Positions 1 through 64,000 of a stretch of DNA of 64,000 nucleotides are shown piece by piece; the stretch's first letter is position 1, and the number at the start of each line of letters is the position of its first letter. The stretch is from an uncultured Oscillospiraceae bacterium. Its GTDB lineage: Bacteria; Bacillota; Clostridia; Oscillospirales; Acutalibacteraceae. Location: the NCBI GenBank assembly GCA_900544715.1, contig UQWL01000007.1, forward strand, positions 35,043-99,042. Reading direction: 5' to 3'. The position numbers and the translations under genes were made by a program. A model generated the notes under the pieces. The model was given only the letters and a program-made list of their open reading frames with translations, was not told where the DNA came from and did not search any database.

Positions 1-718
1 TCTGTGGAGAGCCGATAAAGCCCGCCACAAAAAGATTTTTAGGGCTGTGGTAAAGCGCCTGCGGCGTATCTACCTGCTGGATGATACCGTCTTTCATGAC
101 GACGATGCGGTCAGCCATCGTCATTGCCTCCGTCTGATCGTGCGTGACGTATACAAAGGTGGTTTCCAATTGCTTATGCAGGCGAATGATTTCCGTGCGC
201 ATCTGGGTGCGTAGCTTGGCATCCAGGTTGGAGAGAGGCTCGTCGAGCAGAAAAACAGAGGGGTTGCGCACCATGGCCCGGCCGAGCGCAACACGCTGCC
301 GCTGGCCGCCGGAGAGGGCGCGCGGCTTGCGGTTAAGGTATTCCTCGATGCCAAGCGTTTGGGCGGCCTCGTGCACCTTGCGGTCGATTTCCGTGCGCGG
401 CGTTTTGCGCAACATCAGCCCAAACGCCATATTTTTATAGACGGTCATATGCGGATACAGTGCGTAGTTTTGAAAAACCATCGCAATGTCCCGATCCTTC
501 GGCGCAACATTATTGACCTTTTTTTCACCGATGTAAAGCTCACCCGCCGTTATCTCTTCCAGCCCGGCGATCATGCGCAAAGTGGTCGATTTGCCGCAGC
601 CGGACGGCCCGACGAGGATGATGAATTCCTTGTCGCGGATTTCGAGATCCAGGCCCGGGATGACCGTTACTTTGTTGTCATACGTTTTTACAATATTTTT
701 TAGCGTGATGCCCGCCAT
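1..718 (-). CDS. Sugar ABC transporter ATP-binding protein (MsmK/MalK/UgpC family). The 3' end is cut by the window edge; the start codon is at 716-718.
   Basis: Reverse-strand translation reads [55 protein letters not shown]...[16 protein letters not shown]...[15 protein letters not shown], with Walker A, signature and Walker B motifs. An AGGAGG RBS sits upstream of the ATG. It is absent from the ORF track because it runs off the window. Confidence 0.85.
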
Positions 719-908
719 GGAGCAGTCCTCCTGTCTATGATGCGTGTCGGTATTTTCCAAAAGTAGTATTGCCGCGAAATGCGCTTGGCAATCGTAAAAG
801 AGGCAGGTCTATAAAAATTTTGTTTAAATGACGCTTTGCCTCCACATAATAGGGATGTTCGTTGGCGTTTTTCAACGCCGAAAATCAGGACAAATGGAGG
901 ACTTTGAC

Positions 909-2267
909 ATGAAAAAGATGAAAAAGTGGATGGCAGTGCTTTTGACCTGCCTGATGCTCATCCCAACCCTCGCGGCCTGCAAACGGGAAGAAGCGCCGGA
1001 GGGCAACACAGGTAACAGCAATGCGGCCGGCAATGTCAATACGAATTTAAAGGGTACGGTTGATATCTTCCAATTTAAGGTGGAGATCAACGATGCGCTC
1101 AAAGCGGCAACGGAAACCTATATGAAAACGCACCCGAATGTGAAAATCAACCTGGAAACCGTGGGCGGCGGCTCGGACTATGGCGCGGCCCTCCGCACCA
1201 AAATGCAGAATGCGGATCAGCCGGAGATTTTTAACGTCGGCGGTCCGCAGGATGTGAAGGACTGGATTTCTAACCTGGAGGACTTAAGCGGTGAAGGCTG
1301 GACGAAACACGTGGTCGAGGGCCTGCTCGACGATGTGACACAGAATGGCAAGGTTTACGGAATGCCCTATGCGATTGAGGGATACGGCTTCGTCTATAAT
1401 AAGGATATCTTTGAGGCGGCGGGAATTGACGCGTCGAAACTCAAAACCTATGACGAGATCGACAAGGCGTTTGAGCAGCTCAAGAGCAAAATCGACAAGG
1501 GCGAGCTCAAGGATAAATTCCCGGCGCTGGAAGCGGTGCTGGAATTCCCGGTCAAGGAGAAGTGGGTCACTGGCCTTCACACCGGCAACATTGCCCTTGG
1601 ACAGGAGTTCGACAGCAACAAACAGGCGTATGAGTCCAAAACGCTCGATTTTAAATACGCTTCCCAGCTCAAGGATTTGATTGATTTACAAGTGAAATAC
1701 ACCAAGCATGCCGGCAACCCCGCGGCACTCAACGCGGTGGATTATTCGATGTCCGTCGGCGGTGGGCTGGCAATCGGGCGCGTTGCGGCTGTGCAGCAGG
1801 GCAACTGGATCTATCCGGAGGTTAAGGAGGTTGACCAGAAGCTGGCGGATCGCCTCGGTATCATTCCGATTCCGCTCAAGGGCGTCAGCGAGGGAAATAT
1901 TCCGGTTGGCGTGCCGATGTATTGGTGCGTCAACAGCAAATCTTCTGATGCGGATAAGGCCTGCGCAAAGGATTTCCTCAACTGGCTCTATCAGTCGGAA
2001 GAGGGGAAAAAGATCGTCGTGGAGCAGTTTAACTTCATCCCCGCCTATACGAATTATGGCGATATCAAGCCAAAGGATCCGCTGGGCGCTACGGTGAGCG
2101 AGTATGCAAATGCGGGCAAAACAGCGCCCTGGGTATTCATGGGCGAACCCACGGGCTGGGGCGAAAACACGCTCGGCGCTTCGATTCAGAGCTATGTGTC
2201 AAAAAAGACAACGTGGGATAAACTCATCAGCGATGCAAAGGCCAAATGGGCATCTGATCGCAAATAA
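909..2267 (+). CDS. ABC transporter substrate-binding lipoprotein for a carbohydrate (solute-binding protein family 1).
   Basis: MKKMKKWMAVLLTCLMLIPTLAAC is a signal peptide with an LAAC lipobox. AAATGGAGGA RBS upstream of the ATG at 909. The size and composition are typical of a sugar SBP. Confidence 0.8.
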   Translation: MKKMKKWMAVLLTCLMLIPTLAACKREEAPEGNTGNSNAAGNVNTNLKGTVDIFQFKVEINDALKAATETYMKTHPNVKINLETVGGGSDYGAALRTKMQNADQPEIFNVGGPQDVKDWISNLEDLSGEGWTKHVVEGLLDDVTQNGKVYGMPYAIEGYGFVYNKDIFEAAGIDASKLKTYDEIDKAFEQLKSKIDKGELKDKFPALEAVLEFPVKEKWVTGLHTGNIALGQEFDSNKQAYESKTLDFKYASQLKDLIDLQVKYTKHAGNPAALNAVDYSMSVGGGLAIGRVAAVQQGNWIYPEVKEVDQKLADRLGIIPIPLKGVSEGNIPVGVPMYWCVNSKSSDADKACAKDFLNWLYQSEEGKKIVVEQFNFIPAYTNYGDIKPKDPLGATVSEYANAGKTAPWVFMGEPTGWGENTLGASIQSYVSKKTTWDKLISDAKAKWASDRK

Positions 2268-2417
2268 TAGTTGCGGAAGACAATCCGCAGCGCTTCGGGT
2301 GGGCGGATAAAGCCCGCCTGGGGCGCATGCCGTTACATCCCGCCGCCTCGGTCGGCGAATCCCGCCGCCTTGGTCGGCGAATCCCGCCGCCCAGGGCGGC
2401 GTGAGGAGGAACCTTGT

Positions 2418-3284
2418 GTGAAAAAATCAAAATTGGGCTATTGGTGCTTCCTGTTGCCGTCGCTGCTGGCGTTTCTCATCGTCGAGCTCATTCCGGCGGC
2501 AACAGGGCTTGGATATTCTCTGACGGACTGGAACGGAATATCCGGGGATGTCAATTTCGTCGGCCTCAAGAACTACCTTGAAGTTTTCCGAAATGATCCG
2601 CAATTCTGGCGGGCATTCGGGTTTACGGCGGTCTTTGCCGTATGCGCTGTCATCAGTGTCAACCTGGTGGGCTTTTGCCTGGCACTGCTGGTGACCTCCA
2701 AAATCAAGGGAACAACGCTCATGCGCGGCGTGTTTTTTCTGCCGAACCTGATCGGCGGCATTCTGCTGGGCTTTACCTGGCAGTTTATCTTCGTGCAAGC
2801 ATTTGAGGCACTCGGAAAAGCGACGGGGATTGCATGGCTGCAGGGGTGGCTATCAGATACGGCAACCTCTTTTTTCGGCCTGCTGATCGTGGTGACCTGG
2901 CAGCTTTCCGGCTATATGATGATCATCTATATTGCACAGCTTCAGAACATCCCGGATAACCTTTTAGAGGCGGCGGAGATTGACGGCGCGAATAGCTGGC
3001 AAAAGCTCAGGAGCATCACCCTGCCGCTGGTTGCGCCCGCATTCACCGTGGGGCTTTTTCTCTCGCTATCCAATTGCTTTAAACTTTATGACCAAAACCT
3101 GGCGCTGACCAATGGCGGACCCTTCGACTCCACCGAAATGATCGCACTCAATATCTACAATACAGCGTTTCGATATAATAACCTGGGCCTCGCGCAGGCG
3201 AAGGCGGTTATTTTCCTCATCATCGTGGCGGCAATTGGGCTGACACAGCTCTATTTCAGCAAACGGAAAGAGGTGGAGATGTAA
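2418..3284 (+). CDS. Sugar ABC transporter permease (MalF/UgpA-like).
   Basis: Multi-TM protein. It carries the EAAxxDGA permease signature (LEAAEIDGANSWQKLRSITLP). GTG start follows a GAGGAGGAA RBS. Confidence 0.8.
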   Translation: MKKSKLGYWCFLLPSLLAFLIVELIPAATGLGYSLTDWNGISGDVNFVGLKNYLEVFRNDPQFWRAFGFTAVFAVCAVISVNLVGFCLALLVTSKIKGTTLMRGVFFLPNLIGGILLGFTWQFIFVQAFEALGKATGIAWLQGWLSDTATSFFGLLIVVTWQLSGYMMIIYIAQLQNIPDNLLEAAEIDGANSWQKLRSITLPLVAPAFTVGLFLSLSNCFKLYDQNLALTNGGPFDSTEMIALNIYNTAFRYNNLGLAQAKAVIFLIIVAAIGLTQLYFSKRKEVEM

Positions 3285-4114
3285 TGACGGCAAAAAAAAT
3301 CGGCCGGGGGCTTCTCACGGCCCTGGGGCTTGTGCTATCGGCTTTTTTTATCTCCCCGATCCTGATTTTGATCGTCAACTCCTTCAAATCCCTGAAGGAT
3401 ATTTATCTCAATGTGCTCGCCCTGCCGAACCGAGAGACCTTCACGGCGGAAAATTACCCACAGGCCTATGAAAAGCTGGATTTTTTCACTTCGTTCGGCA
3501 ATTCACTTGCTATTACGGTGAGCGCAATCGTGCTGCTCCTGATTTTTTGCTCCATGGCGGCGTGGGTGCTTGCGCGGTATAAAACGAAGATGAGCTCGTT
3601 TATTTTCATGCTCTATGCGGCCGCAACGCTGATTCCTTTTCAATGCGTCATGCTGCCGTTGATCCGTTTTATGGATGGGCTGAATCTGATGAACCGCCCC
3701 GGTTTGGTTTTCATGTATCTGGGTTTTGGATCGAGCCTTTCCATCATCCTGCTGCACGGTTTTATCAAAAATGTGCCGGTGGAGCTGGAGGAAGCGGCGC
3801 GCATCGACGGCTGCAATATGGTACAGACCTTTTTTCGAATCGTTTTTCCGCTGCTGAAAACGATTCTTATCACCGTTGCGATTCTCAACGCGATGTGGAT
3901 CTGGAACGATTTTCTTCTGCCTCAGCTCGTCATCAATAAGCCGGGCTGGCAGACGCTGCCGCTGAAAACATTTTTGTTCTTCGGCCAGTTTTCCAAGCGG
4001 TGGGATCTCGCCACGGCGGGGCTGCTCATGTGCATGGCGCCGATCGTACTATTTTATCTTTTCTGCCAAAAATATATTATCAAAGGCGTGACCGAAGGCG
4101 CGGTCAAGGGTTGA
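3284..4114 (+). CDS. Sugar ABC transporter permease (MalG/UgpE-like).
   Basis: ATG overlaps the upstream stop (ATGTAATG). Six-TM protein with the EAARIDGCN signature. Confidence 0.8.
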   Translation: MTAKKIGRGLLTALGLVLSAFFISPILILIVNSFKSLKDIYLNVLALPNRETFTAENYPQAYEKLDFFTSFGNSLAITVSAIVLLLIFCSMAAWVLARYKTKMSSFIFMLYAAATLIPFQCVMLPLIRFMDGLNLMNRPGLVFMYLGFGSSLSIILLHGFIKNVPVELEEAARIDGCNMVQTFFRIVFPLLKTILITVAILNAMWIWNDFLLPQLVINKPGWQTLPLKTFLFFGQFSKRWDLATAGLLMCMAPIVLFYLFCQKYIIKGVTEGAVKG

Positions 4115-4129
4115 ATAGGAGGCTCCGTA

Positions 4130-4813
4130 TTGAATCTATATCATTTGCTTTACGAAAGCCCCGCACAGCGGCCTGCCCGGCACGAGCCCCGCACAGCGGC
4201 CGGTCGGTTCCTGCAGGTTGTCTGGCGGGAAGGCTTGACGCTGATGCAACTCAACCTACTTTTTCTGTGCGCATGCCTGCCGGTGCTGACCATAGGCCCG
4301 GCGCTGGGGGCGCTGGCCGCGGTGACGGGAAAGCTCGTGCGGGATGAGCCGGTTTTGCTCTGGCGGGATTATTGGGGCGCCTTCCGCAGAACGTTCCGGC
4401 CCTGCTTTTGGTCGGGGCTGATTCTGGGGGGCTGCGGCGCCGGATTGGGCGCGGCTGCGACCGCGGCGATTCTCTTTTTGCCGGAAAGCGCCTGGCAGTA
4501 TGCCCTGGTGTGCGGGGCGTGCGCACTGTGGCTGATCCTGTGCGGCGCGGCAGTCTACCTCTTTCCGCTTCAGGGGGAGGGGAAAGGCGCGGCCTGGCGC
4601 AGGGCGTGGCTGCTTTCGCTTCGTTTTCCGCAGCGTGCCCTGCCGTGTGCGCTGGGCGTTACAGCCGCACTGTTGGCGGGGATTCTTTTGGCACCGTATT
4701 CTGTGCCGGTGGTCTTGCTGTTTCTCTGTGCCGGGGCGGCCCTCGCGGTGCGCTGCGTGCTGGAGAAGGATTTGCAGAGGGCCGAAAAGGCAAAATTCCC
4801 TTCTTTTGATTGA
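4130..4813 (+). CDS. YesL/DUF624 family membrane protein.
   Basis: The N-terminus (FLQVVWREGLTLMQLNLLFLCACLPVLTIGPALGALAAV) is typical of DUF624 proteins, which sit downstream of Firmicute sugar ABC permeases. Confidence 0.65.
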   Translation: MNLYHLLYESPAQRPARHEPRTAAGRFLQVVWREGLTLMQLNLLFLCACLPVLTIGPALGALAAVTGKLVRDEPVLLWRDYWGAFRRTFRPCFWSGLILGGCGAGLGAAATAAILFLPESAWQYALVCGACALWLILCGAAVYLFPLQGEGKGAAWRRAWLLSLRFPQRALPCALGVTAALLAGILLAPYSVPVVLLFLCAGAALAVRCVLEKDLQRAEKAKFPSFD

Positions 4814-4838
4814 CATGCCCCCCTGATTTGTTTATAAT
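4810..4838 (+). promoter_or_regulatory. Near-consensus sigma-A promoter (TTGACA, 17 nt, TATAAT).
   Basis: TTGACA is at 4810-4815 and TATAAT at 4833-4838, with exactly 17 nt between them. Confidence 0.55.
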
Positions 4839-4844
4839 AAATCT

Positions 4845-5032
4845 GGTCAATAGGGGAGTAGTCAGTATCGCGGTGGCAAAGGCTGCGGTGCGGTTAAATC
4901 AACATCGTGGAGTACCCGGCTGCGCGTACTTCTGGTTTAGCATGAAATGACGAGACCTGTGTTTCCGGGAGTTGAGGAACACAGGCCTCGTTTTTTAAAT
5001 AACACTCCAAAAATACAGGGGGAATGTAACAA
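4845..5032 (+). promoter_or_regulatory. About 190-nt structured 5' leader (candidate riboswitch or attenuator) upstream of oadB.
   Basis: It lies between a consensus promoter and the first gene. It contains several local helices (for example GAGUAC-CCGGCUGCGC-GUACUU) and ends in an intrinsic terminator about 40 nt before the ATG. Confidence 0.35.
4951..4996 (+). terminator. Intrinsic terminator hairpin with a U6 tract inside the oadB leader.
   Basis: CGAGACCTGTGTTTCCGGGAGTTGAGGAACACAGGCCTCG followed by TTTTTT. Confidence 0.6.
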
Positions 5033-6163
5033 ATGAGCTTCCTTTGGGAAGGGCTGCTTGCGATTACCTGGCAGCAGATCGTGATGTACATTGTGGGAGG
5101 CGTGCTGATCTATCTTGCTATCTGCAAGGATTTTGAGCCTGCGCTGCTGATGCCCATGGGCTTTGGCGCGATTCTGGTCAACCTGCCGTTCAGCGGCGTG
5201 CTCGATCAGACGATGCAGGGCGTGGGAGAAACGCATGGGATTATCCAGTGGCTGTTCAATGTGGGAATTGAAACGTCGGAGGCGTTGCCAATCCTGCTGT
5301 TCATCGGCATCGGTGCGATGATTGATTTCGGCCCGCTGCTTTCCAACCCGAAAATGTTCCTCTTCGGCGCGGCAGCGCAGTTCGGCATTTTCTTTGCCAT
5401 TGCGGCGGCCACGCTGTTGGGCTTTGACTTAAAGGACGCTGCCTCCATCGGCATCATCGGTGCGGCGGACGGCCCGACCTCCATCCTGGTTTCGCAGGTG
5501 CTTGGCTCCCAATATGTCGGTGCGATCGCTGTGGCAGCGTATTCCTACATGGCGCTGGTGCCCATTATCCAGCCTGTTGTCATCAAGGCGATCACCACAA
5601 AGAAGGAACGCCTCATCCGGATGCCGCACGTCAAGGCGAAAACGATCTCCAAGCGCACGCGCATCCTCTTCCCCATCATGGTGACCCTCATCGCGGGCCT
5701 GGTTGCCCCCATGTCCGTCTCCCTGGTCGGCTTTTTGATGTTTGGCAACCTCCTGCGCGAGTGCGGTGTGCTCAAGCGCCTGTCTGAAACAGCGCAGAAT
5801 GAGTTTGCCAATATCATCACCCTGCTGCTTGGTATCACGATCTCCTTCAGCATGCGCGCGGAGCAGTTCGTCACGCTTAATACGCTGATGATTATCATTC
5901 TTGGCCTGCTTGCCTTTGTGTTCGATACCTTCGGCGGCGTTATGTTTGCAAAAATCCTCAACCTCTTCACGAAGAACAAGGTCAACCCCATGATCGGCGC
6001 GGCGGGCATCTCCGCCTTCCCGATGGCGGCGCGCGTGGTGCAGAAGATGGGCCTCGCAGAGGATAAGGAAAACCACCTGCTCATGGAGGCGGTCGGCGCG
6101 AACGTATCCGGCCAGATCGCATCCGTCGTGGCGGGCGGCGTAATCCTCGGTTTCTTCAAATAA
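5033..6163 (+). CDS. Na+-translocating decarboxylase beta subunit (OadB/GcdB/MmdB family).
   Basis: It aligns along its full length with the OadB family: FEPALLMPMGFG, MIDFGPLLSNPKMFLFGAAAQFGIF, IGIIGAADGPTSI, AIAVAAYSYMALVPIIQP, FGNLLRECGVLKRLSETAQN, NKVNPMIGAAGISAFPMAARV. Confidence 0.85.
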   Translation: MSFLWEGLLAITWQQIVMYIVGGVLIYLAICKDFEPALLMPMGFGAILVNLPFSGVLDQTMQGVGETHGIIQWLFNVGIETSEALPILLFIGIGAMIDFGPLLSNPKMFLFGAAAQFGIFFAIAAATLLGFDLKDAASIGIIGAADGPTSILVSQVLGSQYVGAIAVAAYSYMALVPIIQPVVIKAITTKKERLIRMPHVKAKTISKRTRILFPIMVTLIAGLVAPMSVSLVGFLMFGNLLRECGVLKRLSETAQNEFANIITLLLGITISFSMRAEQFVTLNTLMIIILGLLAFVFDTFGGVMFAKILNLFTKNKVNPMIGAAGISAFPMAARVVQKMGLAEDKENHLLMEAVGANVSGQIASVVAGGVILGFFK

Positions 6164-6178
6164 GGGCAGGAAAGGAGA

Positions 6179-6415
6179 ATGACAATGGCTGAACTGATGC
6201 TTTTATCGATCCCGTGGGCGGATCGGATGCATAATTTTATGACCTCGCTCGGCTTTATGGGCAAAGGGATGGGCGGTATTCTGGCTGTCATCCTGCTGAT
6301 TACCCTCCTTGTGGCTCTGATTATGAAAGTGGAGCCGATGATCGCCCAAAAGGAGGAGGCGCGCAGGGCAAAGAAGCTGGAAAAGCGTGCGCAGAAGGAA
6401 GCCTCCGGGCAGTAA
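6179..6415 (+). CDS. Small single-TM membrane protein, possibly an OadG-like decarboxylase gamma subunit.
   Basis: 78 aa with one TM helix (ILAVILLITLLVALIM) and a charged C-terminal tail. It sits immediately downstream of oadB behind an AAAGGAG RBS. Confidence 0.4.
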   Translation: MTMAELMLLSIPWADRMHNFMTSLGFMGKGMGGILAVILLITLLVALIMKVEPMIAQKEEARRAKKLEKRAQKEASGQ

Positions 6416-6544
6416 AGAGACCGAACGAAGCAATCATTTATTTGCCCGCCGCCGGAGCAGAAAGAGGCCTCCGGCGGCGGAGTTTTTGCATTTTTACGCT
6501 CTTTTGTGTATACTCGGTAGCAGATATGTGAGAAAGGGTGACGG

Positions 6545-7243
6545 ATGATGGATGCCTGCCGCATTTTGGTTGTGGAGGATGACGCCGATATTAACGCGCT
6601 GCTCTGCCGGATTTTATCCGGCGCGGGTTACCGGGTGGAGAGCGCGTTTTCCGGCACGGAGGCGCAGCTGCGCCTGCAAATGGGGGAATATGACCTCCTG
6701 CTGCTGGATTTGATGCTTCCCGGCCTTGCGGGGGAGGAGCTGATCGCCTGGCTGCGTGCGGAAAAGATGATGCCGGTGATCGTGCTGTCCGCAAAGGCCG
6801 GGCTGGATGCGCGCGTGAACGCGCTGCGGCTTGGCGCGGATGATTTTATCCAGAAGCCATTTGAAAACGAAGAGGTGCTCGCCCGGGTGGAGGCGCAGCT
6901 CAGGCGGTGTAGGCTGTTTTCTTCTGCACAGCAGTCTCCCCAGCTGCATATCGGGCGGCTAACGCTGGACTGCGAGACGATGGAGGCGCAGGCAAACGGG
7001 CAAAAGCTCGCGCTGACCGCGCGGGAATTTGCCATTCTGGAGCTGATGATGCGCTATCCGCGCCGCGTTTTCACGCGGGAGAACCTGTATGAGCAGATCT
7101 GGGGCGAGCCGTATTATGGGGAGGATAACACGGTGAACGTGCACATTTCCAACCTCCGGGCCAAGCTCCATAAGGCGGATCCGGAAGGGGAGTATATCAA
7201 AACCGTTTGGGGCATCGGCTTTAAAATGGCGCAGGAGGATTGA
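6545..7243 (+). CDS. OmpR-family response regulator.
   Basis: Receiver domain (ILVVEDDADIN...LLLLDLMLPGLAGEE...VIVLSAK) followed by a winged-helix DNA-binding domain (TVNVHISNLRAKL...VWGIGFK). Confidence 0.85.
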   Translation: MMDACRILVVEDDADINALLCRILSGAGYRVESAFSGTEAQLRLQMGEYDLLLLDLMLPGLAGEELIAWLRAEKMMPVIVLSAKAGLDARVNALRLGADDFIQKPFENEEVLARVEAQLRRCRLFSSAQQSPQLHIGRLTLDCETMEAQANGQKLALTAREFAILELMMRYPRRVFTRENLYEQIWGEPYYGEDNTVNVHISNLRAKLHKADPEGEYIKTVWGIGFKMAQED

Positions 7244-7395
7244 CGCGGCGTGCCCTCAATGGGGCAGAAGAGGTACTGCCCTGATCTTTAAACTTTCTTT
7301 AAGCTTTTTTATGCCTTTCTTGTTTTGGGGGCGGTATGCTTTGTTCAGCCCCAAAGAGACGGGGCGCTTACAATCAGGAAAGGTGATGAAGGAAT

Positions 7396-8325
7396 ATGGC
7401 GCAAACTTTATTGGCGACCCGCCAGATCACAAAGCGCTATGGCTCCTCGGTGGCGGTGGATGGGGTGAGCCTCACGCTGCAAGAGGGGCAGATTTATGGC
7501 CTGGTCGGCCAAAACGGCGCGGGTAAAACGACCTTGATGCGGATGATGACCGGCCAGACACTCCCCTCTTCCGGGGAATTGGAGCTGTTCGGTGAAACCT
7601 CGCCCCAGGGCATTGACCGCATGCGCGCAAACTTGGGAGCAGTGGTGGAAACGCCAAGCTTTTTTCCATTCTTTACGGCGCATGAGAATTTAGAATACTA
7701 CCGCCGCCAGCGCGGCATCGTGGGCAGGGGCTGCATTGACGATGCGCTCCGGCAGGTGGAGCTGGGTGATACGGGCAGCAAAAAATTTAAGGATTTCTCG
7801 CTCGGTATGAAACAGCGGCTGGGGCTTGCGCTCGCGCTGATGAACCGCCCGGCGCTGCTGCTGCTTGATGAGCCGATCAACGGCCTTGACCCGATGGGCA
7901 TCGCACACTTTCGCCACCTGATCCAAAAGCTGTGTGAGGAAAACGGGGTGACGGTGCTCATCTCCAGCCACATTTTAAGCGAGCTGGAAAGCTTTGCAAC
8001 CTGCTATGGCTTTATCCACCGCGGCAAGCTCATTGAGCAGATTTCCGAAAAGCTGCTGCGCGAGCGCTGCCGGGAGTGCCTGGAGATTCTCGTGGACAGC
8101 ACGGAAAAGGCGGCCGTTTCCATCGAACGGGAGCTTGGCTGCACAAATTATGAGATTCTGCCGGGTGGCAAAATGCGGCTCTATGACTATCTCGATGCGC
8201 CCGCAAAGGTGACGCACACGCTTGCCTCCAACGGGGTGGAAATCTCCGGCGTCACCAATCAGGGCTCGAACCTGGAGGAATATTTCCTCACGCTGATTGG
8301 AGAGGAGGGCGGGCGAGATGCTTAA
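7396..8325 (+). CDS. ABC transporter ATP-binding protein (BcrA/lantibiotic-protection type).
   Basis: Walker A GQNGAGKTT, signature LSLGMKQRLGLALAL, Walker B LLLLDEP. Confidence 0.85.
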   Translation: MAQTLLATRQITKRYGSSVAVDGVSLTLQEGQIYGLVGQNGAGKTTLMRMMTGQTLPSSGELELFGETSPQGIDRMRANLGAVVETPSFFPFFTAHENLEYYRRQRGIVGRGCIDDALRQVELGDTGSKKFKDFSLGMKQRLGLALALMNRPALLLLDEPINGLDPMGIAHFRHLIQKLCEENGVTVLISSHILSELESFATCYGFIHRGKLIEQISEKLLRERCRECLEILVDSTEKAAVSIERELGCTNYEILPGGKMRLYDYLDAPAKVTHTLASNGVEISGVTNQGSNLEEYFLTLIGEEGGRDA

Positions 8326-9115
8326 TTATATTGGCAGTGAGCTGTATAAAACCTTCCGTCGGAAATATACGAAAATTGCGCTGGCAGTCATTGCGCTGCT
8401 TTGTATTGCCGGCAACGCATTGGTGCGCATGGTTTTTTCGATGGCGGGCACGCTGGATTCCGCTTACCCGTTCTATCTTGGCATTATGCTTATGCCAATG
8501 TGCTTTGCGCTTTTAACGATCGTTGTGGATGCGGTGTTTTCCGATGAATATAAATATGGTACGCTCAAAAACACCATTTCGTTCGGCATCAGCCGTGCAG
8601 AGATTTATTTTGGCAAGCTGATTGTGGAGATCATCCTGATGCTTTCTACCATTGCGCTGGTGCTGGTGGTTTATACGGCGAGCGGGCTGCTTTTCTCGCA
8701 GATCGGCGCACACGGGGCGATCGAATGGCAGGCGGTGCGCCTCTTTTTGGAAAAAACCGCGCTTTCCCTGCCGCTGTGGCTCGGTATGCTCGGTATTCTG
8801 AACCTTTTGGTGTTCTCATTCCGCAGCAATACGCTTTTCGGCTTCAGCGCGATGATTGTGTTCTCCTTCCCCGGGCCAGTGCTTGGCCTGATGAGGGGCG
8901 TGGTGCCCGAGCTCGGCACGCTTTATAAGCTGACGCTCGCCAGGCAGTTTGAGCAGCTCACCGGCGGCGCGGGCTTTCTGCTGGGCGGCCCCGGGCCGGC
9001 GGCACGCCCCGTGGAGCCGGAGATCATCCCCTGGTGTATCCTGGTGGGGCTTGCATGGTTTGTGCTGTCCTCCATTGCCGGATGCCTGCTCTTCCGGCGC
9101 AGGGAGATTAAATAA
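8318..9115 (+). CDS. ABC-2 family permease (six TM segments).
   Basis: MLNYIGSELYKTFRRKYTKIALAVIALL is a typical ABC-2 permease N-terminus. The internal ATG at 8318 overlaps the ATPase stop. Confidence 0.7.
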   Translation: MLNYIGSELYKTFRRKYTKIALAVIALLCIAGNALVRMVFSMAGTLDSAYPFYLGIMLMPMCFALLTIVVDAVFSDEYKYGTLKNTISFGISRAEIYFGKLIVEIILMLSTIALVLVVYTASGLLFSQIGAHGAIEWQAVRLFLEKTALSLPLWLGMLGILNLLVFSFRSNTLFGFSAMIVFSFPGPVLGLMRGVVPELGTLYKLTLARQFEQLTGGAGFLLGGPGPAARPVEPEIIPWCILVGLAWFVLSSIAGCLLFRRREIK

Positions 9116-9137
9116 AGTTGAAAAGAAGAGGGCGGTC

Positions 9138-10037
9138 ATGATGATGCTGTTTACCATTTTATTCGGGGCGCTGGCGGCATTGTTTGCCGCCCTGTTCTTT
9201 TTGCAGCGGGCCAATCTCCGCCGGGCGCGCAGGGCGCTCGGGCAGATCAATCAGGAGGGCGGCAACCGCCGCCTGCACCTCTCCTCTCCGGATGGGGAGC
9301 TGGAAGCTCTTTTTGAGGAGATCAACCGGGCGCTCGACCGGCGGCAGAGCGAGGAGATCCAGCATATGCTTGCAGAGAAAGAATTGCGCCGTCAGATCGC
9401 CAATATCTCCCACGATCTGCGCACGCCGCTCACCTCGATCATCGGCTACCTACAGCTTGCGCAGGCTGAGGGAACGCCCACGGAGGAACGCGCACATGCG
9501 CTGGAGGTGATCGGCGCACGCACACGCTCTCTGCAAATGCTCATCAGCGGTTTCTACGATCTCTCCCGGCTGGATGCAAATGAATACAGCCTCAGCTTGC
9601 AGCAGGTGGATTTGGGCCGGCCTCTCTGTGCGCAGCTCGCCTCCTTTTACGATGATTTTACCCGTAAAAACCTTGTGATGCACGTGGAGGTGCCTCAGCG
9701 CCTGCCGCTCGTGCTGGCGGATGAGGATGCCGCACAGCGTATTTTTGTAAACCTCCTTCAAAATGTGCTGCGGTATGCAGAGAGCGAGGTGTGGGTTACG
9801 GCGCGCGGGGGCGCCGCCGTGACGACCGTGTTTACCAATGACACCAGCTTGATCTCCCAGGAGGATGTACCGCATGTTTTTGACCGGTTTTACACCGGAG
9901 ATCAAACGCGCAGCGGGCGCAATACGGGGCTTGGCCTTGCAATCGTGAAGCGGCTTGCAGAGCAGATGGGCTGTGAGATCCGGGCCTCTCTGGCTGGAAA
10001 CAGGTTTTCCATCTCTATTTTATGGAAGACGATTTAG
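9138..10037 (+). CDS. Sensor histidine kinase with a short intramembrane-sensing N-terminus.
   Basis: A single N-terminal TM segment, then an H-box (ISHDLRTPLTSIIGY) and HATPase_c motifs (NLLQNVLRYA, GLGLAIVKRLAEQMG). An AGAAGAGG RBS precedes the ATG. Confidence 0.8.
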   Translation: MMMLFTILFGALAALFAALFFLQRANLRRARRALGQINQEGGNRRLHLSSPDGELEALFEEINRALDRRQSEEIQHMLAEKELRRQIANISHDLRTPLTSIIGYLQLAQAEGTPTEERAHALEVIGARTRSLQMLISGFYDLSRLDANEYSLSLQQVDLGRPLCAQLASFYDDFTRKNLVMHVEVPQRLPLVLADEDAAQRIFVNLLQNVLRYAESEVWVTARGGAAVTTVFTNDTSLISQEDVPHVFDRFYTGDQTRSGRNTGLGLAIVKRLAEQMGCEIRASLAGNRFSISILWKTI

Positions 10038-10234
10038 GATAACGCTCGCTTGCTTTGTTTTTAAGAATACGGATAGGAATATTTAATACTTGAACATGCG
10101 TTTTGTTGATTATTTCGCTGGCCTCTTATTTTAAAAGGTATAAAATAGGGGCATACGGCGTAAGCGGTCGAATAAATGAGCCCCAAGGGGGGGCGAACGC
10201 GCGTCGGAAATAGAACGGCAAGAGGTGTGGCGGT

Positions 10235-10906
10235 ATGAAAACAGGTAAAAAAGGCGCGGCGGGAAAGGCGTTTGCACAGGGAATGGGTTTTTATAAGCTG
10301 ACTTGGATTTTTGTTATTTGCTGTGTGCTTGGGTTCGCGGTGGAGACGGCCTGGTGCTATCTCCGCTTCGGCTATATCGAAAGCAGAAAGTCATTGATAT
10401 ACGGCCCACTGAGCGTAGCCTATGGCCTGGGCGGCATCATCCTGAGCGTAACACTCAACCGATTTCGGCATTCCTCTAAATGGAAGATTTTCTTGGTGAC
10501 TTTTGTGATCGGGACAGCGGCGGAATATATTTTTTCCTGGGGGGAAGAGCTGTTTTTCGGGCATGTATCATGGGATTACAGTAACGTTCCCTTCAATATT
10601 AACGGGCGCGTCTGCCTGCTTTATTCTGTTTTTTGGGGTGCTCTGGGGCTTGTTTGGGTGAAATACGTGATGCCCGTAATGGATCGATGGATCGAAAAAG
10701 TGCCTCGGACATTGGGTATTGTGCTGACTTGGGTGTTCATCGTTTTTTTCATCGCGGATGTGATCCTTTCCGCGAGCGCTGCGACCCGGAAGAACGCCCG
10801 CGCGGACGGGATTTTACCTGCAAATAAATATGATCAGTTTTTGGATCGTCATTACCCGGATGAACGCATGGACAAAATCTATGCGAACGCACAGAAGGTA
10901 GAATAG
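10235..10906 (+). CDS. Polytopic membrane protein, possibly 'putative ABC-transporter type IV' (PF06541/CmpB-like).
   Basis: Four to five TM segments. The motif ETAWCYLRFGYIESRKSLIYGPLSVAYGLGG resembles that family. I cannot verify this without an HMM search. Confidence 0.4.
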   Translation: MKTGKKGAAGKAFAQGMGFYKLTWIFVICCVLGFAVETAWCYLRFGYIESRKSLIYGPLSVAYGLGGIILSVTLNRFRHSSKWKIFLVTFVIGTAAEYIFSWGEELFFGHVSWDYSNVPFNINGRVCLLYSVFWGALGLVWVKYVMPVMDRWIEKVPRTLGIVLTWVFIVFFIADVILSASAATRKNARADGILPANKYDQFLDRHYPDERMDKIYANAQKVE

Positions 10907-11063
10907 ACGAGCATATTCACGAATAACGCGGTGGGCGGTGTGTTCTTCAGAGAATTGATGAAAATATCTATCCAAAACCTCTCAAATCATGTATAATCAA
11001 TCCAAATAGCGCAGGGAGGCGAAATGCTCTGTGGAAAAATTGATTCAATTTGAGAGGAGAAGG

Positions 11064-13499
11064 ATGAAACCGATGAACGTGAAAGAATTGGTGGAAAAGA
11101 TGACGCTGGAGGAAAAAATCGAGATGTGCTCCGGCGTGGATTTTTGGCATCTCAAGGGCATTGAGCGTCTGGGAATTCCATCCATCATGGTCAGCGACGG
11201 CCCGCACGGCCTGCGCAAGCAGTCGGATAAGGCTGATAACCTTGGCATCAACGACTCGATTCAGGCAGTCTGTTTCCCAACGGCGGCCGGCACGGCGAGC
11301 TCTTTTAACCGGGCGCTCCTGCGCAGCCTTGGCGAAACGCTCGGCGAGGAATGCCAGGCGGAGCATGTGGCGATCCTACTGGGCCCGGCCGTGAATATTA
11401 AGCGCTCGCCGCTTTGCGGGCGCAATTTTGAGTATTTTTCAGAAGACCCGTATCTGGCGGGTGAGATGGCGTCAAGCTACATCAGCGGTGTGCAGAGTAA
11501 ACACGTCGGCACGAGCATCAAGCATTTCGCCGTGAATAACCAGGAGCGCAGGCGCATGACGGTTTCCGCTGTGACAGATGAGCGCGCGCTGCGCGAAATC
11601 TATTTCCCCGCCTTTGAGGCGGCGGTAAAGCAGGCGCAGCCATGGACAGTGATGTGCTCCTATAACCGCATCAATGGTGTTTACTCCTCAGAGAACGAGT
11701 GGCTGCTCGACCAGGTGCTGCGTAAGGATTGGGGCTTCCAGGGCTTTGTCATGACGGACTGGGGCGCGGCGAATGACCATGTTGAGGGCGTCAAGGCCGG
11801 GCTGGAGCTGGAAATGCCGTCGAGCGGTGGAGTTAACAGCGCGCGCATCCGCAAGGGTGTTCAGGAGGGGCGCATCAGGGAGGAAACGCTTGACCGCGCG
11901 GTGCAGCGCATCCTGGAGATTGTGTTCCGCTATGCGGAAAACCGGGATGAAGCGGCCGTCTTTGATCGGGCGGCGGACCATGAAAAGGCGCACCAGGCGG
12001 CGCTGGAAACGATGGTATTGCTCAAAAACGAGGGCGCCCTGCCGCTCCGGAAGGATCAAAAAATTGCCTTTATTGGTGGCTTTGCGGAGCGCCCGCGCTA
12101 TCAGGGCGGCGGCAGTTCGCACATCAACGCCTACCGTGTGGACAGCGCCTTGGAGGCGGTGCAGGGCAAGGCGGATGTTATCTACGCCAAGGGCTTCGAC
12201 ACAGAGGGAGACAGCCTGGATGAAACGCTGCTGCGCGAAGCGGTTGCCGCCGCAAAAACGGCTCAGGTGGCCGTGATTTTTGCCGGCCTGCCGGACTCCT
12301 TTGAATCGGAAGGGTTTGACCGCAAGCACCTGAACCTCCCGCGCTGCCAGAACCGTGTGATCGAAGCGGTCAGCAAGGCACAGCCGAATACAGTGGTCGT
12401 GCTGCACAACGGCTCCCCGGTGCTGATGCCCTGGCTCGGCAGCGTAAACGCCGTGCTGGAATCTTATCTCGGCGGCGAAGCGGTCGGGCAGGCGCAGATC
12501 GACCTGCTCTTTGGGGAGGCCAACCCCTGCGCGAAGCTGGCGGAAACCTTCCCGCTTTCGCTTGCCGATACGCCGTGCGCAAACTATTTCCCCGGCGGCC
12601 CTCTGACAGTGGAATACAGGGAGAGTATTTATGTAGGTTACCGCTATTATGATAAGGCGGAAAAACAGGTGCTGTTCCCCTTTGGGCACGGCCTTTCCTA
12701 CACGCAGTTTGCCTACAGCGGCTTAAAGCTCGATAAAACCCGCTTCAAGGCGGAAAATGGCCTGACGCTCACCTTCCGCGTGCGCAATACCGGCGAGTGG
12801 GATGGCGCGGAGGTTGCGCAGGTTTATGTGGCGGATGTGGAGAGCTCCGTTTTCAAAGCGCCGAAGGAGCTCAAGGGCTTTGAAAAGGTATTTCTTAAGG
12901 CAGGCGAGGAAAAAACGGTGGAAATCCACCTGGATGAGCGGGCCTTTGCATATTACGATACGCAGGCGAAGGCCTGGCGGGTGGAAAGCGGAAAGTATCA
13001 GATCCTCGTAGGCTCCTCCAGCCGGGATATCCGCCTGACGGGCAGCGCGCAGGTGCTCGGCACCCCTGCCCCTAAGGGGGAGCCGGAGGCAAAGAAGCTG
13101 CTGCCAACCTATTATGACGGGCGTTTCGACCGCGTTCCGGATGCGGAATTTGAGGCCCTGCTTGGCCATCCGATCCCCCGTTCCTGGCGCGATCCGTCTG
13201 AGCCCTTTACCCGCGACAACACGATTGACGATGCAAAGAACACGCGCTGGGGCCGCAAAATCATGAAGCTGATCCGCAGATTTGCGAAAATGGACGGCAT
13301 TTCAACGGACGAGATGGCAGTGGCGATGATTGCGGAAATGCCCATCCATAACCTTGCAACGATGTCGCAGGGCGCGGTAACCGAGGAGATGGAAGAAGCG
13401 ATCGTGATGCTTTTTAACGATCAGAAGCCTGCAAAGGCGTTCGGCATCCTGATCTCCGGCGCGGTGAATGCGCTGAAAAAAGTGAAACAGCTGCTGTAG
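11064..13499 (+). CDS. Glycoside hydrolase family 3 beta-glucosidase (BglX-like).
   Basis: GH3 N-terminal motifs (GIPSIMVSDGPHGLR, KHFAVNNQE, FVMTDWGA) and a C-terminal GH3 domain (VVLHNGSPVLMPW) plus fibronectin-like domain. AGGAG RBS and a TGTATAAT promoter upstream. Confidence 0.85.
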   Translation: MKPMNVKELVEKMTLEEKIEMCSGVDFWHLKGIERLGIPSIMVSDGPHGLRKQSDKADNLGINDSIQAVCFPTAAGTASSFNRALLRSLGETLGEECQAEHVAILLGPAVNIKRSPLCGRNFEYFSEDPYLAGEMASSYISGVQSKHVGTSIKHFAVNNQERRRMTVSAVTDERALREIYFPAFEAAVKQAQPWTVMCSYNRINGVYSSENEWLLDQVLRKDWGFQGFVMTDWGAANDHVEGVKAGLELEMPSSGGVNSARIRKGVQEGRIREETLDRAVQRILEIVFRYAENRDEAAVFDRAADHEKAHQAALETMVLLKNEGALPLRKDQKIAFIGGFAERPRYQGGGSSHINAYRVDSALEAVQGKADVIYAKGFDTEGDSLDETLLREAVAAAKTAQVAVIFAGLPDSFESEGFDRKHLNLPRCQNRVIEAVSKAQPNTVVVLHNGSPVLMPWLGSVNAVLESYLGGEAVGQAQIDLLFGEANPCAKLAETFPLSLADTPCANYFPGGPLTVEYRESIYVGYRYYDKAEKQVLFPFGHGLSYTQFAYSGLKLDKTRFKAENGLTLTFRVRNTGEWDGAEVAQVYVADVESSVFKAPKELKGFEKVFLKAGEEKTVEIHLDERAFAYYDTQAKAWRVESGKYQILVGSSSRDIRLTGSAQVLGTPAPKGEPEAKKLLPTYYDGRFDRVPDAEFEALLGHPIPRSWRDPSEPFTRDNTIDDAKNTRWGRKIMKLIRRFAKMDGISTDEMAVAMIAEMPIHNLATMSQGAVTEEMEEAIVMLFNDQKPAKAFGILISGAVNALKKVKQLL

Positions 13500-13555
13500 C
13501 AAAGCTGCAAAGCCCGCTCCATAGAAATAAAGCGAAAAAATTGTAAAAAGTGCGA

Positions 13556-13594
13556 TTTTGGGCGCAGATACGCAAGCTGTATCCGCGCCCAAAA
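13556..13594 (+). terminator. Hairpin downstream of the GH3 gene, a weak or bidirectional terminator.
   Basis: TTTTGGGCGC(A)GATAC-GCAAGCT-GTATC(C)GCGCCCAAAA. It is A-rich upstream, and a T-run follows on the opposite strand. Confidence 0.4.
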
Positions 13595-14266
13595 GCTTGT
13601 TTCTAAGCAGTCAAAACGGATTATGCGAAGGAGATCCTAGACTATCGAAGAAGCCAAATTGAAAAAAGTGCACAAAAAGCCTCGTTGCGAATTGCCTACG
13701 TAACCAGCGTCTATTTGCAGAATCTGATGGCGTGGCTCGCGAGGGGATTTGACTGCTACGCAATGCGTAGCATGCGAGCGGTCAAACGAGCGGTCAAATT
13801 GTTTGAGCGCCGGTGACTATGCGCTTGCTTCGCAAGCACAGCGAGTTTTTTGGCGTCCCGCCAAACGGGTTCTATTGTGCATCAGCGCTTCTCGCTGTCG
13901 ATGTGCCAGTGCCAAAGCGAACGCGTAGCGTTCACTTCCAGTTTCTTTGCACCCTTTTCTGTGCTTTATCCGGGGAATGGGGCTGTTGCAAAGTGCAAAG
14001 CATTTTGCAACAGAGTCACCCCCTTTCTCTATTGACGCATTGTTTTTTCGCATAACCAGGCATACAAAGCCGTATAAGTACTGTAGCGATTGTAATGGAA
14101 AGACGCCGCAGGCCGTTGAAAGTTCGATCCCCAAAAACACAAGGTTTGCCCGCCAGTATCCCGGCGCAGAAATAAAAACGAAACCAGGCGGCAACTTTTT
14201 GCCCCCTGCACGGCTCTACTAAGGTAGAGAGCCATTGTAAAGCGGCCCGTCCGCAGGAGGAAAAGG

Positions 14267-14875
14267 GTGAGGAAGTTGAAACAAGAATCGCTGGATGCCG
14301 CATTTACAAAGCTGTATGAAGAAACTTATGATACCGTGCTGCGCTATATCATCTGCCGCTGTGCAGCCCCGTCAGACATTGGCGACCTGGTGCAAAACAC
14401 CTACCTGGCCCTTTATCAGCGCCTGCGCCGATCAGGAGAGCCCGTGCGTGATCCGCAGCATTATGTCATGCGCATCGCCCGCAATGAGCTTTATCATCAT
14501 TATGGCGCCGCCAGCATGCTGCGAAACTGCCTGCCCGTTTTTTCCCCGCACGATGAGGAGGAATCCTTTGAAGCCGTCGAACGCGAGCTGCTGGATGTGG
14601 AGGCGGATCCAGATGACCAAGTCCTCTGCGATGAAATTTGGGAGTTCCTCTCCCGTGGCGATCCGCTGACCTTCCGCATTTTTATCCTTTATTTCTCGCA
14701 GGACCTGGGCTTATGTGAAATCGCACAGGCCCTCCATGTCAATGAAAACACTGTCAAAAGCCGTCTGTACCGCACGCTCAAGAAATTAAAAGAAACATTC
14801 CAATGGCAGGAGGATGAGGCGCTGCATGAAACGAAGAGATTTATTCCGGCAGGCGATGAATCAGCATCTACCTGA
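14267..14875 (+). CDS. ECF-type RNA polymerase sigma factor (sigma-70 family).
   Basis: Region 2 (DLVQNTYLALYQRL) and region 4 (LCEIAQALHVNENTVKSRLYRTLKKL) are both present. Confidence 0.8.
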   Translation: MRKLKQESLDAAFTKLYEETYDTVLRYIICRCAAPSDIGDLVQNTYLALYQRLRRSGEPVRDPQHYVMRIARNELYHHYGAASMLRNCLPVFSPHDEEESFEAVERELLDVEADPDDQVLCDEIWEFLSRGDPLTFRIFILYFSQDLGLCEIAQALHVNENTVKSRLYRTLKKLKETFQWQEDEALHETKRFIPAGDESAST

Positions 14876-15833
14876 CCAAAAAAATATACTGAATACCATT
14901 CTTGCTGAGGCGCCCACATCAGCACCCCGCCATACCGGCGGAAAGCGAGCCTTTGCCGCAGTGCTGGCGGCAGTGCTATTGGCTGCCAGCGGAACGCTCT
15001 ATTATTTTTTCGGCCAGCCCCATGAGCGCCAGCCCGAAATTGTAGAAAGCGCGGAACTCCGCCTCTTTGCCGCTGGCAACACTGCTGTGCCGGAGAGCGC
15101 CACCGAATTAGAGCCCAATATTGAGTTTCAGATGCCTATGTGGGGAAGCTGGCTCGATGAAAATTCAGGCGGCGCATCCGCAGGCTCACTCACACCGATA
15201 GAGCAGCGCAGCGCGCTCGGCATCCGGGGGGAAGGCCTCCAGTCCTATACCATCTCCTGTGATAACGGCCGCCTCGTCTACTGCCCGGAAGTTCACTCCG
15301 AGTTGCTGCAAAAAGCGGTCAATGGAGAGGGGAGCCCCTCTGAATCCCGCTATATGTCCTATATTTTCCTGCCAGCGGGGGTCTCCCTTCAGGAAGCTTC
15401 CACACATGCGCTGAAAAGCGACGCCGCCTACTTTGAGCAGATTTTGAAAGCCGAGAGCTATCAATCGCTGCGGGACCGCTATTTTGACGGCGCGGAAGTC
15501 AGCCTGGATGGCGCCAGCTTATCCATTTTGCAAACAGACTCCGGCGGGGTCATCCTCAGCGCTCTGCGCACGGGATGGGAGCAAGACCCGCTGCCGCAAT
15601 ACGCCGGCCAATCAATTACTGTCATGCGCCCGCAGGAAAGCGCGGGGATCAATTGGGAGCCCTCCACGGAAGATTACCGCAAGTTTTATGGGAATGAACC
15701 ATTCTCCTATGCGGATTTTGGCTCGGCTACCATCACCGTCCACGCACAATTCCGGGGCGGTAAACAAGTGGAAAAGCATCTGTTCGTCTATTTCAGCGAG
15801 GATGGCTATCAAACCTATAAGCTGTTGGATTGA
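14826..15833 (+). CDS. Putative membrane-anchored anti-sigma factor (one TM, extracytoplasmic domain of unknown fold).
   Basis: The ATG overlaps the sigma 3' end and follows an AGGAGG RBS. A short cytoplasmic N-terminus is followed by a TM segment (AFAAVLAAVLLAASGTLYYFF) and about 270 extracytoplasmic residues. Confidence 0.45.
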   Translation: MKRRDLFRQAMNQHLPDQKNILNTILAEAPTSAPRHTGGKRAFAAVLAAVLLAASGTLYYFFGQPHERQPEIVESAELRLFAAGNTAVPESATELEPNIEFQMPMWGSWLDENSGGASAGSLTPIEQRSALGIRGEGLQSYTISCDNGRLVYCPEVHSELLQKAVNGEGSPSESRYMSYIFLPAGVSLQEASTHALKSDAAYFEQILKAESYQSLRDRYFDGAEVSLDGASLSILQTDSGGVILSALRTGWEQDPLPQYAGQSITVMRPQESAGINWEPSTEDYRKFYGNEPFSYADFGSATITVHAQFRGGKQVEKHLFVYFSEDGYQTYKLLD

Positions 15834-15872
15834 TCAGGCCGTTCTTTGCGACCAGAAAAAGAATCGACAAAT

Positions 15873-15918
15873 CCCCCTCTGATGTAGTCGTATGTTTCTA
15901 CAGCAGGGGGGGTTTTTG
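15873..15918 (+). terminator. Intrinsic terminator after the sigma/anti-sigma pair.
   Basis: CCCCCTCTGATGTAGTCGTATGTTTCTACAGCAGGGGGGG followed by TTTTT. Confidence 0.55.
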
Positions 15919-16117
15919 TCAAAAGCAGGGGGAAAGGAGGGCATTGCTCTTCACCGTCGTGGAGTTGCAGCAAGCAGAACAGGCCTTCTAAAAACACATT
16001 GCCCTGCCCCATTGCCTGCGTAAACCTGGGAACCTTTAAGGCTTTGAAGCGCCGTTCCCTTTTGGATGCCGCTTTTTTCTCCGCTAAATGATCAGCTTCT
16101 TTTTCATTTGATAATTA

Positions 16118-16146
16118 TTGACATTTATGTAATATTTATGTATCAT
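16118..16146 (+). promoter_or_regulatory. Consensus-like promoter (TTGACA, 17 nt, TATCAT) driving a small ORF.
   Basis: TTGACA is at 16118-16123 and TATCAT at 16141-16146, 17 nt apart, in an AT-rich context. Confidence 0.5.
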
Positions 16147-16247
16147 ATGATGAGCCGTCCGGTGATGTCGCTGCGCCGCCTAACAGCCGCGGCCGTCAAC
16201 ATATGCTTTCTGCATCAGGCCGTGGCTGGTTGAAAGGATGAATCGAT

Positions 16248-16331
16248 ATGGCCGACACTATGATCCTCGTTGCGCTGCTTCTGATCCTCGCCACTGGTTA
16301 CCTGCAAACCACACAGAGAAAACTCCGGTAA
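16248..16331 (+). CDS. 27-aa hydrophobic peptide (MADTMILVALLLILATGYLQTTQRKLR), a candidate small membrane protein or type I toxin.
   Basis: GAAAGGATGAATCGAT RBS about 8 nt before the ATG. The single TM helix is followed by a basic tail. It has its own promoter and a convergent terminator. It is not in the ORF track, which lists only ORFs of 60 aa or more. Confidence 0.35.
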   Translation: MADTMILVALLLILATGYLQTTQRKLR

Positions 16332-16357
16332 AAACGCGCTGCACGCTTTGCGCATGC

Positions 16358-16392
16358 CGTAAAAACCGCCCGGCCCATTCCTCAGGCACGGG
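16358..16392 (-). terminator. Intrinsic terminator for the DUF2804 gene on the minus strand.
   Basis: The reverse strand reads AGCCGCCCGTGCCTGAGGAATGGGCCGGGCGG followed by TTTTT. Confidence 0.55.
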
Positions 16393-16444
16393 CGGCTATC
16401 ACAGAATGATCGGCTAAGCGGCAATCCTGCCGGACGGCTTTCCT

Positions 16445-17467
16445 TTAATACTTATTATGTACATCCTCTGCGAAGCACATCAAATCCTTGATCTCCAAAA
16501 CCGTGCCGTCATCGAGCACCGCCTTGCCGGACATCCGCCCAAACACCTGATGCTGATCGGTAACGATCAATTTCACGTCGATTTTTGCAGCACGGTCGAG
16601 CACCGGCACAAAATCCATTTCAAACCGCCCGTCTGAGGAGGTAAATGTCCATGGTTTCATATAGTCACTTTTATCGATATGGAAGGTAATGTCGTCAAGC
16701 TTATGGCAAACGCCGTCGTAGAAGAGCATGTTTTCGCTCGCCGCGCTCGTATCGCCAAAGCCATAGCCGATATTGAAGCCGAAGGGTTTGCCGTTTACAA
16801 CGCCATTGCCGGAGCCCCAATACCAGCGGTTGTCATACGTCCATACGCCGCGCCCCCAGTCGAGCGTGCCGAAATCCGTTTCCGGATGGAAAACGTACTC
16901 CTTGCCGTCAAACACCGCCTTGCCGCTTGCCCGCATGCAATTGATCTTCTGATTGTAATAGAAAGCCGTCTCCTTTTCCTGCCACGGCGTAGCGATCACC
17001 ATCGTATCCATCGGCGGCTGCTCCAGTGTGATATCGCAGGAGAAAGGCTTGCCGTCACAGAAGTTTTTGAAATCACAGCGGATGCGGCGCTGCCCGTCCG
17101 TTTTGATAAATTCCATCGCCAGCCGCTTATCACGGTATACGACATTTCCCCTCGCCGAGGTGGAGGGCATTTTCATCTTCCCCATGGGGAAGGCGTTCAG
17201 GATGGTTTCCGTGTGCTCCCACGGTTTGGTAAAATCAAGCAGGGAAACGGACTGCAGGCCGATATATCCATCGTCCGACAGGGTAAATGCGCAGGCAAAC
17301 TGATCGCTGAGCACCAGATAATAATCCCACTCCTTTATGCGGAATTTCGGCGCTTTGATCGCCCTCCTGTCATACACCTGCACCAAATCCTTGGACCAGC
17401 CCGGTTCAATCAGCCGGCCGTTCGCATCTAGAAGCTGATGCCTTTGGGTCACTTCATGGTTTCTCAC
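16445..17467 (-). CDS. DUF2804-like hypothetical protein.
   Basis: 340-aa soluble protein (WDYYLVLSD...YYNQKINCM...RWYWGSGNG). The family assignment is from memory, not a computed search. Confidence 0.5.
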   Translation of the reverse strand: MRNHEVTQRHQLLDANGRLIEPGWSKDLVQVYDRRAIKAPKFRIKEWDYYLVLSDQFACAFTLSDDGYIGLQSVSLLDFTKPWEHTETILNAFPMGKMKMPSTSARGNVVYRDKRLAMEFIKTDGQRRIRCDFKNFCDGKPFSCDITLEQPPMDTMVIATPWQEKETAFYYNQKINCMRASGKAVFDGKEYVFHPETDFGTLDWGRGVWTYDNRWYWGSGNGVVNGKPFGFNIGYGFGDTSAASENMLFYDGVCHKLDDITFHIDKSDYMKPWTFTSSDGRFEMDFVPVLDRAAKIDVKLIVTDQHQVFGRMSGKAVLDDGTVLEIKDLMCFAEDVHNKY

Positions 17468-17787
17468 GTTTGATCGCTCCTCTCAAATTGCTTGCAAAGC
17501 TCTTGTTGCCATTATAAACAATTTTGGGTGCAAAAGAAATGCCTTTTCATAAATATATCCGAGTTTTCCAATCGAGTTAAACTTGCTCCGGCAGGCGCGC
17601 TTGCGGGGGGCCTTTCCCAGCCCCTTTTTCAGCGGCGGCGCCCTGAAAAAATGTGGCAAGCTCTTGCTTTTTTCGTCCTTTATGTTACAATGGGAAAGAC
17701 AAGGAACCATCTTGGCGGGAGCGTTGCGGCCTTCTTTACCGCCGCCTTTTCGCCCCGGTTCTGAACAAAAAAGGAGGTACATCATCC

Positions 17788-17958
17788 ATGGCATATGTAA
17801 TTTCTGACGAATGCATTTCCTGCGGCGCCTGCGAAGCAGATTGCCCTGTTTCCGCAATCTCTGAAGGCGACGGCAAGTATGTCATCGACGCGGATACCTG
17901 CATCGATTGCGGCGCCTGCGCCGGCACCTGCCCGGTAGGAGCGCCTCACGAGGCATAA
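17788..17958 (+). CDS. fdx: Clostridial-type 2[4Fe-4S] ferredoxin (56 aa).
   Basis: MAYVISDECISCGACEADCPV...CIDCGACAGTCPV carries two CxxCxxCxxxCP motifs. AAGGAGG RBS upstream. Confidence 0.9.
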   Translation: MAYVISDECISCGACEADCPVSAISEGDGKYVIDADTCIDCGACAGTCPVGAPHEA

Positions 17959-17982
17959 ATTGCAAGGTATTTCAAACGGCGG

Positions 17983-18013
17983 GAAGAGGAGCCTTCGGGC
18001 TCCTCTTTTTGTT
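17983..18013 (+). terminator. Intrinsic terminator after the ferredoxin gene.
   Basis: GAAGAGGAGCC-TTCG-GGCTCCTCTT followed by TTTGTTT. Confidence 0.7.
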
Positions 18014-18155
18014 TGATTCAATCGGGCGGCGAACCGGCTTCGTCGCCCTTTGCTCTCCATTCACAATGATTTGCTATTTTTTTTGCAGACCATGCAACAA
18101 TTTTGCTGCTGACAGACACTATTCTACCGAGGGACGGTAAAGGGGGAAACGTTTC

Positions 18156-18689
18156 ATGGCAAAACCGGAAAACCGCTTGGTGGAGCAGGCAAAGGCCGGG
18201 AGTGCGGATGCCTTCGGGCAGCTGTATGCCCAATATGCGCAGGACCTTTACCGCTTTGCCTACTACTATCTCGGCTCCCGCGAGGAGGCGGAGGACGCCG
18301 TGCAGGATGCTGTTTGCGCCGCCTTCCAGGGGGTTGGCGCCCTGCGTAGCGCCGCATCCTTCAAGGCATGGCTTTTTTCCATCCTCGCCAACACCTGCAA
18401 GCACCACATTGCGGCGGTCAAAGAGCGGCGGCTCACCCCCCCGCTCGAGGAGGCGCGCCGTCTGGGGGAAAGCGAATGCTCCGAGGAGCTCGCGCTCGCC
18501 ATGGAGCTGCGGGAGGCAATCTATGCGCTCAGCGATGAAGAGCGCAGCATTGTTTTGCTCTCTATCATCGGCGGTTATAAAAGCCATGAAATTGCCAGAG
18601 CGCTCTCCTGCCCGCCCGGCACCGTCCGCTCAAAGTTATCCCGTTCCCTTGCGAAGCTTCGCCTGACCGCAGAAAAGGAGTCCTCATGA
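18156..18689 (+). CDS. ECF-type sigma factor.
   Basis: Region 2 (FGQLYAQYAQDLYRFAYYYL, DAVQDAV) and region 4 (GYKSHEIARALSCPPGTVRSKLSRS). Confidence 0.8.
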   Translation: MAKPENRLVEQAKAGSADAFGQLYAQYAQDLYRFAYYYLGSREEAEDAVQDAVCAAFQGVGALRSAASFKAWLFSILANTCKHHIAAVKERRLTPPLEEARRLGESECSEELALAMELREAIYALSDEERSIVLLSIIGGYKSHEIARALSCPPGTVRSKLSRSLAKLRLTAEKESS

Positions 18690-20719
18690 TGAAAAAAAAG
18701 CGAAATGGCCAAACCGAACCGCTTTTGGAAGCGCTCAGGCCTTTGGATCAAATCAACTCACTCCCCCCCGCCCTTTCTCCCGCCCAAATGAGCAGCCGGC
18801 TCCGGCTGCAAACGCCGCAGCCGGCAAAGCGGCGCTATCTGACGCTCCGCCATGTCGCCGCAGCGGCGGCGGTGCTTGCAATCGTAATTGGTGCAATCGC
18901 CCTGTGGAAGGGCCTGCCCTATCTCGAAGTAGTCAACCGCCAAACGGGGGATTCCGCGCCCCTGACAGAGGTATTACAGGATTATTCTAAAATTGAAGCC
19001 TATTTTAAGGATCTCTCCGCCAATCCGGCTGATGAAATCTTCGTAAAACCAGAGGATGCCATGGAGGCCCCCGTGGAATCGCCCACCATGGGCGACGTTC
19101 CAAAGAACGGCGCTCTCGCCGGGCAGTCGGCAAACCACAGTACACCGAAAAACGAGGCAGAATCCGGCTATGGGAAAACCAATACGCAGACCGCTGGCGT
19201 GGAGGAAGCGGATATCCTGAAGAACGACGGTTCCACCCTTTATTTTGTGCCGGCGCTCGGCAAAACGATCCAAATCATCGCCCCCCGCCCAGCCGGTTCC
19301 ATGAAGGTGCTCTCTCAAATTACCATCCCTCAGGAATCCAGCAGGGAGGTGACCGTTTCTGAGCTCTATGTGCAGGGCGACCGCCTGATTGCTGTGTGCA
19401 ACTTGAGGAATCCTCGGGATCGAGAATACAACGCCGTGTGCGGGCTCATGATGCCCGTCTACCAAGGGGATACCCGCATCCTGATCTATAACATCGGCGA
19501 CCGCTCCGCACCAAAACTTGAACGCGCCTACACGCAGGATGGCGGCGTTCTTTCCACCCGCATGATCGGCAGAACGCTCTATGTGATCACGCAGTATACC
19601 GTAGCGCAAGATGAAAACGGCGCATTTACCGACTATATCCCCACCACCTCCGACGGGGAGCACGGCGCTCAAAAGCTCAACGCGGCGGATATTCAAATCC
19701 TTCCGGAGGCCAAAACGCCCAACTACCTGGTCGTCAGCGCTCTGGATACCGCAGATGCAAAAAAAGAAGTTTCCCGCAAGGCCGTACTCGGCAGCGGGGA
19801 CAAGGTGTATTGCAGCACAGAGGCGCTCTACACCGCCGCTACAGCGTATGACGGCGATGTGGAATACACCACGATCTTCGGCTTCCCCTTCTCACAAGAC
19901 GGCCTTGGAAAAAGTGTTTCCGGCCGGGTGCGCGGCCATGTGCTCAACCAGTTTGCGATCGACAGCTACGACGGCGCGCTGCGCATTGCCACCACGGAAA
20001 CGGGAAACAGCGGCACCAGCAGCCGGGTTACCATTCTGGATGCCTCCCTGAAAACGCTCTCTACGCTCACCAATATCGCCCCTGGGGAGGAGATCTATGC
20101 CGTGCGTTTCCTCGGCACGAAGGGCTATGTTGTCACCTTCCGGCAGACCGATCCGCTCTTTGTGATCGATCTCTCCGATCCCAGTGCGCCAAAAATCCTC
20201 GGTGAACTGAAAATCCCCGGTTTTTCAAGCTATCTGCATCCGGTGGGCGAAAATCTCCTCCTCGGTATCGGGCAGGATGCGGATGAAAACGGCGTGACCC
20301 GCGGCGTAAAGCTTTCCCTCTTCGATGTGAGTCACCCCGAGAAGCCGCAGGAGGTTGACAGCCTTGTTTTGCCAAACGGCACTTATACCGACGCTCCTTC
20401 GGAATATAAAAGCATCCTTTTCCTGCCGGAGGAGAATGCGGTTGCCTTCCCGGTCGCCCGGGAGGAGATCGGCAAGAGTTTCCGCTCCTATTTTGATGAA
20501 ACCTACTGTGTGTTCTCCCTGCAAGGCAGGCAAATCAGCCTTTTGCACACGCTGCGCAACTATACACAGCAAGAGCGGCTCGCGGCGGACGGCAGCGAAT
20601 TAGACTACTCCATCCGGCGCGGCACCTATATTGGGGATACGCTTTATACGCTTTCCAACAGCCGTATCTGTGCCTTTTCCCTCTCCAGCGGTGAGGAGAT
20701 GGGCCGCCTCGATTTCTAA
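18686..20719 (+). CDS. Anti-sigma factor fused to a C-terminal secreted beta-propeller domain (PF09826-like).
   Basis: The start overlaps the sigma stop (ATGA). A TM segment (AAAAVLAIVIGAIALW) is followed by GVEEADILKNDGSTLYFV, which begins roughly 450 residues of extracytoplasmic repeats. Confidence 0.55.
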   Translation: MMKKKRNGQTEPLLEALRPLDQINSLPPALSPAQMSSRLRLQTPQPAKRRYLTLRHVAAAAAVLAIVIGAIALWKGLPYLEVVNRQTGDSAPLTEVLQDYSKIEAYFKDLSANPADEIFVKPEDAMEAPVESPTMGDVPKNGALAGQSANHSTPKNEAESGYGKTNTQTAGVEEADILKNDGSTLYFVPALGKTIQIIAPRPAGSMKVLSQITIPQESSREVTVSELYVQGDRLIAVCNLRNPRDREYNAVCGLMMPVYQGDTRILIYNIGDRSAPKLERAYTQDGGVLSTRMIGRTLYVITQYTVAQDENGAFTDYIPTTSDGEHGAQKLNAADIQILPEAKTPNYLVVSALDTADAKKEVSRKAVLGSGDKVYCSTEALYTAATAYDGDVEYTTIFGFPFSQDGLGKSVSGRVRGHVLNQFAIDSYDGALRIATTETGNSGTSSRVTILDASLKTLSTLTNIAPGEEIYAVRFLGTKGYVVTFRQTDPLFVIDLSDPSAPKILGELKIPGFSSYLHPVGENLLLGIGQDADENGVTRGVKLSLFDVSHPEKPQEVDSLVLPNGTYTDAPSEYKSILFLPEENAVAFPVAREEIGKSFRSYFDETYCVFSLQGRQISLLHTLRNYTQQERLAADGSELDYSIRRGTYIGDTLYTLSNSRICAFSLSSGEEMGRLDF

Positions 20720-20756
20720 CGGTTCCAGCCTCTTTTTTATCTTCAAAATCTGACCA

Positions 20757-20810
20757 GGGAGCGCGCTTCGAAAGGAAGATATTTTCCTTTTGAAGCGCGC
20801 TCCCTTTTTG
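20757..20810 (+). terminator. Intrinsic terminator.
   Basis: GGGAGCGCGCTTCGAAAGG...CCTTTTGAAGCGCGCTCCC followed by TTTTT. Confidence 0.7.
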
Positions 20811-20924
20811 CTTCCGAAAACTCAAAAATGAGAGCCTGTTTTCAAACAGCTCTCATTTTACGCAATTTTCTGGACAGCCTAAATAGGAACAGAAAGCGCC
20901 TGCCGTTTGGAAAAGAGGGAACCT

Positions 20925-22241
20925 ATGACCGAGCCCAACAAAGCCTATCGCCTGCCCACCGCAATCGCCATGATCGTCGGCATTTGCATTGGCTCAGGAA
21001 TTTTCTTTAAAAGCGATAATATTTTGGAGGCAACCGGGGGCAGTGTGCCGCTCGGCATCCTTGTTTTTTTGCTGGGGGCGGTCGGCATCATCTTTGGTGG
21101 GCTGAGCATTGGGCAGCTCGCGGCGCGCACCGCACAGCCGGGCGGGCTTGTCGCCTACGCGGCGGAATTTGTCGGGCCGAGTTTCACAGGCGGCGTTGGG
21201 TGGTTCCAGGTTTTTTTATACTTTCCCACCCTTGTCGCCGCCGTATCCCGCGCGGTTGGGCACTATTTTTGCAGCCTGTTTTCTATTTCGGACACATTGG
21301 AAGCGCAGTGCTTGGCGGGGTTCCTTTTTTTCACGCTCTGCTTTTTTTGGAATATCTGCTCCGCAAAGCTGGGCGGAATCCTGCAAAACGCGGCCACCGC
21401 CCTCAAGCTCCTGCCGCTCCTGCTCATTGCCGTTTGCGGCTTGTTTTTAGGGAAACCAGGGGAAACCATCGAACTCTCCGCCGGGTCCCCCGCCGCAACG
21501 GGATGGATTTCCGCCATCGGGCCGATTGCCTTTGCCTACGATGGGTGGGTGATCGCCACTGCGATCTCGCATGAAGTAAAGGACGCACGGCGAAACATGC
21601 CCCGCGCGCTGCTGATTGCGCCGCTGTTCGTCACATGCGTGTATATCCTCTATTTTCTCGGCGTTTCAAGCCTGTTGGGCCCGGAAACCGTGCGCGCCAT
21701 GGGCGACCGGCACGTCGCCTTTCTGGCAGGCCGCCTGCTGGGGCCGTTTGGGGCCAAGGTGATGCTGCTCTTTATCCTGATCGCGGTGGCAGGCACGCTC
21801 AACGGCGTAATCCTGGGCTACCTCCGGCTGCCCTATGCGCTCGCAGAGCGCGGGCTTCTGCCTCTATCCCGCATATTCGCCGGGCCGCGGGCATTTCCGC
21901 GTGCGCTGCCCGCCTACGCGGCAAGCTGCGTTTGGACGGCACTCAATTATCTCAGCGAACGGTATGCATGGCTGCCCAACGCGGATGTTTCGGAAATCCC
22001 GATTGTGATAGGCTACCTGCTCTACGCGGTGTTATACGTCCAGGTGATCCGCCTTTGGAAACACGGCGAAATCAATGGCTTCTGGCGCGGTGTGGTAATC
22101 CCCGCGCTTGCCCTGGCAGGTGCAGGGATCGTACTCTGGGGCGGCCTGCAAAGCGGGGCGCACCTGTTTTACGCGGGCGGCTGCCTGTTGGTCATCGCTT
22201 TGGGCTTTCTGTATGGCGGGCGGATGAACAGGGCGGTATAA
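20925..22241 (+). CDS. APC-superfamily amino acid permease.
   Basis: Twelve-TM protein with the N-terminal IVGICIGSGIFFKS motif. AAAAGAGGGA RBS; the track's ORF begins earlier at a TTG. Confidence 0.75.
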   Translation: MTEPNKAYRLPTAIAMIVGICIGSGIFFKSDNILEATGGSVPLGILVFLLGAVGIIFGGLSIGQLAARTAQPGGLVAYAAEFVGPSFTGGVGWFQVFLYFPTLVAAVSRAVGHYFCSLFSISDTLEAQCLAGFLFFTLCFFWNICSAKLGGILQNAATALKLLPLLLIAVCGLFLGKPGETIELSAGSPAATGWISAIGPIAFAYDGWVIATAISHEVKDARRNMPRALLIAPLFVTCVYILYFLGVSSLLGPETVRAMGDRHVAFLAGRLLGPFGAKVMLLFILIAVAGTLNGVILGYLRLPYALAERGLLPLSRIFAGPRAFPRALPAYAASCVWTALNYLSERYAWLPNADVSEIPIVIGYLLYAVLYVQVIRLWKHGEINGFWRGVVIPALALAGAGIVLWGGLQSGAHLFYAGGCLLVIALGFLYGGRMNRAV

Positions 22242-22509
22242 AAAATCTCCTGCGAAGCGTTTTGCATTTGGCAGGAGATCTCAACTTGTCAAAAAAGGTG
22301 CCTCTTTCGTCAACATACACAAAGATGGCCCAATAAAATTTTTAGAGGTATTTCTTGCAATGTTTGCAGCCATGAATTGCTTTGATCACAACTAAAAGCT
22401 AAGCTTGCGCTCAGGCCGTGCGGACCCACGCCTGTTTCCCATGCTTTCCATGCGGAAAACCGCTTGCGGACTCAAATATGCCTTTTTCACAGCCAATTTT
22501 TGATTTCAA

Positions 22510-23292
22510 TCACGTCTTTGAAGCCTGCAAGAATTCTTCCGCCTCCTGAATGCCCAGCCCAACATCACTGGGGCAGTGGGCATCTGATGCGGTTTGGATG
22601 CGTACGCCGCTGCGGAGCATCTCCTGCAGCAGGGGCGGTTCCATCCCCAGCCGCCCACCGTGCCTGCGAAAAATTCCGCTGTTTTGCTCGGCATACATCC
22701 TGTTCTGCGCCAATATCGCCGCCAGCCGCTTATAATAAGGCTCCAGCGAAAAGGAGGGGAGATGGCCAAAAAGCTTGAGACTGTCGGGATGCGCGAGGCC
22801 GTCGAACACGCCGCAGGAGGCCAACTGAATGCTCAACTCAAAAAAGCGGCGGTACGCCTCGTCGATCTCTATGCTCTCCCATAGCTCCGGCTTGTGATCG
22901 AAGGCAAACGCATCAATAAAATGGATGCTGCCAATCAGAAAATCCAGCCCCAAATCCTTTGTGCAGTTTTCCACAAAAGCTTCATAGCCGGGGAAATAAC
23001 AAACTTCCAGCCCAAATTGGATGGAAAGCGGCCACTGGGCCAGGCGCACTTCATTGGCGAGGTGCAGAAATTCATCCAGATCGCGCTTTCCACCCTTGCG
23101 GCCCAACCATGCGTCGATAAAATCGCTTTGCGTGCGGAGCGGCTCGTACATGGGCAAAAATTCTGGGAAGAGATAGCTGTGCTCCAGCAGGTGAATTTCA
23201 GAAAGGCCCCTTTGCAAGGCGTAGCCTACATACTTTTCCACCCAGGGGAGGGTGTAGGGCCCGGTTTCGAGATGAATGTGGCAGTCAAGCAT
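22510..23292 (-). CDS. PHP-domain phosphoesterase (HisJ-family histidinol-phosphatase-like).
   Basis: MLDCHIHLE is the metal-binding start. Size and motifs (GLEVCYF, SIHFID, GLAHPD, TASDAH) fit the PHP family. Confidence 0.7.
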   Translation of the reverse strand: MLDCHIHLETGPYTLPWVEKYVGYALQRGLSEIHLLEHSYLFPEFLPMYEPLRTQSDFIDAWLGRKGGKRDLDEFLHLANEVRLAQWPLSIQFGLEVCYFPGYEAFVENCTKDLGLDFLIGSIHFIDAFAFDHKPELWESIEIDEAYRRFFELSIQLASCGVFDGLAHPDSLKLFGHLPSFSLEPYYKRLAAILAQNRMYAEQNSGIFRRHGGRLGMEPPLLQEMLRSGVRIQTASDAHCPSDVGLGIQEAEEFLQASKT

Positions 23293-23331
23293 AGCGAAAA
23301 CTCTCTCCTCAGAGGGTTTTTTCAGGCAGGC

Positions 23332-24591
23332 TCAGCTGCGCGCCGTCAGAAGCAATTCCTCATAAAATTTTTCTTTTTTTACACGGCCGGCGGCAGAAAG
23401 GGAGAGATGGTCAAAGCGCAAAAATTCTCCTGCCAGCGCGCGCACTTCCTCAAGCGTGACCGCACGCACACGCTCCGTAATTTCATCCGCGCTTTTTACC
23501 TCGTTATAAAGCAGCTCGCCGCGGCCCATCTGAGCGGCGCGGGACTGCGTGGATTCCATATTCATAATCAGCCCGGAGAGATATTGCTCCTTGGCGCGGG
23601 CAAGCTCCCGCTGCGTGAGCGAAGAAGCAAAACTGTTGATAATATGGAAAACCTCCCGCAGCGCCTTTTTTTCATTGCGCGGCGAAAGCGCCATATCGAC
23701 ACCGAGAATTCCCGCCTCGAGGTAGGAGGCGGAGAAGGATTCGATTTCATAGACAAGCCCCAGCTCTTCCCGAATGCGCTGATATAGCCGGGAGGAGGAA
23801 GAGGTGCCGAGCACCGACATGAGCAGGCGCATGGCGAAACGGCGGTCATCCTGCGCGCTGATTCCGGGCATCGCAAGCGCGAGCTGCGTTTGTTCAAAAT
23901 CCTTTTTACGAAGCGTCAGGCACTTGCGGTATTGCGCGGGGCCGGCCTGCACTGGATTGCCGCCATTGGGCATAGGGCCGAAGAATTTTTCACACAGCCG
24001 CACGATCTCTTCCCGGTCAAAACGGCCGCACACGGCGGCCACCATGCGCTCCGGCGTATAATAGCGGCGCATATGCGCACGCAGATCCTCCGCCGTTAGG
24101 GAAGCGACAGTTTTTCGCTCGCCCAAGATGTTGGCGCCAAGCATATCCCCCTGCCAAACGCTGGCATAGAGATTATCCGCGCAGAGATCCTCCGGGCTGT
24201 CTTCATACATGTGTAGCTCTTCGAGGATCACACCGCGCTCCGTTTGCAGATCTTTCTCCAAAAGGGCGGGCTGTGTGAGCATATCGCAGAGGATATCGAA
24301 GGCGGTGCCGACGTGCCGGTCGAGTGCCCGCGCATAAAAGCAGGTGTATTCCTTCGTGGTGTAGGCGTTGAGCGCGCCGCCGATTTCATCCATCTGCTCG
24401 GCAATAGCCAAAGCGGAGCGGCGGGCTGTGCCCTTAAAAAGCATATGCTCAATAAAATGGGAAACGCCCGCGGTCTGCGGCGTTTCATAGCGAGAACCGC
24501 TCCCGACCCAGATGCCCATGGTGGCGCTTCGCGCCCAATCTATAGGCTCTAGGATGATGCGAAAGCCGTTTGGCAAAGTGATTTTTTCCAT
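23332..24591 (-). CDS. M16-family zinc peptidase (insulinase/pitrilysin-like).
   Basis: HFIEHMLFKGT is the inverted zinc-binding HxxEH motif. Confidence 0.8.
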   Translation of the reverse strand: MEKITLPNGFRIILEPIDWARSATMGIWVGSGSRYETPQTAGVSHFIEHMLFKGTARRSALAIAEQMDEIGGALNAYTTKEYTCFYARALDRHVGTAFDILCDMLTQPALLEKDLQTERGVILEELHMYEDSPEDLCADNLYASVWQGDMLGANILGERKTVASLTAEDLRAHMRRYYTPERMVAAVCGRFDREEIVRLCEKFFGPMPNGGNPVQAGPAQYRKCLTLRKKDFEQTQLALAMPGISAQDDRRFAMRLLMSVLGTSSSSRLYQRIREELGLVYEIESFSASYLEAGILGVDMALSPRNEKKALREVFHIINSFASSLTQRELARAKEQYLSGLIMNMESTQSRAAQMGRGELLYNEVKSADEITERVRAVTLEEVRALAGEFLRFDHLSLSAAGRVKKEKFYEELLLTARS

Positions 24592-24714
24592 ATCGATCTA
24601 CCGTACCTTTCTGGATCGCCCAATATCAAAGCAGACCCGGCCAGGTGCAGAGTTGCAGAGCAGATTCTGAAAACTTCCGTTATGCACAGGTTTGCAGTTG
24701 GATTTTGGCTCTCT

Positions 24715-24743
24715 AAGTTTGAAAGACAACTCTTTTCAAACTG
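24715..24743. repeat. Inverted-repeat element AAGTTTGAAAGA-N6-CTTTTCAAACTG, copy 1.
   Basis: Both arms (12 and 10 nt) are also present at 56633-56660. Confidence 0.6.
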
Positions 24744-24767
24744 CAAACTGCTCAGCTGAGCAGTTTG
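24744..24767. promoter_or_regulatory. 24-nt perfect palindrome CAAACTGCTCAGCTGAGCAGTTTG (candidate operator).
   Basis: Perfect dyad symmetry. A related ACTGCTCACGAGAGCAGT lies at 24901-24918. Confidence 0.4.
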
Positions 24768-24900
24768 CGTCTCTCATGGAATATGCCGATCAGGCCAGTT
24801 TCCCTTTCGTTATGAATTGGGAACAGGTTGCCTTCTATTACGAAGTAAAGCGAGCAACAAAACAAAGCCTGCCGTAACCACACGGAAGAAAGAGCTTCAC

Positions 24901-24918
24901 ACTGCTCACGAGAGCAGT
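24901..24918. promoter_or_regulatory. Second ACTGCTC-N4-GAGCAGT palindrome.
   Basis: Its half-sites are identical to those of the 24744-24767 palindrome. Confidence 0.35.
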
Positions 24919-25141
24919 CAAACTAGCGGCCATCCTCTATTATACATAATTTCCAACAAAAATCAAGCTAATAGATAGTCACAGAACAGACGAATTGACG
25001 AAATTTTCCAATCAATACCGCCTTCTCACGTAATTGTTATCAATTTGTTTTCAATTGAAACGCAATTTTGCTTTGCTTTTTTCATACAAATCTGATACAC
25101 TATTAGCCGTTACCAAGCAGAAACAGGAAGGGAGGTTTTTT

Positions 25142-25672
25142 ATGCTGAAAAGCACAAATAAGCACGTAGGAATTTTTTCTTTCATTGGAAACAACATTTT
25201 GATGTTTATTTTTACATTGGCGTTCGGCGCGCTGATTACCTCACACGGGATTGATCTGTCCGCAGTAACGCCGGCGAAGATTTTTTTCTCCGCAATGTAC
25301 ATAGGCCTGGTGTTTGTTGTATCCAGCGTGTGTGGTTACCATAATAACCGCGGCGGGCTGATCGCACTGCTGCTGGTGTCGCTGTATCCAATCGTCGGGA
25401 CAATCGGCTCCACGATGGCGGTGCAGGCGGGTGTGAGCTTGTCCGGGGCGGCAGTGCCGTTTTATTTTGTGTTTCTTCTGGGCAGCACGCCTTTGATGCC
25501 GGTGATGGCGGCGGCCAACCTGACGCGCCTGTATGGAATTGAATTGCTGACGGTGTTTATCGCGCAGAGCATTTTAATCGTGGCGGTTTGGTTTGCAGCA
25601 AGGGCATGGCGCAGGATGAAGAAAAAGCTGGGCATTGATGAAAAAGCAGATAATGCAGTAAAAGTTGCATAA
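25142..25672 (+). CDS. Hypothetical integral membrane protein (five to six TM segments).
   Basis: GGAAGGGAGG RBS before the ATG at 25142. The product is hydrophobic throughout and I recognise no family. Confidence 0.5.
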   Translation: MLKSTNKHVGIFSFIGNNILMFIFTLAFGALITSHGIDLSAVTPAKIFFSAMYIGLVFVVSSVCGYHNNRGGLIALLLVSLYPIVGTIGSTMAVQAGVSLSGAAVPFYFVFLLGSTPLMPVMAAANLTRLYGIELLTVFIAQSILIVAVWFAARAWRRMKKKLGIDEKADNAVKVA

Positions 25673-25785
25673 AAGATTTCGTTGCCGCCGGTAGGAATAC
25701 CGGCGGATTTTTTTGTCTTGCCAATTTTGGTGGCAATGATGATTCAATCGGGCCGGGTGAGGAATCACCTGGCCCGATTTCCATT

Positions 25786-27645
25786 TTACGCGCCCTGCTC
25801 GGATGGGCGGTCAAACTGGCTGTTATAAAGCTTCGCATAGAAGCCGCCCTTTGCCATCAGGCCATCGTGTGTGCCCTGCTCCACAATGTCGCCATCCTGC
25901 ATGCAGAGGATGAGATCCGCATCGCGAATGGTAGAGAGCCGGTGCGCAATGATGAAGCTTGTGCGCCCTTCCATCAGGTGGTCCATCGCCTTCTGGATGA
26001 GCAGCTCCGTGCGGGTGTCGACGGAACTGGTGGCTTCATCGAGAATCAGCACCTTTGGATCGGAGAGGATCGCGCGCGCAATGGTCAACAACTGCTTCTG
26101 GCCTTGGGAGACGTTGCTTGCCTCCTCATTGAGCACCATATCATAGCCGCCGGGTAGCGTTTTAACGAAATGATGGACCTGAGCCGCCTTCGCAGCGGCG
26201 ATGACTTCTTCATCGGTTGCGTTGAGGTTGCCATAGCGGATGTTATCTTTAATCGTGCCGTTATAGAGCCAGGTATCCTGCAGCACCATGCCGAATACGG
26301 AGCGCAGCTCATTGCGGGTGAAATTGCGGATATCGTATCCGTCGATGAGGATTGCGCCTTCATTGACGTCGTAGAAACGCATGAGCAGCTTCACCATCGT
26401 TGTTTTACCGGCGCCCGTCGGGCCGACAATAGCCACCTTCTGGCCGGGCTGAATATTGGCGCTGAAATCATGGATGATGATCTTATCCGGCGAATAGCCG
26501 AATTTGACATGGGCAAACTGGACGCTGCCCTGGATGTGAACGAGGCTGTCGGTATCCGGCACATCATCATCCGGGTTAATGTGCACCACCGCCTGCTCTT
26601 CACTTTCCTCCGGCTCTGCAAGAAATTCGAAGACCCGTTCAGCCGCAGCCGCGGTTTGCTGCAAAACGTTGCTGGAGTTGGCAAGCTGGTTGATCGGCAT
26701 TGTGAACTGGCGGACATACTGCATAAATGCCTGAATATCGCCCACGGTCATTGCGCCGTGCGCCGCGCGCCATGCGCCGAGGATGCAGACGGCGACCCAG
26801 CCGAGATTACCGATGAAATTCATCACAGGCATCATGATGCCGGATAAAAACTGCGACTTCCAGGCGGAGGAATAGAGGGTGCCGTTATATTCATCAAAGG
26901 TTTTCACGGCGGCCTCCTCACCGTTGAAGGCTTTCATCACCGTGTGGCCGCCGTACATCTCCTCCACATGCCCGTTCACATGCCCCAAATAGGCCTGCTG
27001 CTGCGCAAAGTATTTTTGGGAGCGCTTGACGATCTTCAGGATGAAGAGGAAGGAGAGCGGAAGGATGCAGAGCGCCACAAGCGTGAGCTGCCAGCTGATG
27101 GAGAGCATCATGATGAGGATGCCGATGAAGGTGGCGGCGGAGGTGATGATCTGCGTAACGCTCTGGTTGAGCGATTGACTCAGGGTGTCGATATCGTTGG
27201 TCACGCGGGAGAGCACCTCGCCGTGGGTAACGCGGTCAAAATAGCTCAGGGGCATGCGGTTGATCTTCTGCACAATATCGTTGCGCAGGTTATAGGTAAC
27301 TTCCATCGTGATGCCGGTCATGATCCAGCCCTGCGCATAGGAGAAAAGCAGGCTCGTCAGATACAGGATCAGCAGCGTCAGCAGAATGTTTGCGATCGCG
27401 CCGAAATCGATGCCGGCACCCGCGCCGGTGATCTTGCCCATGATGCCGTTGAAGAGCTCTGTGGTCGCATTGCCGAGCACCTTTGGCCCGACGATGGTAA
27501 AGACAGTGGAGGCAACAGCGAAGAACATCACGAGGATCAGGCGGAATTTATAGCGGCTGAGATAGTGAAGCAGCTGCTTCATGGTGCCCTTGAAATCTTT
27601 CACTTTCGGTTTGCCATGTGCCATGGCGGCTGGGCCGTGTCTCAT
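25786..27645 (-). CDS. ABC exporter with fused transmembrane and nucleotide-binding domains, the catalytically canonical half of a heterodimer.
   Basis: Six TM segments. Walker A GPTGAGKTT, signature VSQGQKQLL, and Walker B LILDEATS with the catalytic Glu present. Confidence 0.85.
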   Translation of the reverse strand: MRHGPAAMAHGKPKVKDFKGTMKQLLHYLSRYKFRLILVMFFAVASTVFTIVGPKVLGNATTELFNGIMGKITGAGAGIDFGAIANILLTLLILYLTSLLFSYAQGWIMTGITMEVTYNLRNDIVQKINRMPLSYFDRVTHGEVLSRVTNDIDTLSQSLNQSVTQIITSAATFIGILIMMLSISWQLTLVALCILPLSFLFILKIVKRSQKYFAQQQAYLGHVNGHVEEMYGGHTVMKAFNGEEAAVKTFDEYNGTLYSSAWKSQFLSGIMMPVMNFIGNLGWVAVCILGAWRAAHGAMTVGDIQAFMQYVRQFTMPINQLANSSNVLQQTAAAAERVFEFLAEPEESEEQAVVHINPDDDVPDTDSLVHIQGSVQFAHVKFGYSPDKIIIHDFSANIQPGQKVAIVGPTGAGKTTMVKLLMRFYDVNEGAILIDGYDIRNFTRNELRSVFGMVLQDTWLYNGTIKDNIRYGNLNATDEEVIAAAKAAQVHHFVKTLPGGYDMVLNEEASNVSQGQKQLLTIARAILSDPKVLILDEATSSVDTRTELLIQKAMDHLMEGRTSFIIAHRLSTIRDADLILCMQDGDIVEQGTHDGLMAKGGFYAKLYNSQFDRPSEQGA

Positions 27646-29861
27646 TCCAATTCCTCCTTTGACAGCTGGGATTGTGCGATCTCGCGATAGGTCGGGCAGA
27701 TTTCAAGAAGCTCCCTGTGCGTCCCCTTGCCGACAATGCGCCCTTCATCGAGTACGATGATCTGCTGCGCGTTCATAATGGTGCTCACGCGCTGCGCGAC
27801 GATCAGCACGGTGGAGTCGCCGGTGTGCTCCTGCAATGCGCGGCGCAGAGCGGCGTCCGTTTTGAAGTCGAGGGCGGAGAAGCTGTCGTCAAAGATATAG
27901 ACCGGCGCTTTTTTGGCGAGCGCCCGTGCAATGGAGAGGCGTTGCTTCTGCCCACCGGAGACGTTGCCGCCCCCCTGTGCGATGGGTGTTTTCATCCCCT
28001 CCGGCTTTTCCTGTATGAATTCCTGCGCTTGGGCGATAGAGGCTGCCAGCGCGAGGTCGTCTTCGTTTGCGTCCGGCGCGCCGTAGCGGAGGTTAGAATC
28101 GATATCGCCGGAGAAGAGGACGCCCTTCTGCGGCACATAGCCGATTTTGGACCGCAACTCGTGCTGCGAAATGTTGCGTACATCCACGCCGTCGAACAGG
28201 ATTTCGCCCTGCGTAACGTCATAAAAGCGGGGGATCAGGTTAATCAGCGTTGATTTGCCGGAGCCGGTAGAGCCGATGAATGCGGTGGTTTCACCCGGCT
28301 TCGCCGTGAAGGAGATATCGCTGATCACATCTTCATCCGCGTTTTCATAGCGGAAGCAAACGTTGCGGAATTCGATCTCCCCGCGCGGATGGGCCCCGAG
28401 AGAAACCGGCTGCTCTGCATCGCGCACAGAGGGCTCGGTGGCAAGCACTTCGTTAACACGGTTGACGGATACCGCTGCGCGCGGCATGAGGATGAAGGTC
28501 ATGCAGATCATCAAAAACGCCATGATAATTTGCATCGCATACTGCATGAAGGCCATCATATCGCCCACCTGCATGGTGGCTTGCTCAATTTGATGCCCGC
28601 CGACCCACACGATCACGAGACTCATCACATTCATCAAAAACATCATTGCGGGCATCATAAAGGCGGTAACACGGTTGACGAAGCGGTAGTTGCGGGTCAG
28701 GTTGCGGTTGGCGACCTCAAACCGATCCTCCTCATAAGCCTGCGTGCCGAAGGCGCGGATGACCATCATGCCGCTTAGGTGCTCACGCACAACGAGATTC
28801 AAGCGGTCAACCAGCTTCTGGACGAGCTTGAATTTTGGCATGACGATCGAATAGATCACGGCGATAAAGCCGATCAGGATCAGCACGCACACCGCGATTA
28901 TCCAGCTCATGGAGGTGCTCTTCGACAGCGCCATCACCACGCCGCCCACGCCGATAATCGGCGCATACAAAAGCGTGCGGGGCACCATGACGAAAAGGAA
29001 CTGGATCTGCGTGATATCATTTGTCGTCCGCGTGATGAGAGAGGCGGTTGAGAACTGATCGAACTCCCCATTGGAGAACGAGGCGACCTTCTGGAACACA
29101 TCGTGGCGCATATCGCGGCAGATGCCGGCGGCGAAGCGCGCAGAGCAGAAGGTGACGCCGATGACGCAAAGCACCATGCCGAGCGTCATAAGCAGCATTT
29201 TAAGCCCCGTGATGAGGATATAATTGCGTTCAATATGATCTGTGTTGACGCCGAGCTCTTTATAGAGCTGCTTTGTCATTACAACGCCCATCTGCGAGCC
29301 AATGGAAGGGTCCGTCTTTGCGGCGGCCTGCTGCGCCTGCTCGAGCACCTGCGGCGGCATGGCCTTGATGAGCGCCCCCATCGCATAGAGCTTTGACAGG
29401 TCGGTATCCGACAGATCAGCCTGATCGGCGGAAATCGTCTGGCCGCTCGCCTTGGCCTGCGCCTGCATCAGGCTCATCAGGGTGGACATGCCGCGGCCAT
29501 AGGCTGCGGCCGCGGCGGAATCCTCTTCTGTGGAGAGGATGGCAACCGCCTCTGTTTTCAGCAGAGGATATTCTTCTGTATACTGCTGCGCCTCCTGCGC
29601 GCCGGGCTGTATGGTTTTGTAGCTCGATTCCATCTGCGCTTTGTCCTCTGCGGTCATCAGCGATTCAAAGAAATCGAGCCCTTTGCGGCTGAGGGCCTTT
29701 GGCGCCTGTTCAGAGATACCGCCCTGCTGAATGCCGACATTGACGATATCGGACATCAGGTTTGGCAGGTTTAGATCGCACGCCGCCTGTACAAAAAGCA
29801 AAACAACGCAGATCAGGATGGGAAGCACATAGGGCTTTGCATAATGCAAAAGCTTTTTCAT
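27642..29861 (-). CDS. ABC exporter, fused domains, the degenerate-site half of the heterodimer, carrying a large extracytoplasmic insertion.
   Basis: Walker A GSTGSGKST. The Walker B is IFDDSFSALD, with Asp where the catalytic Glu should be. About 170 aa are inserted between TM1 and TM2. It overlaps its partner by 4 nt. Confidence 0.85.
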   Translation of the reverse strand: MKKLLHYAKPYVLPILICVVLLFVQAACDLNLPNLMSDIVNVGIQQGGISEQAPKALSRKGLDFFESLMTAEDKAQMESSYKTIQPGAQEAQQYTEEYPLLKTEAVAILSTEEDSAAAAAYGRGMSTLMSLMQAQAKASGQTISADQADLSDTDLSKLYAMGALIKAMPPQVLEQAQQAAAKTDPSIGSQMGVVMTKQLYKELGVNTDHIERNYILITGLKMLLMTLGMVLCVIGVTFCSARFAAGICRDMRHDVFQKVASFSNGEFDQFSTASLITRTTNDITQIQFLFVMVPRTLLYAPIIGVGGVVMALSKSTSMSWIIAVCVLILIGFIAVIYSIVMPKFKLVQKLVDRLNLVVREHLSGMMVIRAFGTQAYEEDRFEVANRNLTRNYRFVNRVTAFMMPAMMFLMNVMSLVIVWVGGHQIEQATMQVGDMMAFMQYAMQIIMAFLMICMTFILMPRAAVSVNRVNEVLATEPSVRDAEQPVSLGAHPRGEIEFRNVCFRYENADEDVISDISFTAKPGETTAFIGSTGSGKSTLINLIPRFYDVTQGEILFDGVDVRNISQHELRSKIGYVPQKGVLFSGDIDSNLRYGAPDANEDDLALAASIAQAQEFIQEKPEGMKTPIAQGGGNVSGGQKQRLSIARALAKKAPVYIFDDSFSALDFKTDAALRRALQEHTGDSTVLIVAQRVSTIMNAQQIIVLDEGRIVGKGTHRELLEICPTYREIAQSQLSKEELE

Positions 29862-30056
29862 TCGATCACCCTTTCCTTAACAGCGCGCCCCTGCACGCTG
29901 CCTCCGGGTTTCCTCCGGATAATAGTTAACATGATTAATTGATATTATAGTAGCTAAAATGGAACTGTCAAGATCAAAGGAAGCAATCACAAATTCTTTT
30001 ACAAACCGTTCACAATAGAGACATTCTTTCAATATTAGGGCCTTTTATTTTTATGC

Positions 30057-30085
30057 TTGACAAGCTGGAGACAAAAGGATAGACT
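30057..30085 (+). promoter_or_regulatory. Promoter for marR (TTGACA, 17 nt, TAGACT).
   Basis: TTGACA at 30057-30062 and TAGACT at 30080-30085, 17 nt apart. Confidence 0.45.
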
Positions 30086-30114
30086 AAAATTAATTAACCA
30101 AGGCAATTAATTTT
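30086..30114. promoter_or_regulatory. Candidate MarR operator: perfect 10-bp inverted repeat AAAATTAATT-N9-AATTAATTTT.
   Basis: It starts immediately after the -10 element, 21 nt before the marR ATG, in the divergent region shared with the ABC exporter operon. Confidence 0.45.
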
Positions 30115-30134
30115 GACGCTGGGGGGCGTTCTGC

Positions 30135-30623
30135 ATGGATGGAATAGAATATGAGCTGATTGAAGTGGTGTTTGAAGCGAAGCACAGCCTGCATCAGGTA
30201 ATCCATTTTGCCAATGTCCCCCGCGGCACGTTCGCGGCGCTGTTTTTAATCGATCAGATGAATCGAGAGCCGCAGCAGGAGCGGGCCGTACCGGGCGTGA
30301 CGGTATCCATGCTCAGCGACCGGCTTCACAACTCCCGCCCAGCGGTCACCCGGTTAATCAATGATCTGGAGGAGCAGGGTTATGTCGTCAAGCTTACCGC
30401 AAAGCAGGATAGGCGCTTTGTTTACCTGATGCTGACGCAGGAGGGGCAGGCGGTTCTCTGCCAGGCAAAGCGCACCTTTTTTGCGGCGGTACATGAGATT
30501 GTGCAGATGCTTGGGGAGGAGGATTCCCGCGAGTTGCTGCGGCTTTTGCGGCGGATTGCTCAACTGCATCCACAGGGCGGGAATGAGCAACCCGCGCTTG
30601 ACAAAATGGATGGGGCGGAATAG
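30135..30623 (+). CDS. MarR-family transcriptional regulator.
   Basis: Winged-helix core (VTVSMLSDRLHNSRPAVTRLINDLEEQGYVVKLTAKQDRRFVYLMLTQEGQ). Confidence 0.85.
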   Translation: MDGIEYELIEVVFEAKHSLHQVIHFANVPRGTFAALFLIDQMNREPQQERAVPGVTVSMLSDRLHNSRPAVTRLINDLEEQGYVVKLTAKQDRRFVYLMLTQEGQAVLCQAKRTFFAAVHEIVQMLGEEDSRELLRLLRRIAQLHPQGGNEQPALDKMDGAE

Positions 30624-30726
30624 CGCTGCGCCGGCCCTTTGTAGGAATGGTTGGAAGAAAAGGAGCCGCTGCAAAATGGAACACATTTTGCAGCGGCTCT
30701 ATTATTTCACAATTTAATTGAGAAAC

Positions 30727-31590
30727 TTACTCCAGCTCTTTCAAGGCCTGCTCTTCTTCCTTTGCCACGCGGATCTGCGAATCCTTCACGATCCGTACCT
30801 CCTTGCGATGGATGGAAACCGGGGCGGCGTCCGGCCGCTTATGGAGGCGGATCTTGAGCATCCCGGTCAAAAGGTTGGTATCGATCACAACGCCGCGGCC
30901 CTCCTTGGTATCCACGATCGCACCATTTTTGGGCGTAACGCGCAGGAGGTGCTCATAGGCATTTTGCTCATATTTCAGGCAGCACATCAGCCTGCCGCAG
31001 GTGCCGCTGATCTTGACGGGGTTGAGGGAAATCCCCTGCTCCTTCGCCATTTTGATGGAGACGGATTGAAAATCACCCAAAAAGGTGCTGCAGCAAAATG
31101 GGCGGCCGCAGATGCCCAATCCCCCCAGCAGTTTTGATTCATCGCGCACGCCAATCTGACGGAGCTCAATGCGCGTGCGGAACACGCTTGCGAGATCCTT
31201 GACCAGCTCGCGGAAATCAACGCGCCCATCCGCTGTAAAGTAAAACATGATTTTGCTCCGGTCAAAGGTGTATTCCACTTCGACGAGCTTCATCTCCAGC
31301 TTATGCGCCGCAATTTTTTGCAGGCAGATCTGAAATGCATCTTTTTCCTTGGCGTGGTTTTCCGCCACGATTTTTAAATCCTCGGACGTGGCGGTGCGAA
31401 TGATCATTTTCAGAGGCTTTACGATCTGATCATCCGGCACCTCTCGGTTTTCCATTGCCACCTCGCCGCATTCAATGCCGCGCGCTGTTTCCACAATGAC
31501 AGGATCGCCCTTGGAAAAGGGCTTGTCATCCGGGTCGAAGTAATATACTTTTCCAGCGCCCTTAAAACGGACGCCTACAATTTCGGCCAT
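30727..31590 (-). CDS. yaaT: PSP1 domain protein RicT/YaaT.
   Basis: The sequence aligns along its full length with B. subtilis YaaT (Cys cluster GICGRPFCCSTFL...GTCGRLMCCLKYE). It sits next to holB as in Bacillus. Confidence 0.8.
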   Translation of the reverse strand: MAEIVGVRFKGAGKVYYFDPDDKPFSKGDPVIVETARGIECGEVAMENREVPDDQIVKPLKMIIRTATSEDLKIVAENHAKEKDAFQICLQKIAAHKLEMKLVEVEYTFDRSKIMFYFTADGRVDFRELVKDLASVFRTRIELRQIGVRDESKLLGGLGICGRPFCCSTFLGDFQSVSIKMAKEQGISLNPVKISGTCGRLMCCLKYEQNAYEHLLRVTPKNGAIVDTKEGRGVVIDTNLLTGMLKIRLHKRPDAAPVSIHRKEVRIVKDSQIRVAKEEEQALKELE

Positions 31591-31620
31591 ATATTTATAA
31601 TTCCTCCGTTACATATCGAT

Positions 31621-32508
31621 CTATCGTTCTTTCCCAGCGGCGCGCCTGAGCGTACTGCACAGCCGCGTGATGAGCAAATTTTGATTGGCGTTTCGCAGCA
31701 GGCTGCGGTTTAAGCTGCTGATTGCGTCGATTACGGCCAGAAGCCGCTCTTGCGTGAGCGCCCCTGCAAGGTAGGCTGCCGTTTCATCCGCCGGCTTCAT
31801 CCCGCAGCTGATACGCGCCGCCTCCCGGAAGATCAGCGTCATGCGCACAAGGCACAGGGCGGTCAGATCTTTATCCTTTTCGAGCTTTCCGGTCAGAGAG
31901 AGCAGCGGGAATTCCGACGCGGCTGCCACCGCGCGCGCCATCTGGTCAGCGAGGTCGTTTGCCTTCTGCTCCTTTTTGCCCGCGGCGGCCGTGAGCTCCT
32001 GCGCGGGCGCATCCAGTGTAAACGTGGTCACACGGGAGAGGATGGTAGGCAGCATTTTGGTTTTGGAATCGCAGGTAAGCAGAAACACCGCATAGGCGGG
32101 CGGTTCCTCCAACACCTTGAGTAGGGCGTTCTGCGCCTGGGGGGACATCGACTGCGCGTTGAGCAGCAGATAGGCTTTATAGGGAGCCTCGTTCGGCAGG
32201 ATAAACACATCCTCCCGCACCTCACGCACGGTTTCAATATGGAAGGAGCGGGCTGCTTCGCCGCCCTCCGCCTCCAAAATATCCGGGTGCGCCTGAGCTG
32301 CGGCTTTCTGGCAGGCGGCGCATTTGCCACACGGATGCTCACCGGGCGAAGTACATACCAACGCCTGCGCGATCAGGCGGGCCAGGGCTTTGCGCTCCTG
32401 CGCTGAGCCGCCCTCGATGAGGACAGCATGCGGGAACCGGCCCGCATCCAAAAGCTGTGCGATCTGCTTGCAAGCCTGCGGGCTTGCGCGAAAAGAAGCA
32501 AACTTCAT
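31621..32508 (-). CDS. holB: DNA polymerase III delta' subunit.
   Basis: N-terminal RFC-box-like motifs (HAVLIEGGSAQERKALARLIAQALVC, Zn-finger CGKCAACQK) and synteny with yaaT. Confidence 0.8.
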   Translation of the reverse strand: MKFASFRASPQACKQIAQLLDAGRFPHAVLIEGGSAQERKALARLIAQALVCTSPGEHPCGKCAACQKAAAQAHPDILEAEGGEAARSFHIETVREVREDVFILPNEAPYKAYLLLNAQSMSPQAQNALLKVLEEPPAYAVFLLTCDSKTKMLPTILSRVTTFTLDAPAQELTAAAGKKEQKANDLADQMARAVAAASEFPLLSLTGKLEKDKDLTALCLVRMTLIFREAARISCGMKPADETAAYLAGALTQERLLAVIDAISSLNRSLLRNANQNLLITRLCSTLRRAAGKER

Positions 32509-32522
32509 AGCGCTCCCTTGCC

Positions 32523-32846
32523 TTACAGCTTATAAAACTGCGCCACATCCAGCACAAATACCGTTGCACCGCCGACCGTGATCTCGACGGGGGCGGACAT
32601 GAGCGGCTCATTGATGTAGGTAGATGCGGGCTGGACGAGCTGCGTGCGCTTGCGGCTGAAGCGGCCGATCAGGTCGATCAGCTCGGAAACACGCTCATCC
32701 TCCACGCCGATGAGGAGCGTGACGTTTCCCGCCCGCAGGAAGCCGCCGGAGGTGGAGAGCTTGGTGGCGCTGAACTCCGCGCGGGTAATCTCAGAGAGCA
32801 CGGCGTGGCTGTCATCATTATTGACAATTGCAACGACCAATTTCAT
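32523..32846 (-). CDS. darA: Cyclic-di-AMP receptor protein DarA (PII-like, YaaQ/PstA).
   Basis: 107 aa, matching B. subtilis DarA closely (KLSTSGGFLRAGNVTLLIGVEDERV...VEITVGGATVFVL). Confidence 0.8.
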   Translation of the reverse strand: MKLVVAIVNNDDSHAVLSEITRAEFSATKLSTSGGFLRAGNVTLLIGVEDERVSELIDLIGRFSRKRTQLVQPASTYINEPLMSAPVEITVGGATVFVLDVAQFYKL

Positions 32847-32940
32847 AATAAAACCATCCTTTCACGAAATCGCTGGGATGTGAATCATTGGGGGAAACGA
32901 ATGGGCCATCTAGCCCCACTCCATTATAATGCACCGCGCG

Positions 32941-34281
32941 CTATTTTACAACTTCAATCTCTAAAATACCAGATTGCGCCAGCAGGCCGGCGCATTCCGG
33001 GGTGATGCGTTCCCCCGGCATGATGGCGGGGATTGCGGGCGGGCAGGGGCATGCGGTTTCTGCGGCAATGCGGCCCTGCGCTTTGCACAGCGGGATCCGC
33101 ACCCTTGGAGCAAGGAGCGCTTCACGGGGCGACGCCGCAACGGGCGGCGGGGCGGGCAGCAAAGAGGAGGGCGAAAAGGGCTCGCCCACAGGCATCGTTG
33201 CCAGCGCCGCACGCAGGCGGGCAAAGTCAGCCTCACTGTTGAAGGGGGAGAGCAGCAGGATCAGGAAGGCCTCATCCGCATATTCCGCTTCGATCCCCGC
33301 ACTGCGCAGGTGAAGGGCGGCCCGCTTCCCGCTGACGCCCGCGTGCGCGGTGTTCCAAACGAGATGGAGCGGGTCGCACAGCCCTTCCGGCGGGAGGAAA
33401 CCGAGCGCCTGGGCATAAGCGTTGAGTTCGTTTGCCTGGGCAGCCGTTTTGGCATAGGCGGCTTGCCCCTCCCCCTCCAGCCACGCGCGGCACAGGTCGA
33501 GCGAAAGCAGGATGGGGAAGGAAGGGCTTGTGGAGCCGAACAGCGCCATTGCATCTCGCACCTGGGGCAGATAGCGGCTGCTGCCAACCTGCAAATAAGC
33601 GCCGCCCGTGAGCACGGGTAGTGTTTTGTGCGCAGAGTCGGCACACATTGCGGCCCCTTGGGAAAGCGGGTGGAGCCTGCGGTCAAGGAAGAAAAGGTGC
33701 GCGCCGTGCGCGTTATCCACAATCACGGGCACATGATAGTTCCGTGCCACGGTGCAAATTGCATTTAAATCGCTCATCACGCCGTAATAATCCGGCGTGG
33801 TGAGGTAAATGGCCTTTGCATCCGGGTGCGTTTGCAGCGCTTTTGCTACATCATCCACCTGGATTCTCCCGGCAAGGCCGGGCCCGGCGTTTTGCCTGGG
33901 CCAAACCCATACGGGCGTAATGCCCAGCAGCGCCATCGCATTCACCGCGCTGCGGTGAACGGTGCGGCCCAGGATGACCTCCCCGCCCAGCGGCGCGGCA
34001 AGGCGCAGCATGGCCTGGATGCACAGCGTGCACCCGCCTGCGGAGAAAAACGTGCCCGCCGTGCCAAAGGCTTTTGCCGCCGCCTGTTCCGCCAACAGGG
34101 TGGGGCCTTCTGCGTCAAAAAGGCTACCGGTGGAGGGAAGCTCTGTCACATCGAAGCAGGGCATTTCCCCCAATGGGGCAAGGCAGTCCGCTCGGCCCTT
34201 GTGCCCAGGCATATGGAGGCTGACCTGTTCTGTTTGCCGGTGCCGCATCAATGCCTCATAAAGCGGGGCGCAAGCGCTCAT
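32941..34281 (-). CDS. Orn/Lys/Arg decarboxylase family PLP enzyme (YaaO-like).
   Basis: LHMPGHKG start and SAHKTLPVLTGGAYL, where the lysine binds PLP. The position next to darA mirrors yaaO in Bacillus. Confidence 0.7.
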   Translation of the reverse strand: MSACAPLYEALMRHRQTEQVSLHMPGHKGRADCLAPLGEMPCFDVTELPSTGSLFDAEGPTLLAEQAAAKAFGTAGTFFSAGGCTLCIQAMLRLAAPLGGEVILGRTVHRSAVNAMALLGITPVWVWPRQNAGPGLAGRIQVDDVAKALQTHPDAKAIYLTTPDYYGVMSDLNAICTVARNYHVPVIVDNAHGAHLFFLDRRLHPLSQGAAMCADSAHKTLPVLTGGAYLQVGSSRYLPQVRDAMALFGSTSPSFPILLSLDLCRAWLEGEGQAAYAKTAAQANELNAYAQALGFLPPEGLCDPLHLVWNTAHAGVSGKRAALHLRSAGIEAEYADEAFLILLLSPFNSEADFARLRAALATMPVGEPFSPSSLLPAPPPVAASPREALLAPRVRIPLCKAQGRIAAETACPCPPAIPAIMPGERITPECAGLLAQSGILEIEVVK

Positions 34282-35159
34282 CTGGGATCCCTACTTTCTG
34301 CTAAGGATTCAGATTGAGATCTTCCATCCAGGGGAGCGGAGAGCAGTTTCAGATTCCGCTCGATCACCTTCCTGCCGCGCCAGGCGTAGGCCCTGCCCTC
34401 GAGCGGGCCGTTTTCGGCAGCCGAGGCCTGAAAGGTATGAATGAATTCCGGCAGGGGCTGAATAGCCGCCCGCGCGTTCATCGGGCAGGTAGTCTGGCAG
34501 ATGTCGCAGCCCCACGCACAGCCTGAGCGGCGGATGAGGGAGGATTCTTGTTCGCTGAGGTTGCCTTTTCGCTGCGTCAGAGCGGACATGCACTTGGATT
34601 GATCCAGCCCACCGGCGGTCAATGCCCCAGTGGGGCAGGCGGTGACACACCTCCCACAGCCAATGCAGGGGCGAATTTCATGCGGCGGGGCGTCAATCGG
34701 CAGCGTTGTGACGATCTCCCCAATGAATACCCAGGAGCCATAACGCGCATGAATCAAAAGGCCGTTTTGGCCGATGCACCCAAGCCCGGCCAGTGCGGCG
34801 GCGCGCACCTCCGGAATTGGGGAATTATCGGTAAAGGGCACGAATGCTTCTGCGGGAAACGCCTGCTCCAGGGCGGATACAGCGCGTTTGAGGTATTGCG
34901 GTACGATCTCGTGATAATCCCCCACCGCGGCATAGCGGGATAGGTTCCCGCCCCGATAGGCGGCCTCCTCCATCGCATAGGGGAAGAGCGCCACCAATAT
35001 GGATTTCGCTTGCTCAGGCAGCCGCTCCTTTGCCTGGCATTCGAGAAGCTGGGGGCGCAGCGGTTCAAACGGGCAGCAGCCAAAAACCGGAATGCCGGCG
35101 CCGGATAAAATGGTTTCGATTTTTTGCAACTGTTCCATCGTACGGTTCCCTTTCTTCAT
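34278..35159 (-). CDS. Iron-sulfur protein with two 4Fe-4S motifs, possibly QueG-like epoxyqueuosine reductase (DUF1730).
   Basis: CIGCGRCVTACP and CAWGCDICQTTCP. At 293 aa it is shorter than a canonical QueG. Confidence 0.4.
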   Translation of the reverse strand: MKKGNRTMEQLQKIETILSGAGIPVFGCCPFEPLRPQLLECQAKERLPEQAKSILVALFPYAMEEAAYRGGNLSRYAAVGDYHEIVPQYLKRAVSALEQAFPAEAFVPFTDNSPIPEVRAAALAGLGCIGQNGLLIHARYGSWVFIGEIVTTLPIDAPPHEIRPCIGCGRCVTACPTGALTAGGLDQSKCMSALTQRKGNLSEQESSLIRRSGCAWGCDICQTTCPMNARAAIQPLPEFIHTFQASAAENGPLEGRAYAWRGRKVIERNLKLLSAPLDGRSQSESLAESRDPR

Positions 35160-35174
35160 ATGTTTGTATACTTG

Positions 35175-36101
35175 TTATACGGTTTGGGATAAAGCGATCA
35201 TCAAGGGCATCGTTAGAATGGAGAGGAAGGTGATCACGGCAACCGCTTTGGAAGCAAGCCCGGTATCGCGGCCGTATTTGGCGGCGAACATGACGGTGTT
35301 GTTCGCTGTGGGCGCGCTTGCGGAAATGATGCAGGAGGTCAGCAGCGCCCCCGTGATACCGCACAGGCGGAAAATCAGCAGCATGAGGGCAGGCAGCACA
35401 AGCAGCTTGAGCATGGCCGCCAAATAGATTTTTTTCTCCCGAAACATCGTTTTTAAATCCGTGTTGGCAAGATAGGTGCCGAACATAATCATTGCCATCG
35501 GTGTGTTCAGCCCGGCAATAAAGGAGATGGGGTCCGCCAGCACAACAGGCAGCTTTACCTCCAGCAGGTAAAGCGGTAGGCCAATGGCAACGGAGATCGT
35601 GCCCGGGTTGAACAAAAGCTTTTTCCAATTGAATTGCTTCCCACCGGACATCACGGCCACGCCGTGCGTAAAGCAGACAACATTGAAGGGAATCAGGCAG
35701 GCGGAGCAATAAAATACGCCGGGCGCGCCGAGCAGCGCCTGCGCCATGGGCAGCGCCATATAGCCGACGTTCCCATAAACACTCGCATAGCGGTAAATAG
35801 CGTTTTCCTCACGGTTTCCCCTGCGAAAAAAGGGGAGGGAGATCAAGATTGCAGCGCCATGCATGGCAAATCCGCAAACAGCGGAGATCAGCAGCGCGGT
35901 GGCGTTTTCCGCCGTCAGCTCCATGGAGAGGAAGGATTGTGTGATGATTGCGGGTGTAACAATGTAAAAAAGGAGGTCGTTCGTCATCCGAGCGGCCTTT
36001 TCCTGATAAAGTCCGGTTTTATCTGCAAAAAAACCGACGGCGATCATGATATATAAAATAAGCACCTGCTGCGCGGCAGTCGCCATATTTTCTAAAAACA
36101 A
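35175..36101 (-). CDS. AEC-family transporter (auxin efflux carrier / malate permease-like).
   Basis: Ten-TM protein with the family's MFLENMATAAQQVLILYIMIAVGFFADKTGL start. Confidence 0.7.
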   Translation of the reverse strand: MFLENMATAAQQVLILYIMIAVGFFADKTGLYQEKAARMTNDLLFYIVTPAIITQSFLSMELTAENATALLISAVCGFAMHGAAILISLPFFRRGNREENAIYRYASVYGNVGYMALPMAQALLGAPGVFYCSACLIPFNVVCFTHGVAVMSGGKQFNWKKLLFNPGTISVAIGLPLYLLEVKLPVVLADPISFIAGLNTPMAMIMFGTYLANTDLKTMFREKKIYLAAMLKLLVLPALMLLIFRLCGITGALLTSCIISASAPTANNTVMFAAKYGRDTGLASKAVAVITFLSILTMPLMIALSQTV

Positions 36102-36177
36102 AACAATTCCCCGCTTTGCAAGAAGGATTCAAAATAAAAGAAAGGCGGGCTTTTGCCCGCCCCAGAGGTTATGTTTG

Positions 36178-37092
36178 TTAGGCGACATCTCCAACGTCAA
36201 TTTTTCGCATTGCAAAGGCTCCTTGGATCAGGACAAATAGGATCAGCAGCGATGCCATCAGGTCGCACAGCTCAAAGGGGGATTGCGCGGCAAGCTGAGA
36301 AGAGCGGCCGATGATAACCATCACTAAGCGCGGCACAGAGCAGGCGAAGCCAAACAGGGCGGCCGGTAATCCATAGCCATACAGGCTCCACATAACACCG
36401 CGGTCGTCCACATGGGCGCAGATCCGTGCAAAATTCAGGAAGAACAGCAGCATCGCGGCGAGCATGAACAATTCCAGCAGGAGATCGGAGATGTTTTTAA
36501 AATTGATCGTGCGGGAGAAGCGGAAGATCATGCGGGCCATGATCCAGCACAGCGGTGCAACCGCAAGCAGCTTAAATTGAGAATAATCCAGCTTACCTGT
36601 GGCATAGTGATAACCAAAAAAGAGGAAGAACACGCAGCTGAGCACTGCGAACAGCACTTCAAAGATCAGGGCAAAGCCGCCGGTTTTGATGAGGTAAAGA
36701 AACAGGCTTGTATTCTGCTGCATCACAAGCGCGTTGCGCTCCGAGAGAATATTCAGGAAGTTTTCCGTTTGAGAAATGGCATCCACCACCAGCGAAACAG
36801 CGAAAAGAAGCGATACGATGCCAAGGCCGATATTTTTCCGTTTCCACAGCCGCACAGGCACATCTCCGCTCAAATAGGAGATTGCCACCAGCACAACCGT
36901 GAACACGGCGAGCAGAATATACAGCGCGGGAATTGTGGCGCTGTGGCCGGAATAAAAGCCGGTTTCCGGCTCGACCAGCCGCATCAGCTGATAGGTGCGC
37001 AGCGGCAGAATAGCCACCAGCCCCGCGGCGAAAATACAAAGAACAGCCATCATCGGGATGGATTCGAAACGCCCTTTGAGCTTGAGCTTCAT
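36178..37092 (-). CDS. Hypothetical polytopic membrane protein.
   Basis: 304 aa with about 8 TM helices. I recognise no family. Confidence 0.4.
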   Translation of the reverse strand: MKLKLKGRFESIPMMAVLCIFAAGLVAILPLRTYQLMRLVEPETGFYSGHSATIPALYILLAVFTVVLVAISYLSGDVPVRLWKRKNIGLGIVSLLFAVSLVVDAISQTENFLNILSERNALVMQQNTSLFLYLIKTGGFALIFEVLFAVLSCVFFLFFGYHYATGKLDYSQFKLLAVAPLCWIMARMIFRFSRTINFKNISDLLLELFMLAAMLLFFLNFARICAHVDDRGVMWSLYGYGLPAALFGFACSVPRLVMVIIGRSSQLAAQSPFELCDLMASLLILFVLIQGAFAMRKIDVGDVA

Positions 37093-37235
37093 AAATCAAT
37101 CACTCCTGCTTTTTGATGCGGAACAAAACATTGCCGAATGGTTCCGCGTAAATAGGATATGCGCTGTATGGTTCGTGTTCAGGTTGTTTGCTCGATCTAT
37201 CCGGGCTATACAAGCCGGCCGCCCGGCTCAGGCCG

Positions 37236-38660
37236 TCAGATCCGCTCCTCTGTGGGAACGTAAATCGAAGAGCGCGGCTGCGCCTCGGTACGCTGTGCGA
37301 TCGGGGTATAGACGCCGGGCAGAGAAACGCTTTTGTAGGCCGGGCGAATGATCCGGCCGCCGCTGATGAGCTCTTCCATTCGATGCGCGGCCCAGCCAGC
37401 CATGCGCGCAACGGCAAATAGGGGGGTGAAGAGATCCACTGGGATGCCGAGCATCCGGTATACCAGGCCGGAATACAGGTCTACATTAGCGCACACCCGC
37501 TTTTTATTCCCTTTCTCACGGGCGAAAATTTCGGGTGTCAGCCGCTCTACCAGCTCGATGGAACGGAATTTTTCTTCAAACTCTGTGCCGGATGCGAATT
37601 TGCGGGCCCGCTCCTTGAGCAGAACGGCGCGCGGATCAGAGAGCGTGTAAACAGCGTGCCCCATGCCGTAAATCAGGCCGCTGTGATCCCCCGCCTGCTT
37701 ATGGATGATGCGCTTGAGAAAATCGGCCACCTGGCCTTCATCCGTAAGATCGGATACCTCCTGCTCCAAGCAGTCCAGCATTTGGGTTACCTTGATGTTG
37801 GCGCCACCATGGCGGGGGCCTTTGAGGGAGCCAATGCCCGCGGCGATGGCGGAATAAGTATCTGTTCCGCTGGAGGTGAGCACCCGTGTGGAAAAGGTGG
37901 AGTTGTTACCGCCTCCGTGCTCCGCATGCAGCATCAGGCACAGATCCAGCAGCTTTGCCTCTTCATCGGTGAATTTCCGGTCAGAGCGGATGGAGTTGAG
38001 GATAAACTGAGCGGTGGTATGTTCCTTACGGATCGGATGGATGTACATGCTCTTATGATAATAATGCCGGCGTTTGACCTGATAGGCATAGCTCATAATG
38101 GTGGGCAGCTGGGCAACGAGCTGGATGGATTGCCGCAGCACGTTTTCAATGGAGGTATCATCCGGCTGTTCATCGTAAGAATAGAGGGCCAGCACACAGC
38201 GCGCCAGCTTATTCATGATATCCGGCGACGGCGCCTTCATAATCATATCCTCAATAAAGTCCTCCGGGAGCTCGCGGCACTGGGCCAAGGTCTGTGTAAA
38301 GGCCGTGAGCTGTGCCTGCGTGGGCAGCGTGCCAAACAGGAGCAGCCAGGCAACCTCTTCATAGCCGAAGCGGTTTTCCGCCTCGCAGCCATGCACCAGA
38401 TCAAGCAGATCTATCCCGCGGTAAATCAGGCGGCCGGGCACCGGCACGCGCTCTCCGTCGCTGACATAATAGCCCTGCACGTTGCAAATGCGGGTAAGCC
38501 CCGCCATAACGCCCGTGCCATCTTGGTTGCGCAGGCCGCGCTTGACAGAATAACGCTCGAAGTCGGCGGGGTTGATGGAGTTATTTTTGCCAAGCTCCTT
38601 GCATAAATTGGAAAGAGAATCGTTGGAAAGGGGGGAGATATAGTTTGCCATTGGCATCAC
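37236..38660 (-). CDS. Citrate synthase.
   Basis: GYGHAV and catalytic-region motifs (MLHAEHGGGNNSTFSTRV, GPRHGGAN, NVDLYSGLVY). Confidence 0.8.
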   Translation of the reverse strand: MMPMANYISPLSNDSLSNLCKELGKNNSINPADFERYSVKRGLRNQDGTGVMAGLTRICNVQGYYVSDGERVPVPGRLIYRGIDLLDLVHGCEAENRFGYEEVAWLLLFGTLPTQAQLTAFTQTLAQCRELPEDFIEDMIMKAPSPDIMNKLARCVLALYSYDEQPDDTSIENVLRQSIQLVAQLPTIMSYAYQVKRRHYYHKSMYIHPIRKEHTTAQFILNSIRSDRKFTDEEAKLLDLCLMLHAEHGGGNNSTFSTRVLTSSGTDTYSAIAAGIGSLKGPRHGGANIKVTQMLDCLEQEVSDLTDEGQVADFLKRIIHKQAGDHSGLIYGMGHAVYTLSDPRAVLLKERARKFASGTEFEEKFRSIELVERLTPEIFAREKGNKKRVCANVDLYSGLVYRMLGIPVDLFTPLFAVARMAGWAAHRMEELISGGRIIRPAYKSVSLPGVYTPIAQRTEAQPRSSIYVPTEERI

Positions 38661-38801
38661 CGCTCTACAAAATATAATCGTTCATAATATTGTATATCGC
38701 TGACAGGGTAAAGTCAAGGTTTTCAATGGGAACCTGCATAGGCGGAATTGCGGGGAGACTCCTCCGCGCGCCGCCCCTGCGATTGGGAAAGGATGAGGAA
38801 A

Positions 38802-39800
38802 ATGCGCAGATATGGAGTTTTATGCATGACACTACTGCTGATTATGGTGGTTACGCCGCTACTGGCGATGGGAGAGGGCGCCGCCCAAATTCCGGACAGC
38901 CTATCTGGCGGAAATTCCGCCGGAGAAGTGCAGAAGGGTCAGGCGGGGGAAGCGGGCACAATGAAGGTGCTGCGCGCTTCCAGCAACCGGGTGGAGACGA
39001 TGAGCGATCTGGAATATGTGATCGGAGCGGTCAGTGCGGAAATGCCGCCGACCTACCACACGGAAGCGCTCAAGGCGCAGGCGGCGGCCTGCTACACCTT
39101 TGCGCTACGTAGCCGTAACGAGCAGCTGAAAAAGCCCGATGACGCGCTTTCCGGCGCTTATCTCAACGACGACAGCTCACAGCACCAGGGCTTTATCAGC
39201 AAGGAGGAGAGTCGGGAGAAATGGGGCGGCAAGTTCGACACCTATTATAAAAAAATCAGCGAGGCCTGTGAGGCGGTCGTCGGCAAAGCGATCGTATACA
39301 ATGGGGAGCCGATCGTCGCGGCTTTCCATGCCATATGCAGCGGGCAGACGGAGAGCGCGCAGGTGGTTTGGGGGAAGGATTTGCCGTATCTCCAATCTGT
39401 GCAGAGCACAGGGGACCGGCTTTCGCCGGACTATGCTTCCACGCTTTCCCTCACAAAGGATCAATTCAGCACAATGGCCAAAAAGCTGGGCCAGGTTTCC
39501 CTGGAGGGCGACGCATCCAAGTGGTTTGCCAACCCGGAAACCTCCAAGGCGGGGACGGTCACTTCCATCACCATTGGCGGGCAAAAGGTGACCGGGCAGC
39601 AGGCGCGCGAGGCCTTTGGCCTGCGCAGCGCATGTTTTACCCTGGAATATAAAAACGACCGGTTCACCTTCCACGTCAGTGGCTATGGCCACTGCGTGGG
39701 GATGAGCCAGTACGGCGCGGATTATATGGCCCGGCAGGGCAGTTCCTGGGAGGAGATCATTCAGCATTATTATAAAGGGGCGGAGATCAAGGAACTGTGA
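38802..39800 (+). CDS. spoIID: Stage II sporulation protein D (SpoIID/LytB domain).
   Basis: Signal peptide followed by LEYVIGAVSAEMPPTYHTEALKAQAAACYTFAL, AFHAICSGQTES and HCVGMSQYGA. Confidence 0.8.
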   Translation: MRRYGVLCMTLLLIMVVTPLLAMGEGAAQIPDSLSGGNSAGEVQKGQAGEAGTMKVLRASSNRVETMSDLEYVIGAVSAEMPPTYHTEALKAQAAACYTFALRSRNEQLKKPDDALSGAYLNDDSSQHQGFISKEESREKWGGKFDTYYKKISEACEAVVGKAIVYNGEPIVAAFHAICSGQTESAQVVWGKDLPYLQSVQSTGDRLSPDYASTLSLTKDQFSTMAKKLGQVSLEGDASKWFANPETSKAGTVTSITIGGQKVTGQQAREAFGLRSACFTLEYKNDRFTFHVSGYGHCVGMSQYGADYMARQGSSWEEIIQHYYKGAEIKEL

Positions 39801-39804
39801 GCCG

Positions 39805-40377
39805 TTACTGATCAGGCTTTGTCAAAACCTGTTCCAGCCGGCTCATCAGGCTTTTGCGTGCGCGGGAAAGCTTGACGCGCGCGAGCTTCTCCGAGCAATT
39901 GAGCAGGGTCGCCAGCTGGGCGGTGTTGCAGCCATACGCATATTTTAAAGTGAGCGCGTAGCGGTAATCGGGAGGCAGGCAGCGGATCACCTGCAAAATC
40001 GTTTCCTCCTGCTCCCGACGCAACAGCAACGCGTCCGGCCGGTTTTCCCGATCCTCCGGGTCGGAATCCAGCTCTATCATTTCCTCTAAAGAAGATTCCT
40101 CTTGGGCCTTGCCGCGCTTGCGCTTCATATCGTAGGAAATATTTTTGATGACCGTTATCAAAAATGCGATCGTTTTGTGCTCGTCTGACTCATCAATTTT
40201 ATCCAGGCAGCTGATGATACGGATGAACGTTTCCTGCACAGCGTCCTCAGCCAGGTGCTCGTCAAACAGAATATTCTGCGCCGTGTATTTCAGGCAGCGT
40301 TCATATTGGTGGAAGAGGCGTTCAAATTTTTCACGCTCCTCCTGTGTGTCGATCATGGAAAGGTAAAGGGAAAGCAC
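39805..40377 (-). CDS. ECF-like sigma-70 family sigma factor with no adjacent anti-sigma gene.
   Basis: Region 2 (EDAVQETFIRI) and region 4 (AQLATLLNCSEKLARVKLSRARKSL). Confidence 0.75.
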   Translation of the reverse strand: MLSLYLSMIDTQEEREKFERLFHQYERCLKYTAQNILFDEHLAEDAVQETFIRIISCLDKIDESDEHKTIAFLITVIKNISYDMKRKRGKAQEESSLEEMIELDSDPEDRENRPDALLLRREQEETILQVIRCLPPDYRYALTLKYAYGCNTAQLATLLNCSEKLARVKLSRARKSLMSRLEQVLTKPDQ

Positions 40378-40591
40378 GCTGCCACCTCACTTGTTATCTG
40401 TGTAAAATCGTGGTGTCTGACAGGCCGCTTCGCAATCGTTTTGGCATGGATTATTTTAGCATGCTTCCCGGGAGAAGGCAAGTTTCGAGCGGAATAAATC
40501 CAATTCGACCAGTTTTGGGGACAGAACAAGGGCGCGCTGCAAATGGTGGACATACCTGTTTTGCAGCGCGCCCGTTTTGTGGCACAATATA

Positions 40592-42703
40592 TTAAGCTTT
40601 TTTGCTGAGAATCCGGGCAGAGTTCAGCACAGCGAGAATCGTAACGCCCACATCGGCAAATACGGCCGCCCACATGCCTGCAAGGCTCAGCGCGCCAAGC
40701 ACGAGCACGACGCCTTTTACAAGGAGCGCAAACGTGATGTTAAAGCGGATGATCCGCATGCAGCGGCGGAAGAGAACGATTGCCTGCGGCAGCTTAGAGG
40801 GCTGGTTATTCGTTAAAACGACGTCGCCCGCCTCAATGGCAGCATCCGTGCCGAGCCCCATCGCAACGCCCACATCCGCGGCGGCAAGCACAGGGGCGTC
40901 ATTAATGCCGTCGCCGACAAAGGCGGTCACGCCGCTCTCCCGTTTGATCTGTTCCAGGATTTCCAGCTTTTCCTCCGGCAGAAGGCCGGCGTGGTATTCG
41001 GTAATCCCACACGCAGCGGCCGCATCCCTGGCCGCTTCCTCATGGTCGCCTGTGAGCATGACGATCCGGTTGACACCCAGCGCACGCAGCTGCTTGACCG
41101 CAAGGGCGGAATCTTCACGCAGCTTGCCAGAAACAGAAACGGCCCCTAAAAGCTGCCCGCTGCGTGCAACATATACCATCTCATCCGGCAGCATGGAGGT
41201 GTTCACTCCATGTGCCTGCATGAGCCGCTCTGCACCGCAGAGGATTTCTTCCCCATCCACAATCACGCAGGTGCCGCCGCCAGGCGTTTCAGAAAAATCA
41301 CTGATCCGGGTTTCGTCAATCGCTCCAAAAGCCTCAACGATTGATCGGGCGATCGGATGGTTGGAGCGGTATTCGGCGAGCGCGGCCGCCTCTAAAACCG
41401 CTTGTTCGGAAACACCGTTTACCGTGGCGATATGGGTGACGGTGAATTGATCGGTGGTGAGAGTGCCAGTTTTATCAAATACGACGGCTCCCGGCTTTTC
41501 CAGGGTTTCGATATAGCAGCCGCCTTTGACGAGAATCCCGCGTTTGGAGGCGGCGCCAACCCCTGCGAAGAAGCCCAGCGGAACGCTTAACACAAACGCG
41601 CACGGGCAGGAGGCCACGAGGAACACGAGCGCGTTATGCGCCCATTCCTTCCAATCGCCGCCGAGCAGCGGGGGAACGATGGCGAGCAAGGCCGCCAATA
41701 CCACGACGACGGGCGTGTAAATCTTTGCAAATTTGGTGACAAGCCGTTCCGCGGGCGCTTTGCGCTGGGCGGCATTTTCCACCATATCGATAATCCGGGA
41801 GGCGGCGGACTGTGCATAGGAGTTGACGACCCGCATCGTTAAGGTGCCGGAGCCATTAATCATGCCGCTGAGCAATTCAGATTCTGGCCCGGCGTTTTGC
41901 GGGGCACTTTCGCCAGTAATGGCGGAGGCATCCACCGTGCTTTCACCGGAAAGCACCACGCCGTCGAGCGGGACGCGCTCAAAGGGCAAGATTTGCAGCG
42001 TTGCGCCCACTTCCACCGCCTGTGCGGCAACCTGCTGCGTGGCGCCGTCCGGCAGCAGGAGATTGGCGGTATCCGGCCGGATTTCAGACAGCGCGGCGAT
42101 CGATTTGCGGGAGCGGCCGACTGCATAGTGCTCAAATAATTCCCCTACACCAAAAAAGAGGGTAACGGCGGCCGCCTCCGCAAAATCACCCATAAAAGAG
42201 GCCGCAACCACGGCGATGGTGACGAGCAGATGCTCATCCAGGCTGATGTGGCGCAGGCTCTTGACGGCGGCTGCAAAAACTGGCCAGCCGGCGAGCAGAA
42301 TGCTCGATACGAATAGGATAGGAGAAAGGATGGCCGGAACCGCAGAAATTTCCCGGCAGAGATAGGCTGCCACGAAGCATATGGCCGCGGCGATCACGGT
42401 GCCAATCTGCCATTTGCCTTCCGCTTCGCCATGTGTATGGCTGTGGCCCTGTTCCGTATGGGCTCCGGCCTGATCGCTGGAAACTTCAACGGCCACGCAG
42501 CCCGGCTCCACACGGCTGATTTCCAGGTTGATCCGGTCTGCCAATGCGCGGGGCTCGCCCTCTGCTTTCAGGGTCAGGGTAGCGGTGGGGAAGCTTACGC
42601 TCACCTCGGAAAAAGCGTCAATCGCGGAGAGCCGTTCTTCGATTTTGGATGCACAGCTTGCACAATCCAGGTTGTTCAGTTTATACTGCCTGCGGTTTGT
42701 CAT
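40592..42703 (-). CDS. Heavy-metal P1B-type ATPase (Cd2+/Zn2+/Co2+-type).
   Basis: N-terminal HMA domain (CASCASKIE), CPC motif in the membrane domain (SCPCAFVLSVP), DKTGTLT phosphorylation site, GDGINDAP. Confidence 0.9.
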   Translation of the reverse strand: MTNRRQYKLNNLDCASCASKIEERLSAIDAFSEVSVSFPTATLTLKAEGEPRALADRINLEISRVEPGCVAVEVSSDQAGAHTEQGHSHTHGEAEGKWQIGTVIAAAICFVAAYLCREISAVPAILSPILFVSSILLAGWPVFAAAVKSLRHISLDEHLLVTIAVVAASFMGDFAEAAAVTLFFGVGELFEHYAVGRSRKSIAALSEIRPDTANLLLPDGATQQVAAQAVEVGATLQILPFERVPLDGVVLSGESTVDASAITGESAPQNAGPESELLSGMINGSGTLTMRVVNSYAQSAASRIIDMVENAAQRKAPAERLVTKFAKIYTPVVVVLAALLAIVPPLLGGDWKEWAHNALVFLVASCPCAFVLSVPLGFFAGVGAASKRGILVKGGCYIETLEKPGAVVFDKTGTLTTDQFTVTHIATVNGVSEQAVLEAAALAEYRSNHPIARSIVEAFGAIDETRISDFSETPGGGTCVIVDGEEILCGAERLMQAHGVNTSMLPDEMVYVARSGQLLGAVSVSGKLREDSALAVKQLRALGVNRIVMLTGDHEEAARDAAAACGITEYHAGLLPEEKLEILEQIKRESGVTAFVGDGINDAPVLAAADVGVAMGLGTDAAIEAGDVVLTNNQPSKLPQAIVLFRRCMRIIRFNITFALLVKGVVLVLGALSLAGMWAAVFADVGVTILAVLNSARILSKKA

Positions 42704-43110
42704 AAGGAGATCGCCCCTCTCTTGTGTAAAATATGTTGTAGCCCTGCGGCAAAGATGGAATGGACGTGCTCGTCATCCAGCGCGTAATACATTGTTTTGC
42801 CATCTCGCCTGGGGCGGACCAGGCCGGCGGTGCGCAGGATGCGTAGCTGGTGAGAAATAGCGCTTTGCCCCATGCCCAATAGCTCCGCCAGGTCGCATAC
42901 GCACAGCTCATGGTCGAGCAGGGCGCTGAGGATGCGGATGCGCGTGCTGTCGCCAAATACCTTAAAAAGCTCGGCCACATCGTAGAGGACTTCTTCATTC
43001 GGCATTTGTGCACGCGTGCAGGCGATGATATCCTCATGTGTTTCCGGCTCAGCACAGCAGTATTCCGGCATTTCAGACGGTGTGAGCAAAGCGGCTTGTT
43101 TGGGTTCCAT
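42700..43110 (-). CDS. ArsR/SmtB-family metalloregulator (CadC-like).
   Basis: Metal-binding N-terminal Cys (EYCCAEPE) and HTH (ELCVCDLAELLGMGQSAISHQLRIL). It overlaps the ATPase gene by 4 nt. Confidence 0.8.
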   Translation of the reverse strand: MEPKQAALLTPSEMPEYCCAEPETHEDIIACTRAQMPNEEVLYDVAELFKVFGDSTRIRILSALLDHELCVCDLAELLGMGQSAISHQLRILRTAGLVRPRRDGKTMYYALDDEHVHSIFAAGLQHILHKRGAISL

Positions 43111-43150
43111 ACGGCTAGCCTCCTCCTATCAAATAAACCATTGCACAATA

Positions 43151-43178
43151 CATCATATGAACAACTATTCATATGATG
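43151..43178. promoter_or_regulatory. Candidate ArsR/SmtB operator: 11-6-11 inverted repeat CATCATATGAA-CAACTA-TTCATATGATG.
   Basis: Perfect 11-nt arms, 41-68 nt upstream of the cadC start. Confidence 0.5.
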
Positions 43179-43504
43179 GTTTTAATATATCCCAATCGAA
43201 GGAGAAAGTCAAGCAGGAAGGCGGATTTTTTTGAATGATTTTTTGTTGAATCACTTTTTGAGAAGGAGAATATCAGAAATCGGGCCGGTCCCCGTGCCCT
43301 CCGTTTTGCTTGTGGATTGCAGGAAGCTGTGATATAATAGCGTCAAACGAGTCGTTTGACGCATTGGAAAAATGCCTGTCGGCGTGAAACGCCTCCTGCC
43401 GCTGAGCGGCAACGCTATTTTGAAAAGCATTGTAAAGATAACTCAGATATATTATATTCATCAATTGCCGGTTTGAACCGGCATTAGGGAATAGGGGACG
43501 GAAT

Positions 43505-44302
43505 ATGCCTGTATTAAAGCAAGCAAAACGCATCGTCGTCAAGGTGGGCACCTCCACGCTGACCTATGAGACGGGAAAAACAAATATCCGCCGGATGGCA
43601 AAGCTCGTAAGTGTGCTGTCTGATCTGCTTAACTCCGGGATGGAGGTTGTGCTGGTGACAAGTGGCGCAATCGGTGTTGGCGTTGGGAAGCTCGGCCTGC
43701 GCGAGCGGCCGGAGGATACGCCGGGCCGCCAGGCGGCGGCAACCGTGGGGCAATGCGAGCTGATGTTTATGTATGATAAGCTTTTCGGCGAGTATGGGCA
43801 CACTGTGGGCCAACTGCTCATCACACGGGGGGATATTGAAAATGAATGCCGGAAGACCAATCTGGTGAATACCTTTGAAAAGCTCTTCGCCTACGGTGCG
43901 ATCCCAATCGTTAATGAAAACGACAGCGTAGCCGTGGAGGAGATTGTATTCGGTGACAACGACAGCCTTTCGGCGATCGTTGCGCGGCTTGTGCAGGCGG
44001 ACGCTCTGATGATTCTCAGCGATATCGACGGCCTGTACGACAGCGATCCGCACAAGGATGCGGATGCCCGTCTGATTCCGGTGGTGGATGAGATTGATGA
44101 CAGGATCCGGGCATTGGCCGGCGGCAGCGGAACGCAGCGCGGCACCGGAGGCATGGTGACAAAACTGCATGCCGCAGAGCTTGCCACAGAGGCAGGGATT
44201 GATACGATTGTGATGAACGGCGACGCGCCGCAGGATTTATATAAGATATTGGAGGGCCGCCAGATCGGCACCTTTTTTAAAGCGAGGAGGAATCGGGAAT
44301 GA
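43505..44302 (+). CDS. proB: Glutamate 5-kinase (short form without a PUA domain).
   Basis: VVKVGTSTLT, VTSGAIGVG, IVNENDSVAVEEI. Confidence 0.85.
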   Translation: MPVLKQAKRIVVKVGTSTLTYETGKTNIRRMAKLVSVLSDLLNSGMEVVLVTSGAIGVGVGKLGLRERPEDTPGRQAAATVGQCELMFMYDKLFGEYGHTVGQLLITRGDIENECRKTNLVNTFEKLFAYGAIPIVNENDSVAVEEIVFGDNDSLSAIVARLVQADALMILSDIDGLYDSDPHKDADARLIPVVDEIDDRIRALAGGSGTQRGTGGMVTKLHAAELATEAGIDTIVMNGDAPQDLYKILEGRQIGTFFKARRNRE

Positions 44303-45543
44303 CCGCATTGGAACAATTAGGGCAGCGGGCAAAGCAGGCGGAGCGTTTTTTGCGCACGGCTTCCACTGCTAGTAAAGATCATGGCCTTGCCCAAATCGCG
44401 GATGCTTTGCTGGAACATACTGCTGCGATTTTGGAGGCAAATGCGAAGGATCTTGCCAACGGGGAGCAGGCGGGCATGAGCCCGGCTTTGCTTGACCGTC
44501 TCCGCCTGGATGAGGCCCGTATTGCGGGGATGGCGCAGGGGGTGCGGGAGATTGTTGCCCTGCCGGACCCGGTGGGCAAGGTGCTCTCCGGCGGGAACAG
44601 GCCGAACGGCTTGCAGATTGTAAAGGTGGCGGTGCCCCTCGGCGTTGTGGCAGTGATTTTTGAGGCGCGCCCCAATGTAACAGCCGACGCCGCGGCGCTG
44701 TGCTTGAAATCCGGCAATGCGGTGATCCTGCGCGGCGGCAAGGAGGCGATCCATTCCAACCAGGCGATTGCTGCTGTGATGCGCGCCGCGCTGGAGCAGG
44801 CGGGCCTTCCGCAAGATTGCATCCAGCTCGTGGCGGATACGTCGCGCGATTCCGCCAATGAGCTGATGCGGCTCAATGCGTATGTGGATGTATTGATCCC
44901 CAGGGGCGGCGGCGGGCTGATCCGCGCGGTGGTGGAGCATGCGACGGTGCCGGTGATTGAAACGGGCGTGGGCAACTGCCACATCTATGTCGATCAGGCG
45001 GCAGATCTTGAAATGGCGGCGGAGATCGTTTTCAATGCGAAAACCTCTCGTCCCTCGGTGTGCAACGCATGCGAGAGCCTTTTGGTGCACCGCGGGATTG
45101 CACAGCAGGCGCTGCCGCTGATCAAGCGCAGGCTCGATGAGAAGCAGGTGATTCTGCGCGGAGATGAAGCGGCCCGTGCGATCCTGCCCGGCATTGAAGC
45201 CGCACAGGAGGCGGACTGGAGCACGGAATATTTGGATTATATTCTGGCGGTAAAGGTTGTCGGCAGCATCGAAGAAGCGATTGCACACATCGGCCGCTAT
45301 GGAACCGGGCACAGTGAATGCATTGTGACACAAAATTACAGCGCTGCGGAGCAATTCCTCAACGAGGTGGATGCGGCTGCGGTTTATGTGAATGCATCCA
45401 CCCGGTATACGGATGGCGGAGAGTTCGGCTTTGGAGCGGAGATCGGCATCTCTACCCAAAAGCTGCATGCGCGCGGCCCGCTTGGGCTCAGCGAGCTGAC
45501 CAGTGTGAAATATAAGATTTACGGTGCAGGGCAGGTTCGCTAG
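44299..45543 (+). CDS. proA: Gamma-glutamyl phosphate reductase.
   Basis: ALDH-fold ProA motifs and translational coupling with proB (ATGA overlap). Confidence 0.9.
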   Translation: MTALEQLGQRAKQAERFLRTASTASKDHGLAQIADALLEHTAAILEANAKDLANGEQAGMSPALLDRLRLDEARIAGMAQGVREIVALPDPVGKVLSGGNRPNGLQIVKVAVPLGVVAVIFEARPNVTADAAALCLKSGNAVILRGGKEAIHSNQAIAAVMRAALEQAGLPQDCIQLVADTSRDSANELMRLNAYVDVLIPRGGGGLIRAVVEHATVPVIETGVGNCHIYVDQAADLEMAAEIVFNAKTSRPSVCNACESLLVHRGIAQQALPLIKRRLDEKQVILRGDEAARAILPGIEAAQEADWSTEYLDYILAVKVVGSIEEAIAHIGRYGTGHSECIVTQNYSAAEQFLNEVDAAAVYVNASTRYTDGGEFGFGAEIGISTQKLHARGPLGLSELTSVKYKIYGAGQVR

Positions 45544-45583
45544 CCGGAACTGCGCTGCGATCAAAACAGGAGGATTTGCCCAT

Positions 45584-46378
45584 ATGGATACAAAAGCAAG
45601 GCCGTCCCGTAAAAAGAGAAGGTCCTGGGCGTTCCCGCTCGGGTTGCTCGTTATCGTGCTGGTGGTTGCCGGCGTGGTGGCAATCGTCGGCGCAGGCGTA
45701 AGCGGCGTCAAAGGTGTTGTGGAGAAGCGCGAGAATGCGATGAAAGAGGAGTATCAGAAGTTCATTGCCCCCGTCATTATGAATGACCCTTCGCCCTTCG
45801 ACGATCTGAGCCAGGCGGATATCGGCCAGCTGATGGAGGCTGCCATATGGTCCCTGCTGCGCAGCGATCCCGACCCGGATCGATATCCGTATGAAGAGGG
45901 CGGCTATATGGTCATCCCGCAGGCGGATGTGGAAAAACAGTTTGAATACCTGTTTGGCACTGAGGTGAAGCCGCAGCATGCGACAATTACCGGCTATGGC
46001 TATGAATTCCCCTATGACGCGGCAACGAAAACCTATCATATCCCGGTTGCAGGTGTTGACCAGCTCTATACGGCGCAGATTTATGAGATTGAGAAGAAGG
46101 GCGCAACGACCTACCTGACTGTCGGCTATATCGCCGGTGGGCAGTGGGTACAGGATGCAAATGGAGATATTGTGGCCCCTGAGCCGGATAAATATATGAA
46201 GATCACACTGCGTGAAAAAGGCGAATCCTATTATATCAGCGCAATTCAGGCAACCGATCCGCCGGAAACGGCAGCCACCAAGGCGCAACCGTCTGAAACG
46301 GAGGGAGAAACGGTCAGCGAGGCTCCTACCAGCGCTGAAGCGGATTCTTCCACAGCGGCGGCTACAACTGCCGTGTAA
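45584..46378 (+). CDS. Hypothetical N-terminally membrane-anchored protein with a Thr/Ala/Glu-rich C-terminal tail.
   Basis: Basic N-terminus and one TM segment (AFPLGLLVIVLVVAGVVAIV). AACAGGAGG RBS. Confidence 0.5.
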   Translation: MDTKARPSRKKRRSWAFPLGLLVIVLVVAGVVAIVGAGVSGVKGVVEKRENAMKEEYQKFIAPVIMNDPSPFDDLSQADIGQLMEAAIWSLLRSDPDPDRYPYEEGGYMVIPQADVEKQFEYLFGTEVKPQHATITGYGYEFPYDAATKTYHIPVAGVDQLYTAQIYEIEKKGATTYLTVGYIAGGQWVQDANGDIVAPEPDKYMKITLREKGESYYISAIQATDPPETAATKAQPSETEGETVSEAPTSAEADSSTAAATTAV

Positions 46379-46498
46379 AATGGTTATAGCGGATGTCTAT
46401 GTATAACAGCGGTCCTCTTCCAACCGTAGGAAGAGGGCCGATTATCGTACTGCGAGCTGGGCTGTGCGCCGCCCAGCCAGCTGCGGGGAGTTGATCGT

Positions 46499-47899
46499 AT
46501 GCTTAAGTTTTTCTTTATCCTTCTATATGTGCTAACGATCCTAAGCGTCATTTTTTTTGAAAGGAAACAGCCGAACGAGGCATTGATGTGGGTGCTGATC
46601 GTCAGCTGTGTGCCGTATGTAGGGCTCCTATTTTACTTGGCGTTCGGGAGCACGTCCGCCATCAAGACAACCCGCTATTTTCGCAGCAAGAGGCTGCAGG
46701 CGAACCTGCCGCCCTTGGAGAGCTGCGCTGAGCGGCATATTGATACCATGGGCGGAATTGATGCCGATGTGGCGCGCTTTAATTACCATTATAACGACGC
46801 GCCGCTGTGCGTCTATGATCAGGCTGCTTTTTATACAAGTGGGAAAAGTCATTATGAACAGCTGTTTGCCGATATCAGAAGTGCACGAGAAAGCGTTTAT
46901 CTGGAATTTTATACAATCCAAAACGACGGGGTTGGGCAGGCACTGCTCTCCCTTCTAACGCAAAAGCAGGAGCAGGGTGTGGAGGTGATCGTCCTGTGCG
47001 ACTTTATTGCCAACCTTTCCACGCCGGCATCCCTGTTCCGGCCGCTGAGGCAGGTGGGCGGAACGGTCAAACGGCTGAAGCCCTATCTCAGCCATTTTAG
47101 GAGCCATCGGAAGATTGTGACGATTGATCGTAAAATTGGCTATATCGGCGGTATGAATATCGGGAGCCAATATGCGAACGGTGCGAAGGTCAAAAATCCT
47201 TGGCGGGATACGCAGGTTCGCCTCACAGGGGATTGTGTGCACGCGCTGGAAAATGAGTTTCTTCTGGATTTGTCAACCGCCCTGAATGGGCGCGAATTTC
47301 AGCGAAAATATTCCAACCTTCGCCTGAGGGAGGTGAACCTGCCCGGGAATGAAAAAAAACTTTGCCAGTTTGTGACCGGCGGCGTAGATAATGATAAAGA
47401 GAGTGTCAAGATGTGCTATATGAGTATGATTCGCTCCGCACAGCGGCAAATTCGGATTCAAACGCCGTATTTTATCCCAGACTGCTCCATTCTCGATGCA
47501 TTGAAAACCGCAGCGGCCTCCGGTATTAAGGTTGAAATGATGATTCCATCCGTCAAAGCCAACTTTTTCCTGGATCCCATCACCAATTATTTTGCTGCGG
47601 AAATGATGGAATATGGGGCGCACGTTTATAAATACAACGGGTACATCCATGCCAAAACCATGGTGATAGACGATGAAATTTGCTGTGTCGGCTCCGTCAA
47701 TATGGATATGCGAAGCCTTTTGGTGGATGATGAGATCTGTGGAATCTTTTATGAAAATGGGCTGGTGCGGGAATACAATGCGATCTTTGAAGAGGATTTG
47801 ACGCATGCAAAGGAGTACTTACCGGAGGATTTTGCAAAGCGCAGCGCCTGGACGAAGCTCTCAGAGCGGATTTTTATGCTGTTTACGCCGCTGATGTAG
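46499..47899 (+). CDS. cls: Cardiolipin synthase (phospholipase D family).
   Basis: Two N-terminal TM segments and two HKD motifs (HRKIVTIDRKIGYIGGMN; HAKTMVIDDEICCVGSVN). Confidence 0.85.
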   Translation: MLKFFFILLYVLTILSVIFFERKQPNEALMWVLIVSCVPYVGLLFYLAFGSTSAIKTTRYFRSKRLQANLPPLESCAERHIDTMGGIDADVARFNYHYNDAPLCVYDQAAFYTSGKSHYEQLFADIRSARESVYLEFYTIQNDGVGQALLSLLTQKQEQGVEVIVLCDFIANLSTPASLFRPLRQVGGTVKRLKPYLSHFRSHRKIVTIDRKIGYIGGMNIGSQYANGAKVKNPWRDTQVRLTGDCVHALENEFLLDLSTALNGREFQRKYSNLRLREVNLPGNEKKLCQFVTGGVDNDKESVKMCYMSMIRSAQRQIRIQTPYFIPDCSILDALKTAAASGIKVEMMIPSVKANFFLDPITNYFAAEMMEYGAHVYKYNGYIHAKTMVIDDEICCVGSVNMDMRSLLVDDEICGIFYENGLVREYNAIFEEDLTHAKEYLPEDFAKRSAWTKLSERIFMLFTPLM

Positions 47900-47957
47900 C
47901 GGCTGGCCATGATATGAAAAAACCGTAGGATAACGCTTCTTACTTGGCATGAAAGAA

Positions 47958-47995
47958 GGGGGAGCGCCGCTGGTAGAATGCGGCGCTCCCCTTTT
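47958..47995. terminator. Bidirectional intrinsic terminator between cls and nadC.
   Basis: GGGGGAGCGCCGC-TGGTAGAAT-GCGGCGCTCCCC followed by TTTT. Confidence 0.65.
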
Positions 47996-48015
47996 ATCAG
48001 TTATTTACTTGGCGA

Positions 48016-48873
48016 TCAATCCAACTTGTTGCGCTCCTGGACGAGCTTCATGGAGATATCGAAGGCCTTGACGGAGTGCGTCAACGCGCCGATGGAAATG
48101 ATATCCACGCCGGTTTCTGCAACGGGACGCAGCGTTTCGAGCGTGATGCCGCCGGAGGCCTCGAGCAAGGCTTTTCCATCCGCCATCTGCACGGCCTCGC
48201 GCATCCGTTCAAGCGGCATATTGTCCAGCATAATGATCTCCGCACCCGCGCGCAGGGCTTCGGCCACCTCATCGAGATTGCGGGTTTCCACTTCGATTTT
48301 TACCATATGGCCGAGCTTCCCACGCAACAGGGTGATCGCGTTCGTGATGCCGCCGGCCGCATCAATGTGGTTATCCTTGAGCATCGCGCCGTCAGAGAGG
48401 TTGTAGCGGTGGTTTTTGCCGCCGCCGCAGACGACTGCATATTTTTGCAGGGAGCGAAGACCAGGCAGTGTTTTGCGGGTGTCGGTAATCGATGCGCGCG
48501 TGCCCTCTACAAGCCTCACGGCCTGCGCTGTGGCGGTGGCGATGCCGGACATGTGCTGGATGAGGTTGAGCGCGGTGCGCTCGCCCTTGAGCAGCATGGC
48601 AGTGCTGCCGCTGAGCTCTGCGATGATATCGCCCTTTTGGAGTGCGTCGCCATCCGCATGGAAGCACTGGGTGCGGAAGGATGGATCGAGCAGCTCAAAC
48701 ACGCGCAATGCGACCGGCAGGCCGCAGAGAACACCGTCCGCCTTGGCAAGGAAGCGGGCCTTGCCCGCCTGATCCGGCGGAATCAGATAGTCCGCCGAGG
48801 TGTCAATATAATTAATATCTTCACGGATCGCCTGGCGGATCAGGTCGTCGATATAAAACTGAGGGAGCATCAT
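48016..48873 (-). CDS. nadC: Nicotinate-nucleotide pyrophosphorylase (quinolinate phosphoribosyltransferase).
   Basis: QPRTase motifs (TRKTLPGLR, LDNM) and synteny with nadB and nadA. Confidence 0.85.
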   Translation of the reverse strand: MMLPQFYIDDLIRQAIREDINYIDTSADYLIPPDQAGKARFLAKADGVLCGLPVALRVFELLDPSFRTQCFHADGDALQKGDIIAELSGSTAMLLKGERTALNLIQHMSGIATATAQAVRLVEGTRASITDTRKTLPGLRSLQKYAVVCGGGKNHRYNLSDGAMLKDNHIDAAGGITNAITLLRGKLGHMVKIEVETRNLDEVAEALRAGAEIIMLDNMPLERMREAVQMADGKALLEASGGITLETLRPVAETGVDIISIGALTHSVKAFDISMKLVQERNKLD

Positions 48874-48929
48874 GAGGAACCCATCCTTTCTGTCACACAA
48901 AACAATCGGTCTGAACTAATTCCCGTTTT

Positions 48930-50399
48930 TTAACCTTCATCCACTTCACGCAGGATGATGGAGGCCACCGTGGCGAGGCTCAGCGCCTCGCAGTAATCGC
49001 GGGTGACGGCGAAATGGCCGCTTTTCAGGCGACGGCGGATTTCTTCCACCCGCCTGAGCCCGGTGTGGACAGCCGTTGGGTTGGGAATGACGAAATAGGC
49101 GCGCTGCATGATATCACGGATTTCCGTGCGAAGCCCGTGCGGCAGGGGGGCGCCATCGAATTGCGGCGGGTCAATCTGTGCGGGTGCCTCCACCTGCAGA
49201 TAGCCCTTCTCCATACAGCGCAAAATATCCTCCGCCGCGTGGCGGCCGAACACGAGCGCCTCCAGCAGGGAATTGCTGGCCAAGCGGTTGGCCCCATGTA
49301 CGCCGGTGTTGGAGCATTCTCCGGCGGCATACAGGCGCGGCACAGCCGTGCGCCCGGTAAGATCTACCGCGATGCCGCCCATAAGGTAATGCTGGCAGGG
49401 AAATACGGGGATTGGATCCTGCGCAATGTCTACTCCCTCCTCCAGGCAGCGCTTGGAGATGGCGGGGAAACGGTTATATAAAAAGTCGCGGTCCTTATAG
49501 GTGATGTCGAGGAAAAACTGGTTGCTGCCTGTGCGGCGTGATTCCAGGATGATCGCGCGGGAAACAACATCGCGCGGGGCGAGCTCCAGCCGGTCGTCAT
49601 AGTGGGACATAAAACGCTTTCGCTCGCAGTTGAGCAGATAAGCGCCCTCCCCACGAACCGCCTCACTGATAAGGAACTGCTCGCGCTCCTTTTCCGAATG
49701 GAAGGCTGTGGGGTGGAACTGGACGTAGCTTAAATTTTTGATCTGGGCGCCGAGCTCATATGCGAGGCGGATGCCGTCGCCCGTTGCAATGGCGGAATTG
49801 GTGGTGTAGCGGTAAACACGGCCGATGCCGCCTGTTGCCAGAATGCAGTAGCTGCAAAAAACGCTGCCCGGCTCCTCGCCGCACAGCAGATCCAGCCGGA
49901 AGCCGCCGCGCACCTGCGCCATCTCGCACACAGTGGTGTTTTCCACAAGCTCGATGTTTGGGCGCTGCCGCACCTGGGCCAAGAGCTTAATCACGATTTC
50001 ATAGCCGGTCTGATCCTTATGGTGCACGATCCGGCGGCGGGAATGGCCGCCCTCCAGCGTTTTTTGCGGGCGGCCATCCGGCGCCTTGTCGAAATCCACG
50101 CCGAGCTCCATAATCCGGCGCACGTCGTCCGGCCCTTCATGGACGAGCACGTCCACACTCGCAGGCGTGTTTTTATGGCCGCCTGCAATCATTGTATCCT
50201 CATAGTGCAGGTCAAAGCTGTCGTTCTCAAAATCGAGCACAGCCGCTACGCCCCCCTGGGCGAGGGAACTGTTTGAGAGCGTGTCCTCCCGCTTGGAAAG
50301 CATCAAAATCTGCTTGCTTTCATCAAACTGAAGCGCGGCGTAAAGCCCGGCGACACCGCAGCCAGCGATGATGACATCATATTTTTGTTTTTTCACCAT
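48930..50399 (-). CDS. nadB: L-aspartate oxidase.
   Basis: FAD-binding GCGVAGLYAAL and a succinate-dehydrogenase/fumarate-reductase-like flavoprotein fold. Confidence 0.9.
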   Translation of the reverse strand: MVKKQKYDVIIAGCGVAGLYAALQFDESKQILMLSKREDTLSNSSLAQGGVAAVLDFENDSFDLHYEDTMIAGGHKNTPASVDVLVHEGPDDVRRIMELGVDFDKAPDGRPQKTLEGGHSRRRIVHHKDQTGYEIVIKLLAQVRQRPNIELVENTTVCEMAQVRGGFRLDLLCGEEPGSVFCSYCILATGGIGRVYRYTTNSAIATGDGIRLAYELGAQIKNLSYVQFHPTAFHSEKEREQFLISEAVRGEGAYLLNCERKRFMSHYDDRLELAPRDVVSRAIILESRRTGSNQFFLDITYKDRDFLYNRFPAISKRCLEEGVDIAQDPIPVFPCQHYLMGGIAVDLTGRTAVPRLYAAGECSNTGVHGANRLASNSLLEALVFGRHAAEDILRCMEKGYLQVEAPAQIDPPQFDGAPLPHGLRTEIRDIMQRAYFVIPNPTAVHTGLRRVEEIRRRLKSGHFAVTRDYCEALSLATVASIILREVDEG

Positions 50400-50429
50400 T
50401 CTTTTGGCATCTCTTTTCCCACGCGGCGG

Positions 50430-51350
50430 TCAGCCGCCGTATTTGAGCATATTGTCGAGGCTGCGTTTCGCGGCCTTGCGTAAAGGTTCTTCCAGCACGA
50501 TTTCCTCCCCGCCTGCGCCGGTGACCGCCAGATAAACATCCTGTAGGGAGGTCATTTTCATATCCGGGCAGATGAGCTTATCTCCACGCAGCTGATAGAA
50601 ATGCCGCTTGGGGTATTTTTGAATCAAATCATTGTATACACCGCATTCCGTGCCGAAGATGATATCCTCCTGCCCGTTTTGCAGGGCATAGTCGATGATG
50701 GCACTGGTGGCGCCGACCATATCCGCATGCTGGAGGGCCTCCGGCGGGCATTCGGGGTGCATGGCGAGCTTGGCGCTCGGGTGCTGGGCCTTGGCACGCA
50801 GCACATCCTGCTGCGTAATGCTGTTATGTACCGGGCAGCAGCCGTCCCAGAGAATAATTTCTTTCTCCGGGCATTGTTTGCGCACCCACGCGCCCAGGTT
50901 TTGATCCGGAATAAAAAGGATTTTGCGCCCGGGCAGCGCATGGACGATCTTCACTGCGCTCGACGAGGTAACGCACACATCGCATTCCGCTTTGAGCGCG
51001 GCGGTCGTGTTGATATAAGCGACGACCGTAACCTCCGGGTTCTCCTCACGGAAGGCGCGCACGCGCGCAGGCGTGATCTGCTCCGCCATCGGGCAGGTTG
51101 CGCGTTTTTTCGGCAAAACCACTGTTTTTTCCGGGGATAAAATTTTAACGGTTTCCGCCATAAAGCGCACACCGCATAGAACCACGCGCTCATCCTGGTA
51201 GGCGGTGGCAGCCTTGGCGAGGGCGTAGCTGTCGCCGCACACATCGGCAGCCGCGAGAATTTCCGGCGCCTGATAGGTGTGCGCGAGAATCAGTGTGCCG
51301 CTTTTTTCTTTCTCGCGCGCCAAAAGACGCATCAGTTCTTCCTGCTTCAA
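50430..51350 (-). CDS. nadA: Quinolinate synthase.
   Basis: 306 aa, NadA family, in a nadA-nadB-nadC operon. Confidence 0.9.
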   Translation of the reverse strand: MKQEELMRLLAREKEKSGTLILAHTYQAPEILAAADVCGDSYALAKAATAYQDERVVLCGVRFMAETVKILSPEKTVVLPKKRATCPMAEQITPARVRAFREENPEVTVVAYINTTAALKAECDVCVTSSSAVKIVHALPGRKILFIPDQNLGAWVRKQCPEKEIILWDGCCPVHNSITQQDVLRAKAQHPSAKLAMHPECPPEALQHADMVGATSAIIDYALQNGQEDIIFGTECGVYNDLIQKYPKRHFYQLRGDKLICPDMKMTSLQDVYLAVTGAGGEEIVLEEPLRKAAKRSLDNMLKYGG

Positions 51351-51421
51351 AGAAGTCCCCCCATTTTACAAGGAAGCCGCGAGCGCCGCAGGCGGTTTCC
51401 CATCCGATATCGTTTCATTTT

Positions 51422-51451
51422 ATTGTACCACCATTTTCTCCCGCGTACAAT
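51422..51451. promoter_or_regulatory. Inverted repeat ATTGTAC-N16-GTACAAT in the nadA promoter region (candidate NiaR/NadR-type site).
   Basis: 7-bp perfect arms 70-100 nt upstream of the nadA start. Confidence 0.25.
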
Positions 51452-51490
51452 ATTTTTCAAACGTTATTGCATAAAAAAACAAAGTGGGAT

Positions 51491-52870
51491 ATGATACAAA
51501 TGACCGGCCTAACCGGCCGGAAAGATCAGGGAAAAGGGGCACAGGCGGTTTTCTCTTTTGCGCCGGAAAATACGGCGCTGCAAATACCACGGCGAGTGGG
51601 AAAGGATGCGGTCATTTTTATGGCTTATTTTGAAAATATAGAGCGCCCGGAGCGCGCATTGCTTGTCAGCGTGGATACGGGTGCGTTTGACGCGCAGGCA
51701 TCCATCGACGAGCTGGAGGAGCTCGCGCACACGGCGGGCGCGGAGGTGCTCGCAAAAATGGTGCAAAAGCGCGACACGCCGGATGCAGCTACTTTTATCG
51801 GCTCCGGCCGGATCGCGGAGATTAAAACTTTTTGTTGCGATAACGAAGTGGATCTGCTGATTTTTGACAGTGAACTGACGCCCTCCCAGCAGCGCAATAT
51901 TGAGAAGCTCACGGATGTGCGCGTGATTGACCGGACGATGCTGATCCTGGATATTTTTGCCGCGCGCGCCCGGTCGAGCGAGGGCAAGCTGCAAGTAGAG
52001 CTTGCACAGCTCAAATATGCTCTGCCGCGCTTGGGCGGCAAGGGCACGGAGCTCTCCCGCCTGGGCGGCGGCATCGGCACGCGCGGCCCGGGTGAAAGCA
52101 AGCTGGAAAGCGATCGCAGGCATATCCGGCGGCGGATCGGCGCGCTGGAAAATCAGCTCGAAATTATGGAGCGCAGGCGCGCCCGTCTGCGGGAGCGGCG
52201 CAATAAAAACGGGGTGGAAACGGTGGCAATCGTCGGCTACACCAACGCCGGGAAATCCACCCTGATGAATACGCTCACCCATGCGGGCGTGCTGGCGGAG
52301 GATAAGCTCTTTGCAACGCTCGACCCCACCGCCCGCGCCCTGACCCTGCCGGATGGGCGCACTGTTATGCTCATTGATACGGTCGGCCTGGTGCGCAGGC
52401 TGCCCCACCAGCTGGTAGAGGCCTTCAAATCCACATTGGAGGAGGCCGCGAGTGCTGATGTGATCCTCAATGTGTGCGACGCTTCCAGCCCGGAGTGTGC
52501 CGAGCATCTGGAAGTGACGGCGAAGCTGCTCGACGAGCTGGGATGCGCCGGGAAGCCGGTGGTTTCCGTAATGAATAAATGTGATTTGGCGGGCGACGTT
52601 TACAATCTGCCCTCCATCGGGCATACGGTGATGGTTTCGGCCCTGTATGGCAGGGGGATGGAGCAGCTGCTCGATGCGGTTGTAGCCGCCCTGCCAGCCT
52701 CCCGCCGCAGGGTGGAGCTCCTGCTGCCCTTTGATATGGGCGCTTTCGCCGCGCGGCTGCGCAGGGAGGGGGTCATCCATAGGGAAGAGTACCGGGAAAA
52801 CGGGCTTTATTTGGAGGCGACGGCGGACCTTGCACTGTTGGAGCAGGTGAAGCAATATATTCTCCCGTGA
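51491..52870 (+). CDS. hflX: GTPase HflX.
   Basis: HflX N-terminal domain, then G1 GYTNAGKST, G3 DTVG and G4 NKCD. Confidence 0.85.
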   Translation: MIQMTGLTGRKDQGKGAQAVFSFAPENTALQIPRRVGKDAVIFMAYFENIERPERALLVSVDTGAFDAQASIDELEELAHTAGAEVLAKMVQKRDTPDAATFIGSGRIAEIKTFCCDNEVDLLIFDSELTPSQQRNIEKLTDVRVIDRTMLILDIFAARARSSEGKLQVELAQLKYALPRLGGKGTELSRLGGGIGTRGPGESKLESDRRHIRRRIGALENQLEIMERRRARLRERRNKNGVETVAIVGYTNAGKSTLMNTLTHAGVLAEDKLFATLDPTARALTLPDGRTVMLIDTVGLVRRLPHQLVEAFKSTLEEAASADVILNVCDASSPECAEHLEVTAKLLDELGCAGKPVVSVMNKCDLAGDVYNLPSIGHTVMVSALYGRGMEQLLDAVVAALPASRRRVELLLPFDMGAFAARLRREGVIHREEYRENGLYLEATADLALLEQVKQYILP

Positions 52871-52926
52871 ATGGTTAAGGCCTACTGGATTAGGGCTGTC
52901 TGGCTTAGGAAGGAGAATGGAAGAGG

Positions 52927-53313
52927 ATGGATCTTTATAAAATCAATCCCAAAAGCATCTGGTATCATGGCCCCAATATGCGTTTTTCCCTCCTGCGGGT
53001 AGGGAGCACGGTCACGCTGGATCGAGCGCTGGCGGAAGCATTTTCGCACAAGCCGCCGTTGCTCTCCTGTGAGGAGGACGGCACGATTTTGCATAATGGC
53101 CGCAAAAGAGGATTTCTGTATATCATAGACGAACCGGTTGATGCGGCAAAAGACCTGATTGCGCATCCGCGCACAACGCTTGCGCCGGGTGCGGAGTTTC
53201 TGACGCGGCGGCCTTTGCACGTGCGCATGATCGCAGAGCTCGGAAGGCCGAACAGGGCGGCGCGCAAAAAGATGAAGCGCCGCTGGAAAGAGCGCGTGAA
53301 AAAGTGTGGCTGA
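52927..53313 (+). CDS. Hypothetical 128-aa protein with a strongly basic C-terminal tail.
   Basis: GGAAGGAG RBS. The C-terminus is RAARKKMKRRWKERVKK. I recognise no family. Confidence 0.45.
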   Translation: MDLYKINPKSIWYHGPNMRFSLLRVGSTVTLDRALAEAFSHKPPLLSCEEDGTILHNGRKRGFLYIIDEPVDAAKDLIAHPRTTLAPGAEFLTRRPLHVRMIAELGRPNRAARKKMKRRWKERVKKCG

Positions 53314-53360
53314 TAGGATTTAAGTGGAGCGGCCTGCAACCTCTCTGCGTATCTTTTATC

Positions 53361-53425
53361 AAAAAACCGCCCTGCGGGGAAGCGTCTGTCTGGACGCTCC
53401 CCGCAGGGCGGTTCTGATTTGGTTT
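53361..53425. terminator. Bidirectional intrinsic terminator.
   Basis: AAAAAACCGCCCTGCGGGGAAGCG...CGCTCCCCGCAGGGCGGTT followed by CTGATTTGGTTTATTTTT. Confidence 0.7.
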
Positions 53426-53437
53426 ATTTTTGCTCTA

Positions 53438-54943
53438 TTAAAATCCAAAGGGATTGAAATAGGTGTTGGTTGTGGGAGTTTCCGTTGCTTCGCTGGAGGA
53501 GGAAGAGCCCTTATCCTCCACGAGTTTTACCTTTACATCGAATTTGGAGGTTTTGTAGTTATTGTCAATCCGGCACAGTGTCAGGGTGAGCGTATCGCCA
53601 ACCTTGCTCTCTTCAATCAGCTCCAGGAGCGTGTTGGAGTTATCAAGGTTTTTGCCATTGACAGCGATAATCATATCGCCCGCTTTGGCGTTTGTGTTGG
53701 CAAGATCGCTGTCGGAGCCGATGCTCTTGATGACCAGCGTGCCGGCCGGAAGATCCGTAAGCTGGACGATCATGCGGTAGCTGGATTGCTGGCTGGCCGC
53801 GTAATAGGTGACGCCGAGCTTCGGCCTGCCGGGCACGTAGCCGTTTGCGATGAGCTTATCGACGATCTCCTTCGCGGAATTGATCGGGATGGCGAAGCCA
53901 ATGCCCTCATAGCCCTCCGCGATTTTGGAGGAATTGATGCCGATGACCTGGCCGTACATATTGACGAGCGCGCCGCCGGAGTTGCCAGGGTTGATTGCCG
54001 CGTCGTGCTGGATGCATTTCATCGGATACCCGATCTCACTGCTGATAGGGCGGTCGATCGCGGAGACAAAGCCGCCGGTGAGTGTGCCAAAAAACTCTGT
54101 GCCAAGCGGGTTGCCGATGGCGAAGACCTGCTGGCCCGCGGCAAGCTTGGAGGAATCCCCGAAGGTGGCGGCCTGAAGGCCGGAGGCCTTGATGCGCAGC
54201 ACGCCCACATCAGAGCGCTCATCGTATCCGACCACGTCGGCATCATAAGAGGTGCCGTCTTCCAGCTGCACAGTGGCTTTGACATTGTTGCCGCTGATCA
54301 CATGCGCGCAGGTGATAATATAGGTGTATTTGCCGGTTTTATCTTCCCCCATGATGATGCCCGTGCCTTCCCCGGATTCATTTTGGCCTTGGCCCATCAT
54401 GTTATTCTGGGTGGTTTCTGATACGATGACCCCTACGATCGAGGGCTTTACCTTTTTGGCGACCTCCTCAGCAGTCAATTCGCCTTTTTCGTTGGTAGAG
54501 GATTTGCTGTCGGGCGTTTCCTCGATGGCAAGGGTTGGGCCGTTCGGATTGGTGGCCTTGTTGCCGGAGTCGCCGTCATCGTCCCGCGTCAACCCGATAG
54601 CGATGCCGATGCCGGCGGCAACAAGCGCGATGCAGAGGATCACAATCAGCACAATCAGCCCGGTTTTCTTCTTCTTTTTCGGACCGTTGCCATCCTGTCC
54701 CCCACCGCCCGCAGGCGCCTGGTTGTATTGGTAGGGCGATTGATAGGGCTGCTGCCCCTGCTGGTTCTGAGAAGAGCCGCCCTGCTGATAGTAACCGCCC
54801 GCCCCGAAGGAACTCTGATAAGGGGGCTGCTGCGTATAGGGCGGCGTTTGATCCTCGTTGTTTTCTATGTGCATATCATGTGCGCTATCCGTCTGCTTTG
54901 CATCCGGCCCGGTGCCGTTATTCTTGTTATCCCATTCATCCAT
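53438..54943 (-). CDS. htrA: HtrA/DegP-family serine protease (S1C) with a C-terminal PDZ domain and a Q/Y/G-rich N-terminal extension.
   Basis: Catalytic GNSGGALVN. One TM segment. About 90 aa of low-complexity N-terminus (QQPPYQSSFGAGGYYQQGGSSQNQQGQQPYQSPYQYNQ). Confidence 0.85.
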   Translation of the reverse strand: MDEWDNKNNGTGPDAKQTDSAHDMHIENNEDQTPPYTQQPPYQSSFGAGGYYQQGGSSQNQQGQQPYQSPYQYNQAPAGGGGQDGNGPKKKKKTGLIVLIVILCIALVAAGIGIAIGLTRDDDGDSGNKATNPNGPTLAIEETPDSKSSTNEKGELTAEEVAKKVKPSIVGVIVSETTQNNMMGQGQNESGEGTGIIMGEDKTGKYTYIITCAHVISGNNVKATVQLEDGTSYDADVVGYDERSDVGVLRIKASGLQAATFGDSSKLAAGQQVFAIGNPLGTEFFGTLTGGFVSAIDRPISSEIGYPMKCIQHDAAINPGNSGGALVNMYGQVIGINSSKIAEGYEGIGFAIPINSAKEIVDKLIANGYVPGRPKLGVTYYAASQQSSYRMIVQLTDLPAGTLVIKSIGSDSDLANTNAKAGDMIIAVNGKNLDNSNTLLELIEESKVGDTLTLTLCRIDNNYKTSKFDVKVKLVEDKGSSSSSEATETPTTNTYFNPFGF

Positions 54944-55064
54944 TGTGAATGCCTCCTTGTTTGAGTGCTGCTTCCAGAATAAAAGGTTCCTTTCGCTATT
55001 GTGTCACGGCTGTATGAACAGTTTTTAAACATTATTGAAAATAATTTTGACTGATTAAAGTTCT

Positions 55065-56579
55065 CTAAAATAATTTCCCGTATTGCAGCGGCAGCCAAAA
55101 GACAAACTCGGTATACTTGCCTTCTTCACTTTTTGCGGTGATTTGCCCGCCGTGCATTTCAATGATGCTTTTTACAATATAGAGGCCGAGCCCCGCACCC
55201 TTGACATCGAAGCTGCGGGATTTATCCACCTTATAAAACCGCTCGAAGATCCGGTTGATTTCCTCCGAGGAAACACCCAGCCCGGTATTGCGGATGCGGA
55301 CGATGACCTTCTCCGAATCAGAGAGGACGGAGGCTGTAATCTGCCCGCCCTCTTGTGTAAATTTTACCGCGTTGTCGATCAAATTATACAATACCTGATG
55401 GATCATATCGGGATCAGCCTCAACGGTGACGCTTTTCATCTCCTCCAGGCCGGCAATTTCGATCTTTTTGCGCTCAATGCTCTGCTCAAAGAGCAGGAAC
55501 ACCTGAAACAGCTGTGCGGAGATGTCGAATTTGCTCGGCTGGAGCTTTAGCTCGCCCGCCTCGATTTTGGACATATTGAGCATTGTCATAACCAGGCGCG
55601 AAAGCCTTTTTACCTCGGCGGAAACAATCTCTAAATAGTGCTTTTGCTGATCGGGCGGGATGGTGCCGTCGAGCATGCCGTCGATAAAGCCGCCAATGGT
55701 GGTCATCGGCGTTTTCAATTCATGCGATACGTTCGCAACGAAGCTCCGGCGGGAGGATTCGAGCACCGCGAGCGCTTTGGCCATGGAGTTCAGGGCGCTG
55801 GCAAGCTCTGAGAGCTCCTCGCCGCTCCCATGCGAGTCAACCCGGTAGGAGAAATCCCCACGCGCATAGCGCTTTGTGGCTGCGCTCATCTCGCGCAGAG
55901 GGCGGATGAGGTTATAGGTGAGCACATAAACTGCCACAAATGCGAGCAGCAGCGCCATCAGCGCTGAAAAGAGGAACATTTTAAAGATATTCCATAGATA
56001 TGGCCCGAGCCCTGAGGAGGTGGGCTTGGTGGCAAACACCAAGGCAACCGGCTCGCCGTTTACGATGACCGGCTCGCCGATGATGAAATGGGAATCACTG
56101 TATACGCCCTCCAGGGTGCCCGCACGGATATATTCCTTTTGGATCGTTTTTTGCACAACCTCTTTGGGAAAATGCATCCCATCGTGGATGGGGCAGGAGC
56201 TTGCGTTCACTTCCTGCATCTCGGGCGTAAAGAGATCCTTGCACAGGATCACGGAGCCATCGAGGTTGCAAATGAACACATCCGCCTCAATGGCGGAGGA
56301 GACGAGCGTGAGTGTATTGCACAGGATTGCAACAGTGCCCTTTCCATCCCTGTCGAGCTGCCCCGCGCCGAGGAGATCGGCCGTTGTGGAGGCCACCTGC
56401 AGCGCATTCTCCTTGAGCAGGCTGGTTTTTTCACTGCGCCAGTAGTTGGAAACGAACAGCAGCAGGGAGCAGCCAAGCACGGCAAAGCAGATAAAGATCA
56501 CCATGGTGATGACCAGGAAATATTTCGCAAACAGATTCAGATGCTTTTTTTTAAACCGCTCTTTGAATCGTTCTTTCAA
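55065..56579 (-). CDS. Sensor histidine kinase with two TM segments around an extracytoplasmic loop, a HAMP domain, HisKA and HATPase_c.
   Basis: H-box SHELKTPMTTIGGF. N box and G boxes (YNLIDNAVKF, GLGLYIVKSII). Confidence 0.85.
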   Translation of the reverse strand: MKERFKERFKKKHLNLFAKYFLVITMVIFICFAVLGCSLLLFVSNYWRSEKTSLLKENALQVASTTADLLGAGQLDRDGKGTVAILCNTLTLVSSAIEADVFICNLDGSVILCKDLFTPEMQEVNASSCPIHDGMHFPKEVVQKTIQKEYIRAGTLEGVYSDSHFIIGEPVIVNGEPVALVFATKPTSSGLGPYLWNIFKMFLFSALMALLLAFVAVYVLTYNLIRPLREMSAATKRYARGDFSYRVDSHGSGEELSELASALNSMAKALAVLESSRRSFVANVSHELKTPMTTIGGFIDGMLDGTIPPDQQKHYLEIVSAEVKRLSRLVMTMLNMSKIEAGELKLQPSKFDISAQLFQVFLLFEQSIERKKIEIAGLEEMKSVTVEADPDMIHQVLYNLIDNAVKFTQEGGQITASVLSDSEKVIVRIRNTGLGVSSEEINRIFERFYKVDKSRSFDVKGAGLGLYIVKSIIEMHGGQITAKSEEGKYTEFVFWLPLQYGKLF

Positions 56580-56632
56580 ATTGAGTCAGCCTCGCTTTCC
56601 ATGCCCCGCCGTATGCGCCAAGGCATAAGGAA

Positions 56633-56660
56633 AAGTTTGAAAGAGTGGTCTTTCAAACTG
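56633..56660. repeat. Inverted-repeat element AAGTTTGAAAGA-N5-CTTTCAAACTG, copy 2.
   Basis: Arms identical to the copy at 24715-24743. It lies in the rr-hk intergenic region. Confidence 0.6.
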
Positions 56661-56706
56661 ATTGGTGCAAAAATATGGATCGATGTACAAACGGGAAAGG
56701 CGCGCA

Positions 56707-57396
56707 TTATTCCTTGGTTTCAAATTTATAGCCAACGCCCCACACTGTTTTGAGCGCCCATTTATCACTGACGCCTTCCAGCTTTTCCCGCAACCGCTTA
56801 ACGTGGACATCGACGGTGCGCGAATCACCGTAATAATCAAAGCCCCACACCTCGTCGAGCAACTGATCACGGGTGAAAACACGGTTTGGATTGCTGGCGA
56901 GGTGATAGATCAGTTCAAGCTCCTTGGGCGGCGTGTCAATCTGCTTGCCGTCTACGCGCAGCTCATAGTTCGTTAGGTTGATAATCAGCTTATCATAGCG
57001 GACTTCCTTGACCTGCTCGGTGCTGCTGTTGGACGTACGGCGGAGCACCGCCTTGACGCGCGCAACCACCTCCTTGGCTTCAAAAGGCTTTACAACATAG
57101 TCATCTGCCCCTAGCTCCAGGCCCAGCACCTTGTCAAAGGTTTCGCCCTTTGCAGTCAGCATAATAATCGGCTTGTCCGAAAAACGGCGGATTTCGCGGC
57201 AGACCTGCCAGCCATCCAGCCTTGGCAGCATGATATCGAGCAACACGAGATCCGGCTGTGCCGATTGAAAAGCCTCCACCGCGGCTACACCGTCATTGAC
57301 GATTTCCACCGTGTAACCCTCTTTTTCTAAATAAAGTCGCAGCAGTTCGCAGATATTGGGGTCGTCATCCACGACCATAATTTTTTCCAGGCTCAT
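56707..57396 (-). CDS. OmpR-family response regulator.
   Basis: Receiver domain (IMVVDDDPNI...LVLLDIMLP...IIMLTAK) and winged helix (RTVDVHVKRLREKL...VWGVGYK). Confidence 0.85.
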   Translation of the reverse strand: MSLEKIMVVDDDPNICELLRLYLEKEGYTVEIVNDGVAAVEAFQSAQPDLVLLDIMLPRLDGWQVCREIRRFSDKPIIMLTAKGETFDKVLGLELGADDYVVKPFEAKEVVARVKAVLRRTSNSSTEQVKEVRYDKLIINLTNYELRVDGKQIDTPPKELELIYHLASNPNRVFTRDQLLDEVWGFDYYGDSRTVDVHVKRLREKLEGVSDKWALKTVWGVGYKFETKE

Positions 57397-57559
57397 TGCA
57401 AATCCTCCTTCTCCGCCGCCCTGCTGGGTGCGGATGGATCAAACTTCTATTCAGAACTTTAACATAATTATAGCGCGAAAAGAAAGGCTTTGATGAATAT
57501 TTTTTAAATTTTTAACAGATCTGAACAGCGCCAGCCCTTAAAACGGTTGTTTGAAACAA

Positions 57560-57596
57560 TAAAACGCAGGCCGGTTATCAACCGCCCTGCGTTTTG
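57560..57596 (-). terminator. Intrinsic terminator after the 580-aa hypothetical gene.
   Basis: The reverse strand reads AACGCAGGGCGGTTGATAACCGGCCTGCGTT followed by TTATTGTTT. Confidence 0.55.
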
Positions 57597-57627
57597 GAAT
57601 GCTGTTTATTGTGCATACGGCCGCCGT

Positions 57628-59370
57628 TTAAAAACGGTTTTTCGGCTTTTTGGGCTTTTTGACCTTGGAATGCTTGCCTGGGTGGAGAAGCTCCGGCTTT
57701 TTCTTATAGATGATAACGAGTGCCAGAGCGATCAGCACCGCGCAGATAGGGAGAACGATGCTCACAATCTTTTTCCAAACCTTGCCGTCTCGCACGCCGG
57801 CCATTGCCGGCGCATCGGCGGTCGTGCCCTCTGTGCTGTCGTCGTCGAGCACCACAAGCCCGTCGTTGATGCCGATCACGTTGCCGCTTTCGTCCGTCAC
57901 ATATTCGGCGCCTGCAGGAAGCGTATATTGCCCGCCCTGTTCATCCGTATAAACAAGGCTTCCATCCGGCATTACCATCGATTCGATTTTACCGGTGGGA
58001 ATATCGTAGGAGGGGCGCTTAATGGTTGGGAGCGTCTTATAGGTTTCGTCGGGCATATCCTTGTTGCCGTTGATGATTTTAACGGAATAATCCATGGTTT
58101 CCGTTTTGCCGTCCACCGTGTTGGTCACATGGTAGTTCAGCGTGGTGGATTGGCCGATCATGGAGAAATGGATCTCCGTCGCGCTGCCACTTTTGATCTC
58201 CTTGCCGTTGACGGTGATCTTTGCGCCGTTTTTCAGGGCGGTGGGGCGCACGCGCACATCGCTGATTTTATAGGGCAGATTGACAACATAATTTGAGATG
58301 TCGCAATAGAACTGATCCTCCAGCGGGAAGTAGCCGAGGCGGAGCACCTCTTCCCAGGCCTGCTGTTTGGTGAAATCCTTTGTAATTTTATCGCTGCCCT
58401 TTTCCTTCGCCATCTGGCGCAGAATCAGGCGCGGCACATCGTTGTTTGGAAGTGATGACTGCATGTTCCAGACAGCGTCCATCGCGGGGATATAGGGAAC
58501 TTTCGCCTTCTCTAACGTGTAGCGCTGGCTGAGCATGGCGGAGAGATAGGCGAGCCCCAGCTCTTCATCCGAAATATCATCCGGATTTTTGATATCTGTT
58601 ACTACGCCGTCTTTATAGAGCGGGTATTTTAGATCGACGATCAGCGTGCGGATCGTCATCAGCTTGAGCACTTTTTCATCCGGCATATCGGCAGGGACAG
58701 TGATGCTGCCGTATTTTTCCTGCTTCAAGGTGGCTTTTGCAACGTCGAGCACCAGCCCGCGGACGGTTTCGGGCAGCGGCCCGCTCAGTTCAATGTTCTC
58801 CTCTTCCTCAATGAGCTTGGCAAGGTATTGCACGAGCGCGGCCTCCAGCGGGGTGCCAGGTGCGATGGTGGGCGGCGTCATGTTGGGGTAAAACAGCTTA
58901 TAGGCGTTTTGTTTCATCATGGCGTAGAGGAGGATGACATATGTTTCGGTGTTTTCATCGTCCTCCGGCGGCATGACGACTCCGTGTTCCACCAGCCATG
59001 CGCGCATTTCCTCCTGTGAGGCATCCTCCGTGACACCCATGAACTTCATAATATCGGTGGTAAAGCGCATGGCAAGGATATATTGCTCATAGCGCATGTC
59101 TTCATCCATCGTATAAGCCTTCACCCAGTAGGAAACATCGGTTTCAAATTCGCTCAGGCTCTTATCGTGCCGGTAATCCGTCTGCGGCACCATCGTGGCG
59201 GTTTCAAATGCATAGTTCCCTTTATCATAAGTGACCATTAGATTTTGAAGCCAGGCGCTGCTCTCCGGTGTCGATTCAAACTGCTGCTCCACCTTTGCAG
59301 CATAGGCTACCCATCCTGCGGCAAGCAGAACCGCAGCAAGCAGAAGGCTGAGCACTCGTTTCGTTTTCAT
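57628..59370 (-). CDS. Hypothetical 580-aa exported protein with a C-terminal TM anchor and a poly-basic tail.
   Basis: Signal peptide MKTKRVLSLLLAAVLLAAGWVAYA. A C-terminal TM segment (IVSIVLPICAVLIALALVIIY) is followed by KKKPELLHPGKHSKVKKPKKPKNRF. AAAGGAG RBS, with its own promoter and terminator. Confidence 0.5.
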   Translation of the reverse strand: MKTKRVLSLLLAAVLLAAGWVAYAAKVEQQFESTPESSAWLQNLMVTYDKGNYAFETATMVPQTDYRHDKSLSEFETDVSYWVKAYTMDEDMRYEQYILAMRFTTDIMKFMGVTEDASQEEMRAWLVEHGVVMPPEDDENTETYVILLYAMMKQNAYKLFYPNMTPPTIAPGTPLEAALVQYLAKLIEEEENIELSGPLPETVRGLVLDVAKATLKQEKYGSITVPADMPDEKVLKLMTIRTLIVDLKYPLYKDGVVTDIKNPDDISDEELGLAYLSAMLSQRYTLEKAKVPYIPAMDAVWNMQSSLPNNDVPRLILRQMAKEKGSDKITKDFTKQQAWEEVLRLGYFPLEDQFYCDISNYVVNLPYKISDVRVRPTALKNGAKITVNGKEIKSGSATEIHFSMIGQSTTLNYHVTNTVDGKTETMDYSVKIINGNKDMPDETYKTLPTIKRPSYDIPTGKIESMVMPDGSLVYTDEQGGQYTLPAGAEYVTDESGNVIGINDGLVVLDDDSTEGTTADAPAMAGVRDGKVWKKIVSIVLPICAVLIALALVIIYKKKPELLHPGKHSKVKKPKKPKNRF

Positions 59371-59435
59371 TGGAACACTCCTTTACGGGCGTCTGGCGCC
59401 TGTTTGCGACAATAGCTCCCATCGATACGTTATTC

Positions 59436-59464
59436 ATTTTAATCGGTCGGGGAGGCAAAGTCAA
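59436..59464 (-). promoter_or_regulatory. Promoter for the 580-aa gene (TTGACT, 17 nt, TAAAAT on the minus strand).
   Basis: The reverse strand reads CTTGACTTTGCCTCCCCGACCGATTAAAATG. Confidence 0.45.
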
Positions 59465-59510
59465 GGCGGGGGAAAAGATTCCCGGCCCCGGCTGCAGCCG
59501 GATGAATCAA

Positions 59511-59549
59511 AAGAGGTGCTGCTGCAAAGCGCTTTACAGCAGCACCTTC
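59511..59549 (-). terminator. Intrinsic terminator after leuD.
   Basis: The reverse strand reads AGGTGCTGCTGTAAAGCGCTTTGCAGCAGCACCT followed by CTTTTG. Confidence 0.6.
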
Positions 59550-59598
59550 TAAACCATTTTTGCCTCTCAGAAAGCCGTTTTCAGGCCGCAGCAGGCTT

Positions 59599-60084
59599 TT
59601 ATTTTTGGGCAATGGAGTTGAGCAGGCCGCCCTTGGCGATGATATTCTGGATAAAGGGAGGGAAGGATTCCGCCTGATAGGTTTCGCCGGTTGTCACGTT
59701 GGTGATAACACCCGTATCAAAATCCACACATACCTCGTCGCCGTTGCGGATGCCGTCGCTCGCCTCAGGGCATTCGAGAATCGGTAGGCCGATGTTGATT
59801 GCGTTGCGGTAGAAAATGCGGGCAAAGCTCTTTGCGATGACGCAGGAGACCCCGGCAGCCTTGATAGCGATCGGCGCATGCTCCCGGGAGGAACCGCAGC
59901 CGAAATTATGATCTGCTACGATCAGGTCGCCCTGCTTCACCTTGTGGATGAATTCCTGGTCGATATCCTCCATGCAGTGTGCCGCCAGCTCCTTATGGTC
60001 GGCAGTGTTGAGATAACGCGCCGGGATGATCACGTCCGTATCGACGTTGCTGCCATATTTATGTACCAAACCCTGTGCTTTCAT
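59599..60084 (-). CDS. leuD: 3-isopropylmalate/citramalate dehydratase small subunit.
   Basis: 161-aa short-form LeuD ([11 protein letters not shown]...[12 protein letters not shown]). Confidence 0.85.
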
Positions 60085-60107
60085 TGGTCAGGCTCCTTTC
60101 TTTGCTG

Positions 60108-61367
60108 TTATATTTTGGCTGGGTCTGCAATCCGGCCCGCGATCGCACTTGCCGCTGCAACGGCGGGGGAGGCGAGGTAAACCTCGCTGTCCACATGGCC
60201 CATGCGGCCGACAAAGTTGCGGTTGGTTGTGGAAACGGCGCGTTCTCCTGCGGCCAGAATGCCCATATAGCCGCCCAGGCACGGCCCGCAGGTAGGCGTG
60301 CTGACGATGGCGCCGGCCTCAATGAAGATTTCCGCCAGCCCCTCCCGGATGCATTGCAGATAGACCTCCTGTGTGGCGGGGATCACAATGGTGCGCACGC
60401 CCTGGTGCACCTTGCGGCCCTTGAGGATCTCCGCCGCGGCGCGCATATCCTCCATGCGGCCATTCGTGCAGGAGCCGATCACCACCTGATCGATCGACAC
60501 ATCGCCCGCTTCATCCACCGTTTTGGTGTTCTCCGGCAGGTGAGGGAATGCGACGGTGGGGCGAAGGGCGGAGAGGTCGATCGTAATTTCCTGCTCATAC
60601 TGTGCGTCCGCATCCGCCTCATAAACCTTCCATGGGCGCTGCGCGCGGCCCTCCACATAGCGGAGCGTGGTTTCGTCCACCGGGAAAATGCCGTTTTTCG
60701 CCCCGCATTCAATGGCCATGTTGGCGATGCAGAGGCGGTCGTCCATCGAGAGCGCCCTGACGCCCTCGCCCGTGAACTCCAGGGAGCGGTACAGCGCGCC
60801 GTCCACGCCGATCTGACCGATCAGATGCAGAATCACATCTTTGCCGCTGACATACTGCGGGAGTGTGCCCGTCAGAGTGACACGGATGGCGGAGGGCACC
60901 TTAAACCAGGTTTTTCCCGTAATCATGCCAGCGGCCATATCCGTGGAGCCCACGCCGGTTGAGAAGGCGCCGAGCGCGCCATAGGTGCAGGTGTGGGAAT
61001 CCGCGCCGATCACTGCGTCGCCGGGCACGACGATGCCTTTTTCCGGCAGCAGGGCATGTTCCACGCCCATTTCGCCGACATCGTAGAAATGCTCGATGCC
61101 GTATTTCGCGGCAAAGGTGCGCACCTGCTTGGTGTGCTCTGCTGATTTGATATCTTTATTGGGGACGAAGTGATCCATCACCAGGGAGATTTTGCTTTTG
61201 TCAAACACGGAATCCGCGCCGCAGCGCTCAAACTCGTTGATGGCCACGGGGGAGGTGATGTCATTGCCGAGCACCATATCGAGCGTTGCCTCGATGAGCT
61301 GGCCCGCTTTCACCTCGCTGAGGCCAGCGTGCGCGGCCAGGATTTTCTGCGTCATTGTCATTCCCAT
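60108..61367 (-). CDS. leuC: 3-isopropylmalate/citramalate dehydratase large subunit (aconitase family).
   Basis: 419-aa LeuC with Cys ligands ([14 protein letters not shown]). Confidence 0.9.
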
Positions 61368-61381
61368 AAAAAGACCTCCTG

Positions 61382-63001
61382 TTAGATATTAGATATTGGA
61401 TATTCGATATTAGGCTTTGAAGAGCGGCTGCCGGGAGGAGAGGCGCAGAGCTTGTGCTCAATGGAATCCACCAGCGCAAGCCAGCTGGCCTCAATGATAT
61501 CCTGAGAAACGCCGACCGTCGTCCAGATATCGCTGCCGTCGGCAGAGGAGATCAATACGCGCACGCGTGCGGCGGTAGCGTCCTTCGGCTCCATCACGCG
61601 CACCTTGTAGTCAATCAGGCGCACCTCATTGAGGCAGGGGTAAAATTCAGCCAGTGCCTCGCGCAGCGCCTTATCGAGCGCGTTCACCGGGCCGTCGCCG
61701 TCGGAAGCGGCAATTTTCACCTTGCCGCCCACACGGATTTTGATGGTGGCGGTGGCGCTATGGTTATTGTCATAGGGCAGTTCGTCGAGTACCTTGTAGC
61801 TAATCAGGTCGAAGAAGGGTTCCACGCCCTCCACGCGTTTGCGGATAATCAGCTCAAAGCTCGAATCCGCGCCCTCATACTGATAGCCCTCATACTCCTT
61901 TTCCTTGAGCTCACCCACAATATCAGCCAGCACGGGGGAGTCCCTGGTGATCTCCGGATAAATTTTCTGCACGCGCCGCAAAACGGCGGATTTGCCCGTC
62001 ATCTCGGACATCAGGAAGCGCCTGTGATTGCCCACAAGCGCCGGGTCGATATGTTCAAAGGAGCGCTCGTTTTTCAGCACGCCGTCCGCATGCATGCCCG
62101 CTTTATGGGCAAAGGCACTGCGGCCCACGAAGGGCATATTTTTATGCAGGGTGATGTTGGCGGTTTCCGCAATCCGCATAGCCGTCGCAGTCAGCGTATG
62201 CATCCGTTCCGCCGGGATGCAGGGAAGCCCGCATTTGAGCTGCAGCGTTGGGATGACAGCGGAAAGGTTTGCGTTGCCTGTGCGCTCTCCAAAGCCGAGG
62301 AACGTGCCCTGCACATGGGAGGCGCCGCCCTGTACGGCGCAGACGGAATTTGCAACGGCCATGCCGCAGTCGTCATGTGCATGCATGCCGATCTCCGTAT
62401 CCGGAAAAGAGGCGCATACCTGCGTGGTGATGGCAAAAATATCATAGGGGATCATACCGCCGTTGGTATCGCACAGCGTGAGAATGCGCGCGCCGCCGCG
62501 CTTCGCCGCGCGCAACGCCTCCAGTGCGAAATCCGGGCTGGCTTGGTAGCCGTCGAAAAAATGCTCTGCGTCAAAAATAACCGTTTTTCCGTGCCCACTG
62601 AAGAAGCTGCAGGTCTCCTCGATCATACGCAGGTTTTCCTCTGGCGTTGTTTTCAGAATTTCCCGCACATGGAGCTCCCAGCACTTACCGAAGATTGAAA
62701 CCACCGGCGTATTTGCCCGCAGGAGCGCCAGGCAGTTTGGGTCCTCTTCCGGGGCGCAGCCCTTGCGGCGGGTGCTCCCGAAGGCGACCAGCGTTGCGTT
62801 TTTTAGAGGAAGAGCCGCGGCCCGGTCAAAGAACTCCAACTCCTTTGGGTTGGAAGCAGGGTTCCCCGCCTCCAGGTAAGCAAGCCCTAATTCATCGAGC
62901 GCGCGCACAATTCCGATTTTATCCTCTACGGAGAAGGAGATGCCCTCTCCCTGCGCGCCGTCGCGCAGCGTAGAGTCCAGAATGGTGATATGGCGTTGCA
63001 A
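61382..63001 (-). CDS. cimA: (R)-citramalate synthase / LeuA-family long-form synthase (TIGR00977-like).
   Basis: The N-terminus [52 protein letters not shown] matches the citramalate-synthase branch better than canonical LeuA (DTTLRDGEQ). 539 aa with a C-terminal regulatory domain. Confidence 0.65.
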
Positions 63002-63097
63002 AAGCGCCGCCTCCTTCCAAACGATGGTGAAACAAAAATCAGAATGAAAGCGATCCTTTTCACCAGTGTATCACAGAGCCAATCTTTTTGTCCATCT

Positions 63098-63625
63098 TTA
63101 AGTGCCGCTGCGGGAAGATATGGCGGCTTCGTGGTCGCGGATGCCTTCATCGCCGCTTTCCAATGCCGTCATACCGGAGCGGGACATTTCCACGATTCCG
63201 TGCAGCCCCATATCCTCAATGAAGCTGTCGATGCGGTCGGTCGCGCCGGTCAGCTCTGCGGTGATGGTGCGGTGGCCGATATCCTTGACGCGCGCGCCGT
63301 GTTTGGAAATCGTGCGCAGCACGGCGGGGCGGTCTTGATTGAGCGCGCGCACCTTTACAAGGGCGAGCTCGCTTGCGATCAGGTGATCCTCTTCCAGGCG
63401 GATCACCTTGACAACGTCCTCCAGCTTGAGCAGCTGCTTTTCCATCTGGCGGAAGGTAACGGGCGCCGCCTCGGAAACGATCGTCATGCGGGAGAAGCGC
63501 GGGTCCTCCGTTTCAGATACCGTGAGGCTCTGAATATTGTAGCCGCGGCGGGAGAACAGGCCGACCACACGCAGCAGAACGCCCGCGTGGTTGTTCACCA
63601 GCGCGGAGAGCGACAGCTTTTCCAT
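63098..63625 (-). CDS. ilvN: Acetolactate synthase small (regulatory) subunit.
   Basis: ACT domain start (LSALVNNHAGVLLRVVGLFSRRGYNIQSLTV), 175 aa. Confidence 0.85.
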   Translation of the reverse strand: MEKLSLSALVNNHAGVLLRVVGLFSRRGYNIQSLTVSETEDPRFSRMTIVSEAAPVTFRQMEKQLLKLEDVVKVIRLEEDHLIASELALVKVRALNQDRPAVLRTISKHGARVKDIGHRTITAELTGATDRIDSFIEDMGLHGIVEMSRSGMTALESGDEGIRDHEAAISSRSGT

Positions 63626-63663
63626 CCAATCAATCCTTTCACAGGTGCTGGGTATAGACTAGG

Positions 63664-64000
63664 TTATTCCATAAAAACGTTGATGGTATCCTGCACGGCG
63701 CCGCCGGGAGGGATCATCGGCAGCACCATGGCATCGGGCGAGATCCGGCAGTCCACCACGCATGGTCCACCGCAGGAGAGCGCCGTTTGCAAAACGGGCT
63801 CGATTTGCTCCGGGCGTTCTATGCGGAAGCCCTGCGCGCCGAATGCCTCGGCGAGCCGGACCAGATCCGTCTGCCGGTGAGGCGCGGTCTGCGCATAGCG
63901 GCGGTCATAAAAAACCGTTTGCCACTGCCGCACCATGCCGAGCACTGTGTTGTTCATGACAAGGTCAACAATGGGCAGCCGGTAGGAGACAAGCGTCGCA
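63664..64000 (-). CDS. ilvB: Acetolactate synthase large subunit, C-terminal portion only; the 5' part lies beyond the window.
   Basis: The C-terminal thiamine-pyrophosphate-enzyme tail (GPCVVDCRISPDAMVLPMIPPGGAVQDTINVF) ends at a stop at 63664. Confidence 0.75.
   Translation of the reverse strand, partial: ATLVSYRLPIVDLVMNNTVLGMVRQWQTVFYDRRYAQTAPHRQTDLVRLAEAFGAQGFRIERPEQIEPVLQTALSCGGPCVVDCRISPDAMVLPMIPPGGAVQDTINVFME

Follow-up and report, generated by a model that had tools for sequence, protein, structure and literature searches.

A probable P4-less riboswitch of the yybP-ykoY (Mn2+-sensing) class in front of a Na+-pumping decarboxylase subunit gene of a gut bacterium

What switches on oadB, the gene of a Na+-pumping membrane subunit, in an Oscillospirales/Ruminococcaceae gut bacterium, and which signal does its leader RNA sense? 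We analyzed a 64 kb stretch of DNA from this organism (the window), in which an earlier note had recognized the layout of an attenuation riboswitch, with promoter, structured leader, terminator and gene. That layout was correctly read, and the aptamer within it is conserved. Judged from its sequence, the leader is likely to be a riboswitch of the yybP-ykoY (Mn2+-sensing) class that turns transcription on, folded as a three-way junction of P1.1/P1.2, P2 and P3.1/P3.2 that lacks helix P4. That Mn2+ is the ligand, that it acts in the ON direction, and why a Na+-pump module should belong to a Mn2+ regulon are matters of inference.

Promoter, leader and regulated genes

The promoter, the terminator and the genes downstream are arranged as follows.

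4810-4838, + strand: sigma-70-type promoter, TTGACA (4810-4815), 17-nt spacer, TATAAT (4833-4838); consensus match 12/12
4951-4996, + strand: intrinsic terminator from folding, stem 4951-4966 / 4976-4990, loop 4967-4975, U6 at 4991-4996
5033-6163, + strand: oadB, beta subunit of a Na+-translocating biotin-dependent decarboxylase (Pfam OAD_beta), 376 aa, the shorter beta-subunit length
6179-6415, + strand: small ORF (78 aa) starting 16 nt after the oadB stop and preceded by a Shine-Dalgarno sequence, GGAAAGGAGA
6469-6482, + strand: terminator-like site with T-run, 3' of the small ORF

The promoter reported earlier is borne out at all 12 positions and is the sole perfect TTGACA-17-TATAAT in the 64 kb window, where matches with at most one mismatch number 3 against 0.09 expected from shuffles. 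Related loci carry TTGACA...TAtAAT-like boxes 10-20 nt 5' of the riboswitch motif. The position of the -10 box suggests a transcription start near 4845, which would give a leader of ~188 nt up to the ATG at 5033, close to the ~190 nt claimed in the earlier note. This leader is predicted to fold more stably than its shuffles (z = -3.6). The strong terminator with U6 that had been placed ~40 nt before oadB also holds: C4951-C4966 pairs with G4976-G4990, interrupted by a single A.C mismatch and a single bulge, the hairpin folded alone reaches -24.5 kcal/mol (z = -5.0), and 36 nt separate the end of the T-run (4996) from the oadB ATG (5033).

The oadB product matches Pfam OAD_beta (E = 9.7e-153, 508.7 bits), NCBIfam TIGR01109 (427.9 bits) and the Salmonella OadB chain 6IVA_A (E = 1.7e-100). 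In the alignment to 6IVA_A it keeps all six of Glu40, Asp203, Arg304, Asn311, Ser382 and Asn412 (Salmonella OadB numbering), residues that Na+ binding and carboxybiotin decarboxylation require (PMC7274780). The gene had been called an orphan, which is not strictly so, as the 78-aa ORF that follows is probably an OadG-like membrane anchor subunit, judging from a transmembrane helix with the motif SLGFMGKGMGGILAVILL and from its only Pfam match, a weak one to OAD_gamma (E = 0.023; 15.8 bits, the curated cut-off being 27). Among solved structures this ORF had no match, and an equivalent small ORF lies 3' of oadB in 60 of 79 related loci. As for decarboxylase partner subunits, a biotin-attachment regular expression run on the ORFs of the window returned only two incidental matches (30727-31590 and 48016-48900). 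Ten larger downstream neighbors in related loci are unrelated housekeeping genes, for example those for ProRS, MurJ, PEPCK and RF3.

The aptamer and its place in the yybP-ykoY class

Conservation of the leader among oadB orthologues, with covariation, was found as the earlier note had proposed to check. The leader lies directly 5' of oadB in ~38 loci detected with nhmmer, and anchor parsing places the motif before oadB in 51 of the 81 closest oadB sequences (80 loci and the window). Carriers of the motif include the cultivable relatives Intestinibacillus massiliensis (L018), Marasmitruncus massiliensis (L038), Agathobaculum ammoniilyticum (L037) and Mobilisporobacter senegalensis (L025). A model of the motif (R1) has 46 matches of 43-91 bits; the window aptamer scores 71 bits (E = 1.6e-15), and a search of the 64 kb window with R1 revealed no second copy. 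RNAalifold on a plain MAFFT alignment recovered P1.1, P1.2, P2, P3.1 and P3.2, with compensatory changes in 13 of 26 pairs. In the two model-fitted alignments 95.8% and 94.2% of the cells are paired, and double changes rise to 18 and 20 of the 26 pairs, counts that the fitting inflates somewhat. None of 500 shuffles reached these values, and slid-partner controls were only 30-47% paired. When 4853-4958 is folded alone, the minimum-energy structure consists of the consensus helices. Two other leader types precede oadB orthologues, and these gave nothing meaningful in Rfam in E-value mode. The parts of the predicted aptamer are listed here.

4853-4958, + strand: probable aptamer, P4-less three-way-junction variant of the yybP-ykoY (Mn2+) riboswitch (model R1, folding, covariation)
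4853-4861, + strand: L1 5' strand and P1.1 5' strand, GGGGAGUAG, invariant in 24/24 seed sequences and identical to the RF00080 consensus GGGAGUAG
4861-4864, + strand: P1.2 5' strand GUCA, pairing with UGAC 4948-4951; compensatory changes across loci
4865-4891, + strand: P2 hairpin, variable in sequence and length; compensatory changes in 4/5 modeled pairs
4893-4941, + strand: P3 arm, with P3.1 (4893-4901 / 4933-4941) and the P3.2 hairpin (4909-4932); covariation
4902-4908, + strand: L3 5' side ACAUCGU, with conserved UCAACAUC at 4899-4906; RF00080 consensus GUCAACAUAC...AUGG
4942-4947, + strand: single-stranded linker AUGAAA, where canonical members have P4 (alignments)
4948-4958, + strand: P1.2 3' strand UGAC, L1 3' strand GAGA (AGA conserved) and 3' strand CCU of the P1.1 switch helix; invariant A-AGAC

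The pairs of P1.1 and L1 are G4854-U4958, G4855-C4957, G4856-C4956 and U4859-A4953. P1.2 changes from GUC/GAC to GCC/GGC, GUU/AAC or ACG/CGU, and covarying pairs make up 7 of 9 in P3.1 and 4 of 4 in P3.2. In the 24-sequence seed alignment L3 CAAC-A is invariant or nearly so and A-AGAC is invariant; G-AGA-CCU occupies 4952-4958. This conserved core of GGGAGUAG, (U)CAACAU-C...UGG and A-AGAC coincides with the RF00080 consensus GGGAGUAG...GUCAACAUAC...AUGG.

The elements of the metal site of the yybP-ykoY family, which the earlier note had named only as one to check, are thus present in L1 and L3. The L1 5' strand GGGAGUAG has its two Gs and the A-minor adenosine (GGGGAGUAG, 4853-4861), and A4857 would be the counterpart of the cross-helix A-minor adenosine of solved Mn2+ aptamers. 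The C-A step of L3 is formed by C4903 and A4904 (in UCAACAUC, 4899-4906), which align with the L. lactis residues C40 and A41; N7 of A41 binds Mn2+ in crystal structures (PMC6649816). C4900-G4934 of P3.1 shows no variation, and this C-G pair may be the A-minor receptor. AGA of the L1 3' strand, followed by the P1.1 3' strand, is found at 4952-4958. The P1.1 switch helix, whose 3' half in yybP-ykoY RNAs pairs either in the aptamer or with the expression platform (PMC12153347), is likewise present, and 4951-4958 is common to P1.2, L1, P1.1 and the terminator 5' arm. The four-way junction with its coaxial legs (P1.1/P1.2/P2 and P3.1/P3.2/P4) is absent, AUGAAA at 4942-4947 taking the place of P4.

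Missing P4, the window scores far below the RF00080 threshold: no match at the gathering score of 45 anywhere in it, while in E-value mode a local stretch gives 8.6 bits. L049, a copy of the motif linked to mntP, reaches 22.7-25.2 bits (E = 1.8e-5). The one locus that passes among 20 metagenome loci tested (L109, 49.8 bits) has a short P4 hairpin at the linker position; this bona fide RF00080 match came from the same pattern search of DNA and has an R1 score as well. The Rfam check proposed earlier gave nothing at the gathering score in the whole window and, over 4750-5100 in E-value mode, only noise besides weak SSRC10 and Manganese matches. As the loss of P4 depresses the score, a plain cmscan would return "no hit" and wrongly refute a riboswitch.

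A yybP-ykoY three-way junction of P1, P2 and P3 has been described upstream of mgtA in S. pneumoniae, where Mn2+ activates read-through (PMC6649816, Martin et al. 2019). Mutagenesis showed that G16, G17 and A18, C49 and A50, and A102-A104 are needed for metal binding in that RNA (PMC6649816). They form GGA in the L1 5' side, CA in L3 and AGA in the L1 3' side, and correspond in the window to GGGGAGUAG, L3 CA and AGA. Both RNAs share the P1-P2-P3 junction, a terminator overlapping the aptamer 3' side and, as proposed for the window, an ON switch by read-through. They differ in the gene controlled (a P-type Mn2+/Ca2+ ATPase there, oadB and the OadG-like ORF here), in the host (Streptococcus versus an Oscillospirales/Ruminococcaceae bacterium) and in P2 and P3.2, whose sequences are unrelated. 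SSRC10 provides the best full-length Rfam alignment to the window, below threshold, and has the consensus layout seen in mgtA; it is presumably the streptococcal mgtA-type riboswitch.

Canonical RF00080 members (L. lactis yoaB, E. coli mntP, X. oryzae) resemble the window RNA in the L1 and L3 metal-site sequences, the invariant P3.1 C-G pair, the P1.1 switch helix set against the expression platform and, for the motif class, a regulon of MntP, TerC, GDT1 and P-type ATPases, but they have a four-way junction with P4 where the window has the 6-nt AUGAAA linker. The E. coli alx riboswitch, also a three-way variant of yybP-ykoY, shows that one junction helix can be dispensed with in this family, although there the missing helix is P2 rather than P4; alx is a pH-responsive switch of translation that has been reported from Enterobacteriales only.

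Switching and competing explanations

The earlier note predicted a competing element over the 5' half of the terminator, and this role falls to the 3' strands of P1.2 and P1.1 (4948-4958), which overlap the terminator 5' arm (4951-4966) so that all except their first three bases also belong to that arm. When aptamer and terminator are folded together, the terminator displaces P1.1 and P1.2. Under strict criteria, 43 of the 51 loci have a terminator 3' of the motif whose stem includes the conserved AGAC; nearly all the others have one under relaxed criteria. Since the P1 3' strand lies inside the terminator 5' arm, a metal-induced ON switch is predicted. Transcription would begin at the consensus promoter (start ~4845). 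Without metal, the hairpin 4951-4990 with U6 would form and transcription would stop 36 nt before oadB. At high Mn2+, L1 (GGGGAGUAG with GAGA) would dock on L3 (UCAACAUC) around bound ions, and Ca2+ or other divalent ions might promote the same docking to some degree, as reported for relatives. Docking would stabilize the short P1.2 and P1.1 helices, and with the 3' strand 4948-4958 then unable to serve as the terminator 5' arm, RNA polymerase would read through into oadB and the OadG-like ORF.

A cation-responsive element had been suggested previously, and this part of the proposal is probably right; the class favored there, a Na+ riboswitch, did not survive. The idea draws on a gene product that pumps Na+ and on Na+-I riboswitches that occasionally precede oxaloacetate decarboxylase genes (PMC9337991). 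Upstream of pycB in Acetivibrio cellulolyticus, a Na+-I (DUF1646) riboswitch with a terminator turns on a Na+-pumping decarboxylase gene, as the window RNA would, with an aptamer unrelated in fold and sequence and with Na+ as its ligand (White et al. 2022, PMC9337991). Rfam matches to DUF1646 or nhaA-I (Na+-II/Li+) are lacking both at the gathering score and, over 4750-5100, at E <= 10. DUF1646 is a two-stem RNA of ~66 nt (PMC9337991) against the three-way junction of ~106 nt found here, and the other targets of the motif are Mn2+/Ca2+ exporters, not Na+ transporters. We regard either Na+ class as scarcely tenable and as in effect refuted at the level of sequence.

It is less far-fetched, yet still improbable, that the oadB copies share the yybP-ykoY-like fold and sense another or an additional signal, such as Ca2+, another divalent ion, alkaline pH or even Na+. 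As the authors of the mgtA study state, metal specificity is not readable from sequence, and their aptamer holds Ca2+ more tightly than it does Mn2+ (PMC6649816). The E. coli alx riboswitch integrates pH, single-base variants of nhaA-I change its specificity from Li+ to Na+, and the regulated product handles Na+. Counting against the main, Mn2+ reading are also the low RF00080 score, the lack of P4 and OadB itself, which is not a known Mn2+ transporter and keeps its essential Na+-binding and decarboxylation residues intact. The oadB copies tend to GGGG...ACCU with L3 CAACA(U/G)C, and the mntP copies to AGGG...ACUU with CAACAUAC. However, L3 with C at position 7 also occurs in P-type-ATPase-linked copies and is therefore not oadB-specific; comparison of the L1/L3 core with mntP- or ATPase-linked copies revealed no oadB-specific difference. 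The known metal-contact residues are all unchanged, one copy (at L079) governs mntP and oadB together, and in vivo mgtA responds to Mn2+ only (PMC6649816).

We also considered a conserved leader that does not itself sense a ligand, either a protein-bound attenuator or a terminator-released sRNA like SSRC10 ("Streptococcus sRNA 10", RF02617). SSRC10 aligns below threshold to motif and terminator (window 18.1 bits, L049 28, L026 35.1), and a terminated transcript of ~150 nt would accumulate in the OFF state. Against this, the SSRC10 consensus itself has GGGAGUAG...CGUCA...GAGACC and a terminator, so that it looks like a P4-less Mn2+ riboswitch catalogued as an sRNA. The nucleotides that never vary are precisely those of the metal site in solved aptamers, and a link to cation exporters that recurs across many lineages is what marks a cis-acting sensor. 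We judge a ligand-free leader to be very improbable.

Several other candidates were set aside. Mg2+ families and the T-box were rejected in the absence of Rfam matches at the gathering score in the window and in E-value mode over 4750-5100. THF-I, considered because the GAGUAG start resembles it, was dropped, as Rfam gave no THF match and the gene context is unfit. For the GAGUA/AGA internal loop, interpretation as a k-turn or loop-E became needless after the match to yybP-ykoY L1.

Targets of the motif and their meaning

A gene-blind pattern scan of metagenomes returned 120 loci, 100 of which were classified by their first downstream ORF. These ORFs encode MntP (47), P-type ATPases (25), OAD_beta (16), GDT1 (5) and TetR (4), with TerC, Na_Ca_ex and carbonic anhydrase found once each, making oadB the third commonest target with 16 of 100 classified instances. 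A position before divalent-cation efflux genes is thus true of the motif class, the window copy itself preceding oadB. Some loci bring the two kinds of target together, in the order riboswitch-mntP-oadB-small ORF-ATPase (L079), as oadB followed by riboswitch-mntP-ATPase (L049), or with oadB adjoining mntP (L056).

Class, fold and mechanism of this RNA have all been described before, and the riboswitch proposed for oadB is therefore no new kind of regulator; the unusual part is its target, a Na+-pumping decarboxylase membrane module. No paper connecting yybP-ykoY with OadB, GcdB or decarboxylases turned up in a literature search, the gene lists of the two founding 2015 papers lying outside its scope. 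The P4-less three-way-junction Mn2+ riboswitch appears to be common in gut Firmicutes. The RF00080 threshold of Rfam 15 misses 19 of the 20 sampled loci and thus mostly misses the P4-less form, so annotations under-report Mn2+ riboswitches.

It is possible, if rather doubtful, that a stand-alone beta-gamma Na+-decarboxylase membrane module belongs to the Mn2+ (divalent-cation) riboswitch regulon of many gut Clostridia. This would imply a functional link between Mn2+ detoxification and the Na+ cycle, of which our searches turned up no description and in which the Na+ pump energizes or compensates Na+-coupled Mn2+/Ca2+ efflux, or the OadB/OadG pair itself moves divalent cations. With such a module under a Mn2+-type sensor in about one sixth of the sampled instances, sometimes in one operon with mntP, the motif would offer a handle on how Na+-cycle anaerobes cope with excess Mn2+ and on the role of stand-alone OadB/OadG pairs.

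The conserved leader of oadB

The oadB gene lies between a sugar ABC-transporter operon, whose last gene is DUF624/MusI, on its 5' side and a two-component system with an ABC transporter on its 3' side. The features are as follows:

4810-4838, TTGACA-17-TATAAT promoter, 12/12 match
4853-4958, aptamer
4951-4966 paired with 4976-4990, then T6 at 4991-4996, intrinsic terminator
5033-6163, + strand, oadB, a clear OAD_beta protein
6179-6415, + strand, 78-aa ORF, 16 nt past the oadB stop, with its own Shine-Dalgarno and a transmembrane helix with GFMGKGMGGILAVILL

The consensus promoter, the strong intrinsic terminator and the oadB identity claimed in the earlier note all hold. No second perfect match to this promoter occurs in the window, and matches with at most one mismatch number three (0.09 expected by chance). 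The terminator, folded alone, reaches -24.5 kcal/mol (z = -5.0) and ends 36 nt before the ATG.

Relatives of oadB were sampled as one genome per species (80 loci, protein identity 74-99%). The window leader was matched by nhmmer in about 38 of the 80 loci, each time immediately 5' of oadB, and reading the upstream regions of 81 sequences (the window and the 80 loci) revealed a motif shared by 51 of them. Read 5' to 3', GGGAGUAG is followed by a strand of 3-4 nt, a hairpin that varies, a strand of the type GUUAAAUC and AACAUC. Next come another variable hairpin, CU, GGUUUAAC, UGAAAU, a strand complementary to the first one, N and AGAC(C/U), in which AGAC is the base of the intrinsic terminator.

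The covariation proposed as a check in the earlier note is present. From 24 copies aligned with MAFFT alone, RNAalifold predicts four helices, with compensatory changes in 13 of 26 pairs. The covariance model built from this alignment (R1) found 46 copies at 43-91 bits. In the model-fitted alignment, 95.8% of cells are paired and 18 of 26 pairs show double changes, values reached by none of 500 shuffles (slid partners gave 30-47% pairing), and 100 metagenome copies, analysed as an independent second set, behave alike; both model-fitted alignments favour the structure somewhat, a bias from which the MAFFT-only result is free.

Class assignment and switching

We consider it likely that the oadB leader is a transcriptional ON riboswitch of the yybP-ykoY (Mn2+-sensing) class, in a three-way-junction form that lacks P4. 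The Rfam scan proposed in the earlier note was empty at gathering score, both for the window and for 20 related loci. However, R1 also matched two sites that do not precede oadB (L049 4326-4406 and L079 2222-2301), both immediately 5' of MntP-type genes, and the L049 copy scores 22.7-25.2 bits (E = 1.8e-5) against RF00080, the manganese model of Rfam. The printed RF00080 consensus, GGGAGUAG...GUCAACAUAC...[hairpin]...AUGG, is the invariant core of the oadB-leader motif. The earlier note was right to propose a candidate riboswitch, but misassigned its ligand and class: neither DUF1646 nor nhaA-I appears among the Rfam matches of the window leader even at E <= 10, and the core is of the RF00080 type.

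The yybP-ykoY aptamers form a four-way junction joining two coaxial legs, and a three-way junction has been described for E. coli alx, which lacks P2 (PMC12153347), and for the S. pneumoniae mgtA riboswitch, with P1, P2 and P3 (PMC6649816). Mutagenesis of the latter, whose read-through is activated by Mn2+, showed that G16, G17 and A18 (L1), C49 and A50 (L3) and A102-A104 (L1) matter (PMC6649816). The window aptamer has equivalents of all of these residues (G4855, G4856, A4857; C4903, A4904; A4953, G4954, A4955). Unlike canonical aptamers, it carries a linker, AUGAAA (4942-4947), at the position of P4, exactly where a short P4 hairpin occurs in L109, a true RF00080 match (49.8 bits).

Full-length, sub-threshold alignments were also obtained to RF02617, "Streptococcus sRNA 10" (SSRC10):

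window 4861-4994, 18 bits
L026 2837-2949, 35 bits
L049 4334-4434, 28 bits

The SSRC10 consensus (GGGAGuag-hairpin-...CGUCa-hairpin-...CUgAAACAGCgaGaCc plus terminator) has a layout like that of the motif, without P4, and carries GGGAGUAG...CGUCA...GAGACC before its terminator. Judged from its consensus, SSRC10 looks like a P4-less Mn2+ riboswitch filed as an sRNA.

Folded alone, 4853-4958 adopts the exact consensus structure, with P1.1 (3 bp), P1.2 (4 bp), P2, P3.1 and P3.2. When the terminator is included (4853-4998), P2 and P3 are kept and P1.1 and P1.2 are replaced by the terminator. An element competing with the 5' half of the terminator, anticipated in the earlier note, is therefore present, since 4951-4958 is common to both folds. 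A hairpin with the conserved AGAC in its stem, followed by a U-run, occurs in 43 of 51 loci, and most others have the same in relaxed form. This layout matches that reported for transcription-controlling Mn2+ riboswitches, in which metal-dependent L1-L3 docking stabilises P1.1 and prevents termination (PMC12153347; PMC6649816). By analogy, docking of L1 on L3 upon metal binding would stabilise P1.1, block the terminator and allow read-through into oadB; we infer Mn2+ as the ligand and ON as the direction.

In the whole-leader fold, ACACUCC (5002-5008) pairs with GGGGAGU at the aptamer 5' end, and by eye an alternative pairing with the Shine-Dalgarno GGGGGA (5019-5024) is conceivable. Among relatives, the 5000-5025 stretch is kept in none but the four closest (L001-L004), and its pairing might add a level of translational control.

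Genes and leaders associated with the motif

A gene-blind scan of metagenomes with a DNA pattern from the motif alone, GGGAGTAG-N12-42-YCAACA-N25-55-AAWYGRCNAGAC, gave at least 120 loci, a partly redundant sample and not a census. Of the loci listed, 105 allowed a call of the first ORF after the motif, and in 100 this ORF could be classified.

Downstream genes (number among the matches listed)
MntP, 47
P-type cation ATPase, 25
OAD_beta, 16
GDT1/UPF0016, 5
TetR (Pfam TetR_N and TetR_C_8), 4 (L112, L113, L139, L169)
TerC, 1
Na_Ca_ex (Na+/Ca2+-exchanger family), 1 (L193, motif 9720-9800, 52.4 bits)
Beta-class carbonic anhydrase, 1 (L152, motif 65-153, weak, 26.5 bits)

This set amounts to the classical regulon of Mn2+ riboswitches, extended by oadB. 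When copies are grouped by downstream gene, the L1 and L3 cores show no oadB-specific difference, and the L3 form CAACA(U/G)C is common to oadB- and ATPase-linked copies. Only one of 20 metagenome loci tested (L109) passes RF00080 at gathering score, so the P4-less form is generally missed by that model.

TetR-family regulators are atypical targets for the Mn2+ class. At L126, tandem P4-less copies (3042-3137 and 3295-3388; R1 61.9 and 42.6 bits) lie 5' of a P-type ATPase; according to a 2022 review of tandem riboswitches, the Mn2+ class is one of those for which no such arrangement has been found.

Other leaders precede some oadB orthologues. In three that are 80-83% identical (L007, ~2885-2965; L009; L010), the Mn2+ motif is replaced, at the same upstream position, by another conserved leader, which reads GGGUAUUUUrG... 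with a hairpin and a terminator after it; Rfam offers no meaningful match to this leader. A third type (L046, ~2880-3000; L060, L064 and L057 at the same position) reads AAUUUCAUAUACUUGUCAUUU...ACGUGCAUAU...GUACGUUUUCGC...AAAUGACCAaUCAUGCUAAGGAGG, and pairing between its 5' UUGUCAUUU and AAAUGAC, immediately before the Shine-Dalgarno, is conceivable. Rfam contains no match to this type, which may act as a separate regulatory RNA of oadB. The L045 leader (~2480-2560) resembles the Mn2+ motif in the 3' half only (CAGUUUAAUUAGAAUGGCAGGACCUGUAUCC plus terminator), without GGGAGUAG, and may be a decayed riboswitch. Three RNAs above the Rfam gathering score lie near oadB in related loci and are unrelated to the Mn2+ motif:

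L022 999-1169, - strand, Clostridiales-1 RNA, 140 bits
L035 2443-2666, - strand, T-box leader, 111 bits
L048 4750-4961, + strand, cobalamin riboswitch, 51 bits

OadB as a target of a Mn2+-type riboswitch

The window OadB aligns to Salmonella OadB (chain 6IVA; E = 1.7e-100) and keeps the six residues essential there (Glu40, Asp203, Arg304, Asn311, Ser382 and Asn412); judging by sequence, it probably functions in carboxybiotin decarboxylation and Na+ translocation and is not a degenerate paralogue. The only Pfam match of the 78-aa ORF is a weak one to OAD_gamma (E = 0.023, below cut-off), and of 79 related loci, 60 have a similar ORF (40-76 aa) after oadB. The gene is thus not strictly the orphan described in the earlier note. 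A search near oadB found no carboxyltransferase or biotin carrier; together, these observations point to a unit of a beta subunit and an anchor subunit. In three loci oadB adjoins mntP, in two of them with a P-type ATPase as well, and at L079 a single riboswitch precedes mntP-oadB.

Neither the RNA class nor its three-way-junction form nor the mechanism of switching is new. Full-text searches that combined the yybP-ykoY/manganese riboswitch with OadB, GcdB or decarboxylase, in literature other than the two founding papers of 2015, turned up no report of the link to oadB. A known riboswitch class here has an unusual target gene. Speculatively, a Mn2+-induced Na+-pump module might be coupled to Na+-dependent divalent-cation efflux, or the module might itself have a transport role. 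Na+-I riboswitches precede some oxaloacetate decarboxylase genes (PMC9337991), and given the Mn2+-type leader here, the cation sensor that controls orthologous pumps appears to differ between lineages.
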